A DNA stretch of 5,046 nucleotides, from positions 1-5,046 of IMG/VR virus record IMGVR_UViG_2563366924_000001; one strand, written 5' to 3'. How positions within the stretch are numbered: the first letter of the stretch is position 1; every line of letters starts with the position of its first letter. Of the stretch, positions 1-5,046 are shown one piece after another. The translations under genes and the position numbers were made by a program. Source of the stretch: a virus (lineage: Duplodnaviria; Heunggongvirae; Uroviricota; Caudoviricetes). The notes beneath the pieces are model-generated. The model had not been told where the DNA came from and searched no databases. It saw nothing but the letters and a program-made list of their open reading frames with translations.

Positions 1-312
1 GATAAGTTGCTGTGTCCGTTGCTTCAACATCGCATTCTCCGCCGCCAGCGCCGAAAACTTCTCGTGTGCCAACTTAACAGCTGCATCAGCCTGCTTAATT
101 GACTCAGTCGCTTTCTGGTGGTCTTCGGCCAGCCCTGCTAAATCAGCCTCCAGTTCGGCTAGGCGTTCATTTAATGCATCTCGTTCATCCAGTAGAGCCA
201 GCACAACCTGAGGTGTGACTTTCATACGAAATGCCAGCAATTTTTGAGGTGTTGCTACTGTTTCAATTGCTACTGCTGCCTCACGCAGTACCTGATAGTC
301 AATCTTGCTCAC
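1..312 (-). CDS. Partial CDS (N-terminal 104 codons, continues beyond the left edge); coiled-coil, possibly ead/Ea22-like
   Basis: Hand translation of the reverse complement of 1..312 gives an open frame with no stop: (V/M)[103 protein letters not shown]... The GTG start overlaps the upstream stop (GTGA). The DYQ.LREAA and VLALLDE segments recall Ea22-like prophage proteins (memory only). Confidence 0.5.
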   Translation of the reverse strand, partial: MSKIDYQVLREAAVAIETVATPQKLLAFRMKVTPQVVLALLDERDALNERLAELEADLAGLAEDHQKATESIKQADAAVKLAHEKFSALAAENAMLKQRTQQLI

Positions 313-983
313 TGGTTGCCTCCTTTGCGAATCTGTTCCGCCCATTCTTCAAGGGATTTCTCCGCATATTCACCAGATAGGCCATCAATCGGATGCGCTT
401 CATTAGCCAACTCTTCTTTCGCTGACAAAATCATGCGTGTAACGTCGAAAACTTCACGCAAAGACTTATTGATAAATCCGTGATTGAACGCAGCAGCAAG
501 ACGGCTGGCGGTATAGTTAATCCCCTCGTTGCGTGCTTCCGCACGTACTTCAGCCAGGAAAGCGTCGGTAGCTGGGGTTTGGACTTTTTCGTATTGGTAT
601 TCCGTATCGCCAAGGTCGTTAATTATGTTTCTCACCAGGTTGGACTCCACAGCCTTCAGCCCCGCATTCTCAGCAGCCAGCGTATTGCGTTCATGAGCAA
701 GTTTTTCTGTTTCTTCTTGCGCCAGTTTGTTGACCTGTTCAGCTACTTCCATGAGTTCGTTAATCACATTTATCTTTGCAGCCAGCGCCGAGCACTTGGC
801 TTCAAGGTTGTCAATCGTGATTCCTGCAGAACGACACTCCCGCAACGCCGTTTCTAGTTTTGATTCAAGTTCACCGAACTTACGGACAAGATATTCAGCG
901 TTTGTTTCGTTAACTTTTAAATCTCGCGGGATGCATTTACCTTTCAGAAATCCATCCATCTCAATTAGTGTCATTTGTTTCAT
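309..983 (-). CDS. Hypothetical coiled-coil protein, about 224 aa (phage b-region / Ea-type accessory protein)
   Basis: Long ORF with heptad-like A/E/L/K-rich composition in the central 150 residues. Start placed at the ATG at 983 (ATGA coupling with the upstream ORF); the track's start at 1001 is a GTG. Stop TGA 311..309 overlaps the GTG start of the next ORF (GTGA). Confidence 0.65.
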
Positions 984-1144
984 TTCTTCCCACTCCGCCA
1001 CATCGCATTCAGATATTTGTTGTCATTAACAGAACCGAAACTCTTTCTCTTAAGCAATTCCTCTCTCGATGGCATTGGCTTTACGCGTTGGCGAATAATC
1101 ATTTCTGCCGGAAGAATGCCGGGATTGTATGCAAGTCCTCTCAT
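980..1144 (-). CDS. Hypothetical small protein, 54 aa
   Basis: Found by hand (below track cut-off). ATG at 1144 preceded by SD AAGAGGA with a 7-nt spacer. Stop TGA (982..980) overlaps the ATG at 983 of the next gene (ATGA). Translation: [54 protein letters not shown]. Confidence 0.5.
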
Positions 1145-1160
1145 GGTAAATTCCTCTTTG

Positions 1161-1475
1161 TTAATTTATTCGTATGCCTGCTCTTTCTTCATCGAGTTTT
1201 TTTAGCTTGTATCGCATAGCTCTTACTGAATAAATTGAGCGGCAGGTTGCAATTGCTATTTCTTCTGCGGAGAACTTACCGAAAAGTGATACTTCGGCTC
1301 TTGTCCATCGTCTTCCACGAAGTCGGCTAACAATGTCAGCTCCAATCCTTGTTGCTTTCGCCATTACTGCTTTTTCAGTCCTTTCCAGTTTTTCAGCGAT
1401 AACTTCAACTGGCATTGTCGCCGCTACTTCGCGCAAGAAATCGACTTCCCATTTCTCCCATGGAGTCTTTTTCAT
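1161..1475 (-). CDS. Hypothetical 104-aa protein with two helix-turn-helix-like segments; possible DNA-binding protein
   Basis: ATG at 1475, 11 nt after the upstream stop, with a weak SD. Two internally similar segments, each a Trp followed by an acidic helix and an I-A-x-x-L/C-x-R-x-x-x-V-x-x-R type HTH-like pattern ([15 protein letters not shown] and [19 protein letters not shown]). Confidence 0.6.
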
Positions 1476-1486
1476 AGGCGATACCG

Positions 1487-1969
1487 TTATTTGATAAGAA
1501 GTGAAGGTTTCCCAACTTTGAGTTGAGCGCCGGGGATATTTATTCCTGCTTTTAGTTGGTGTTTGATTGCCAGTTTGTCGGCTTTAATTGTCGTTTCAAA
1601 CTCAACGTATTCAGGAGGAAGGGCGCTTGAGTCGATTATTTCTACAATTTCTGACGGTTTGCGGATTGTTACCTGGTGAATACCTGCTCGAATATTTTTC
1701 TTGCCAACCATTTCAAGCGATGACGCTATATATGATTTGATGCTGTCAATCTTATTTTGGATTACTGCGGCTCGCTCATTCAGTGACTTTGCCTCTTCCT
1801 TGAGGCGTTCAGCATAACCAGATTCATTTTTAATGACGGAAAGAAGTTGCTCTATTTTATCGGTAAATTCTCCTTCCATGCCTTCTATTGTGTCAGCAAT
1901 CATCTCTGGCTCTAAATCTGAATCCATCAGCTTTGCGTATTCATTGGCTATTTCATACAGTTTGCTCAC
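1487..1969 (-). CDS. Gp157-like / Gam-like recombination-associated protein, about 160 aa
   Basis: ORF immediately downstream of recT, overlapping it by 17 nt. Start re-placed to the GTG at 1969, which has SD GGAGG and a 6-nt spacer; the track's TTG at 1975 sits directly against the SD. Size, coiled-coil N-terminal half and position next to RecT fit Siphovirus Gp157-type proteins (Pfam PF05565); the family call is from memory only. Confidence 0.7.
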   Translation of the reverse strand: MSKLYEIANEYAKLMDSDLEPEMIADTIEGMEGEFTDKIEQLLSVIKNESGYAERLKEEAKSLNERAAVIQNKIDSIKSYIASSLEMVGKKNIRAGIHQVTIRKPSEIVEIIDSSALPPEYVEFETTIKADKLAIKHQLKAGINIPGAQLKVGKPSLLIK

Positions 1970-2864
1970 TGGCAACCTCCAGTTTCGCTTTGCATTCTGT
2001 GTAAATGGCTTGTACGTTCTGCTGCAATTTCATTCCAGATGTCAGGCGATATGCTTCTGCAAAATATCGCTTCAAATCATCCATGTTTTCTGCCTGAGCC
2101 ATTTCATCACAAAGAAGTTGTGCTTTTTCCGTTATTTCCTGCTGGCGTTTCCTTTCATCTTCGCGGATATCTTCCTCTGATTTGTGCGGCATAACTGGTT
2201 CAGTCCACACACCTTCTTCTTCGTTTAGTACGTGAATAGCACTATCAAGACGTGATGCCTTAGGCCAATACTTGCTTGCACGCTTTACGACCGTCTTTCG
2301 CGCCATCTCATTCCAGTGATTTACCCATGGTCCTTTATCGCTGAATGCCGCCTTGCTTGTTTTCCTTACAGCCTCAATTTCAGCCAGACTCATCTCTTCC
2401 GTTAGATAATCACCTGCTGGCGTCTTAACTGTGCAGTAAACACCAACTATATCGCCACGATCACCGAAGGCGTTGTATTTATGGGTTGGTGCTTTATCAA
2501 GTCCGTTTGACTCATAAGTATCGTTAGCATGAACAAGCTTTGCCTGACCCCATGAGATAACACCAGACTCCATTGCAATATGGAGCAATCCCATATAGCT
2601 GATATCAAGGCAAACCATGCCGTCGCGAGGAACCAGATAAGCCAGTTTGCTGGCCGGGTTTAAGGTGATGCCGATCGCCGCAACATTGATGATAGCGTTC
2701 TGTGCGCTGGTTGGATTTGCCAGTGCTGTTTTAGCCAGGTAATCGTTTTTCTGGAAATACTGAATTGCAAACTGGCTTTCCTTAGCCCATGTCACCGTCT
2801 GTTCAGTCAATGCTCCGCAGAATAACTGCTCCTGCTGTTTAACGAATTCAACGATATTGCTCAT
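1953..2864 (-). CDS. recT: RecT-family single-strand annealing protein (recombinase), 303 aa
   Basis: Contains the RecT-type motif KGPWVNHWNEMARKTVVKRASKYWP (compare Rac RecT NGPWVTHWEEMAKKTAIRRLFKYLP, from memory). SD GGAGA 6 nt before the ATG. Acidic C-terminal extension. Sits in the recombination module of the pL operon. Confidence 0.85.
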   Translation of the reverse strand: MSNIVEFVKQQEQLFCGALTEQTVTWAKESQFAIQYFQKNDYLAKTALANPTSAQNAIINVAAIGITLNPASKLAYLVPRDGMVCLDISYMGLLHIAMESGVISWGQAKLVHANDTYESNGLDKAPTHKYNAFGDRGDIVGVYCTVKTPAGDYLTEEMSLAEIEAVRKTSKAAFSDKGPWVNHWNEMARKTVVKRASKYWPKASRLDSAIHVLNEEEGVWTEPVMPHKSEEDIREDERKRQQEITEKAQLLCDEMAQAENMDDLKRYFAEAYRLTSGMKLQQNVQAIYTECKAKLEVASEQTV

Positions 2865-3172
2865 GCTGCTTCTCCAAAAATGTGTCTGCGTTTAAATATT
2901 GCGAAGGCATATTCAGCCTTAACTCTTTCGGTTATTGCATCCCAGAACCATTCAGCGGCTTTTTCCTGATAGTTACAGTCATCATCTTCCAGCCAGTCGA
3001 TAGCGTCCTTAGTGTGTTCATCTGGTTTATATGAGCGAAGCATTTCGCTTATTGGGTCGCAACGTTTGCAGAGGCGATCAACTTCACTGTTGATTCGTTC
3101 GTAATCTTCATCAGTAAAACTTGCGATAATTTGCGATATTTCACGCTTATCATTCAGAGTCAGAATCATCAT
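2861..3172 (-). CDS. Hypothetical 103-aa acidic protein, translationally coupled to recT; possible host-nuclease inhibitor by position (inference)
   Basis: ATGATG start with SD AGGAGA. Its TGA stop overlaps the recT ATG (ATGA). Occupies the position held by gam (lambda) or abc (P22) directly upstream of the annealing-protein gene. No family recognised. Confidence 0.7.
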   Translation of the reverse strand: MMILTLNDKREISQIIASFTDEDYERINSEVDRLCKRCDPISEMLRSYKPDEHTKDAIDWLEDDDCNYQEKAAEWFWDAITERVKAEYAFAIFKRRHIFGEAA

Positions 3173-3257
3173 CTTTCTCCTGTTCTTTGTGCTGATTGAG
3201 CATTTTGTTCATCTGACGAATGAATTCTTCGTCTGACCATGTATCCGCAATACTCAT
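3144..3257 (-). CDS. Hypothetical small acidic protein, 37 aa
   Basis: Found by hand. ATG at 3257 overlaps the stop of the upstream 54-aa ORF (ATGA). Translation: MSIADTWSDEEFIRQMNKMLNQHKEQEKDDDSDSE. Overlaps the start of the next gene by 29 nt in another frame. Short and low-complexity, so uncertain. Confidence 0.35.
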
Positions 3258-3418
3258 TGCTTAACGACCTTAATCAGTTGAGTTACCTCAATGATGTCCT
3301 CGCATAAATCCGAGTACTGAAATGGGCCGCAGTTGTGAGAGTTAGTGCGTCTGGCGAAAGCCATTCTTCTAAGCTCTTTCAGGGCTTCTTCCAGTTCCTC
3401 GTAAGTTGGTTTTTTCAT
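3254..3418 (-). CDS. Hypothetical small protein, 54 aa (occupies the position of kil in lambda)
   Basis: Below the ORF-track length cut-off and found by hand. ATG at 3418 overlaps the cIII-like stop as ATGA, and its own stop overlaps the next ATG as ATGA. Translation: MKKPTYEELEEALKELRRMAFARRTNSHNCGPFQYSDLCEDIIEVTQLIKVVKQ. Confidence 0.5.
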   Translation of the reverse strand: MKKPTYEELEEALKELRRMAFARRTNSHNCGPFQYSDLCEDIIEVTQLIKVVKQ

Positions 3419-3585
3419 GGCTGTACCTTTTGATTCAGAAACTCAACAAGACGATCCAGCAAGCTCTTAACGCGAGGTTGTTTAAAGTCTGCTCCGGTTA
3501 AAATATTTTTTCGTGAATGCTGTACCGATAAAATCGGGTTGAAAGGGCGAACCGATGCCGCCCCTGCAATAGCGAACTGTTGCAT
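3415..3585 (-). CDS. cIII: cIII-like small regulatory protein (FtsH/HflB protease inhibitor family), 56 aa
   Basis: ATG at 3585 preceded by SD AGGAG with a 6-nt spacer. N-terminus MQQFAIAG resembles lambda cIII MQYAIAG, and ...SLLDRLVEFLNQ resembles the cIII central helix (recalled, not searched). Position after tL and before the recombination genes matches lambda. The 91-aa track ORF is this gene with a spurious TTG-initiated extension that runs through the terminator. Confidence 0.55.
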   Translation of the reverse strand: MQQFAIAGAASVRPFNPILSVQHSRKNILTGADFKQPRVKSLLDRLVEFLNQKVQP

Positions 3586-3650
3586 AGGATGCTCCTTCTG
3601 TTTGATTGCATAACGAAAACGCCTCGAGTGAAGCGTTATTGGTATGCATA

Positions 3651-3675
3651 TAAAAAAGCCCTCACATCGGAGGGC
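3651..3675 (-). terminator. Rho-independent terminator on the minus strand (tL-like), between the accessory cassette and the cIII-like gene
   Basis: Minus-strand RNA: GCCCUC-CGAUGU-GAGGGC followed by UUUUUUA. That is a 6-bp GC-rich stem (plus 3658-3663 / 3670-3675), a 6-nt loop and a 6-U tail (complement of plus 3652-3657). Confidence 0.6.
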
Positions 3676-3737
3676 AAAGAAGATTTCCAATAATCAGAAC
3701 AAGTCGGCTCCTGTTTAGTTACGAGCGACATTGCTCC

Positions 3738-3765
3738 GTGTATTCACTCGTTGGAATGAATACAC
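3738..3765 (-). other. Perfect 9-bp inverted repeat (GTGTATTCA / TGAATACAC) with 10-nt spacer; candidate RNA hairpin or protein-binding site
   Basis: Read directly: plus 3738-3746 GTGTATTCA, spacer ctcgttggaa, 3757-3765 TGAATACAC. Sits 15 nt downstream of the 156-aa gene stop. No U-tract follows on either strand. Confidence 0.4.
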
Positions 3766-3779
3766 AGTGCTTATTCGTA

Positions 3780-4250
3780 CTAATAAAATACCCAATTTTC
3801 TGTTTCTTGGTTGTGTCCAAAGTTATATTCAATATCTGGTGTTGATGTATCAATATTCTTCATCCCATCAACAAGAGTTGATACAACAGCCAAATCTTGT
3901 TTGATTCTCATTAAATGGTACTTCTTCCGGCGCAATAAACTTTCAATGGCAAGTTTCTTCGTTGGGAATGCAAAAGATCTTTCTGCATTTTTTGCTACTT
4001 TCTTAATTGCATATCTATTTCTCCTTTGTTTCCATTCCTGTAACCACTGATTTGGTGCTGGTTTAAAATTAACAATCCAATGCGCAGGAACCAACCATGC
4101 ATAATGCTCTGTCTGATGAAAAGCTATATATTGAAGTGCGAATATTTTTATCCCATCTTCTTCAACTGTCGCCTGGAATCTCCAGAAAACAGGCATTCCA
4201 TCATGTTCAGTTTCTGATTCAGGAAAAGGTACGCTCCATGATTTTGTCAT
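3780..4250 (-). CDS. Hypothetical 156-aa protein, Trp-rich N-terminal half and strongly basic central segment; function unknown (accessory/moron gene)
   Basis: Longest ORF in this segment, co-oriented with the operon. SD GAGGTGAGAT before the ATG at 4250. Seven Trp residues, and a K/R-rich stretch (WKQRRNRYAIKKVAKNAERSFAFPTKKLAIESLLRRKKYHLMRIKQ). Hand counts on sampled 60-nt lines give about 28-40% GC here versus 45-48% in flanking phage genes. I recognise no family. Confidence 0.7.
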   Translation of the reverse strand: MTKSWSVPFPESETEHDGMPVFWRFQATVEEDGIKIFALQYIAFHQTEHYAWLVPAHWIVNFKPAPNQWLQEWKQRRNRYAIKKVAKNAERSFAFPTKKLAIESLLRRKKYHLMRIKQDLAVVSTLVDGMKNIDTSTPDIEYNFGHNQETENWVFY

Positions 4251-4330
4251 ATCTCACCTCAAATAATTCAGTGCAGTGTTTATTCTGTTGTTTATGCCAA
4301 AAGAAGGCCGACTATGCGGCATAATTATTT

Positions 4331-4519
4331 TTAACTATCATCAATACATGGCACTTTATTCCAGTCGATATCGTTTTTATTGTCGTCCCACATGTCTTTG
4401 TTTTTGTATTTCTCGCTACATCCTAGGCAAATGTTGTATGGCCTACCGATAAGGTTTAACGAAATACGTTGCATTTCATTTGATTCAAACATGTATCCAC
4501 AGAACTGACATTTATGCAT
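4331..4519 (-). CDS. Small zinc-ribbon protein, 62 aa, acidic C-terminal tail; function unknown (accessory/moron gene)
   Basis: ORF with CxxC (C4,C7) and CxxC (C31,C34) separated by 23 residues. SD GAGG about 8 nt upstream of the ATG. Lies in a low-GC segment immediately downstream of N. Confidence 0.6.
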   Translation of the reverse strand: MHKCQFCGYMFESNEMQRISLNLIGRPYNICLGCSEKYKNKDMWDDNKNDIDWNKVPCIDDS

Positions 4520-4578
4520 ATCTCACCCCTCATACAGTAGCTTACTGCCTAATTTCATTTTCTGGCGACCAACACAAG

Positions 4579-4962
4579 TCACCTCGCCGTCAGTTGTTTT
4601 GATTTCCGGTAGCCTGCCGCGTAAATGGCTACGTTTGGAAGACATACACCAGTTTCTGGTTGCTTATGTCCAAACTCATTCGCGTACACAATGGCCGCTC
4701 GCTCCAGATTGCGTCTGTATTCTTTCTGTTGCCAGATCACGTCCTGTGCCATGAACTTAATTGGCTTAGCGTCTTCTATGCGCTCAGGCGTTTCGTGAGT
4801 ACCTTTAGCCTGAATCTGCGCTCTGCTTAGAGTAGGGCGGTGTAATACTTCTGAACTTATTGCTTCTTCGCGGGCCAGTACGCCGTTAGCTAATGCCTTT
4901 GCCTTTAAACGCTCACGACGACGAGAACGTGAATTGCCTTTGAACTGAGTTCTGCGTGTCAT
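4579..4962 (-). CDS. N: N-type transcription antitermination protein (P22 gene 24 / lambda N family), 127 aa
   Basis: N-terminal arginine-rich motif (SRSRRRERLKAKALA) of the kind that binds boxB RNA in N proteins. C-terminus ...LPNVAIYAAGYRKSKQLTAR closely resembles my recollection of the P22 gp24 C-terminus. Strong SD (AGGAGG, 5-nt spacer) before the ATG at 4962. It is the first gene of a leftward operon, followed by a terminator and a cIII-like gene. Confidence 0.8.
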   Translation of the reverse strand: MTRRTQFKGNSRSRRRERLKAKALANGVLAREEAISSEVLHRPTLSRAQIQAKGTHETPERIEDAKPIKFMAQDVIWQQKEYRRNLERAAIVYANEFGHKQPETGVCLPNVAIYAAGYRKSKQLTAR

Positions 4963-4995
4963 ATAGACCTCCTGATGAACTTTGGTGGTGTGGTG

Positions 4996-5015
4996 GCTGG
5001 TAGTCTAGCTCCAGC
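4996..5015 (-). promoter_or_regulatory. Candidate hairpin in the N leader (possible nutL-related structure)
   Basis: GCTGG / CCAGC 5-bp stem with a 10-nt loop, 30-50 nt upstream of the N start. The loop is longer than a canonical boxB and no boxA-like CGCTCTT(T)A was found in the 84 nt available, so this is weak. Confidence 0.2.
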
Positions 5016-5046
5016 TTGTTGAGTCTCATTCGGAGGGGTATAACCG

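What the first reader, a model, noticed from the sequence alone, without database searches (positions are those of the whole stretch)
1487..3172. RecT recombinase without an adjacent exonuclease, flanked by a 103-aa protein and a Gp157-like protein
Single-strand annealing proteins usually sit beside a partner exonuclease (lambda exo, RecE, YqaJ). Here neither neighbour is large enough or looks like a nuclease: the upstream one is a 103-aa acidic protein and the downstream one a 160-aa coiled-coil Gp157/Gam-like protein. The module may rely on host nucleases, or the flanking proteins may be nuclease-modulating factors. Gp157-family proteins have been linked to phage-resistance phenotypes, which makes this pairing worth examining.
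Basis: partly seen in the sequence, partly recalled or inferred. Interest (0 to 1): 0.5.

Follow-up and report, generated by a model that had tools for sequence, protein, structure and literature searches.

The report
Nuclease-less RecT recombination module of lambdoid prophage
This is the recombination gene cluster of a common E. coli lambda-like prophage (HK140 type) in which the annealing protein RecT is paired with a Mu-Gam-like protein instead of an exonuclease, an arrangement already catalogued in 2025, so the finding is real but largely ordinary; only the small upstream 103-aa gene is still unexplained.

Summary
On the minus strand lie three translationally coupled genes: a 102/103-aa acidic protein (3172-2861), RecT (2864-1953; PF03837, E 2.9e-32) and a 160-aa Gp157-family protein (1969-1487; PF05565, E 2.4e-37). 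Neither neighbour shows nuclease homology. No lambda-Exo, YqaJ or RecE homolog exists anywhere in the complete genome of the near-identical phage HK140.

The window is the early-left operon of an HK140/mEpX1-type lambdoid prophage. The trio occurs in 264 of 5,426 complete E. coli genomes. Zheng et al. 2025 (PMC12315714) already describe HK140's module as a RecT-type annealing protein with no nuclease, no SSB and a "MuGam"-type anti-RecBCD protein. They count 84 of 246 lambdoid Rec modules without a nuclease.

Two points go beyond that paper.
- RecT's C-terminal ~60 residues switch type with the downstream partner (Gp157 versus Exo/YqaJ), independently of the core. This predicts a direct RecT-Gp157 contact.
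- The 103-aa protein (phrog_3486) always sits, start-stop overlapped, in the "gam slot" ahead of RecT, Erf or RecE-like genes, interchangeably with lambda Gam and GamL. Homology to Gam is not established.

Verdict: already known module; low-to-moderate interest.

The parts
2861..3172 (-). orf103: a 102/103-aa acidic, all-helical protein of family phrog_3486 (function unknown). It is the first gene of the recombination module and occupies the 'gam slot'.
   Evidence: ORF. phrog_3486 at E 3.7e-59, with no Pfam hit. There are 53 family representatives of about 100 aa at the 50% identity level. AF2 model: pLDDT 74.7, five helices. pI 4.65. Its stop overlaps the recT start as ATGA, and a GGAG Shine-Dalgarno motif lies in its last codons.
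1953..2864 (-). recT: single-strand annealing protein of the RecT family ('SAP-4' type of Zheng et al.). The core spans about residues 1-230. A C-terminal tail (about 236-303) is of the type found only with a Gp157 partner.
   Evidence: PF03837 E 2.9e-32. TIGR00616 82.4 bits, above the 52.65 cut-off; below the cut-off for the Rac RecT equivalog NF007351 (102 against 296). Tail and partner co-variation shown.
1487..1969 (-). gp157: 160-aa Sipho_Gp157-family protein, labelled 'Mu Gam-like end protection' in PHROGs and RefSeq. It occupies the position that the exonuclease holds in lambda and phi80.
   Evidence: PF05565 E 2.4e-37 and phrog_253 E 5e-54. GTG start 6 nt after GGAGG, with a 17-nt overlap with the recT 3' end. 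AF2 model: pLDDT 79.7, long helix 21-88 plus a beta domain. PF07352 sub-threshold in relatives. hhalign against Mu Gam is collinear over 63 columns, and 7 of 250 shuffles reach its score.
3150..3257 (-). Unannotated 35-aa acidic ORF (MSIADTWSDEEFIRQMNKMLNQHKEQEKDDDSDSE). Its start overlaps the stop of the preceding 54-aa gene (ATGA) and its end overlaps the start of orf103. It may be an Arf-like accessory gene; membership of the module is uncertain.
   Evidence: Translation. phrog_17766 E 2e-13, phrog_2123 ('recombinase') E 3.9e-07, phrog_2445 (Arf) E 0.05. P22 Arf tblastn E 0.056 at the same place.
1161..1475 (-). 104-aa basic HTH protein (phrog_323, 'D5-like regulator'), directly downstream of gp157. 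It is a homolog of phage Mu gp9, which lies directly before gam in Mu. It is a neighbour and is not shown to belong to the module.
   Evidence: phrog_323 E 2.8e-20. BLASTP against Mu gp9 E 5e-05. Mu gene order. No similarity to P22 Abc1 or Abc2.
4579..4962 (-). N-type transcription antiterminator. It marks the start of the early-left (pL) operon in which the module is transcribed. Context only.
   Evidence: PF25694 E 2.1e-15 and phrog_271 E 3.1e-39. Same gene order in HK140.

Best explanation
The region is the homologous-recombination ('Rec') module of an HK140/mEpX1-type lambdoid prophage of E. coli, transcribed leftward from pL after N. It consists of three translationally coupled genes: orf103 (phrog_3486), recT and gp157.

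Shown here:
- The gene identities, the start-stop coupling, and the absence of any phage exonuclease.
- The same trio in functional phages and in about 5% of complete E. coli genomes.
- Slot 1 can hold orf103, GamL or lambda Gam. Slot 3 can hold Gp157 or Exo/YqaJ. The two slots combine freely, while the RecT C-terminal tail co-varies only with slot 3.

Inferred mechanism:
- RecT anneals single-stranded phage DNA to complementary DNA.
- Gp157 is a distant Mu-Gam/Ku-like dimer that binds double-strand ends and keeps RecBCD off them.
- Gp157 is tethered to RecT through the RecT tail, as lambda Exo is to the Red-beta C-terminal domain (PMC6393309).
- The single-stranded substrate comes from host functions (RecBCD-independent nucleases or helicases, or replication-fork gaps) rather than from a phage exonuclease. 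This places the module in the P22-like functional class: anti-RecBCD plus annealing protein, no nuclease.
- orf103 most likely acts on a host target rather than on RecT, plausibly as a further anti-nuclease factor that fills the role of gam or gamL.
For: Module identity and distribution:
- HMM hits identify the genes.
- The window is 97-99% identical to HK140, mEpX1, Gally, Kapi1 and E. coli prophages.
- The trio is present at >= 80% coverage in 264 of 5,426 genomes.
- No Exo, YqaJ, RecE, Abc1 or Abc2 homolog is found in complete HK140.

Published classification:
- HK140 is described as SAP-4 with no nuclease, no SSB and MuGam-type anti-RecBCD. 84 of 246 modules lack a nuclease, and the P22 functional class holds 46 phages (PMC12315714).

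RecT tail and partner:
- In 7 Gp157-partnered RecTs the tail is 40-95% identical to the window's and 13-21% identical to phi80's.
- In 6 Exo/YqaJ-partnered RecTs the tail is 14-23% identical to the window's and 38-81% identical to phi80's.
- This holds even though the TL-2011c core (66%) is closer to the window than the Vibrio core (54%).

Gp157 and Mu Gam:
- PF07352 matches nearly the whole profile at E 0.003-0.004 in HK639 and in 5 of 27 relatives.
- hhalign is collinear over the beta domain.
- The architecture is a long helix plus a beta domain.

orf103:
- It lies immediately ahead of, and start-stop overlapped with, RecT, ERF or a RecE-like gene in 12 of 12 loci.
- The same slot holds lambda Gam in Dewey and GamL in phi80, HK639, KO-TP1, TL-2011c and L028.
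- It is acidic like GamL.
- It shares a 23-25-column motif with lambda Gam that no column shuffle out of 400 reaches.
- There are zero Chi sites in ENT47670, and in the sequenced parts of SEN22 and Midgardsormr38. These phages carry orf103 but no recognised anti-RecBCD gene.
Against: - No experiment bears on any of the three proteins.
- The window's own Gp157 does not hit PF07352 at E <= 0.1.
- hhalign probability against Mu Gam is 1.3%.
- Foldseek finds no Ku or Gam structure in the PDB. In BFVD it finds only Gp157-family and unnamed proteins.
- Gp157 is acidic (pI 5.4) whereas Mu Gam is near neutral (pI 7.8).
- A Ku-like end cap does not by itself explain where single-stranded DNA comes from.
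- For orf103, none of 37 family members hits Pfam Gam. The family profile finds nothing relevant, and no lambda Gam chain, among PDB sequences at E <= 10. The model finds no Gam fold. There is no signal against GamL, and orf103 lacks the N-terminal MNAYLTYDRIE motif that Gam and GamL share.
- The Chi argument rests on three phages, two of them incompletely read. Their operons were not searched exhaustively for other inhibitors.
- The supplementary tables of PMC12315714 were not available. That their 'MuGam' of HK140 is this Gp157 homolog is inferred from the RefSeq/PHROG label.
Confidence: 0.6

Rival explanations
1. Gp157 is not an end-protecting RecBCD antagonist. It is a non-catalytic RecT-specific mediator or loader that replaces only the scaffolding role of Exo. 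For example, it could bind ssDNA/dsDNA junctions or SSB-coated DNA and load RecT. Anti-RecBCD activity, if any, would reside in the slot-1 protein (orf103, GamL or lambda Gam).
For: - The RecT tail co-varies strictly with Gp157 versus Exo, which argues for a physical partnership rather than an independent host-directed function.
- Gp157 nearly always co-occurs with a slot-1 protein that is a known or candidate RecBCD inhibitor: lambda Gam in Dewey; GamL in HK639, KO-TP1 and L028; orf103 here and in Serratia. A second inhibitor would therefore seem redundant.
- Homology to Mu Gam is statistically weak.
- Gp157 is acidic, unlike Mu Gam.
- The model gives weak BFVD matches to phage proteins that carry PD-(D/E)XK or YqaJ nuclease domains. 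This hints that a Gp157-like module works alongside nucleases.
Against: - PF07352 is the most frequent secondary Pfam hit apart from coiled-coil noise, and it aligns over nearly the whole profile.
- PHROGs, RefSeq and PMC12315714 class the protein as MuGam-type, the paper on the basis of predicted folds.
- Vibrio phage 1.247.A has RecT-Gp157 preceded by an HTH protein rather than a Gam-slot protein.
Confidence: 0.25
2. orf103 is a recombination cofactor of the annealing or nuclease proteins (an Arf-like accessory function), or a small regulator. It is not a host-nuclease inhibitor. Its position reflects only operon history.
For: - P22 Arf is likewise a small acidic protein encoded immediately upstream of, and overlapping, the annealing-protein gene.
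- orf103 shows no significant homology to Gam or GamL by Pfam, PDB-sequence, Foldseek or GamL profile tests.
- It always sits in tight translational coupling with the first Rec gene.
Against: - It precedes three unrelated or very distant partners (RecT, ERF, and a RecE-like PD-(D/E)XK nuclease), and both RecT tail types. This is hard to reconcile with a partner-specific cofactor.
- Known RecBCD inhibitors replace it in the same slot.
- It shares a motif with lambda Gam beyond shuffle expectation.
- The Chi-free genomes of orf103-only phages fit an anti-RecBCD role.
Confidence: 0.3
3. The module is a decaying remnant that lost its exonuclease. RecT and its neighbours are no longer a working recombination system.
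For: - Prophage regions are often degraded.
- The ECONIH5 prophage has a pseudogene close by.
Against: - The same intact trio is present in plaque-forming phages (HK140, mEpX1, Gally, Kapi1, Louie).
- RecT-Gp157 pairs are conserved with open frames at 50-70% identity in Serratia, Klebsiella and Vibrio phages.
- The overlapping start-stop architecture is preserved.
Confidence: 0.07

Closest known systems
HK140-type Rec module of lambdoid phages (SAP-4 plus MuGam-type anti-RecBCD, no nuclease, no SSB; Zheng, Casjens, Davidson, Amundsen & Smith 2025, PMC12315714)
   Same: The genes are 96-99% identical at protein level to the HK140 homologs: orf103 99%, RecT 98%, Gp157 96%. The order is the same and so is the pL-operon context.
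   Different: Nothing substantive. The window differs only in the mosaic flanks (N type, and the ORFs between N and cIII). The paper does not discuss the orf103 gene or the co-variation of the RecT tail.
Phage P22 recombination module (arf-erf-abc1-abc2)
   Same: It is a lambdoid pL-operon module with an annealing protein, a RecBCD-directed accessory and no exonuclease. A small acidic ORF sits immediately upstream of the annealing-protein gene. It belongs to the same functional class in PMC12315714.
   Different: The annealing protein is Erf rather than RecT. Abc2 binds RecC and redirects RecBCD rather than capping DNA ends. There is no sequence similarity of any window protein to Abc1 or Abc2. 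Similarity of the 35-aa ORF to Arf is only weak.
Lambda Red (gam-bet-exo) and phi80 (gamL-recT-exo)
   Same: The three-slot order is the same: small acidic protein, then annealing protein, then partner. The phi80 RecT core is 58% identical to the window's.
   Different: Slot 3 holds Gp157 instead of a 5'-3' exonuclease, and the RecT tail is of a different type. Slot 1 holds phrog_3486, not Gam (PF06064) or GamL.
Phage Mu Gam (Ku-like DNA-end-binding protein, PF07352)
   Same: Size is similar. The architecture is the same: an N-terminal long helix followed by a small beta domain. There is a collinear weak profile alignment. Both lie next to a phrog_323 HTH gene.
   Different: There is no significant pairwise similarity. 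The window protein falls below the family threshold. It is acidic rather than near neutral. It is coupled to a RecT, which Mu lacks.

Membership tests
RecT family of single-strand annealing proteins (PF03837 / TIGR00616) | Profile match above the curated threshold over the annealing core | tested here: met
   PF03837 scores 112.3 bits against a cut-off of 24, covering residues 31-217. TIGR00616 scores 82.4 bits against a cut-off of 52.65.
Rac prophage RecT ortholog (NCBIfam equivalog NF007351) | Score above the equivalog cut-off | tested here: not met
   102.2 bits against a cut-off of 296. It is a RecT-family member but not the Rac RecT ortholog.
Sipho_Gp157 (PF05565) | Full-length profile match above the gathering score | tested here: met
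   128.9 bits against a cut-off of 28.6, covering profile positions 1-162 of 162. All 27 relatives also match.
Mu Gam / Ku-like end-binding proteins (PF07352) | Sequence-profile membership | tested here: inconclusive
   The window protein has no hit at E <= 0.1. The HK639 homolog hits at E 0.0038 over profile positions 13-147 of 149. 5 of 27 relatives are sub-threshold, best E 0.0034. hhalign scores 18.6 with probability 1.3%, and 7 of 250 shuffles reach that score. No cross-hits to the Mu Gam PHROGs 491 or 2205.
Mu Gam / Ku-like end-binding proteins (PF07352) | Ku-like fold | tested here: inconclusive
   The monomer AF2 model (pLDDT 79.7) has a long helix plus a beta domain. Foldseek finds no PDB match with E <= 0.001. 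BFVD returns Gp157-family and unnamed proteins only. The afdb50 library was unavailable.
Mu Gam / Ku-like end-binding proteins (PF07352) | Binds double-strand DNA ends as a dimer and blocks RecBCD | not testable with these tools
   Requires biochemistry or genetics.
Lambda Gam (PF06064), considered for the 103-aa protein | Profile membership | tested here: not met
   None of 37 family members hits PF06064 at E <= 1. The family profile does not find lambda Gam chains among PDB sequences at E <= 10. Only a 23-25-column motif is shared (hhalign probability 16.6%, exceeding all 400 shuffles).
Lambda Gam (PF06064), considered for the 103-aa protein | Gam fold | tested here: not met
   Foldseek of the AF2 model (pLDDT 74.7) against the PDB gives no match with E <= 0.001 and no Gam entry in the list. 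Caveat: it is a monomer model of middling confidence, whereas Gam functions as a dimer.
GamL (phi80-type RecBCD inhibitor), considered for the 103-aa protein | Sequence-profile similarity, including the N-terminal MNAYLTYDRIE motif shared with lambda Gam | tested here: not met
   hhalign of A3 against five GamL sequences scores 11.1, equal to the shuffle mean. Gam against GamL gives probability 92.8% over the N-terminal 15 columns, which orf103 lacks. The Pfam GamL model PF28165 is not in the copy that was searched.
Partner exonucleases (lambda Exo/YqaJ PF09588; RecE-like PD-(D/E)XK) | Nuclease-domain homology in either flanking protein or elsewhere in the phage | tested here: not met
   No nuclease family hits at E <= 0.1. 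tblastn of four exonucleases against the window, complete HK140 and the ECONIH5 prophage gives a best E of 0.065.
P22-type functional class of Rec modules (anti-RecBCD plus annealing protein, no nuclease, no SSB; PMC12315714) | Gene content: annealing protein present; nuclease and SSB absent; a candidate anti-RecBCD gene present | tested here: met
   Gene content shown.
P22-type functional class of Rec modules (anti-RecBCD plus annealing protein, no nuclease, no SSB; PMC12315714) | Actual inhibition or redirection of RecBCD | not testable with these tools
   No experimental data were found for Gp157 or orf103.
P22 Abc1 / Abc2 / Arf | Sequence similarity | tested here: not met
   The 104-aa protein that phage Gally's record labels Abc1 has no alignment to P22 Abc1 or Abc2. 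There is no Abc1 or Abc2 signal in the window or in HK140. Only the 35-aa ORF shows a weak Arf signal (E 0.05-0.056).

The most novel reading that the evidence does not exclude
The 103-aa protein family (phrog_3486) is an unrecognised functional class of Rec-module protein. It would be a further type of host-nuclease (RecBCD) inhibitor that substitutes for lambda Gam and GamL at the head of RecT, Erf and RecE modules. In parallel, Gp157 would be a dedicated RecT-tail-binding partner that replaces the exonuclease. If so, several phages now scored as lacking an anti-RecBCD function (ENT47670, Midgardsormr38, SEN22) would in fact have one. The HK140-type module would then carry two layers of end protection.
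Probability: 0.3. Interest if true: 0.5.

Novelty: already known. Interest (0 to 1): 0.25.

Why it matters
For the finding as stated, little is at stake. A RecT paired with a Gp157/MuGam-type protein and no exonuclease is a catalogued lambdoid module type.

Its practical interest is for recombineering and phage biology. It is a natural example of an annealing protein that works with an end-binding partner and host resection instead of its own nuclease.

The RecT tail and partner co-variation gives a concrete rule for choosing cognate partners when moving RecT proteins between hosts.

If orf103 proves to be a new RecBCD or host-nuclease antagonist, it would add a small inhibitor family. It would also refine the reported link between anti-RecBCD genes and the absence of Chi sites. 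It might further bear on which phages are sensitised to Gabija-type defences by end-binding proteins (PMC12407980).

Tried and rejected
1. orf103 as a lambda Gam homolog: not established.
- Support is limited to BLASTP 11/23 identities and an hhalign motif.
- Pfam scans of 37 members failed to confirm it. So did a profile search of PDB sequences, Foldseek against the PDB and a comparison with GamL.

2. The 104-aa downstream protein as P22 Abc1, as annotated in phage Gally: rejected. There is no alignment. It is a phrog_323 HTH protein related to Mu gp9.

3. Either neighbour as a nuclease: rejected.

4. Solved-structure relatives by sequence, for orf103 and for Gp157 singly and as profiles: only noise.

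5. Foldseek of the Gp157 model against the PDB: noise. The afdb50 library was not available.

6. Context surveys with the search for related loci on the orf103 alignments failed, because no stretch was conserved enough. They were replaced by tblastn in the phage collection and by the look-up of encoding contigs.

7. Defence-system models (PADLOC): no meaningful hit.

8. Supplementary tables of PMC12315714 are not held. The exact gene that the authors call MuGam in HK140 could therefore not be read directly.

9. Literature searches for Gp157 with RecT returned only genome-annotation papers.
Full report
**What is in the window.** All sizeable ORFs lie on the minus strand and form the early-left operon of a lambdoid prophage. 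In order of transcription:

| Gene | Coordinates | Notes |
|---|---|---|
| N-type antiterminator | 4962-4579 | PF25694, E 2.1e-15 |
| Two ORFs of unknown function | 4519-4331 and 4250-3780 | in an AT-rich stretch |
| 54-aa ORF | 3418-3254 | its HK140 homolog is labelled CIII in RefSeq, but it has no Pfam Lambda_CIII hit here |
| 102/103-aa ORF (orf103) | 3172-2861 | phrog_3486 |
| RecT | 2864-1953 | |
| Gp157-family protein | 1969-1487 | |
| 104-aa HTH protein | 1475-1161 | phrog_323 |
| Ead/Ea22-like protein | 1001-309 | |

The orf103 stop and the recT start overlap as ATGA. recT and gp157 overlap by 17 nt, and a GGAGG lies 6 nt before the gp157 GTG.

**Check of the observation.**
- RecT is solid: PF03837 E 2.9e-32, and TIGR00616 82 bits against a cut-off of 52.65. 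It is not the Rac RecT ortholog (NF007351, 102 bits against 296).
- Gp157 is solid: PF05565 E 2.4e-37 over the full length.
- The 103-aa protein is acidic (pI 4.65, net charge -9) and has no Pfam family.
- Neither neighbour resembles a nuclease.
I did this on the near-identical complete phage HK140. Its annotation lists only HNH endonucleases and RusA.
- tblastn with phi80 Exo, ENT47670 Exo, a YqaJ protein and the SEN22 RecE-like nuclease finds nothing better than E 0.065 in HK140, in the window, or in 28 kb of the ECONIH5 prophage. The same search finds no P22 Abc1 or Abc2.

**Where it comes from and how common it is.** The window is a mosaic that is 97-99% identical in pieces to phages HK140, mEpX1, Gally, Kapi1, 611R6 and Louie, and to many E. 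coli prophages. The 1.7-kb trio itself is present at >= 80% coverage in 264 of 5,426 complete E. coli genomes. Part of it is present in 446.

**It is already described.** Zheng, Casjens, Davidson, Amundsen and Smith (Genome Res 2025, PMC12315714) analysed the Rec modules of 325 lambdoid phages.
- They cite HK140 explicitly as a phage in which annealing-protein sequence type 4 works with no phage SSB, no phage nuclease and a MuGam-type anti-RecBCD protein.
- They report that 84 of 246 modules lack a nuclease.
- The functional class 'anti-RecBCD plus annealing protein, no SSB, no nuclease' (prototype P22) holds 46 phages.
- Their supplementary tables are not held. I infer that their 'MuGam' of HK140 is the Gp157 homolog, because RefSeq and PHROGs label that gene 'Mu Gam-like end protection'.

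The central point of the finding, a RecT without an exonuclease, is therefore a catalogued arrangement.

**Is Gp157 really Mu-Gam-like?** My own tests give only weak support.
- Pairwise BLASTP against Mu Gam shows nothing.
- The window protein has no PF07352 hit at E <= 0.1. The HK639 homolog matches PF07352 at E 0.0038 over nearly the whole profile, and 5 of 27 relatives match sub-threshold.
- A profile-profile alignment against five Mu Gam homologs is collinear over the C-terminal beta domain (63 columns). Its score is 18.6, which 7 of 250 column shuffles reach.
- The AF2 model (pLDDT 79.7) has one long helix (21-88) followed by a small beta domain.
- Foldseek finds no PDB match. In BFVD it finds Gp157-family proteins, plus weak matches to phage proteins that carry PD-(D/E)XK or YqaJ nuclease domains.
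- Gp157 is acidic (pI 5.4) while Mu Gam is near neutral (pI 7.8).

I treat the Mu-Gam relationship as likely but not demonstrated here.

**RecT's tail tracks its partner.** I aligned 13 RecTs of this type.

| Partner gene | n | Core identity to window | Tail (residues 243-300) identity to window | Tail identity to phi80 |
|---|---|---|---|---|
| Gp157 (window, Dewey, HK639, KO-TP1, L028, Serratia, Vibrio 1.247.A) | 7 | 54-97% (six relatives) | 40-95% (six relatives) | 13-21% |
| Exo/YqaJ (phi80, TL-2011c, ENT47670, Midgardsormr38, L014, L015) | 6 | 47-66% | 14-23% | 38-81% (five relatives) |

- The TL-2011c core is closer to the window (66%) than the Vibrio core is (54%), yet its tail is of the other type.
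- The tail type does not depend on the upstream gene.
- In lambda, the Red-beta C-terminal domain is what binds Exo and SSB (PMC6393309).

I therefore infer that the RecT tail here contacts Gp157. Several of the sequences are close relatives, so the number of independent events is smaller than 13.

**The 103-aa protein.**
- It belongs to phrog_3486 (function unknown). The family has 53 representatives of about 100 aa at the 50% identity level.
- In every locus examined it is the gene immediately before the first Rec gene:
  - RecT followed by Exo/YqaJ in ENT47670, Midgardsormr38, P0045, P0053 and P0049;
  - RecT on the short P0070 contig, where the next gene is not seen;
  - ERF followed by YqaJ for P0060;
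  - a RecE-like PD-(D/E)XK protein in SEN22 and for P0065;
  - RecT followed by Gp157 here and in Serratia.
- In 12 of 12 loci its stop overlaps the next start by 1 or 4 nt, and a GGAG/GAGG Shine-Dalgarno motif lies in its last codons. This explains the conserved C-terminal E-[A/V]-A.
- The same slot holds lambda Gam in phage Dewey, and GamL in phi80, TL-2011c, HK639, KO-TP1 and L028.
- Slot 1 (orf103, GamL or Gam) and slot 3 (Gp157 or Exo) therefore combine freely. That fits a slot-1 protein acting on a host target.
- orf103 is acidic, like GamL.
- It shares with lambda Gam a motif at the same relative position: [ST]-K-x-A-[IV]-x(4)-[DE]-D-D-x-x-[FY]-Q-E-[KR]-x-A-E. The hhalign score is 22.1 against a shuffle mean of 10.9 (sd 2.1, maximum 18.9, n = 400).
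- Against homology:
  - no family member hits Pfam Gam;
  - the family profile does not find Gam among PDB sequences;
  - the AF2 model (pLDDT 74.7) finds no Gam fold;
  - there is no signal against GamL;
  - orf103 lacks the N-terminal motif that Gam and GamL share.
- A further hint comes from Chi sites. ENT47670 (complete genome), SEN22 (31 of 41 kb read here; 0/0 in the paper's Table 1) and Midgardsormr38 (38 of 50 kb) carry orf103 but no recognised anti-RecBCD gene, and they contain no Chi sites. PMC12315714 associates that pattern with phages that do encode an inhibitor. The sample is small.

**Most likely mechanism.**
- Shown: RecT is the annealing protein. The three genes are co-translated. 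No phage exonuclease exists.
- Inferred:
  - Gp157 binds DNA ends and excludes RecBCD while tethered to RecT.
  - Single-stranded substrate is generated by host functions or exposed at replication forks.
  - orf103 is a host-directed accessory, possibly a further anti-nuclease.
- The main rival is that Gp157 is a RecT loader rather than an end protector, with the slot-1 protein supplying any RecBCD inhibition.
- A recent preprint shows that Mu-Gam-type end binders sensitise phages to Gabija (PMC12407980). This is the most concrete current link between such proteins and phage-resistance phenotypes. No defence model matches anything in the window.

**Verdict.** The arrangement is already known. 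The unexplained remainder is the phrog_3486 gene, and the testable prediction is the RecT-tail contact with Gp157.

Noticed in passing
window 3150-3257 (-): An unannotated 35-aa acidic ORF lies between the 54-aa gene and orf103 and overlaps both. It matches phrog_17766 (E 2e-13) and phrog_2123 'recombinase' (E 3.9e-07), and weakly P22 Arf (phrog_2445 E 0.05; tblastn E 0.056). Database protein P0025 (69 aa) is a fusion of this ORF's first 31 residues to the last 38 of orf103, joined at a shared K/E-D-D-D coding stretch.
   Followed up: partly
window 1161-1475 (-); L011 5482-6325: The 104-aa HTH protein after gp157 is homologous to phage Mu gp9 (both phrog_323; BLASTP E 5e-05). In Mu, gp9 lies immediately before gam. 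So a phrog_323 gene sits next to a Gam-like gene in both phages, in opposite order. SEN22 keeps the phrog_323 gene without Gp157.
   Followed up: partly
L003 3413-3727 (phage Gally, OV696608.1): The homolog of the 104-aa protein is annotated 'Anti-RecBCD protein 1, similar to P22 Abc1'. BLASTP finds no alignment at all to P22 Abc1 or Abc2, so the label appears to be positional only.
   Followed up: yes
window 3500-4500: This is an AT-rich stretch (GC 0.36-0.39, against 0.42-0.48 elsewhere). It holds a 156-aa ORF (phrog_1636, unknown) and a 62-aa ORF with weak, sub-threshold zinc-finger/rubredoxin-type Pfam hits (phrog_19863, unknown). They lie between N and the recombination genes, which is a typical position for moron-like cargo. 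There are no PADLOC, Pfam or NCBIfam assignments.
   Followed up: partly
orf103-family loci L006-L008, L013-L019, L025 (junction with the downstream gene): The conserved C-terminus E-[A/V]-A of the phrog_3486 family coincides with a GGAG/GAGG Shine-Dalgarno motif and with a 1- or 4-nt stop/start overlap with the next gene in 12 of 12 loci. Part of the protein's conservation is therefore imposed by the downstream gene's translation signals.
   Followed up: yes
Gp157 model against BFVD: Beyond Gp157-family proteins, the model gives weak matches to larger phage proteins annotated as PD-(D/E)XK endonuclease-like (Tsukamurella phage TIN4, 398 aa, E 8.6e-03), exonuclease, and COG5377/YqaJ-type endonuclease. 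This could mean that a Gp157-like module is fused to nucleases in some phages.
   Followed up: no
HK140 complete genome (L024+L001+L012), positions 2143, 13519, 15106, 16201: HK140 has four Chi sites (GCTGGTGG), all on one strand and all in the late (structural) region, despite carrying a MuGam-type gene. The window itself has none.
   Followed up: no
L009 2698-2979 (phi80 gamL) and alignment A6 (lambda Gam): Lambda Gam (short form) and GamL share a nearly identical N-terminal motif MNAYLTYDRIE..RW (hhalign probability 92.8% over 15 columns), although they are otherwise dissimilar. Some Salmonella Gam proteins carry both PF06064 and PF28165 precomputed hits.
   Followed up: partly
L004 3709-4149 (phage Dewey) and L003 3739-4179 (phage Gally): The Gp157 homolog is annotated from an internal Met (146 aa) in these records. 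This leaves a gap after recT. The GTG start with its GGAGG motif, which gives 160 aa and the recT overlap, is used in HK140 and in RefSeq E. coli annotations.
   Followed up: no

Follow-up and report, generated by a model that had tools for sequence, protein, structure and literature searches.

The known systems closest to the locus studied here come from lambdoid phages. Kil of the lambda/HK97 type (PF06301) occupies a slot directly after cIII and is coupled to its neighbours on both sides by ATGA stop/start overlaps, and for lambda Kil a helix-loop-helix shape has been predicted. In the gam-bet-exo module of lambda, as in other lambdoid recombination modules, a small gene lies directly upstream of the gene for the annealing protein, and the whole module is tightly packed with overlapping genes. 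In P22, the very small gene arf (47 aa; PF17585, phrog_2445) lies between kil and the annealing-protein gene erf and overlaps its neighbours. According to PMC12315714, which cites Poteete 1991, Arf aids recombination and is not essential for it; the same paper classes the module of HK140 as SAP-4 (RecT) plus MuGam and lists MuGam as the anti-RecBCD protein of this module type. Finally, in HK97 the gene gp42 or gp42.1 (phrog_2123, annotated as 'recombinase') is ATGA-coupled to kil, heads the recombination module and extends to 83 aa before erf.

We asked how a window of 5,046 nt, that is, the whole stretch of viral DNA that was analysed, compares to these systems. The window is an ordinary portion of the early-left operon of a lambda-like prophage (Table 1); the identity of the operon comes from the Pfam and PHROG family matches of N, cIII, RecT and Gp157. 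All genes of the chain are on the minus strand, in the order N and, further along, a terminator, cIII, the 54-aa gene, the 35-aa gene, the 102-aa gene, recT and the Mu-Gam-like Gp157 gene. The same gene order is found in prophages and phages that are 98% identical. The recombination module is of the HK140 type as classed in PMC12315714, and it contains no nuclease gene.

Table 1. Features of the early-left operon in the window (positions as in the window; E, E-value of the match)
Feature	Position	Strand	Family matches
N-type antiterminator, P22 gp24-like; head of the operon	4579..4962	-	Pfam N_peptide E 2e-15; phrog_271 E 3e-39
Terminator-like hairpin GCCCTCCGATGTGAGGGC with T-run, just 5' of cIII	3658..3675	-	
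Second, weaker terminator-like hairpin	3618..3637		
cIII-like gene, 56 aa, own AGGAG Shine-Dalgarno; opens the coupled block	3415..3585 (ATG 3585, stop 3415)	-	phrog_550 'CIII anti-termination' E 5.9e-19
54-aa gene, helix-loop-helix protein; mobile accessory gene in the Kil slot	3254..3418	-	phrog_32687 E 6e-44
35-aa micro-gene	3150..3257	-	phrog_17766 E 2e-13; phrog_2123 E 4e-7; phrog_2445 (Arf) E 0.05
103-aa ORF, probably 102 aa from ATG 3169; acidic helical protein	2861..3172	-	phrog_3486 E 4e-59
recT, 303 aa, single-strand annealing protein	1953..2864	-	Pfam RecT E 2.9e-32; phrog_148 E 2.5e-92
Siphovirus Gp157 / Mu-Gam-like gene, 160 aa from GTG 1969, downstream of recT	1487..1969	-	Pfam Sipho_Gp157 (PF05565) E 2.4e-37; phrog_253 ('Mu Gam-like end protection') E 5e-54

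The cIII-like ORF matches a PHROG family and no Pfam family, Lambda_CIII included, at E <= 0.1. It is annotated with the same length, 56 aa, in the relatives L001, HK140 and SEN22, and from what is established for the lambda CIII family we take its product to be of the FtsH-inhibitor type. A terminator is annotated in the HK97 and mEpX1 records at the site equivalent to the hairpin upstream of cIII. With this hairpin in front of it, the block of small genes would depend on N antitermination. No RNA family from Rfam was found within the window at E <= 1.

The reading that we favour, and consider rather probable, is that the chain of small genes forms the translationally coupled centre of an early-left (pL) operon that depends on N, in a lambdoid E. 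coli prophage resembling HK140 and Kapi1, that the products of the 35-aa and 102-aa genes serve the recombination module as accessories and are not host-killing peptides, and that end protection is provided by Gp157. The accessory role is suggested by the position of the genes, by the recombination aid given by P22 Arf (as described in PMC12315714) and by a weak profile match to Arf.

The original prediction was of a chain of four start/stop junctions running into recT. The chain is indeed there on the minus strand, and its three ATGA overlaps were confirmed: the one at 3418..3415 is common to the cIII-like stop and the 54-aa start, the one at 3257..3254 to the 54-aa stop and the start of the 35-aa ORF, and the one at 2864..2861 to the 103-aa stop and the recT start. 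However, the details of the remaining junction need correction. The ORF given as 37 aa is 35 aa long, and its overlap with the 103-aa gene is not 29 nt but 23 nt (3172..3150), or 20 nt if counted from the ATG at 3169; a micro-ORF overlapping the next gene by 29 nt occurs only in one relative, L102. Furthermore, the chain is longer than first noted, with an overlap of 17 nt between recT and the Gp157 gene, whose GTG start was taken from RefSeq homologues.

With three 4-base stop/start junctions and longer overlaps at two more, the window has the pattern known from ATGA-coupled phage operons, from which it does not differ. The frequency of such overlaps is normal for these genomes and the organisation is routine. 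For example, 17 of the 70 adjacent CDS pairs of HK140 overlap by 4 nt, and runs of three and four are found elsewhere in that genome; in the window, 7 of 12 junctions are overlapping, as read from the ORF list and the sequence. Since stop and start codons overlap without intercistronic space, as in translationally coupled operons, we infer that the block is translationally coupled. Judged from this anatomy, ribosomes would load at the cIII Shine-Dalgarno and be handed from gene to gene at the ATGA overlaps; the 102-aa gene has, in addition, a strong AGGAG of its own within the 35-aa ORF. The genes of the block would therefore be expressed together, in step, once N has antiterminated.

Next, we looked at whether the small ORFs are genes at all, beginning with the shortest. 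Homologues of the 35-aa ORF were gathered by tblastn and locus mining. The ORF sits at the joint of the cIII/kil side with the recombination module and is intact in 85 of 85 related loci, where it follows cIII, Kil or the 54-aa gene. Its first ~17-28 codons are conserved (MS[IF][AT]D[TN]WSDEEFIRQM...), whereas the tail, in which the next gene has its Shine-Dalgarno and start, is variable and set by the adjoining module. The core has a pN/pS of 0.45, while the two alternative frames, which carry stops, give 1.13 and 1.34, and within the motif (residues 7-13) polymorphism is purely synonymous. Diverged homologues of 32-36 aa keep a motif [W/M][S/T][D/E]x[E/Q/A]F with an invariant Phe, and their indels are in frame. 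Because all 85 loci are open, indels stay in frame, the core is constrained and motif changes are synonymous only, the ORF is judged to be coding. Conservation of the first ~50 nt at the DNA or RNA level was considered as the reason for its persistence and rejected, as synonymous sites are saturated in diverged relatives. A programmed frameshift joining the 35-aa and 102-aa frames was rejected as well: the two frames are related by +1 in four lineages and otherwise in ENT47670, where the junction of micro-ORF and next gene is a plain ATGA. Across lineages the length of this overlap ranges from 4 to 29 nt.

The 35-aa ORF resembles P22 Arf in being a very small, overlapping gene between the kil slot and an annealing module and in its N-terminal acidic-aromatic motif (WSDEEFIRQM, FSDEEFIALI in Arf). 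On the other hand, the likeness is confined to about 15 residues of proteins that are 35 and 47 aa long, and the 35-aa ORF precedes the 102-aa gene and RecT whereas Arf precedes Erf. The Pfam Arf profile (PF17585) is unmatched at E <= 0.1, and the PHROG Arf profile gives only the weak match listed in Table 1. Aligning the 35-aa family to Arf with hhalign gave P 8.8e-4 and a probability of 23% over 15 columns; with composition-preserving shuffles the match was marginal for four members (P about 0.004-0.01) and not significant for two. Homology to Arf is thus only suggestive. What the comparisons point to is an ORF at the position of Arf with a weak resemblance to Arf and none to a host-killing peptide.

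In HK97 gp42 the first 17-18 codons are identical to those of the 35-aa ORF and the first ~50 nt near-identical, and both are ATGA-coupled to the gene in front of them at the head of the recombination module; unlike gp42, the 35-aa ORF ends inside the 102-aa gene. The same N-terminal block heads RecT (HK140), RecE-like (SEN22), Erf (HK97, HK022) and Sak4 (BIS08P22) modules. It could be asked whether the 35-aa ORF makes a functional peptide at all, or whether it is a mosaic joint, the leftover 5' end of a gp42/Arf-like gene, kept open only as a ribosome relay. In that case ribosomes would be passed from cIII or kil into the recombination module that happens to follow, at its first gene. This would fit with the ~50-nt block, near-identical beside kil in about 1000 of 5426 E. 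coli genomes, leading into at least four module types, each with a different tail, and with the weak constraint on the ORF as a whole (pN/pS 0.4-0.7; 7 synonymous and 18 nonsynonymous variants). It would also fit HK022, where the longer gp42 frame is broken (56 aa) with its N-terminus kept, and one relative (L104) that lacks the motif ORF and yet has another short ORF spanning the gap. No Arf-like ORF is found upstream of the 102-aa homologue either in that relative or in Midgardsormr38. However, relatives so diverged that synonymous sites are saturated (pS 0.77) still keep the amino-acid motif and the invariant Phe, a pattern not seen in other frames, and the synonymous-only polymorphism of the motif speaks against a mere relay too. 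We consider a joint without peptide function possible but unlikely.

In the favoured reading, the slot after cIII is swappable, and Kil has here been replaced by the 54-aa gene, a mobile accessory encoding a helix-loop-helix protein. Among related loci the slot after cIII holds Kil, the 54-aa gene or nothing: in the close relatives Kapi1 and L102 Kil sits in exactly the place of the 54-aa gene, and true Kil was found in three relatives (L003, L102 and L104). That the interval corresponds to the kil-gam interval of lambda, as had been proposed, is borne out. The 54-aa protein is similar to Kil in size, its gene is ATGA-coupled on both sides and it has a predicted helical hairpin (AF2 pLDDT 80). 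It differs from Kil in lacking any sequence similarity and in its invariant loop with His and Cys (NSHNCGPFQY.DLCE), which Kil does not have, and its family is mostly found outside the slot. As a Kil homologue it was rejected, since the Pfam Kil profile (PF06301) is matched neither by the 54-aa nor by the 35-aa ORF. Comparing the model to the PDB with Foldseek gave generic hairpins, for example ribosomal L29 and MexA (best E 0.73).

Homologues of the 54-aa protein are 72-98% identical, nearly all 54 aa long, and come from E. coli, Salmonella, Klebsiella and Citrobacter. Both this gene and the micro-ORF show a coding-type substitution pattern; for the 54-aa gene, pN of 0.19 against a saturated pS of 0.8-1.0, together with the nearly constant length, shows that it is coding, and dN/dS between two relatives is 0.03. 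Among 5426 complete E. coli genomes, just 9 carry it in the slot next to cIII. Mostly it lies between Ead/Ea22-like genes or after replication genes, so it is not tied to the Kil slot. In these other contexts it overlaps its neighbours by 4 nt at the start in 8 of 8 cases and at the stop in 7 of 8.

For the 103-aa ORF, the ATG at 3169 is the likelier start, because homologues begin with M[I/N]LTL and RefSeq annotates 102 aa. The family has 47 cluster representatives in 1.84 billion proteins; members are mostly about 100-107 aa, and the rest are fragments or multi-domain proteins. In every locus examined the gene lies directly upstream of, and overlaps, a gene for RecT or a RecE-like PDDEXK nuclease. 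Variants of the gene are 20 synonymous and 13 nonsynonymous. No locus was found when species-representative genomes were scanned with the family alignment, and scans of viral contigs with distant homologues gave one locus only. From the sequence data at hand, the 102-aa gene is a conserved leader gene of RecT/RecE-type recombination modules. AF2 predicts five helices, with a pLDDT of 77 for the best of five models and about 50 for the remaining ones. A Foldseek comparison of the model to the PDB gave no significant match (best E 2.7), and a fold search in BFVD gave uncharacterised phage proteins only, one of them from Edno5. Note that the model is of moderate quality, so that these negative fold searches are weak evidence. 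A profile search of the PDB remained at chance level (best E 0.06, to ribosomal protein S15), and in the parts of PMC12315714 consulted the protein is not discussed. Overall, all four small ORFs look like real protein-coding genes.

It had been proposed that the unrecognised micro-proteins of this interval, the 54-aa and 35-aa products, serve host takeover, as Kil-like inhibitors of division or Gam/Abc-like inhibitors of nucleases. Position is what speaks for this idea: in an interval corresponding to lambda kil-gam, the 54-aa gene is exactly where relatives have Kil and encodes a predicted helix-loop-helix of roughly 50 aa, and the 102-aa gene has the position of gam relative to the annealing protein. 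The products themselves do not bear it out. Pfam, NCBIfam and PADLOC searches gave no meaningful matches for the small ORFs, and neither these nor fold searches gave evidence of Kil-like or Gam/Abc-like function; sequence and profile similarity to Kil, Gam or Abc was absent in the Pfam, PHROG, NCBIfam and PADLOC searches. In the searches run, the 102-aa, 54-aa and 35-aa products showed no sequence or fold similarity to the anti-RecBCD proteins Gam, GamL and Abc2 (for the 102-aa protein in Pfam, PHROG, PDB-sequence and fold searches), and fold matches are generic alpha-hairpins at E > 0.7, or none. The usual location of the 54-aa family at other operon positions argues against a Kil-like role, and a Mu-Gam-like gene is already present downstream. 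The latter is likely a better candidate for DNA-end protection (anti-RecBCD function) than any of the small ORFs, judged by its family assignment. We therefore regard the host-takeover roles as quite improbable. That the small ORFs are open merely by chance, in intergenic DNA, as their shortness, weak Shine-Dalgarno (AAGG) and lack of a curated family match might suggest, is hardly conceivable and on the sequence comparisons effectively refuted, since the ORFs leave no intergenic space, are found conserved in several genera and change in the manner of coding sequence, and none of the 85 loci is disrupted.

Under the favoured reading, the organisation is ordinary and its accessory genes are uncharacterised. 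The locus illustrates the construction of lambdoid early-left operons, with tight coupling, a swappable slot after cIII (Kil, another small gene or nothing) and a conserved micro-ORF at the point where interchangeable recombination modules are joined on. A more speculative extension, to which we give little credence, is that the 35-aa and 102-aa proteins are unrecognised recombination cofactors, where the peptide would tune the contact between annealing protein and SSB and the 102-aa family would be a dedicated partner of RecT/RecE. Four unrelated module types (RecT, RecE-like, Erf and Sak4) are headed by the short acidic-aromatic peptide [W/F]-S-D-E-E-F-I, which recalls the C-terminal tail of the host's SSB, likewise acidic and ending in Phe. 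This tail is reportedly recognised by annealing proteins (bioRxiv 10.1101/2020.04.14.041095). If the two proteins were cofactors, they would provide a wider family for studying P22 Arf and its mechanism, unexplained since 1991. Moreover, RecT-type systems are used for recombineering, and missing accessories could affect its efficiency and portability.

As to the conservation and annotation of the small ORFs, stops or frameshifts, named in the original prediction as evidence against them, occurred in none of the syntenic relatives examined. The expectation that they would be missed by annotation holds in part: PGAP calls the 54-aa ORF, for which a separate PHROG exists, whereas the 35-aa ORF is often skipped; RefSeq leaves it out in L001, HK140 and SEN22, and the ENT47670 and BIS08P22 records lack it too. 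They are not unrecognised, as all are already in PHROGs and in GenBank as hypothetical proteins, the exact 35-aa sequence among them. The 35-aa ORF is called in Kapi1 and by metagenome gene callers; its systematic omission by RefSeq pipelines is a minor but real annotation point.

The minus strand carries all genes of the window (see table). The original prediction was that the genes from cIII to recT form a chain coupled by start/stop overlaps. The chain of overlaps was confirmed, and the three ATGA overlaps lie exactly at 3418..3415, 3257..3254 and 2864..2861. On the other hand, the ORF given as 37 aa is 35 aa long, and its overlap with the following gene, given as 29 nt, is 23 nt, or 20 nt if that gene begins with the ATG at 3169. 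A further overlap of 17 nt joins recT and Gp157. Of 70 pairs of neighbouring genes in HK140, a fully annotated relative, 17 overlap by 4 nt, and runs of three and four such overlaps occur elsewhere. The overlap pattern is real but ordinary; a chain packed and probably coupled in this way is normal for lambdoid pL operons.

Features of the pL-like operon, in order of transcription
Feature	Coordinates	Strand	Profile match
N antiterminator, P22 gp24-type	4962..4579	-	Pfam N_peptide 2e-15
62-aa gene (4331..4519), then 156-aa gene	after N, before hairpin	-	
Terminator-like hairpin	3675..3658	-	
cIII-like gene, 56 aa	3585..3415	-	phrog_550, 5.9e-19
54-aa ORF	3418..3254	-	
35-aa ORF	3257..3150	-	
103-aa ORF	3172..2861	-	
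recT	2864..1953	-	Pfam RecT 2.9e-32
Gp157/Mu-Gam-like gene	1969..1487	-	Pfam 2.4e-37; phrog_253 5e-54

Judged by sequence comparison, the small ORFs appear to be real. They had been called unrecognised, but are already catalogued as hypothetical proteins, and the suggestion that they serve host takeover was drawn only from where they lie. The evidence favours a mobile accessory gene in the Kil slot (the 54-aa gene) and two accessories of the recombination module (the 35-aa ORF and the 102-aa gene). For end protection, Gp157 is the likelier candidate.

The 54-aa gene is very probably genuine. Its relatives in E. coli, Salmonella, Klebsiella and Citrobacter (72-98% identity, nearly all 54 aa long) share the invariant loop NSHNCGPFQY.DLCE. 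Against the Citrobacter and Klebsiella copies we found pN 0.19 and pS 0.8-1.0, and dN/dS is 0.03 between two of these copies. Its neighbours in those genomes are Ead/Ea22-like genes on both sides or replication genes upstream, and cIII does not precede it. In all eight places examined there is a 4-nt overlap between its start and the upstream gene, and in seven of the eight its stop also overlaps the gene that follows. The AlphaFold model is a helix-loop-helix (pLDDT 80), for which Foldseek returned generic hairpins only, and the Pfam Kil profile did not match the protein.

The 901 bases of 2800..3700 match E. coli prophages at 98-99% identity. Phages HK140, mEpX1, E212 and Gally match them at ~98%, apart from one gap of ~161 nt that corresponds to the 54-aa ORF. 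HK140 has the 35-aa start directly overlapping the stop of cIII, and Kapi1 and many IMG/VR prophages have a 50-aa Kil instead of the 54-aa gene. The 54-aa gene is rare in the slot after cIII: it lies there in 3 of 84 viral loci and in 9 of 5426 complete E. coli genomes. About 20 codons at the end of cIII and six codons at the beginning of the 35-aa ORF vary together with the insert, which thus behaves like a cassette in an exchangeable slot. Elsewhere in the window, a 230-aa ORF (309..1001, -) has the ...IRKGG motif of Ead/Ea22-like mosaic genes; the same motif ends genes directly upstream of the 54-aa gene in other prophages (L090-L093).

The 35-aa ORF also appears to be real but weakly constrained. 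A check for disruption in relatives found it open in 85 of 85 related loci, irrespective of what precedes it. A 32-36-aa ORF is found at the same place next to more distantly related versions of the 103-aa gene (for example in L098, L100, the Kil-bearing L102 and, without annotation, Cronobacter phage ENT47670). These ORFs differ by in-frame indels and share an invariant Phe as well as the motif [W/M][S/T][D/E]x[E/Q/A]F. For a 14-codon core in five lineages, pS is 0.77 and pN 0.35 (ratio 0.45), against ratios of 1.13 and 1.34, with stops, in the other two frames; pairwise pN/pS over the whole ORF is 0.4-0.7. Variants among 84 close loci comprise 7 synonymous and 18 nonsynonymous changes, those in the motif (residues 7-13) being synonymous only.

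In P22 the order is kil, arf (47 aa), erf, and Arf starts MQHEFSDEEFIALI, where the 35-aa ORF has WSDEEFIRQM. The match statistics are weak (PHROG Arf profile, E 0.05; hhalign, P 8.8e-4, probability 23%; no match to Pfam PF17585; composition-preserving shuffles marginal or negative), and we therefore regard the ORF as Arf-positioned and Arf-like in motif, not as a member of the Arf family. P22 Arf helps recombination without being essential, according to a passage in PMC12315714.

Over its first ~50 nt the 35-aa ORF is nearly identical to the beginning of HK97 gp42, which is 83 aa long and stands between kil and erf. The same N-terminal block also heads RecE-like (SEN22), Erf (HK97, HK022) and Sak4 (BIS08P22) modules, with a different tail in each module type; in the window the tail contains the AGGAG and the start codon that belong to the 102-aa gene. 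HK022 (L106, 1186..1450) and a Stx1a phage (L107) have two overlapping 56-aa ORFs in place of the 83-aa gp42 of HK97, and the N-terminal MSFTDNWSDEEFIRQMKE is kept. Salmonella phage BIS08P22 (L108, 1962..2238) has an unannotated 44-aa version after the 54-aa gene. This version overlaps a gene for a 62-aa product with the ending ..NPDELPF, which resembles the host SSB tail; the gene is followed by those for a Sak4-like ATPase, a DUF669 protein and Abc2.

The ATG at 3169 is the likely start of the 102/103-aa gene, because homologues begin M[I/N]LTL and RefSeq annotates 102 aa. The family is small: a set of 1.84 billion proteins yielded 47 cluster representatives, most of ~100-107 aa. At every locus examined the next gene downstream, which it overlaps, codes for RecT or a RecE-like PDDEXK nuclease; nearly all members in the family alignment end E-[A/V]-A (window 2861..2872, -), and the stop overlaps or abuts the next start whichever of the two follows. 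Its variants are 20 synonymous versus 13 nonsynonymous. The protein model is helical, but of the five models just one is confident. No significant match came from Foldseek or from a PDB profile search, so a Gam-like fold is unsupported.

Using phmmer, the 103-aa protein (2861..3172, -) matches long proteins of saposin-B repeats; for one of them (P0088) E is 3.5e-13 over five stretches, with ~31% identity over residues 10-63 and a recurring I..EVD.LC...P.S....I.WLED pattern. The Pfam SapB models did not match the phage protein, and Foldseek with its model found no saposin.

The passages of PMC12315714 on the HK140-type module describe RecT and MuGam, without a nuclease, and make no mention of the 102-aa gene. 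The window (1487..2864, -), with RecT, a Mu-Gam-like gene and no exonuclease, matches the type as described there.

Upstream, two terminator-like hairpins lie in 3618..3675 (-), between the 156-aa gene and cIII, where a terminator is annotated in HK97 and mEpX1. The 62-aa ORF (4331..4519, -) has two Cys-x-x-Cys pairs with the look of a zinc ribbon; it matches phrog_19863, with only weak Pfam zinc-finger hints. The annotated N frame ends like P22 gp24 (..VAIYAAGYRKSKQLTAR), and a second frame over its 3' end (4523..4645, -) encodes ..GEVTCVGRQKMKLGSKLL, which we take to resemble the C-terminus of lambda and phi21 N.

Follow-up and report, generated by a model that had tools for sequence, protein, structure and literature searches.

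The tL2 cluster was reportedly described by Luk and Szybalski in 1983. In the open literature on tL1 and tL2, nothing was found beyond the preprint of Silverman et al. (bioRxiv 10.1101/2024.10.31.621285), where a GC-rich hairpin with poly-U between ral and ea10 is equated with tL2a, one of the sites where transcription of the early-left operon of lambda terminates. The same site is the 3' end of LPR1, renamed PreS, an Hfq-dependent small RNA (sRNA) of lambda (10.1101/2024.10.31.621285). LPR1 is about 88 nt long and is processed to about 68 nt; it is Hfq-enriched and present in the lytic cycle only (10.1101/2024.10.31.621285). PreS opens the ribosome-binding site of dnaN and in this way activates its translation; PreS also represses alaS, and deletion of its seed lowers lambda DNA replication and spontaneous phage release (10.1101/2024.10.31.621285). 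The PreS sequence was reported in 2,537 genomes (10.1101/2024.10.31.621285), and the findings are restated in a review (PMC12197685). The GenBank record of phage HK97 has a putative terminator annotated after gene 45 (AF069529, 25377..25400).

The window, that is, the whole stretch of 5,046 nt analysed here (IMG/VR virus record IMGVR_UViG_2563366924_000001, positions 1 to 5,046), carries a hairpin of this kind between the accessory genes that follow N and a cIII-like gene. Such a hairpin is already known as tL2a of lambda, as the 3' end of PreS (described in 2024), and as the annotated putative terminator of HK97. In our reading, to which we assign a probability of about 0.85, the hairpin and its run of six U's are a copy of tL2a and also the 3' Hfq-binding end of an 86-nt PreS/LPR1 homologue.

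Genes of the Window

The sizeable genes of the window are all on the minus strand and represent the early-left (pL) operon of a lambdoid phage. The N antitermination protein is of the HK97/933W type and is coded at 4579..4962 (PF25694, 2.1e-15; phrog_271, 3e-39). It is identical to HK97 N at 125 of 127 positions (98%). The N start codon is 84 nt away from the right end of the window, beyond which pL and nutL are located; in the 933W record, nutL is annotated 166-232 nt upstream of N.

Two accessory ORFs follow on the minus strand and are referred to below as the cassette (3780..4520). The first, at 4331..4519, codes for 62 aa with CxxC...CxxC motifs; compared with HK97, it is inserted between N and gp45. 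The second, at 3780..4250, codes for 156 aa and is a homologue of HK97 gp45 (155 of 156 aa identical, 99%) and of 933W L0079. Neither protein had a match in Pfam, NCBIfam, or PADLOC, and in PHROGs they belong only to families without assigned function (phrog_19863 and phrog_1636, respectively). The G+C content of the cassette is 0.355-0.38, against 0.45-0.50 in N and on the cIII side, and this AT-richness fits horizontally shuffled cargo. A ribosome-site/start motif GAGG(G)GUGAGAUAUG is nearly identical before the 62-aa ORF (4517..4531) and before gp45 (4248..4262), and the shared motif is likely a recombination joint.

A non-coding gap of 194 nt, inside which the hairpin is located, separates the 156-aa ORF (4250..3780) and the cIII-like gene (3585..3415, minus strand). 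The latter codes for 56 aa (phrog_550, E = 5.9e-19), has a Shine-Dalgarno sequence and an ATG, and is the first gene 3' of the terminators. Several small ORFs are between it and recT (2864..1953, minus strand). A gene for a Gp157-family protein is at 1975..1487 on the same strand.

Terminator Hairpin and Its Neighbours

The preliminary description had placed on the operon strand at 3651-3675 a hairpin with a GC-rich 6-bp stem, a 6-nt loop, and a U6 tail, and had called it a tL-like terminator. The pattern scan for terminator-like sites lists exactly this hairpin at 3675..3658 on the minus strand, as GCCCUC-CGAUGU-GAGGGC (GCCCTCCGATGTGAGGGC then TTTTTTATAT). The stem has six pairs, five of them G-C, and the loop has 6 nt. 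The U6 tract (3657..3652, minus strand) abuts the stem with no spacer; it is the predicted termination point and, to judge from its composition, a poly-U tail typical of Hfq-binding sRNAs. When folded alone, the hairpin has an energy of -11.1 kcal/mol (z = -3.3).

Seven terminator-like sites were counted in the window and 5.6 +/- 2.2 in shuffled sequences, so that the total is not above chance. Sites as stringent as this one, with a perfect 6-bp stem, at least 5 G-C pairs, a loop of 3-8 nt, and six or more T's in a row beginning no more than 2 nt away, are rare: when the whole window was shuffled 2000 times with its dinucleotide composition preserved and both strands were scanned, only one of the shuffles contained such a site. 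On the plus strand, AAAGAAGAUUU follows the hairpin; because this is no U-tail, termination is expected in the leftward (operon) direction only. A G+C-rich stem of at least 5 bp with a short loop and a U-tract directly 3' of it on the transcribed strand are the features of an intrinsic terminator. By these features, the hairpin is predicted to be a canonical one, located between the accessory genes and cIII.

In lambda (J02459) and 933W, the same hairpin with the same flanks is directly upstream of the ea10/ssb start codon. On this similarity, the hairpin and U6 of the window can be taken as the phage's copy of lambda tL2a. The name tL-like was thus well chosen, as the hairpin is a homologue of tL2a and the same hairpin is annotated in the HK97 record.

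A second hairpin, AACGCUUCACUCGAGGCGUU then UUCGUUAUGC, is present further along the minus strand (hairpin 3637..3618, whole element 3637..3608). It is followed by four U's, counting the last two U's of the stem, and then by CGUU. It is a homologue of the hairpin just upstream of cIII in lambda and 933W. The lambda hairpin at this place is one that we take to be tL2b, and the positions found by the scan in lambda, 33,932-33,953 and 33,494-33,513, agree with the coordinates that we presume for tL2a and tL2b. The tL2a-like and tL2b-like terminators of the window are only 14 nt apart, because the phage has no ea10.

A 7-bp hairpin, GGUGACUUGUGUUGGUCGCC, overlaps the N stop codon (4564..4583, minus strand) and is present in HK97, too. 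It is not an intrinsic terminator, because it has no U-tail. A weak terminator after the 62-aa ORF (4255-4335) was also considered and rejected, as no stable stem with a U-tail behind it is present there.

PreS Homologue

Table S5 of the preprint lists cloning and T7 primers, from which the sequence of LPR1 was reconstructed; LPR1 maps to lambda J02459 34011..33924. When aligned to it, the window has an 86-nt homologue of LPR1/PreS at 3736..3651 on the minus strand, and the terminator hairpin is the 3' end of this homologue. In the pL operon, N and an accessory gene precede the homologue, and cIII follows it. Identical residues are at 84 of 86 aligned positions, with one gap of 2 nt, which is within the limits used in the preprint (at least 92% identity and at most 3 gaps). 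All of the 68 nt located 5' of the loop are identical to lambda LPR1; the differences are two substitutions in the loop and a missing GA spacer.

The seed, UGUUCUGAUUAUUGGAA, is at 3701..3685 on the minus strand; its limits were taken from the primers for deletion of the lpr1 seed, as the part that their homology arms enclose. Lambda has the identical seed, including the triplets mutated in M1 (dnaN) and M2 (alaS). Within 3675..3701 (minus strand), two blocks are perfectly complementary to the dnaN leader of E. coli K-12, as found by an exact-complement search against the dnaA-dnaN junction of NC_000913. The 11-nt block 3701..3691 pairs with dnaN positions -27..-17 and the 12-nt block 3686..3675 with -47..-36, both relative to the AUG. 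The exact-complement search was used instead of RNAduplex because the latter ignores intramolecular structure; with full-length PreS and the dnaN leader, 6 of 500 shuffles were equally good in RNAduplex.

By sequence, the U-rich stretch AAAUCUUCUUU, the hairpin, and U6 form a predicted Hfq-binding module. A U-rich stretch, a terminator hairpin, and a 3' poly-U are the features by which such modules are recognised in the general sRNA literature. No match was found when the whole window was scanned against Rfam 15 (E <= 1), and PreS has no family in Rfam 15. The Pas sRNAs and HnrS, which are other prophage sRNAs, were checked and are unrelated.

Directly upstream on the minus strand is a 14-bp hairpin (3767..3736), with an energy of -18.8 kcal/mol and z = -6.8. 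Its last paired G is the +1 nucleotide of PreS. It is probably a processing element or a 3'-protection element for the upstream mRNA.

Conservation in Related Phages

A scan of IMG/VR was anchored on the seed region, not on the hairpin, and yielded 120 loci; together with lambda, 933W, and the window, 122 usable sequences were compared. The GCCCUC/GAGGGC stem is kept in about 115 of the 122, with 14 variants of the loop, and nearly all of the sequences retain five or more U's in a row. A lack of conservation, which would have spoken against the claimed terminator, was thus not found. In 79 distinct sequences, pair counts showed the terminator stem to be essentially invariant, with few U-G changes and few breaks, and because of this invariance, covariation gives no support either way. 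The 131-nt module is present in 2234 of 5426 complete E. coli genomes and in 327 phage records, with 95-99% identity, and at such identities the conservation could come partly from recent common ancestry.

The surroundings of the module are variable. Its 5' edge is a conserved joint, CGAAUAAGCACUG (3777..3765, minus strand), upstream of which at least eight unrelated contexts were found, with different cargo in different phages. Downstream of the U-tract, 53 of the 122 relatives have a tL2b-like hairpin and cIII directly, 44 have ea10, and 25 have another gene. The tandem layout without ea10 is therefore the commonest one among the sampled relatives (53/122). As a side observation, the PreS module of about 125 nt is a conserved island with a hypervariable slot on either side, for which at least eight contexts were found upstream and at least three downstream.

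Exchange was observed within the module as well. The 14-bp hairpin is conserved; at its position, six IMG/VR loci have a hairpin of other sequence. Both-side changes in this hairpin were found in the 79 distinct sequences, all of them from one swapped lineage. That hairpins of different sequence occur in the same place in six loci suggests that the structure at 3736..3767 matters. In two other loci, the 5' part of PreS and the first pairing block, UGUUCUGAUUA, are kept, and divergence starts within the second, U-rich block. The terminator is there swapped for another hairpin (UGCCGCUC...GGGCGGCA) that is followed by UUCUUUU.

These data bear on another explanation, according to which the hairpin is a terminator only, attenuating pL before cIII, and the RNA upstream of it is a degradation intermediate without a trans-acting role. 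Such a role of the hairpin agrees with its complete terminator anatomy and with the HK97 record, whose annotators recorded a terminator only, and the sRNA function is established for lambda only. However, the identity with lambda extends over the 68 nt upstream of the loop, comprising the 17-nt seed and both dnaN-pairing blocks, and the 5' stretch of PreS is invariant among relatives in which both flanks are swapped, which is hard to explain if it is a mere spacer. A terminator without an sRNA is, in our view, improbable.

A seed-pattern scan of genome contigs gave 21 matches. Many of them are on short or low-coverage contigs or on contigs of about 48 kb in non-enteric genomes. Exact seed matches were seen in assemblies of Shewanella, Pseudomonas, Bradyrhizobium, Kitasatospora, and others. 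The non-enteric matches are probably lambda DNA contamination of public assemblies, and for this reason the contig scan is uninformative on host range and taxonomy.

Accessory Genes and N Dependence

From the N stop codon (4579) to 3675, the pattern scan found no further canonical hairpin-plus-U site on the minus strand, and the hairpin is therefore the first intrinsic terminator after N in the window. N itself is encoded upstream in the same operon, as is expected for N-dependent antitermination. It is reasonable to infer that the cIII, RecT, and Gp157 genes would depend on antitermination, as the preliminary description had proposed, and this is strengthened by the second hairpin in tandem and by the lack of another terminator after the N stop. 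Rho would find little untranslated RNA to load on in the intergenic gaps, which are 59 and 80 nt long; Rho-dependent stops may still occur upstream despite these short gaps.

The same description had regarded the cassette as the only non-regulatory cargo expressed independently of N, and this part cannot be maintained. The PreS/LPR1 RNA that ends at the terminator would itself be functional, host-directed cargo. The terminator is a part of the conserved PreS module and not of the cassette; lambda, which lacks the cassette, has it after ral. Moreover, pL is repressed in an uninduced lysogen. Since pL is silent there and LPR1 is absent in lysogeny, N-independent expression would be limited to at most a brief early phase after induction. 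A comparison of uninduced with induced lysogens is uninformative on N dependence for the same reason, pL being repressed and LPR1 lytic-only. Which genes escape N control should not be deduced from the hairpin alone.

It is very improbable that the hairpin is a private moron terminator and the AT-rich cassette an autonomous unit with its own promoter and hairpin. The G+C content of the cassette, lower than in its neighbours, and the position of the terminator directly after it would agree with such a unit, but a consensus scan found no sigma-70-like site on the minus strand near 4520-4600 or 4250-4330. In addition, lambda, which has no cassette, carries the hairpin together with the preceding 100 nt after ral, and in other relatives they are found behind at least eight upstream contexts; the hairpin therefore belongs to the conserved module.

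The least credible explanation is that the conservation reflects a small protein coded by an unannotated 31-codon ORF (3731..3636, minus strand; MSLVTKQEPTCSDYWKSSLPSDVRAFLYAYQ), which runs through the seed and the hairpin and whose frame is also open in lambda, but which has GGAG only 2 nt before its AUG (a poor ribosome-site spacing), varies in the loop by changes that always alter the amino acid (AGU, AAU, GAU, GGU, UAU) while the stem arms are fixed, is shifted in frame by loop variants of +2 nt, has a C-terminus that differs with the downstream context, and has no coding annotation in its region in NC_001416; it is probably not translated. This small ORF was also compared with lambda orf28 and is not that gene, which is at 34271..34357 in NC_001416.

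Proposed Function

If the hairpin is tL2a and the 3' end of PreS, the following course of events can be proposed. After induction or infection, leftward transcripts would cross N, the 62-aa ORF, and the gp45-like ORF. Polymerase without N would terminate at the U-tract (3652), and the tL2b-like hairpin, 14 nt beyond, would serve as a back-up for polymerases that escape. N-modified polymerase would read through into cIII, recT, and the rest of the operon. The small RNA would arise by termination at the hairpin and by cleavage at the foot of the upstream 14-bp hairpin, and it would bind Hfq via the U-rich stretch, the hairpin, and the poly-U tail. By its seed (3701..3685), the small RNA would pair with the dnaN leader and raise translation of the sliding clamp, and by pairing with alaS it would lower that of alaS; this would support replication of the phage. 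The identity of tL2a, the binding to Hfq, the species of about 88 and 68 nt, the expression in the lytic cycle only, and the regulation of dnaN and alaS were shown for lambda, and we extend them to the phage of the window on the basis of the anatomy and the homology, together with the unchanged seed, the complementarity to dnaN, and the conservation. A point against this course of events is that N overrides the terminator, and yet the sRNA is abundant in lytic growth, a matter left unexplained in the preprint (10.1101/2024.10.31.621285).

The segment 3777..3652, with the joint, the 14-bp hairpin, PreS, and the terminator, might also be a portable 3'-end unit that closes a variable accessory slot after N. 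This proposal is based on the hairpin swapped in six loci, the terminator swapped in two, and the upstream and downstream contexts, at least eight and at least three in number; we hold it as possible, though rather doubtful. If it were true, PreS would be freed by a cleavage marked by the upstream hairpin, which would also protect the cargo mRNA against 3' exonucleases, and the terminator would make PreS before N accumulates. In phages without ea10, such as that of the window, the adjacent tL2b-like hairpin could then give a second, longer isoform of PreS or couple the formation of PreS to the structure of the cIII leader.

For annotation of lambdoid prophages, the gap between the post-N accessory genes and cIII or ea10 is best recorded as PreS with tL2a, followed by tL2b. 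Annotating it as a plain terminator or as empty intergenic DNA is not advisable.

Comparison with Known Systems

The hairpin of the window and lambda tL2a have in common the stem GCCCUC/GAGGGC, a loop of 6 nt, and the U6 run, and they are located in the same operon, on the same strand, and at the same place, with the N-proximal accessory gene before them and ea10 or cIII after them. They differ in two bases of the loop, which is CGAUGU in the window and CAGUGU in lambda. The window has no GA between the stem and the U-tract, so the stem is 6 bp long compared with 8 bp in lambda, and the fold energy is -11.1 compared with -12.9 kcal/mol. As ea10 is absent from the window, the tL2b-like hairpin follows after 14 nt, whereas in lambda it follows after about 430 nt.

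HK97 has the same order of N, gp45, hairpin, tL2b-like hairpin, and cIII, and the flanks of the hairpin and the U-tract are identical. The loop of HK97 is CAGUGU, as in lambda, and the main difference is the 62-aa ORF between N and gp45, which is extra in the window. Also, the window has a RecT/Gp157 recombination module, whereas HK97 has Erf.

With PreS of lambda, the homologue shares the 5' 68 nt including the seed, the predicted 5' stem-loop, the U-rich stretch, the hairpin, and the poly-U. It is 86 nt long instead of 88 nt, the gene upstream is gp45-like instead of ral, and the gene downstream is cIII instead of ea10.

A further parallel is found in the 3'-derived, terminator-ended Hfq sRNAs that are by-products of antitermination control in phages, such as StxS from the pR' terminator of Stx phages (PMC7547250). 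PreS is an early-left, N-controlled RNA, whereas StxS is late and Q-controlled, and the two have no sequence similarity. PreS is present in the lytic cycle only, whereas pR' is described as always active and is terminated just downstream in lysogeny, giving a short by-product RNA. In both systems, a terminator controlled by antitermination doubles as the 3' end of a trans-acting Hfq sRNA.

Follow-up and report, generated by a model that had tools for sequence, protein, structure and literature searches.

What a perfect inverted repeat just behind the last gene of a phage cassette might do, and whether it acts as DNA or as RNA, is the question raised by the stretch of 5,046 nucleotides analysed here (positions 1 to 5,046 of IMG/VR virus record IMGVR_UViG_2563366924_000001, hereafter the window). 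The window represents a lambdoid early-left (pL) operon with all its real genes on the minus strand: N (4579-4962, Pfam N_peptide), a gene of 62 aa (4331-4519, phrog_19863), a gene of 156 aa and unknown function (3780-4250, phrog_1636) whose length and position are those of HK97 gp45, a cIII-like gene downstream of the latter and, after further genes, a RecT-like recombinase (1953-2864). The repeat consists of GTGTATTCA (3738-3746) and TGAATACAC (3757-3765) separated by a spacer of 10 nt, exactly as a previous sequence-only reading of the window had described it. It lies 14 nt from the stop codon TAG (3782-3780) of the 156-aa ORF, whose transcript runs into it, and 62 nt before the stem (3675-3658) of an intrinsic terminator (3652-3675, minus strand; GCCCUC-CGAUGU-GAGGGC then UUUUUU), which is the equivalent of lambda tL2a; the distances given by that reading, 15 nt and about 65 nt, were close and needed only this small correction.

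The repeat and its extended fold

No other perfect inverted repeat of at least 9 bp with a loop of 3-12 nt is present anywhere in the window. Dinucleotide-shuffled windows contained 0.19 such repeats on average, and since 15% of the shuffles contained at least one, the 9-bp repeat alone proves little and is only weakly non-random. On the minus strand, which is the pL-sense strand, the core (3738-3765) reads GUGUAUUCA-UUCCAACGAG-UGAAUACAC as RNA, and two C·A mismatches turn into G·U pairs, extending the helix to 12 bp closed by a CAAC tetraloop. With the G·U pairs, a hairpin of 14-16 bp is obtained over positions 3733-3770 (14 contiguous pairs plus a 2-bp lower stem, approximately 17 layers), in which the lower stem (G-C, C-G, A×A, C-G and U·G) is followed by the 9-bp core, the apical pairs U·G, U-A and C-G, and the tetraloop. 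The 9-bp stem of the sequence-only reading thus stands as the core, but the helix on the transcribed strand reaches well past it. The free-energy estimate proposed in that reading was obtained for both strands: for segments of 28 and 48 nt, the pL-sense strand folds at -14.2 and -21.7 kcal/mol, respectively, and the opposite (plus) strand at -11.6 and -15.8 kcal/mol, and the z-scores for minus-strand folding of the 28-48 nt segments were -7.1 and -7.6, the latter for the fold of -21.7 kcal/mol. Together with the 95-100% conservation and the compensatory covariation described below, these folding z-scores show that the repeat is real.

Several known types of element were considered and rejected. 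Like intrinsic terminators such as tL2a, the hairpin is a stem-loop in a 3' untranslated region; unlike them, it is AT-rich (33% G+C in the core) and is followed directly at the 3' side by GGAGCAAUGUCG, without a U-tract. A terminator scan called only 3675-3658 and 3637-3618 and passed over the hairpin, in agreement with the previous statement that it is not a typical terminator. The second of these calls, AACGCUUCACUCGAGGCGUU followed by UUCGUU (3618-3637, minus strand), is a terminator-like hairpin just upstream of the cIII-like gene, and the same sequence is present in lambda (locus L001, 493-512). A retroregulation-type element, as had also been suggested, does not fit either: at least 58 nt separate the hairpin in its full extent (3733-3770) from the terminator stem (3675-3658) downstream, so that the hairpin, unlike lambda sib, would form in terminated and read-through transcripts alike, with no dependence on read-through. 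A nut site (boxA/boxB) was discarded because boxB has a 5-bp stem and a GNRA-like pentaloop, whereas the present stem has 12-14 bp and a variable tetraloop, and its allele is shared by lambda, 21, HK97 and 933W despite their different N specificities. As with integron attC sites, exchangeable promoterless cassettes have at their 3' end, in a conserved frame, a palindrome of variable sequence and conserved structure. However, attC occurs once per cassette and this hairpin once per locus, with no second copy after the 62-aa gene; moreover, its frame is GCAC...GAGC and not RYYYAAC/GTTRRRY, there are no R''/R' core sites and no IntI integrase, and the strand bias points to RNA.

The upstream border of the hairpin has features of its own. 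Directly 5' of it lies a conserved linker (3771-3779, minus strand, UACGAAUAA, consensus CGAAUAA), which carries an in-frame TAA and is common to many unrelated cassettes. Many of these end ...NNC GAA TAA GCAC, with their stop codon within the linker before the hairpin, and the 156-aa ORF of the window has its TAG followed by in-frame TAC GAA TAA (Y-E-stop), which gives the impression that an older C-terminus was truncated. The 156-aa cassette is flanked by a 12-nt pair of direct repeats, CAGTGCTTATTC (3765-3776), which overlaps the foot of the hairpin, and CAGTGTTTATTC (4274-4285). Upstream of the second copy a sequence similar to the lambda ral 3'UTR, CAGTGTTTATTCTGTTGTTTATGCC, can be observed; this arrangement, with the gp45 cassette between the hairpin and a ral-type 3'UTR, was seen in only one of the 331 loci sampled.

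The neighbouring sRNA PreS and the distribution of the hairpin

Phage lambda carries an identical hairpin between ral and ea10, at 34013-34040, which lies approximately 60 nt upstream of another hairpin, GCCCTCACACTGGAGGGC. The same interval encodes LPR1, renamed PreS, an Hfq-dependent sRNA located between ea10 and ral whose 3' end is the terminator tL2a (bioRxiv 10.1101/2024.10.31.621285). As reported in that preprint, PreS appears in northern blots as species of approximately 88 and 68 nt, is expressed from 10 min post-induction in the lytic cycle only and is silent in lysogens, and it activates dnaN and represses alaS, boosting host DnaN and phage replication. The window contains a homologue at 3651-3736 (minus strand), which matches lambda 33924-34011 over the seed and the tL2a terminator and measures 86-88 nt from the hairpin to tL2a; its seed is identical to that of lambda, and the differences are confined to the terminator loop and tail. 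With the same locus, an identical seed, a tL2a-type terminator and an identical 5' hairpin, the stretch between hairpin and terminator is, judged by its sequence, an intact homologue of PreS, a known sRNA gene. The sequence-only reading had taken 3651-3736 as plain spacer.

The hairpin itself is adjacent to this gene and not a member of it: 3651-3736 has the properties of the PreS/LPR1 gene, and the core repeat (3738-3765) falls just outside the published boundaries. In Table S5 of the preprint (bioRxiv 10.1101/2024.10.31.621285), the cloning and in-vitro-transcription primers make PreS begin with GAGCAATGTCGCTCGTAACT / GAGCAATGTCGCTCG. The published 5' end (GAGCAAUG / GAGCAAUGUCGCUCGUAAC) corresponds to position 3736 of the window on the minus strand, 2 nt past the core repeat and within the lower stem, where the +1 is taken from the authors' cloning primers and the ~88-nt band and not from RACE. 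The homology arm of primer P969, used for the "full lpr1 deletion" (same preprint), ends ...GTGAATACACG / ...CACTGTGTATTCATTCCAACGAGTGAATACACG, so that the hairpin was retained in this deletion. It therefore lies outside the sRNA as defined and cloned by the authors, was neither described nor deleted there, and the terms "hairpin", "RNase E" and "RNase III" are absent from the text of the preprint.

The Rfam 15 scan of the window, lambda, HK97 and the loci with the type B sRNA described below gave no match at or close to a gathering threshold, either at the hairpin or at PreS, the only hit being the cIII thermoregulator in lambda. In the searchable literature we found nothing on how the PreS 5' end is made; neither that literature, which did not cover the older tL2 mapping papers, nor Rfam 15 yielded a description of the hairpin. 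Older mapping of tL2 and of RNase III sites is reportedly contained in Hyman and Honigman 1986 (J Mol Biol) and Luk and Szybalski 1983. The sequence of the hairpin has been public since the lambda genome, PreS is now known, and the kind of element, a structure-only stem-loop at an RNA boundary, is ordinary. A promoter of its own for PreS was considered and rejected, as the promoter scan of the minus strand found no sigma-70-like site ahead of PreS and the room for -10 and -35 elements is taken up by the variable stem.

IMG/VR loci were fetched with anchors away from the window hairpin, namely the terminator-proximal part of PreS, the PreS 5' domain and a variant hairpin. The block 3655-3770 is 95-100% identical in approximately 327 phage records, including lambda, 434, 21, HK97, HK620, 933W/Stx and Salmonella P22-like phages, and it is present in 2234 of 5426 complete E. 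coli genomes (41%), where it is never annotated as an RNA gene. The hairpin occupies its slot in 120 of the 121 loci anchored in the terminator-proximal part of PreS, the exception being an IS insertion within PreS. BLAST homology to most phages stops at 3770/3771, which is the 5' foot of the extended stem, and at least eight different sequences are found upstream of this break. The position of the break, on the cassette side of the hairpin, indicates that the hairpin descends together with the sRNA module and is not tied to any single upstream gene.

Four hairpin-less loci that matched the fuzzy anchor (L256, L286, L314 and L328) were chance matches in coding sequence. The PreS seed anchor applied to genome contigs (L123-L155) retrieved contigs labelled Pseudomonas, Shewanella, Bacteroides, Bradyrhizobium, archaeal MAGs and others and added no diversity; most of these matches look like lambda DNA contamination of unrelated assemblies and not real prophages, many of the contigs being short or of low coverage, at ~48.5 kb. 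The sRNA svsR (PMC12803456), which a prophage encodes at the 3' end of cI, is unrelated.

Across approximately 330 loci, at least five unrelated stem sequences were found in one fixed frame, CGAAUAA-GCAC-[U/C]-stem-loop-stem-[G/U/C]-GAGC-AAU(G/A)UCGCUCGUAAC, with the lower stem GCAC...GAGC conserved. In pL-sense RNA, these stems are T1 (GUGUAUUCA; window, lambda and HK97), T2 (UAUAGCAGA, with a compensated sub-variant UAUAGCUGA), T3 (UAAUGCGGA), T4 (UAAUGACCA) and T5 (UUAUCGACU). The T2-T5 stems mostly accompany a divergent PreS-like sRNA, here called type B, of approximately 100 nt in the same position (L158, Salmonella phage UPF_BP1, ~1500-1600; also L160, L249, L254 and L263); the phages that have it are P22-like and others. 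The seed region of type B (…GGUUAAUCGAAAAAUCAUCCCUUGAUG…) is a different one, as is its terminator (GCCGCUC…GGGCGGC), but the 20-nt 5' domain GAGCAAUAUCGCUCGUAACC and the hairpin slot are kept; for this sRNA we found no description and no Rfam family.

Two further loci depart from the common arrangement. In an E. coli VL40 prophage (L346, 2501-2541), the hairpin and GAGCAAT are kept, the rest of PreS, the terminator and ea10 are lost, and the hairpin is fused to the cIII leader / ribosome-binding site; the hairpin can thus persist without the sRNA. In phage HK022 (L157, 1606-2662), IS903 is inserted inside the hairpin and homology to the window ends at 3759, in the right arm, so that this phage has PreS but a disrupted hairpin.

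On balance, we favour the view that the hairpin serves the PreS module as an RNA boundary or processing element on the pL transcript. The stem-loop would form on the leftward early transcript between the last upstream gene (the 156-aa gene here, ral in lambda) and PreS, and its shape, not its sequence, would be what acts. Since PreS lacks a conserved promoter of its own and is produced only with pL active, it must be cut from the long pL transcript; a species of ~88 nt starting at the 3' foot of the hairpin suggests that the hairpin defines or guides this cleavage. The RNA hairpin on the cassette transcript put forward by the sequence-only reading is in line with this, and a role at an RNA end or in processing, also named there, is plausible given the PreS 5' end at the hairpin foot; its other two suggestions, an operator and a retroregulation-type element, are not retained.

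A different role on the same transcript, and the one among the alternatives that survives best, would be that of a pure 3' stabiliser of the upstream ral or cassette mRNA, which would block PNPase and RNase II after an endonucleolytic cleavage further downstream and take no part in making PreS. A stable hairpin lies 0-47 nt past the upstream stop codon in all contexts, the VL40 prophage retains it without PreS, and the T2 allele is found with several different cassettes, all of which would suit such a function. We nevertheless regard it as unlikely, because the mosaic break is on the cassette side and the hairpin is inherited with PreS and no particular gene, because T1 with another PreS-side flank gave 0 matches in IMG/VR, and because the conserved lower stem takes in the first PreS nucleotides. 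If the hairpin were merely a 3' cap for the upstream mRNA, it would be an ordinary element.

Covariation and strand preference

The conservation of pairing, which the sequence-only reading had proposed looking for in related phages, was found together with compensatory changes. The 37 distinct variants were aligned with MAFFT (alignment A1) over a helix of 16 pairs. In this alignment 94% of the cells are paired, compared with 70% in column shuffles (none of 500 reached the observed value) and 23-50% with slid partners; both sides have changed in 9 of the 16 pairs, and the covariation score is 0.56 vs 0.15. Without being given a structure, RNAalifold recovered from the 37 variants exactly the 9 core pairs and, in addition, an invariant small hairpin, GAGC/GCUC, where PreS begins at its 5' end. 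The 3' strand of the lower stem, GAGC, can pair instead with GCUC in PreS, and it is this alternative that RNAalifold favours. The letters of the tetraloop vary freely (CAAC, CAGU, CGGU, CGAU, CAAU, UACG and others) with the closing pairs kept, and the spacing of the arms ranges from 8 to 10 nt. T2, T3 and T4 each differ from their neighbours by three compensated pairs, a pattern that would be expected of stepwise compensatory evolution and that indicates selection for pairing. Pairing kept while the stem sequence changes wholly points to a selected RNA structure.

Covariation alone cannot distinguish an RNA hairpin from a DNA palindrome. The two strands were therefore compared: G·U pairs occupy 68 cells on the pL-sense strand as opposed to 2 on the other strand, pairing amounts to 94.0% and 82.6%, respectively, and the pL-sense fold is the better one for each of the six stem alleles. 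The G·U bias sits at 3-4 alignment positions and thus represents a handful of independent events, and the singletons L025, L062 and L306 show C×A mismatches on the pL-sense strand. The strand bias consequently provides good, if not conclusive, evidence that the structure forms in RNA, on the pL transcript.

If the palindrome acted in DNA, it could be a recombination or mosaic joint (a cruciform or a short-homology hot spot for cassette swaps) or the operator of a dimeric protein, the latter being another proposal of the sequence-only reading. That the homology between phages breaks exactly at its foot, that the 12-nt direct repeats around the 156-aa cassette overlap this foot and that IS903 has entered the hairpin in HK022 would all be in keeping with a joint. 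In addition, two records (L060 and L154, an IMG/VR contig and a genome_contigs record) each show a pair of simultaneous changes by which one arm of the lower stem is copied onto the other (GCTCC...GGAGC and GCACT...AGTGC) and the palindrome is perfected; these look like quasi-palindrome template-switch mutations, of which such a two-change perfection is a signature in DNA. Against this stand the one-sided G·U pairs and the better folding of every allele on the transcribed strand, and the stepwise compensation in T2, T3 and T4, which reflects selection for pairing that a recombination joint does not need. An operator is further opposed by the spacing of 8-10 nt with free tetraloop letters, and by the fact that one stem allele is common to lambda, 21, 434, HK97 and 933W, phages that differ in immunity type and repressor as well as in N type and N protein; a non-exhaustive look gave no co-varying cognate protein candidate. 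The dyad operator was accordingly dropped, and a DNA-level role of either kind appears distinctly improbable. Least probable is a functionless palindrome hitch-hiking beside a strongly conserved sRNA: a perfect 9-bp repeat does arise by chance in the shuffled windows at the frequency given above, and most copies are identical since the whole block is 95-100% conserved, but five unrelated stems each keep 8-9 perfect pairs and the same lower-stem architecture, and loops vary where stems do not.

Possible processing at the hairpin and release of PreS

With the hairpin as a boundary or processing element of the PreS module, cleavage at the hairpin, the nuclease involved and any change in how stable PreS or the upstream mRNA is are inferences, and two routes can be envisaged. 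In the first, RNase III, an enzyme that recognises the shape of a helix and not its sequence, would act on the helix of 14-16 bp with its conserved internal loops in the lower stem; the cut could fall in this conserved lower stem, where G-C, C-G, A×A and C-G are followed by a mismatch or U·G, at 12-13 bp from the loop. In the second, an endonuclease specific for single strands, e.g. RNase E, would cut in the junction of 1-2 nt between the hairpin and the GAGC/GCUC hairpin of PreS. RNase III is a plausible candidate, for which the helix is short; the junction, ACACGG|GAGC, is not AU-rich and therefore fits the preference of RNase E poorly. Were only the 3' side cut, the ral or gp45 mRNA would keep the hairpin as a 3' cap that protects it from exonucleases. 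The hairpin would also insulate the folding of PreS from whichever gene precedes it, in keeping with the place of the hairpin at the mosaic joint of cassette exchange.

The enterobacterial sRNAs CpxQ and SroC are derived from 3'UTRs and released by RNase E cuts in AU-rich single-stranded sites. PreS resembles them in binding Hfq, in lying at the end of a transcription unit, in sharing the terminator of the mRNA, in having no promoter of its own and in having a shorter processed form (68 nt); it differs from them in that a hairpin of conserved structure abuts its 5' end and in that the junction is G/C-rich. Phages also possess RNase III processing hairpins, such as T7 R1.1 and the lambda N-leader and sib sites. 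The present hairpin shares with these its location on a polycistronic early transcript, a helix conserved in structure only, and internal 1×1 loops in the lower stem, which are found ~12-13 bp from the loop, at the place of the PreS 5' end. Classical RNase III substrates have a helix of ~20-22 bp, and the helix here is shorter (~17 layers); its cleavage is hypothetical and, unlike sib, it lies wholly upstream of the terminator.

Type B shares with PreS only the hairpin slot and the 20-nt 5' domain, which suggests a modular design of a processing domain plus an exchangeable seed. More speculatively, the hairpin and the invariant 20-nt 5' domain of PreS (GAGCAAU[G/A]UCGCUCGUAAC, removed in the mature 68-nt form) might together constitute a dedicated "sRNA-release cassette", a proposal that we put forward only tentatively. 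In such a cassette, a nuclease site specified by structure (probably for RNase III, followed by an RNase E cut stimulated by the 5'-monophosphate) would free PreS-like sRNAs with different seeds from the pL polycistron, would cap or uncap the upstream mRNA and would serve as a fixed joint for the exchange of accessory genes.

PreS was described only in 2024, and the hairpin exactly at its 5' edge is the obvious candidate for the determinant of its excision from the pL transcript. The hairpin is present in lambda, HK97, 21, 434, Stx and P22-like phages, and it offers a handle for experiments. With its place beside PreS, its wide distribution and its clean covariation, it is a modest but worthwhile lead; if the release cassette were true, it would be a widespread, undescribed post-transcriptional element, present in approximately 40% of E. 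coli genomes and in lambda.

What the first reader, a model, noticed from the sequence alone, without database searches (positions are those of the whole stretch)
3780..4519. AT-rich two-gene cassette of unknown function in the N-to-cIII slot of the pL operon
Between the N antiterminator and the terminator/cIII-like gene lie two co-oriented ORFs I cannot assign to any family: a 62-aa protein with a CxxC-x23-CxxC zinc-ribbon signature and an acidic tail, and a 156-aa protein with a Trp-rich N-terminal half and a strongly basic centre. Sampled GC is about 28-40% against 45-48% in the flanking phage genes, suggesting separate acquisition. In lambda this position carries ral and sieB, and in P22 ral/gene 17/sieB, all host-interaction functions; neither protein looks like SieB (no membrane segments) or Ral. 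Being N-dependent and upstream of tL, the pair would be expressed very early in lytic growth. That fits a candidate exclusion, anti-restriction or anti-defence module, or a small nucleic-acid-binding effector with a zinc-ribbon partner.
Basis: partly seen in the sequence, partly recalled or inferred. Interest (0 to 1): 0.8.

Follow-up and report, generated by a model that had tools for sequence, protein, structure and literature searches.

The report
Two independent accessory genes after N
The two AT-rich genes between the N antiterminator and cIII are real and conserved, but they are not a pair: each is a separately swappable accessory gene of unknown function, one being the long-catalogued HK97 gp45 / 933W L0079, sitting in a known variable slot of lambda-like phages.

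Summary
ORFs of 62 aa (4331-4519, minus) and 156 aa (3780-4250, minus) lie between a P22/933W/HK97-type N gene and two terminators ahead of cIII. The interval has 35.9% GC against 45.1% for the rest of the window. Both ORFs are under strong purifying selection.

The "two-gene cassette" reading fails:
- orf156 is HK97 gp45 / 933W L0079 (99-100% identical) and occurs in 598 of 5,426 complete E. coli genomes.
- orf62 (mEp213_050) occurs in 6, and the two are adjacent in only one.
- Natural relatives on similar backbones lack exactly one module or the other.

orf62 fills the slot where lambda and phage 21 carry orf28-ral. orf156 is a 504-bp insertion into the lambda-type ral-ea10 spacer. Each module carries the same RBS-start motif, GGTGAGATATG, which also serves as the recombination joint.

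Neither protein matches Pfam, NCBIfam, PADLOC or PDB, and their PHROG families have no known function. orf62 models as a treble-clef zinc finger. orf156 gives a weak model with no fold match.

My best guess, held weakly, is that they are independent early host-interaction or counter-defence proteins. Both genes are already catalogued. Interest is modest: they are screening candidates, not a new system.

The parts
4579..4962 (-). N antitermination gene (127 aa, P22/933W/HK97 type); upstream neighbour of the slot
   Evidence: Pfam N_peptide 2.1e-15; phrog_271 3e-39; 96-98% nt identity to HK97 and 933W N
4523..4582 (-). Boundary A: fossil 3' end of a phage-21-type N gene. It reads VTCVGRQKMKLGSK in another frame and ends in the RBS of the first slot gene
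   Evidence: Aligns with the 3' end and stop codon of phage 21 N and with the same stretch in 933W. The 40-aa ORF 4523-4645 is this fossil
4517..4527 (-). First copy of the 11-bp direct repeat GGTGAGATATG (RBS plus start codon of orf62)
   Evidence: HK97, 933W and L067 join window 4517 directly to 4266, which amounts to recombination or deletion between the two copies
4331..4519 (-). orf62: 62-aa Cys4(+1) zinc treble-clef protein with an acidic tail; same as mEp213_050 and Louie CDS0039; occupies the orf28-ral position of lambda and phage 21
   Evidence: phrog_19863, 5.6e-47; pLDDT 84; purifying selection
4269..4320 (-). Boundary B: conserved spacer GCCGCATAGTCGGCCTTCTTTTGGCATAAACAACAGAATAAACACTGCACTG. 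It follows ral in lambda and phage 21, Nmad5 in A21005 and orf62 here
   Evidence: Its small hairpin is no more stable than shuffles (z 0.09)
3765..4268 (-). orf156 module: a 504-bp single-gene insertion into the lambda-type ral-ea10 spacer, bounded by imperfect direct repeats GAATAAACACTGCACTG (4269-4285) and GAATAAGCACTG (3765-3776)
   Evidence: The lambda and phage 21 spacer is continuous across this point. IMG/VR locus L096 has the same backbone but lacks window 3771-4268
4248..4258 (-). Second copy of GGTGAGATATG (RBS plus start codon of orf156)
3780..4250 (-). orf156: 156-aa soluble protein (Trp-rich N half, basic centre, conserved C-terminal NFGHNxETExW); same as HK97 gp45 and 933W L0079
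   Evidence: (phrog_1636, 2.7e-112)
3736..3769 (-). Strong conserved hairpin (14-bp stem, no U tract) just downstream of the orf156 module; also present in lambda and phage 21 downstream of ral
   Evidence: MFE -30.2 kcal/mol, z -4.86, 0 of 200 shuffles as stable; conserved
3652..3675 (-). Intrinsic terminator (GCCCTC-loop-GAGGGC plus T6); same element as downstream of ral in lambda and phage 21, and annotated as a terminator in phage 21 and HK97
3612..3637 (-). Second terminator-like hairpin just upstream of cIII
3415..3585 (-). cIII (56 aa from the ATG behind AGGAG); downstream limit of the slot
   Evidence: phrog_550 2.2e-18 on residues 36-91 of the longer ORF call; RBS seen

Best explanation
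The interval holds two independent single-gene accessory modules, not a cassette. They sit in the hypervariable slot of the lambdoid leftward (pL) early operon, between N and the first intrinsic terminator ahead of cIII.

Shown:
- Module 1 (orf62, a small zinc treble-clef protein) sits exactly where lambda and phage 21 carry orf28-ral, between the same two conserved boundary sequences.
- Module 2 (orf156 = HK97 gp45 / 933W L0079) is a 504-bp insertion into the lambda-type ral-ea10 spacer.
- Each module brings its own copy of the RBS-start motif GGTGAGATATG. Recombination between such short conserved boundaries would add, remove or swap modules, and all four states occur in nature (both, either one, neither).

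Inferred:
- Neither module shows a promoter of its own, and no terminator lies upstream of them. Both would therefore be transcribed from pL together with N, very early after infection or induction.
- Each protein most likely works alone, as a small soluble binder of a host or competitor macromolecule. That means a host-takeover or counter-defence role.
- orf62 may be a positional analogue of the anti-restriction protein Ral. orf156 may be a basic, possibly oligomeric, nucleic-acid- or protein-binding factor.

Sub-confidences: independent modules in a boundary-delimited variable slot, about 0.9; early pL expression, about 0.75; host-interaction or counter-defence function, about 0.35-0.4.
For: Independence:
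- IMG/VR has 3 of 80 orf156 loci with orf62, and 4 of 29 orf62 loci with orf156.
- Complete E. coli genomes: 598 carry orf156, 6 carry orf62 and 1 has both adjacent.
- None of 330 matching phage records covers 80% or more of 3700-4580.

Exact breakpoints:
- HK97, 933W and L067 lack window 4267-4516.
- L096 lacks 3771-4268.
- L095 is 100% identical over 5046-3780.

Slot anatomy:
- The alignment with phage 21, mEp213, 933W and A21005 shows shared boundaries A and B around ral, orf62, Nmad5 or nothing.
- The post-orf62 and post-orf156 spacers together rebuild the lambda ral-ea10 spacer.
- At least nine different genes occupy slot 1 upstream of orf156.

Real genes: conserved full-length homologues and pN well below pS.

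Composition: 35.9% against 45.1% GC.

Expression:
- No sigma-70-like site on the minus strand and no terminator between N and orf156.
- Terminators follow at 3652-3675 and 3612-3637.
- Synteny with the annotated pL-nutL-N of 933W and phage 21.

Function, by position only:
- The same slot holds ral in lambda and phage 21, and sieB in lambda.
- Both proteins are soluble.
- orf62 models confidently as a treble-clef zinc finger.
- Distant orf156 relatives lie in the early regions of other prophages.
Against: - The orf156 model is poor (pLDDT 59.5), so its 'no fold match' result is weak.
- Guilt by position is thin. Apart from ral and lambda's sieB, every alternative occupant I scanned, in slot 1 or just downstream, lacks an assigned function.
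- pL and nutL lie outside the window, so the expression regime rests on synteny. Rho-dependent termination after N cannot be excluded.
- orf156 homologues in Pectobacterium and Brenneria sit next to xis-int rather than next to N. Position relative to N is therefore not a conserved property.
Confidence: 0.55

Rival explanations
1. One reading: the two ORFs form a co-acquired, functionally coupled cassette, with an effector (orf156) and a zinc-finger partner or regulator (orf62), moving and acting as one unit.
For: They are adjacent, co-oriented and similarly AT-rich (35-36% GC), and they share the same RBS-start motif. The same arrangement recurs in four IMG/VR contigs and in E. coli ECONIH4.
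Against: - Co-occurrence is rare: 1 of 598 orf156 genomes and 1 of 6 orf62 genomes; 3 of 80 and 4 of 29 loci in IMG/VR.
- orf156 stands alone in HK97, 933W and most Stx phages.
- orf62 stands alone in mEp213, Louie and L096.
- Each module has its own separable boundaries.
- The shared RBS motif is also found ahead of other genes in the slot, namely Nmad5 and the orf28-like start in phage 21.
Confidence: 0.04
2. One or both genes are prophage-beneficial exclusion or defence genes, functional analogues of sieB. They would be expressed in the lysogen to block superinfecting phages.
For: Lambda carries sieB in this interval, and P22 does too (my recollection). AT-rich inserted genes in lambdoid phages are often lysogen-expressed morons (HK97 gp15 is one, from my own knowledge). 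orf156 is very common in prophages, at 11% of complete E. coli genomes and up to 4 copies per genome.
Against: - No sigma-70 promoter-like site on the coding strand in 3300-5046.
- No membrane segments, unlike SieB.
- No PADLOC match.
- The modules lie inside the repressor-controlled pL transcript with no terminator of their own.
Confidence: 0.12
3. The proteins serve the phage's own programme rather than acting on host defences. They would be regulators or accessory factors of transcription, of the lysis-lysogeny decision, or of DNA replication and recombination. orf156 would be a nucleic-acid-binding protein and orf62 a zinc-finger regulator.
For: - orf156 has a strongly basic, conserved centre (pI 11.4) followed by a long predicted helix.
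- Its neighbours are regulatory and recombination genes: N, cIII, RecT and Gp157.
- Distant relatives lie among SSB, YqaJ exonuclease, HNH and methylase genes in other prophages.
- Treble-clef zinc fingers often bind nucleic acids or RNA polymerase.
Against: Both genes are dispensable in the sense that close relatives on the same backbone lack them. They are interchangeable with unrelated genes. That pattern fits accessory functions better than core ones. No HTH or other known DNA-binding family was detected.
Confidence: 0.22
4. The ORFs are non-functional passengers: decaying or selfish DNA kept only by linkage in a recombination hotspot.
For: No function is known, presence is patchy, and AT-rich composition inflates chance ORFs.
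Against: - Strong purifying selection with saturated synonymous sites.
- 40 invariant columns across 20 orf156 homologues from at least five genera.
- All five Cys are conserved in the full-length orf62 homologues; in the one with a divergent C-terminus (P0037) only the four Cys of the two CxxC pairs are kept.
- An HMM-detectable superfamily of 87 clusters exists.
Confidence: 0.03

Closest known systems
HK97 gp45 / 933W L0079 (phrog_1636; RefSeq WP_000167595.1)
   Same: orf156 is 99-100% identical in protein sequence. In HK97 the order N - gp45 - terminator - cIII - kil matches the window apart from orf62.
   Different: Nothing of substance. The window merely has orf62 inserted between N and this gene. 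The family has no assigned function, and I found no paper on it.
mEp213_050 / phage Louie CDS0039 (phrog_19863)
   Same: orf62 is 99-100% identical at the DNA level and sits in the same position directly after N.
   Different: In mEp213 and Louie the downstream neighbours are other genes (mEp213_049/048; 32-aa and 322-aa ORFs), not orf156.
Ral (restriction alleviation protein of lambda and phage 21)
   Same: orf62 lies between the same two boundary sequences downstream of N. It is of similar size (62 vs 66 aa), Cys-rich and presumably early-expressed.
   Different: No detectable sequence similarity (BLASTP finds nothing at E<=100). The Cys spacing differs: Ral has C-x5-C-x2-C-x5-C, orf62 has CxxC-x23-CxxC. 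Anti-restriction activity is untested. Ral and orf156 can co-occur (L132).
SieB (superinfection exclusion, lambda/P22)
   Same: It occupies the same N-proximal accessory interval in lambda.
   Different: SieB is a membrane protein with its own expression in lysogens (my knowledge). orf62 and orf156 have no hydrophobic segments, no promoter-like site and no family match.
Lambdoid 'morons' and boundary-sequence module exchange (Juhala et al. 2000; Degnan et al. 2007, cited from memory. The mEp234 record EF120460 annotates a 'boundary sequence 4' at this very junction)
   Same: Each is a discrete insertion between genes that are adjacent in relatives. Composition is deviant. Short conserved sequences lie at the joints.
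   Different: Classical morons carry their own promoter and terminator and are expressed from the prophage. These modules show neither and ride on the pL transcript.
Treble-clef zinc fingers (RING, FYVE, ribosomal L24e)
   Same: The orf62 model has a zinc-knuckle hairpin plus a second CxxC at the N-terminus of a helix. The best structural neighbours are of this class.
   Different: All matches are non-significant (Foldseek E >= 0.035, TM about 0.4-0.55). There is only one metal site, not the two of RING and FYVE domains (my own knowledge), and no functional inference is possible.

Membership tests
Ral (restriction alleviation) | Sequence similarity to lambda or phage 21 Ral | tested here: not met
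   BLASTP of orf62 against phage 21 Ral gives no alignment at E<=100. Neither ORF gives a Pfam or PHROG Ral hit.
Ral (restriction alleviation) | Position just downstream of N, between boundary A and the spacer that precedes the terminator and ea10 | tested here: met
   orf62 lies between the same flanks as orf28-ral of phage 21 and lambda.
Ral (restriction alleviation) | Alleviates type I restriction or enhances modification | not testable with these tools
   Needs plating of unmodified phage on EcoKI+ hosts expressing orf62.
SieB superinfection exclusion | Membrane protein with hydrophobic segments and SieB family similarity | tested here: not met
   The maximum KD 19-aa window is 0.56 for orf156 and 0.41 for orf62. 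No Pfam, PHROG or PADLOC match.
Moron (Juhala/Hendrix sense) | Gene inserted between two genes or sequences that are adjacent in related phages | tested here: met
   L096 lacks 3771-4268. HK97, 933W and L067 lack 4267-4516. The lambda spacer is continuous across the orf156 insertion point.
Moron (Juhala/Hendrix sense) | Nucleotide composition distinct from neighbours | tested here: met
   35.9% against 45.1% GC. The window's lowest-GC 740-bp stretch (35.8%, from 3755) almost coincides with the interval.
Moron (Juhala/Hendrix sense) | Own promoter and terminator allowing expression from the repressed prophage | tested here: not met
   No sigma-70-like site on the minus strand and no terminator private to either module. 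The scan is consensus-based, so weak promoters cannot be excluded.
Two-gene cassette / obligate partner pair | Conserved adjacency and co-occurrence of the two genes across genomes | tested here: not met
   1 of 5,426 genomes has both adjacent, against 598 and 6 with either gene; 3 of 80 and 4 of 29 loci in IMG/VR.
Zinc treble-clef / zinc-ribbon finger | Two conserved CxxC pairs | tested here: met
   C4, C7, C31 and C34 are invariant in 8 homologues at 68-98% identity.
Zinc treble-clef / zinc-ribbon finger | Fold match to known zinc fingers | tested here: inconclusive
   AF2 pLDDT is 84 with a knuckle plus a helix-N-terminal CxxC. The best Foldseek hits are RING, FYVE and L24e, but at E >= 0.35 in PDB and >= 0.035 in BFVD.
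Zinc treble-clef / zinc-ribbon finger | Binds zinc | not testable with these tools
   Needs metal analysis of purified protein.
phrog_1636 (HK97 gp45 / 933W L0079 family) | Full-length HMM match | tested here: met
   E 2.7e-112 over 1-156 of 156; 99-100% identity to HK97 gp45 and 933W L0079.
phrog_19863 | Full-length HMM match | tested here: met
   E 5.6e-47 over 1-62 of 62.
Known anti-phage defence systems (PADLOC-DB) | HMM match to a defence-system protein | tested here: not met
   orf156 has only a Cas1_II fragment at E 0.018, which is noise. orf62 has none.
Known anti-defence proteins | Match to a curated anti-defence family | not tested
   No anti-defence HMM library was available. PDB sequence profiles and BFVD/PDB fold searches showed no such relative.

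The most novel reading that the evidence does not exclude
At least one of the two proteins could be a counter-defence factor of a new structural class. The candidates are orf156 (HK97 gp45 / 933W L0079, carried by about 11% of complete E. coli genomes and by most Stx-converting phages) and orf62, a Ral-position zinc finger. If so, the N-proximal slot, with its dozen interchangeable unknown genes (Nmad5, DUF7446, DUF5484, phrog_1372, phrog_3054 and others), would be an anti-defence hotspot in lambdoid phages comparable to the P2/P4 defence hotspots.
Probability: 0.25. Interest if true: 0.6.

Novelty: already known. Interest (0 to 1): 0.3.

Why it matters
The main practical value is as a correction. 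The pair should not be studied or modelled as a complex, because each gene is a free-standing module.

orf156 is one of the most widespread uncharacterised early genes of E. coli lambdoid prophages, including 933W-type Shiga-toxin phages and the model phage HK97. That makes a function easy to pursue genetically. The slot it occupies holds the anti-restriction gene ral, lambda's sieB, and many unknowns.

If these interchangeable genes turn out to be counter-defence or exclusion factors, the boundary-delimited slot after N would be a compact, easily mined source of such genes. orf62 also illustrates a small conserved gene that RefSeq annotation misses in all six complete E. coli genomes that carry it.

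Tried and rejected
Family and homology searches that gave nothing useful:
- Pfam, NCBIfam and PADLOC scans of both proteins gave no significant hit.
- PHROGs matched only families of unknown function.
- A Pfam scan of 54 distant orf156 relatives returned only noise.
- PDB sequence-profile searches with A1, A2 and A3 gave a best E of 0.16-0.66.

Structure:
- The orf62 model was good, but Foldseek against PDB and BFVD found only generic treble-clef neighbours.
- AFDB50 was unavailable.

Other leads:
- The HMM search of 1.84 billion representatives found a superfamily of 87 clusters with no annotated member. Two multi-domain 'hits' (P0074, P0088) were repeat-driven false positives.
- Rfam found no RNA family in the window.
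- I asked whether ral and orf156 are mutually exclusive. They are not: L132 carries both.
- The literature held nothing on L0079, WP_000167595, phrog_1636, the protein sequence or 'HK97 gp45'. Neither sequence is among the genes tested in the Silas et al. 2025 accessory-gene screen.
Full report
**What is in the window**

All substantial genes lie on the minus strand and form a lambdoid leftward early operon:
- N, 4579-4962 (Pfam N_peptide 2e-15).
- orf62, 4331-4519.
- orf156, 3780-4250.
- A strong hairpin, then two terminator-like hairpins.
- cIII, true start 3585 (phrog_550).
- Small unknown ORFs: 3254-3418, 3150-3257 and 2861-3172.
- RecT, 1953-2864.
- A Gp157 / Mu-Gam-like gene, 1487-1975.
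- Two further unknown genes.

pL and nutL lie beyond the right end of the window. In 933W, nutL is 166-232 bp upstream of the N start.

**Checking the observation**

orf62 has CxxC-x23-CxxC, a fifth conserved Cys at 58, and an acidic tail (pI 4.05). orf156 has 7 Trp (5 in the first 70 residues), a basic centre (pI 11.4) and no hydrophobic segment.

GC of 3780-4519 is 35.9% against 45.1% for the rest. The lowest-GC 740-bp stretch of the window (35.8%, starting at 3755) almost coincides with it. GC3 of orf156 is 28%.

Both ORFs are real genes:
- orf156 has full-length homologues at 55-99% identity in Escherichia, Cronobacter, Rosenbergiella, Pectobacterium and Brenneria, with 40 invariant columns.
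- orf62 has homologues at 68-98% identity, and all four Cys of the two CxxC pairs are invariant.
- Pairwise pN is 0.11-0.25 against pS 0.69-1.0.

**What the genes are**

orf156 is 99-100% identical to HK97 gp45 and 933W L0079, and it is present in most Stx-converting phages. Its PHROG family is phrog_1636, of unknown function. HK97 has the order N - gp45 - terminator - cIII - kil, which is this window without orf62.

orf62 is identical to mEp213_050 and to a gene of phage Louie. Its family is phrog_19863, also of unknown function.

In complete E. coli genomes, orf156 DNA occurs in 598 of 5,426, with up to 4 copies per genome. orf62 occurs in 6, and RefSeq leaves it unannotated in every one.

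**They are not a cassette**

- Only one complete genome (ECONIH4) has the two adjacent.
- No record in the phage collection covers 80% or more of 3700-4580.
- In IMG/VR, 3 of the 80 best orf156 loci carry orf62 upstream. Four of the 29 orf62 loci carry orf156 downstream.
- Breakpoints are exact. HK97, 933W and locus L067 join window 4517 to 4266, so they have no orf62 module. Locus L096 joins 4269 to 3770, so it has no orf156 module. L095 is 100% identical to the window from 5046 down to 3780, where that contig ends.
- Lambda and phage 21 have neither gene and carry orf28-ral instead.

All four combinations therefore exist on related backbones.

**Anatomy of the slot**

Downstream of the N stop lies a fossil of the 3' end of a phage-21-type N gene (4523-4582). 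It ends in the RBS of the next gene.

Slot 1 follows. It holds orf28-ral in phage 21 and lambda, orf62 here and in mEp213 and Louie, an Nmad5-domain gene in many prophages, and nothing in HK97 and 933W. Among 24 contigs that carry the boundary-B/orf156 junction, it also holds at least six other unknown genes:
- phrog_1372 (107 aa, acidic).
- phrog_3054 (149 aa, two hydrophobic segments).
- phrog_33140.
- DUF7446.
- DUF5484.
- phrog_11941.

Slot 1 closes with boundary B (4269-4320).

In lambda and phage 21, boundary B runs straight into the hairpin and terminator that precede ea10. In the window, a 504-bp module (3765-4268) carrying orf156 is inserted exactly at ...AACACTGCACTG^TGTATTC.... The module ends in GAATAAGCACTG, an imperfect repeat of the GAATAAACACTGCACTG just upstream.

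Both modules begin with GGTGAGATATG (4517-4527 and 4248-4258). The HK97/933W state corresponds to recombination between these two copies. The mEp234 GenBank record annotates a 'boundary sequence' at this junction. That fits the published view, which I cite from memory (Degnan et al. 2007; Juhala et al. 2000), that lambdoid mosaics are joined at short conserved sequences.

**Expression (inferred)**

The consensus scan of 3300-5046 finds no promoter-like site on the coding strand. It finds no terminator between N and the end of orf156, apart from a weak 5-bp hairpin inside N.

Downstream of orf156 there are three structures:
- A very stable conserved hairpin at 3736-3769 (z -4.86), without a U tract.
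- An intrinsic terminator at 3652-3675.
- A second terminator-like hairpin at 3612-3637.

The first two are the elements found downstream of ral in lambda and phage 21. From memory, this terminator belongs to the tL2 cluster of Luk and Szybalski.

Both genes should therefore be transcribed from pL together with N, very early. Whether they need N at all is open. N would be needed to read through the terminators into cIII, not to reach these genes, unless a rho-dependent site follows N.

**Function**

Homology gives nothing. Pfam, NCBIfam and PADLOC show no significant hit. PDB sequence profiles also find nothing.

orf62 gives a confident model (pLDDT 84) with a zinc knuckle and a second CxxC at the start of a helix, which is a treble clef. 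Its neighbours (RING, FYVE, L24e, assorted phage proteins) are all non-significant. It has no similarity to Ral.

An exhaustive HMM search found 87 clusters at E<=1e-3. They include a divergent set of 130-155-aa proteins that share the pattern YR..E.G...ET.C...K..K..SRFAF.TKE.A...L..RK..Q..HLKRDL. These fall in phrog_13631, 25384 and 28215, all of unknown function.

Their genomic contexts are early regions of other prophages, near SSB, YqaJ exonuclease, HNH, DNA methylase and integrase genes. In Pectobacterium and Brenneria the close homologue is the last gene before xis-int, not next to N.

Ten literature searches found nothing on either gene. Neither is among the accessory genes screened by Silas et al. 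2025 (PMC12373910).

**Interpretation**

The firm result is evolutionary and anatomical. These are two independent, single-gene, promoter-less accessory modules in a boundary-delimited hypervariable slot of the pL operon.

The functional proposal is weaker. I suggest each is a stand-alone early host-interaction or counter-defence protein. orf62 would be a positional analogue of Ral. orf156 would be a basic, possibly oligomeric binder. The proposal rests on four things:
- The slot's known occupants, ral and sieB.
- The dispensability and interchangeability of the modules.
- The solubility of both proteins.
- Their early expression.

I put it at about 0.35-0.4.

**Novelty and verdict**

Both genes have been in GenBank for years as hypothetical proteins: 933W and HK97, both sequenced around 1999-2000 (dates from memory), and mEp213 (accession JQ182733). 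The variable, boundary-joined nature of this region is established.

The finding is a correct description of an ordinary, already-catalogued accessory region, with an incorrect inference that the two genes form a unit. The open question of what HK97 gp45 / 933W L0079 does is real and easy to address experimentally. Nothing here shows it to be unusual. Interest 0.3.

Noticed in passing
window 4523-4645 (minus strand): The 40-aa ORF overlapping the end of N is not a gene. Its C-terminal half (VTCVGRQKMKLGSKLLYEG) is a fossil of the C-terminus of a phage-21-type N protein (…GRQKIKLGSKPLI). It is retained downstream of the P22/HK97-type N stop and also in 933W, and it marks an old recombination joint.
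   Followed up: partly
window 3736-3769 (minus strand): A very stable 14-bp-stem hairpin without a U tract (-30.2 kcal/mol, z -4.86) is conserved almost base for base in lambda and phage 21, between ral and the terminator. I know of no assigned role. It could be a processing site, an mRNA-stability element or a recombination boundary.
   Followed up: partly
window 4331-4519; E. coli hits H116-H121: orf62 is left unannotated ('none' under the match) in all six complete RefSeq E. coli genomes that carry it, despite clear conservation and purifying selection.
   Followed up: yes
L006 4535-5158; L130, L136, L139, L143, L144, L147, L148: A 207-aa Nmad5-domain protein (PF18757, 'nucleotide modification associated domain 5', E 5e-70) is a frequent alternative occupant of the ral/orf62 slot immediately upstream of orf156. 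This hints at a nucleotide- or DNA-modification function in the same hotspot.
   Followed up: partly
L128-L151 (IMG/VR), region between N and orf156: The slot has at least six more interchangeable genes of unknown function. They are a 107-aa acidic protein (phrog_1372), a 121-149-aa protein with two hydrophobic segments (phrog_3054, possibly an exclusion-type membrane protein), an 87-aa protein (phrog_33140), DUF7446, a Cys/Trp-rich 45-aa DUF5484 and a 92-aa protein (phrog_11941).
   Followed up: partly
L123 4001-6011; L124 4001-5922: In Brenneria alni and Pectobacterium betavasculorum prophages the orf156 homologue (62-63% identical) is the last gene before an excisionase-like ORF and the integrase, not next to an N gene. 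It is again lower in GC than its locus (43-45% vs 48-49%).
   Followed up: partly
window 3415-3690: The mechanical 91-aa ORF over-extends cIII across both terminators. The PHROG match covers only residues 36-91, and a good RBS (AGGAG) precedes the ATG at 3585, giving a 56-aa cIII.
   Followed up: yes
window 3254-3418, 3150-3257, 2861-3172: Three more small conserved genes of unknown function lie between cIII and RecT. orf54 (phrog_32687) sits where kil lies in lambda, HK97 and Louie but gave no Kil match. The others are an acidic 35-aa ORF and orf103 (phrog_3486).
   Followed up: no
L005 3226-4836 (E. coli ECONIH4): In the only complete genome with orf62 and orf156 adjacent, an ISSpu7 (IS1634-family) transposase is inserted just downstream of orf156, between it and the TolA-like 322-aa gene.
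   Followed up: no
window 1487-2864: The recombination module is a RecT (PF03837) plus Sipho_Gp157 / Mu-Gam-like pair, rather than lambda's exo-bet-gam or HK97's erf-abc2. This is another mosaic difference from the phages that share the N-gp45 region.
   Followed up: no

Follow-up and report, generated by a model that had tools for sequence, protein, structure and literature searches.

Why two adjacent genes that encode unrelated proteins should begin with almost the same nucleotides is the question raised by this locus. The window, which is the whole stretch of 5,046 nt analysed here, includes an interval with the ORFs N, orf62, gp45, cIII, kil and RecT, and the two genes concerned are orf62 and the gp45 homolog. 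A sequence-only reading of the window had quoted near-identical strings at 4241-4258 and 4511-4528, both of which are present at these positions. On the minus (coding) strand the start region of the gp45 homolog reads TTGAGGTGAGATATGACAAAAT, with the ATG at 4250-4248, and that of orf62 reads ATGAGGGGTGAGATATGCATAAAT, with the ATG at 4519-4517. The two regions have an 11-nt core, GGTGAGATATG, exactly in common; it occupies two minus-strand sites 269 nt apart, 4258-4248 and 4527-4517, and no third copy is found in the window with up to two mismatches allowed. Each core copy runs from the SD through the spacer to the ATG of a different member of a pair of neighbouring genes, whose proteins, described as unrelated in that reading, indeed display no BLASTP similarity to each other. 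When a 2-nt indel is admitted the match between the copies lengthens to TGAGG(GG)TGAGATATG.

As a raw repeat in the window the pair is not exceptional. A repeat search lists 26 comparable direct-repeat families, of which it is one (D7; 25 nt, 76%), and at least two matches, with up to two mismatches, occur in 54 of 200 shuffles. The unusual part is the register, both copies being positioned at -8 to +3 of neighbouring genes. In the window 1 of the 78 gene pairs shares an identical -8 to -1 octamer, and the pairs nearest to it in similarity have 3 mismatches over the 8 positions; the empirical base rate in HK97 is 3 in 1770 pairs. The window-only P for the shared octamer, ~0.02-0.13, is suggestive. 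The homology of the two copies is established by the comparative data presented below, the window alone being only suggestive.

Organization of the N-orf62-gp45 region

The N antiterminator gene (4579-4962, minus strand; 127 aa, ending ...GYRKSKQLTAR*) is of the HK97/933W/H-19B allele type (Pfam N_peptide, E=2e-15; phrog_271) and is ~97% identical at the nucleotide level to N of HK97 and 933W. A conserved 38-nt N-3' block, GTGACTTGTGTTGGTCGCCAGAAAATGAAATTAGGCAG (4545-4582, minus strand), is identical in the window, HK97, 933W, mEp213 and Louie, and remains constant across these five phages although the N genes upstream differ. In lambda-type N alleles this block codes for the C-terminus (VTCVGRQKMKLG..) and the N stop (TGA) falls within the junction sequence, whereas in the window the block is an untranslated relic because the window N allele ends at the TGA at 4581-4579. 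The full junction, ...AAA CCA CTT ATT TGA GGTGAGAT ATG, consists of the lambda-type C-terminus KPLI, the stop, the SD, a 6-nt spacer and the start. The junction owes its conservation to being a part of N.

Copy 1 of the initiation region (4517-4544, minus strand) is the N-distal junction variant v1, formed by TAAGCTACTGTATGAGG and the core at 4527-4517, and shows 100% identity to the sequence in mEp213, Louie and ECONIH4, in which N terminates at the TGA within the core. Its agreement with mEp213 and Louie extends over more than 60 nt upstream. Copy 1 provides the SD, spacer and ATG for orf62 (4331-4519, minus strand), which encodes a 62-aa protein with a CxxC...CxxC zinc-ribbon-like arrangement and belongs to a PHROG of unknown function (phrog_19863, E=6e-47). 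Searches of Pfam, PADLOC, NCBIfam and PDB sequences with orf62 gave nothing above threshold, only zinc-finger noise.

Copy 2 (4248-4266, minus strand) preserves, as a relic, 19 nt of the N-distal junction variant v2, formed by TTATTTGA and the core at 4258-4248, and matches the HK97/933W post-N sequence at 19 of 19 positions. It provides the SD, spacer and ATG for the 156-aa homolog of HK97 gp45 and 933W L0079 (3780-4250, minus strand; phrog_1636, E=3e-112, also a PHROG of unknown function). The TGA at 4261-4259 within copy 2 corresponds to the N stop and is itself a relic, with no ORF terminating there. Among phage records, 74 carry gp45 at 99% aa identity or above, and nearly all tblastn matches are this close. 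No Pfam, NCBIfam or PDB sequence match was obtained for gp45, and its sole PADLOC match, to Cas1 (Cas1_II, E = 0.018, 12.4 bits), is weak and was treated as noise.

Both copies are computed to be strong SDs at good spacing, each with 7 base pairs to the 3' end of 16S rRNA and with 6 nt separating the GAGG core from the start (GAGG-TGAGAT-ATG). The SD/anti-SD pairing of copy 1 (GGGGUGA, with a wobble pair) has a computed energy of -13.2 kcal/mol and that of copy 2 (GAGGUGA) of -11.5 kcal/mol, which places both among the strongest in the window, where the other genes range from -4.0 to -11.6. The two cassettes have 36-38% GC, against 49% in N and 46-50% in the neighbours, and a consensus scan of the minus strand from 3600 to 5046 detected no sigma-70-like site. 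Each copy would probably secure efficient and independent initiation for an AT-rich, promoter-less cassette gene carried on the N-antiterminated pL transcript.

An initiation region tied to the post-N position

A comparison with related phages separates the initiation region from the genes that it serves. In HK97 and 933W, N is followed by 58 nt and then by gp45, with TTATTTGAGGTGAGATATG, and exactly the 269-bp segment that contains orf62 is missing. Conversely, Louie and mEp213 lack gp45 and have orf62 (98.5% and 100% identity, respectively) immediately behind another N allele, with the same CTGTATGAGGGGTGAGATATG. HK225 possesses an orf62 homolog of equal length and 68% aa identity that is not located after N, and this gene has the initiation region AAGTGGAGAGTACGTATG. 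Within complete E. coli genomes orf62 is present in ~6 of 5426, and gp45 accompanies it only in ECONIH4.

A 22-mer of the N-3' block used as an IMG/VR query retrieved at least 119 stretches, and the sample compared comprises at least 124 lambdoid loci that contain the block (1.15 Mb); it is rich in near-identical Stx phages, such that the counts given here do not equal independent events. Among the 124 loci listed, the N 3' end continues into ...TTATTTGAGGTGA(G/T)ATATG and is joined, at the ATG, to ORFs of seven or more mutually unrelated families, lambda orf28 included. Seven fronted families of 28, 62, 62, 83-91, 107, 121-149 and 156 aa share no BLASTP similarity among these loci, and a second codon GAA common to five of the seven places the junction at +3 to +6. 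The core GGTGA[GT]ATATG has at least 116 sense-strand copies in the loci listed, of which all but three mark the start of a gene in one of the first two slots after N, and no antisense copy in the 1.15 Mb. Two motif copies per locus are found in 14 of the 124 loci listed, and the copy 2 unit takes the second slot in 9 loci, behind four different first genes. Wherever gp45 is in the second slot, the same bsq...GCACTG-AATTATTTGA junction precedes it, including in many E. coli genomes. The start region of lambda orf28 is CCACTATTTAAGGTGATATATG, and Sf6 carries three members of the initiation-region family within one operon. The N allele, the G/T variant and the cassette family occur in all combinations, consistent with free reassortment, and the spacer in relatives varies (G/T, GCC, a 1-nt deletion, TCT and ATT, for example GGTGAGCCATG and GGTGAATATG). 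The G/T polymorphism across families could be due to recurrent mutation instead of recombination.

The HK97/933W, mEp213/Louie and HK225 comparisons, together with the 124 loci listed, therefore assign the initiation region to the post-N slot and to neither gene. Unrelated ORFs are fused to the junction at the ATG or up to 6 nt from it, which makes the junction a reusable expression socket specific to this slot. The proposal that the shared start regions are a footprint of modular cassette assembly is thus strongly supported, since orf62 and gp45 are independently present or absent and the junction is fused to at least seven unrelated families. The refuting condition named in the sequence-only reading, recurrence of the motif at many unrelated gene starts, was borne out in an unexpected manner, as many unrelated genes do carry it; all of them occupy one genomic position, so the motif is specific to the slot and does not represent a generic strong RBS. 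A generic strong RBS was also rejected by the single occurrence of the motif in the whole HK97 genome and its absence from the antisense strand of the 1.15 Mb of loci listed. A scan of genome contigs with the 22-nt v2 unit gave only five matches; besides Escherichia albertii and E. coli, they came from two MAGs, which carry the labels Segatella copri and Cloacimonetes. The exact unit looks essentially restricted to Escherichia, and the two MAG matches are, as a guess, mis-binned coliphage DNA.

The 3' boundary of the cassettes

The cassettes also share their downstream end. The 3' boundary of the upstream cassette (4269-4330, minus strand) is formed by the hairpin GCCG-CATAGT-CGGC (4320-4307), a T-rich run and GGCATAAACAACAGAATAAACACTGCACTG, and is common to other cassettes. 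This boundary sequence lies 3' of the stop codon in four unrelated cassettes (MEFH, MERK, MEAL and MEEQ), in orf62 and in lambda ral, and it matches more than 200 phage records. Cassette 3' ends carry a small 4-5-bp hairpin followed by a T-run, and the common boundary extends through GGCATAAACAACAGA...CACTG into bsq4 and the tL2a terminator.

The gp45 cassette measures 504 bp (4268-3765) and is located between 6-bp direct repeats, GCACTG, of which the upstream copy at 4269-4274 (minus strand) was identified by alignment with Louie, Sf6 and lambda and the downstream copy at 3765-3770 (minus strand) by sequence and alignment. In Louie, Sf6 and lambda the sequence ...AACACTGCACTG/TGTATTCATTCC is unbroken; in the window the gp45 cassette intervenes, with one GCACTG copy on either side. 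The annotated bsq4 of Sf6 begins at GCACTG/TGTATTC, which is the point of continuity in these three phages. Its homolog in the window (3652-3769, minus strand; Sf6 annotation 'bsq4; boundary sequence'), recognized by alignment with Sf6, Louie and HK97, by that annotation and by a terminator scan, holds a 9-bp hairpin (GTGTATTCA..TGAATACAC) and a tL2a-like intrinsic terminator (stem 3675-3658 plus T-run). This sequence is also present in lambda after ral. The N-3' block is likely to serve as the 5' homology arm in cassette exchange and the bsq4 homolog as the 3' homology arm of the array.

Origin of the two copies

Taken with these comparisons, both initiation regions are very probably copies of the lambdoid junction that joins the N 3' end to the next gene, brought side by side by ordinary mosaicism when two cassettes were stacked. 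Three other accounts of the shared sequence were weighed. The sequence-only reading offered, as one of two alternatives, coordinated translational control through a shared repressor or sRNA site; the shared GGTGAGAUAUG would then be a translational operator bound by a common repressor of the RegA type or by an sRNA that co-regulates both genes. Some phage repressors, such as T4 RegA, do act on the translation start regions of more than one gene, and the exact 11-nt identity spans the SD and start of adjacent genes. However, the motif tracks the genomic slot and, in the loci listed, fronts any of at least seven unrelated genes after N; it is limited there to the post-N slot and the next one, defines no position-independent gene set and occurs once in HK97. 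The spacer variants found in relatives point to no conservation beyond what the SD and start need, and the identity of copy 2 reaches into the relic stop-codon context TTATTTGA, which has no role in initiation. When the two 5' regions and their HK97 counterpart were folded as RNA, the z values were -1.4, -0.56 and -0.52, with folds that differ and none significant; an Rfam search of the whole window at E up to 1 returned no match, and the opposite strand of the 1.15 Mb of loci listed has no complementary copy of the motif. The claim of a shared repressor or sRNA site finds no support in a slot-bound motif with a variable spacer and no shared structure, and an operator is a very improbable origin of the identity. 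A regulatory role on top of shared ancestry would be compatible with the sequence analysis.

Convergence, in which two genes independently reached the same near-optimal SD and spacer, draws on the 7-nt match of GAGGTGA to the 16S anti-SD, on the HK97 pairs showing that unrelated genes do at times have identical pre-start octamers (3/1770) and on the unremarkable standing of the pair as a raw repeat. Against it, the 19/19 match of copy 2 to the HK97/933W post-N junction includes non-SD bases and the relic TGA, copy 1 follows mEp213 and Louie for more than 60 nt upstream, the motif is single in HK97 and never antisense in the 1.15 Mb of loci listed, and the diverged orf62 homolog outside the slot, in HK225, starts with a different initiation region. 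Chance appears effectively refuted by this flanking homology and is scarcely credible as an explanation. A reversed history, with the window order ancestral and orf62 lost from HK97-like phages by recombination between the 11-bp repeats, agrees with the direct orientation of the repeats, their 269-bp distance and the absence of exactly that interval in HK97 and 933W. A crossover inside the 11-mer would leave the v1 context (CTGTATGAGG), but the HK97 copy has the v2 upstream context CCACTTATTTGA, the commonest directly post-N form among the loci listed; moreover, orf62 is rare (~6/5426 E. coli genomes) and the N-gp45 and X-bsq-gp45 arrangements are common. A deletion origin of HK97-like phages was rejected on the upstream context, and a history of this kind is barely conceivable.

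In the favoured account of stacked junction copies, the window would combine two cassettes that are each found directly after N elsewhere. An older and widespread event may have joined the gp45 cassette, which still carried the terminal 19 nt of the N-distal junction, to the 3' boundary of an upstream cassette, probably at a GCACTG/CACT microhomology; a predicted HK97-like x bsq join at CACT misses the window by 4 extra bases (GAAT). Later, the first-slot gene would have been replaced by orf62, bringing v1 from a mEp213/Louie-like donor, and the N allele would have been replaced by the HK97 type at the GTGACTTG block. The conserved flanks would permit cassette swaps by homologous recombination, probably through the RecT, Erf or Red-beta-type annealing proteins of the phage. 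Phage Rad52-like recombinases act on short and diverged homologies (PMC3945230). Both the order of these events and the mechanism, homologous exchange or illegitimate joins followed by selection, are reconstructed from extant sequences and are proposed as such. A wider proposal would regard the post-N junction and the hairpin/T-run/bsq4 end as a selected, integron-like expression socket, in which RecT, Erf or Red-beta would plug in, stack and swap promoter-less accessory cassettes, perhaps for defence or counter-defence, with strong translation that is N-coupled in lambda-type phages and a 5' arm kept by the coding constraint on N. This wider proposal is rather unlikely.

Relation to known lambdoid arrangements

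The window junction is a further case of the known boundary or linker sequences of early-left operons in lambdoid phages. PMC3233612 summarises the boundary-sequence model and cites for it Susskind and Botstein (1978), the source of the modular-evolution model, and Clark et al. (2001), on HK620. Lambdoid boundary sequences, like the window element, are short and conserved between phages with non-homologous adjoining genes. The window displays this character in that the same initiation region lies behind several N alleles and before seven unrelated families in the loci listed, in that its mosaic junctions (the orf62 indel versus HK97/933W, and the gp45 indel versus Louie, Sf6 and lambda) have the initiation region or GCACTG as their end points, and in its recurrence at several junctions of one operon. 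The gp45 cassette sits exactly at the upstream edge of the homolog of Sf6 bsq4. Unlike the bsq elements of Sf6, the window element is an initiation region plus the last N codons and stop, and it has no bsq annotation in Sf6.

The orf28-ral segment of lambda is built similarly, as the start of orf28 has the same initiation region (TTTAAGGTGATATATGGAAGAAGAA) and ral is followed by the same hairpin, T-run and GGCATAAATAACAGAATAAACACTGCACTG/TGTATTC...tL2a sequence. In contrast to the window, lambda has a sieB-containing segment between the N stop and the initiation-region relic, and the window carries orf62 and gp45 instead of orf28-ral. The cassettes also resemble the morons of HK97 and HK022 (Juhala et al. 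2000), AT-rich accessory genes with unknown functions that are variably present between conserved genes and end in a hairpin and T-run. Unlike morons, they have no own promoter detectable by the consensus scan, and would depend on pL read-through and a borrowed initiation region.

Coupling to N termination is plausible in phages with lambda-type N, where the N stop overlaps the SD and lies 6-14 nt before the next ATG; alleles ending in ...QKMKLGSKPLI* account for ~70 of 112 loci listed and have the TGA 11 nt ahead of the next ATG. Such coupling is inapplicable in the window because its N stops 59 nt before the orf62 start (62 nt with the stop codon), and the orf62 stop is 80 nt from the gp45 start, so that neither upstream stop falls within ~15 nt. 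As an analogy, integron arrays similarly may be compared for their fixed expression site beside a conserved gene and their stackable, promoter-less cassettes with conserved ends. Neither the ORFs of the interval nor the small hairpins at the cassette 3' ends hint at an integron integrase or attC-like sites. Unlike in integrons, exchange in the window would presumably proceed by general or short-homology recombination, which limits the comparison to an analogy.

The shared ancestry of the two start regions explains a local repeat without new regulation. It also offers a natural example for the debate on mosaic formation, in which homologous exchange at conserved linkers is set against illegitimate joins filtered by selection, since the 19-60-nt linker doubles as a predicted working ribosome-binding site and, in part, as the coding end of N. 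The locus is small, exists in lambda itself and is easily manipulated, and the dependence of cassette exchange on Red or RecT is therefore directly testable. The N-cIII interval constitutes a defined slot for finding accessory genes like orf62. The orf62 gene is currently missed by the RefSeq annotation.

Operon context and the repeated initiation region

The window belongs to a lambdoid phage or prophage and covers its early-left (pL) operon. Transcription is from the minus strand, and the order is N, orf62, gp45 homolog, tL2a-like terminator (3675-3658, minus), cIII, kil, several more small genes and RecT. N (4962..4579, minus; Pfam N_peptide) is of the HK97/933W allele. It is followed by orf62 (62 aa, 4519..4331, minus), whose start reads ATGAGGGGTGAGATATGCATAAAT, and by a homolog of HK97 gp45 and 933W L0079 (156 aa, 4250..3780, minus), whose start reads TTGAGGTGAGATATGACAAAAT. 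Both accessory genes are AT-rich (GC 36-38% vs about 49% in N), and a minus-strand scan reveals no promoter-like site that could serve either of them. They match phrog_19863 (orf62) and phrog_1636 (gp45), neither with an assigned function, and have no significant match in Pfam, NCBIfam, PADLOC or PDB. The orf62 product displays a CxxC...CxxC arrangement and is absent from the PGAP annotation of its E. coli RefSeq carriers (ECONIH4, L128 and L129). HK225 encodes a homolog of equal length (68% aa identity), and this conservation, with a PHROG of its own, indicates that orf62 is probably a real small gene overlooked by annotation. A second terminator-like hairpin (3618-3637, minus) lies just downstream of the tL2a-like terminator and upstream of cIII.

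The near-identical strings quoted in the sequence-only reading are present, at the positions given there, at the starts of both accessory genes and share an 11-nt core, GGTGAGATATG, comprising SD, spacer and ATG. The core occupies only these two sites in the window, even when up to two mismatches are allowed. As a bare repeat it is not remarkable, since the 5-kb window holds 26 direct-repeat families of comparable quality and, at ≤2 mismatches, two or more core matches turn up in 54 of 200 shuffles. The unusual feature is that both copies are positioned at -8..+3 of adjacent genes. When the 8 nt upstream of the start codon are compared pairwise over all 60 HK97 genes, 3 of 1770 pairs are identical; the window has 1 identical pair of 78, its next-best pairs mismatching at 3 of the 8 positions. 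At these rates the evidence of the window alone is suggestive but not conclusive (roughly P = 0.02-0.13).

The junction behind N

An exact 22-mer from the conserved 38-nt block at the 3' end of N (N-3' block, 4545-4582) retrieves at least 119 IMG/VR stretches, which together with other loci form a comparison set of 124 loci (1.15 Mb) skewed towards Stx phages. In the 124 listed loci the block runs on as ...GGCAGCAAACCACTTATTTGAGGTGA(G/T)ATATG, with ...TAAGCTACTGTATGAGGGGTGAGATATG as a variant form. The ORF families at the junction ATG are MEEEFEEF (28 aa), MTKSWSVP (gp45, 156 aa), MEFHESAI (83-91 aa), MEALVVER (107 aa), MHKCQFCG (orf62, 62 aa), MEEQANKI (121-149 aa) and MERKFEIW (62 aa), and pairwise BLASTP among these seven detects no similarity. 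Five of the seven have GAA as second codon, which places the junction between +3 and +6. The 1.15 Mb of listed loci contain 116 sense-strand copies of the core and no antisense copy, and all but three of the 116 are first- or second-gene starts after N. The diverged orf62 homolog of HK225 does not lie behind N, and its initiation region, AAGTGGAGAGTACGTATG, is unrelated. The sequence-only reading had asked whether the motif stands at many gene starts; it does precede many unrelated genes, but lies almost exclusively in the first or second post-N slot and is found once in the complete HK97 genome, at gp45. The initiation region is thereby best read as a property of the slot, and not of either gene.

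In about 70 of the 112 analysable listed loci a lambda-like N reads through the block to end in ...VTCVGRQKMKLGSKPLI-stop (lambda N itself ends in ...TCSGRQKIKGKSIPLI-stop). The stop is the TGA of ATT-TGA-GGTGA, 11 nt upstream of the next ATG; in the variant that precedes orf62, it is the TGA within GG-TGA-GAT-ATG, 6 nt upstream of the ATG. Because lambda-like N reads through the block and stops at the junction, the apparent initiation region corresponds, on sequence grounds, to N's last codons, stop and intercistronic junction. The HK97-type N of the window stops earlier (TGA 4581-4579), so that block and initiation region are here an untranslated relic, visible as an out-of-frame 40-aa ORF (4645..4523) ending in ...KLLYEG-stop. 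Between this stop and the start of orf62, 59 nt preserve the C-terminus of a lambda-type N (VTCVGRQKMKLGSKLLYEG-stop) as an out-of-frame relic, identical to phages where the same stretch is coding. The HK97-type stop codon (GG-TGA-CTTG) is the exact position of the mosaic junction between N alleles. Recombination with lambda-type alleles may be all that maintains the relic, or it may have a role of its own as a hairpin (GGUGACUUGUGUUGGUCGCC) or a frameshifted N extension.

Lambdoid mosaicism is known for shared "boundary" or "linker" sequences (Susskind and Botstein 1978; Clark et al. 2001; as treated in PMC3233612), and the repeated junction is an instance of them. Among the bsq boundary sequences of Sf6, bsq4, which adjoins the window's junction, is already annotated. 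The specific point here, absent from the annotations examined, is that the stop of N, the SD and the start region themselves make up one such boundary, to which no fewer than seven unrelated genes are fused at the ATG.

Cassettes and further copies of the unit

Each accessory gene is a cassette in its own right, in line with the footprint of modular cassette assembly that the sequence-only reading had also proposed; relatives carry each gene without the other. HK97 and 933W display N, 58 nt and gp45, lacking exactly the 269-bp orf62-bearing interval, while mEp213 (100%) and Louie (98.5% nt identity) carry orf62 directly behind a different, lambda-type N and lack gp45. After the last cassette, Louie, Sf6 and lambda have an uninterrupted ...AACACTGCACTG/TGTATTCATTCC...terminator; at that point the window carries the 504-bp gp45 cassette (4268-3765) with GCACTG on each side, and the insertion point is the upstream edge of the Sf6 GenBank feature "bsq4; boundary sequence". 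A 9-bp perfect hairpin, GTGTATTCA-N9-TGAATACAC, opens the bsq4 homolog (3741-3768, minus), and lambda, Sf6, HK97 and Louie have all conserved it.

Several cassettes and lambda ral have a common 3' end consisting of a hairpin, a T-run and GGCATAAACAACAGA.... Behind this boundary, in mEp213 (about 1193-1210, minus) and in other loci, AGAGGTGAATATG starts an MKEFKGTP cassette (92 aa) and AGAGGCTAACATG an MEFKGTEGKWE cassette (98 aa). Both starts are related to, yet distinct from, the window's initiation region, which suggests that junctions made of linker plus initiation region form a wider family within the N-cIII interval.

Lambda has the unit (CCACTATTTAAGGTGATATATGGAAGAAGAA) ahead of orf28, behind a sieB-containing segment and away from N; one Sf6 operon contains three family members, and 14 of the 124 listed loci hold two exact copies. 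In at least nine loci gp45 is in second position, behind four different first genes, and in the listed loci always behind ...GCC(G)CATAGTCGGCCTTTATTTTTGGCATAAACAA.AGAATAAACAC.GCACTG-AATTATTTGA-GGTGAGATATG, a junction also found in many complete E. coli genomes. The 19 nt TTATTTGAGGTGAGATATG ahead of gp45 match the junction that follows N in HK97 and 933W at every position, and they include a TGA that ends no ORF in the window. This relic stop, terminating nothing, argues for descent of the gp45 copy from the post-N junction and against convergence. In one IMG/VR locus (L102), a complex mosaic combines the end of a lambda-type N, a fragment that resembles the 3' end of HK97-type N, and another copy of GGCAGCAAGCCACTTATTTGAGGTGAGATATG ahead of gp45, 991 nt downstream and about 1 kb after the N-3' block; it is another route to duplication of the portable unit. 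The exact 22-nt coliphage junction also occurs on contigs of MAGs labelled Segatella copri and Cloacimonetes, which we guess to be mis-binned Escherichia phage DNA.

The sequence of events, and the recombination behind it, can be inferred as follows. A gp45 cassette with an N-distal-junction tail would have become attached, near CACT(G) microhomology, to the 3' boundary of a cassette lying upstream, an old and widespread event. Subsequently, orf62 from a mEp213/Louie-like donor would have replaced the first-slot gene through crossovers in the N-3' block and the boundary sequence. From 4582 to about 4284 the window and mEp213 do not differ. Both genes occur together in only one other genome, that of E. 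coli ECONIH4, which has an N allele unlike that of the window and both initiation regions intact. N allele, G/T spacer variant and cassette family are seen in all combinations in the listed loci, which fits frequent exchange around the junction or, possibly, recurrent mutation. Phage Rad52-like recombinases recombine short and diverged homologies (PMC3945230). The window encodes RecT, a Rad52-like recombinase.

Function and regulation

Pairing to the 16S 3' end reaches -13.2 kcal/mol for the orf62 copy and -11.5 kcal/mol for the gp45 copy, and -4.0 to -8.6 kcal/mol for most other window genes; N and the two genes whose SDs are of the GGAGG type, at -10.5 to -11.6 kcal/mol, are near both copies. 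SD spacing is 6 nt at both. We infer that the two copies would direct efficient independent initiation, and nothing more, on the pL transcript antiterminated by N. Lambda-type phages could plausibly couple initiation to the termination of N, but in the window the distances of 59 nt and 80 nt speak against it. The shared binding site for a repressor or small RNA proposed in the sequence-only reading finds no support: the spacer varies among relatives, folding predicts different structures, none of them significant, Rfam returns no match, and no complementary copy of the motif occurs in the 1.15 Mb of related DNA in the listed loci.

The window has a second pair of similar initiation regions (305-323 and 1962-1980; GGAGG(C/T)(A/T)(A/G)CCAGTGAGCAA, repeat family D10), with GTG starts. 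Both members of this pair overlap the end of the gene upstream. The minus-strand genes that they precede start at 312 and 1969 and are an Ea22-like ORF (MSKIDY..) and a Gp157-family ORF (MSKLYE..). HK97 has three other gene pairs with identical pre-start 8 nt (starts 8203/25191, 5219/28952 and 34365/24175); the gp15 moron and kil, for instance, share GGAGGCGTTATG. These identical pairs are about 100-fold above random expectation, and recycled or constrained initiation regions may therefore be common across lambdoid genomes.
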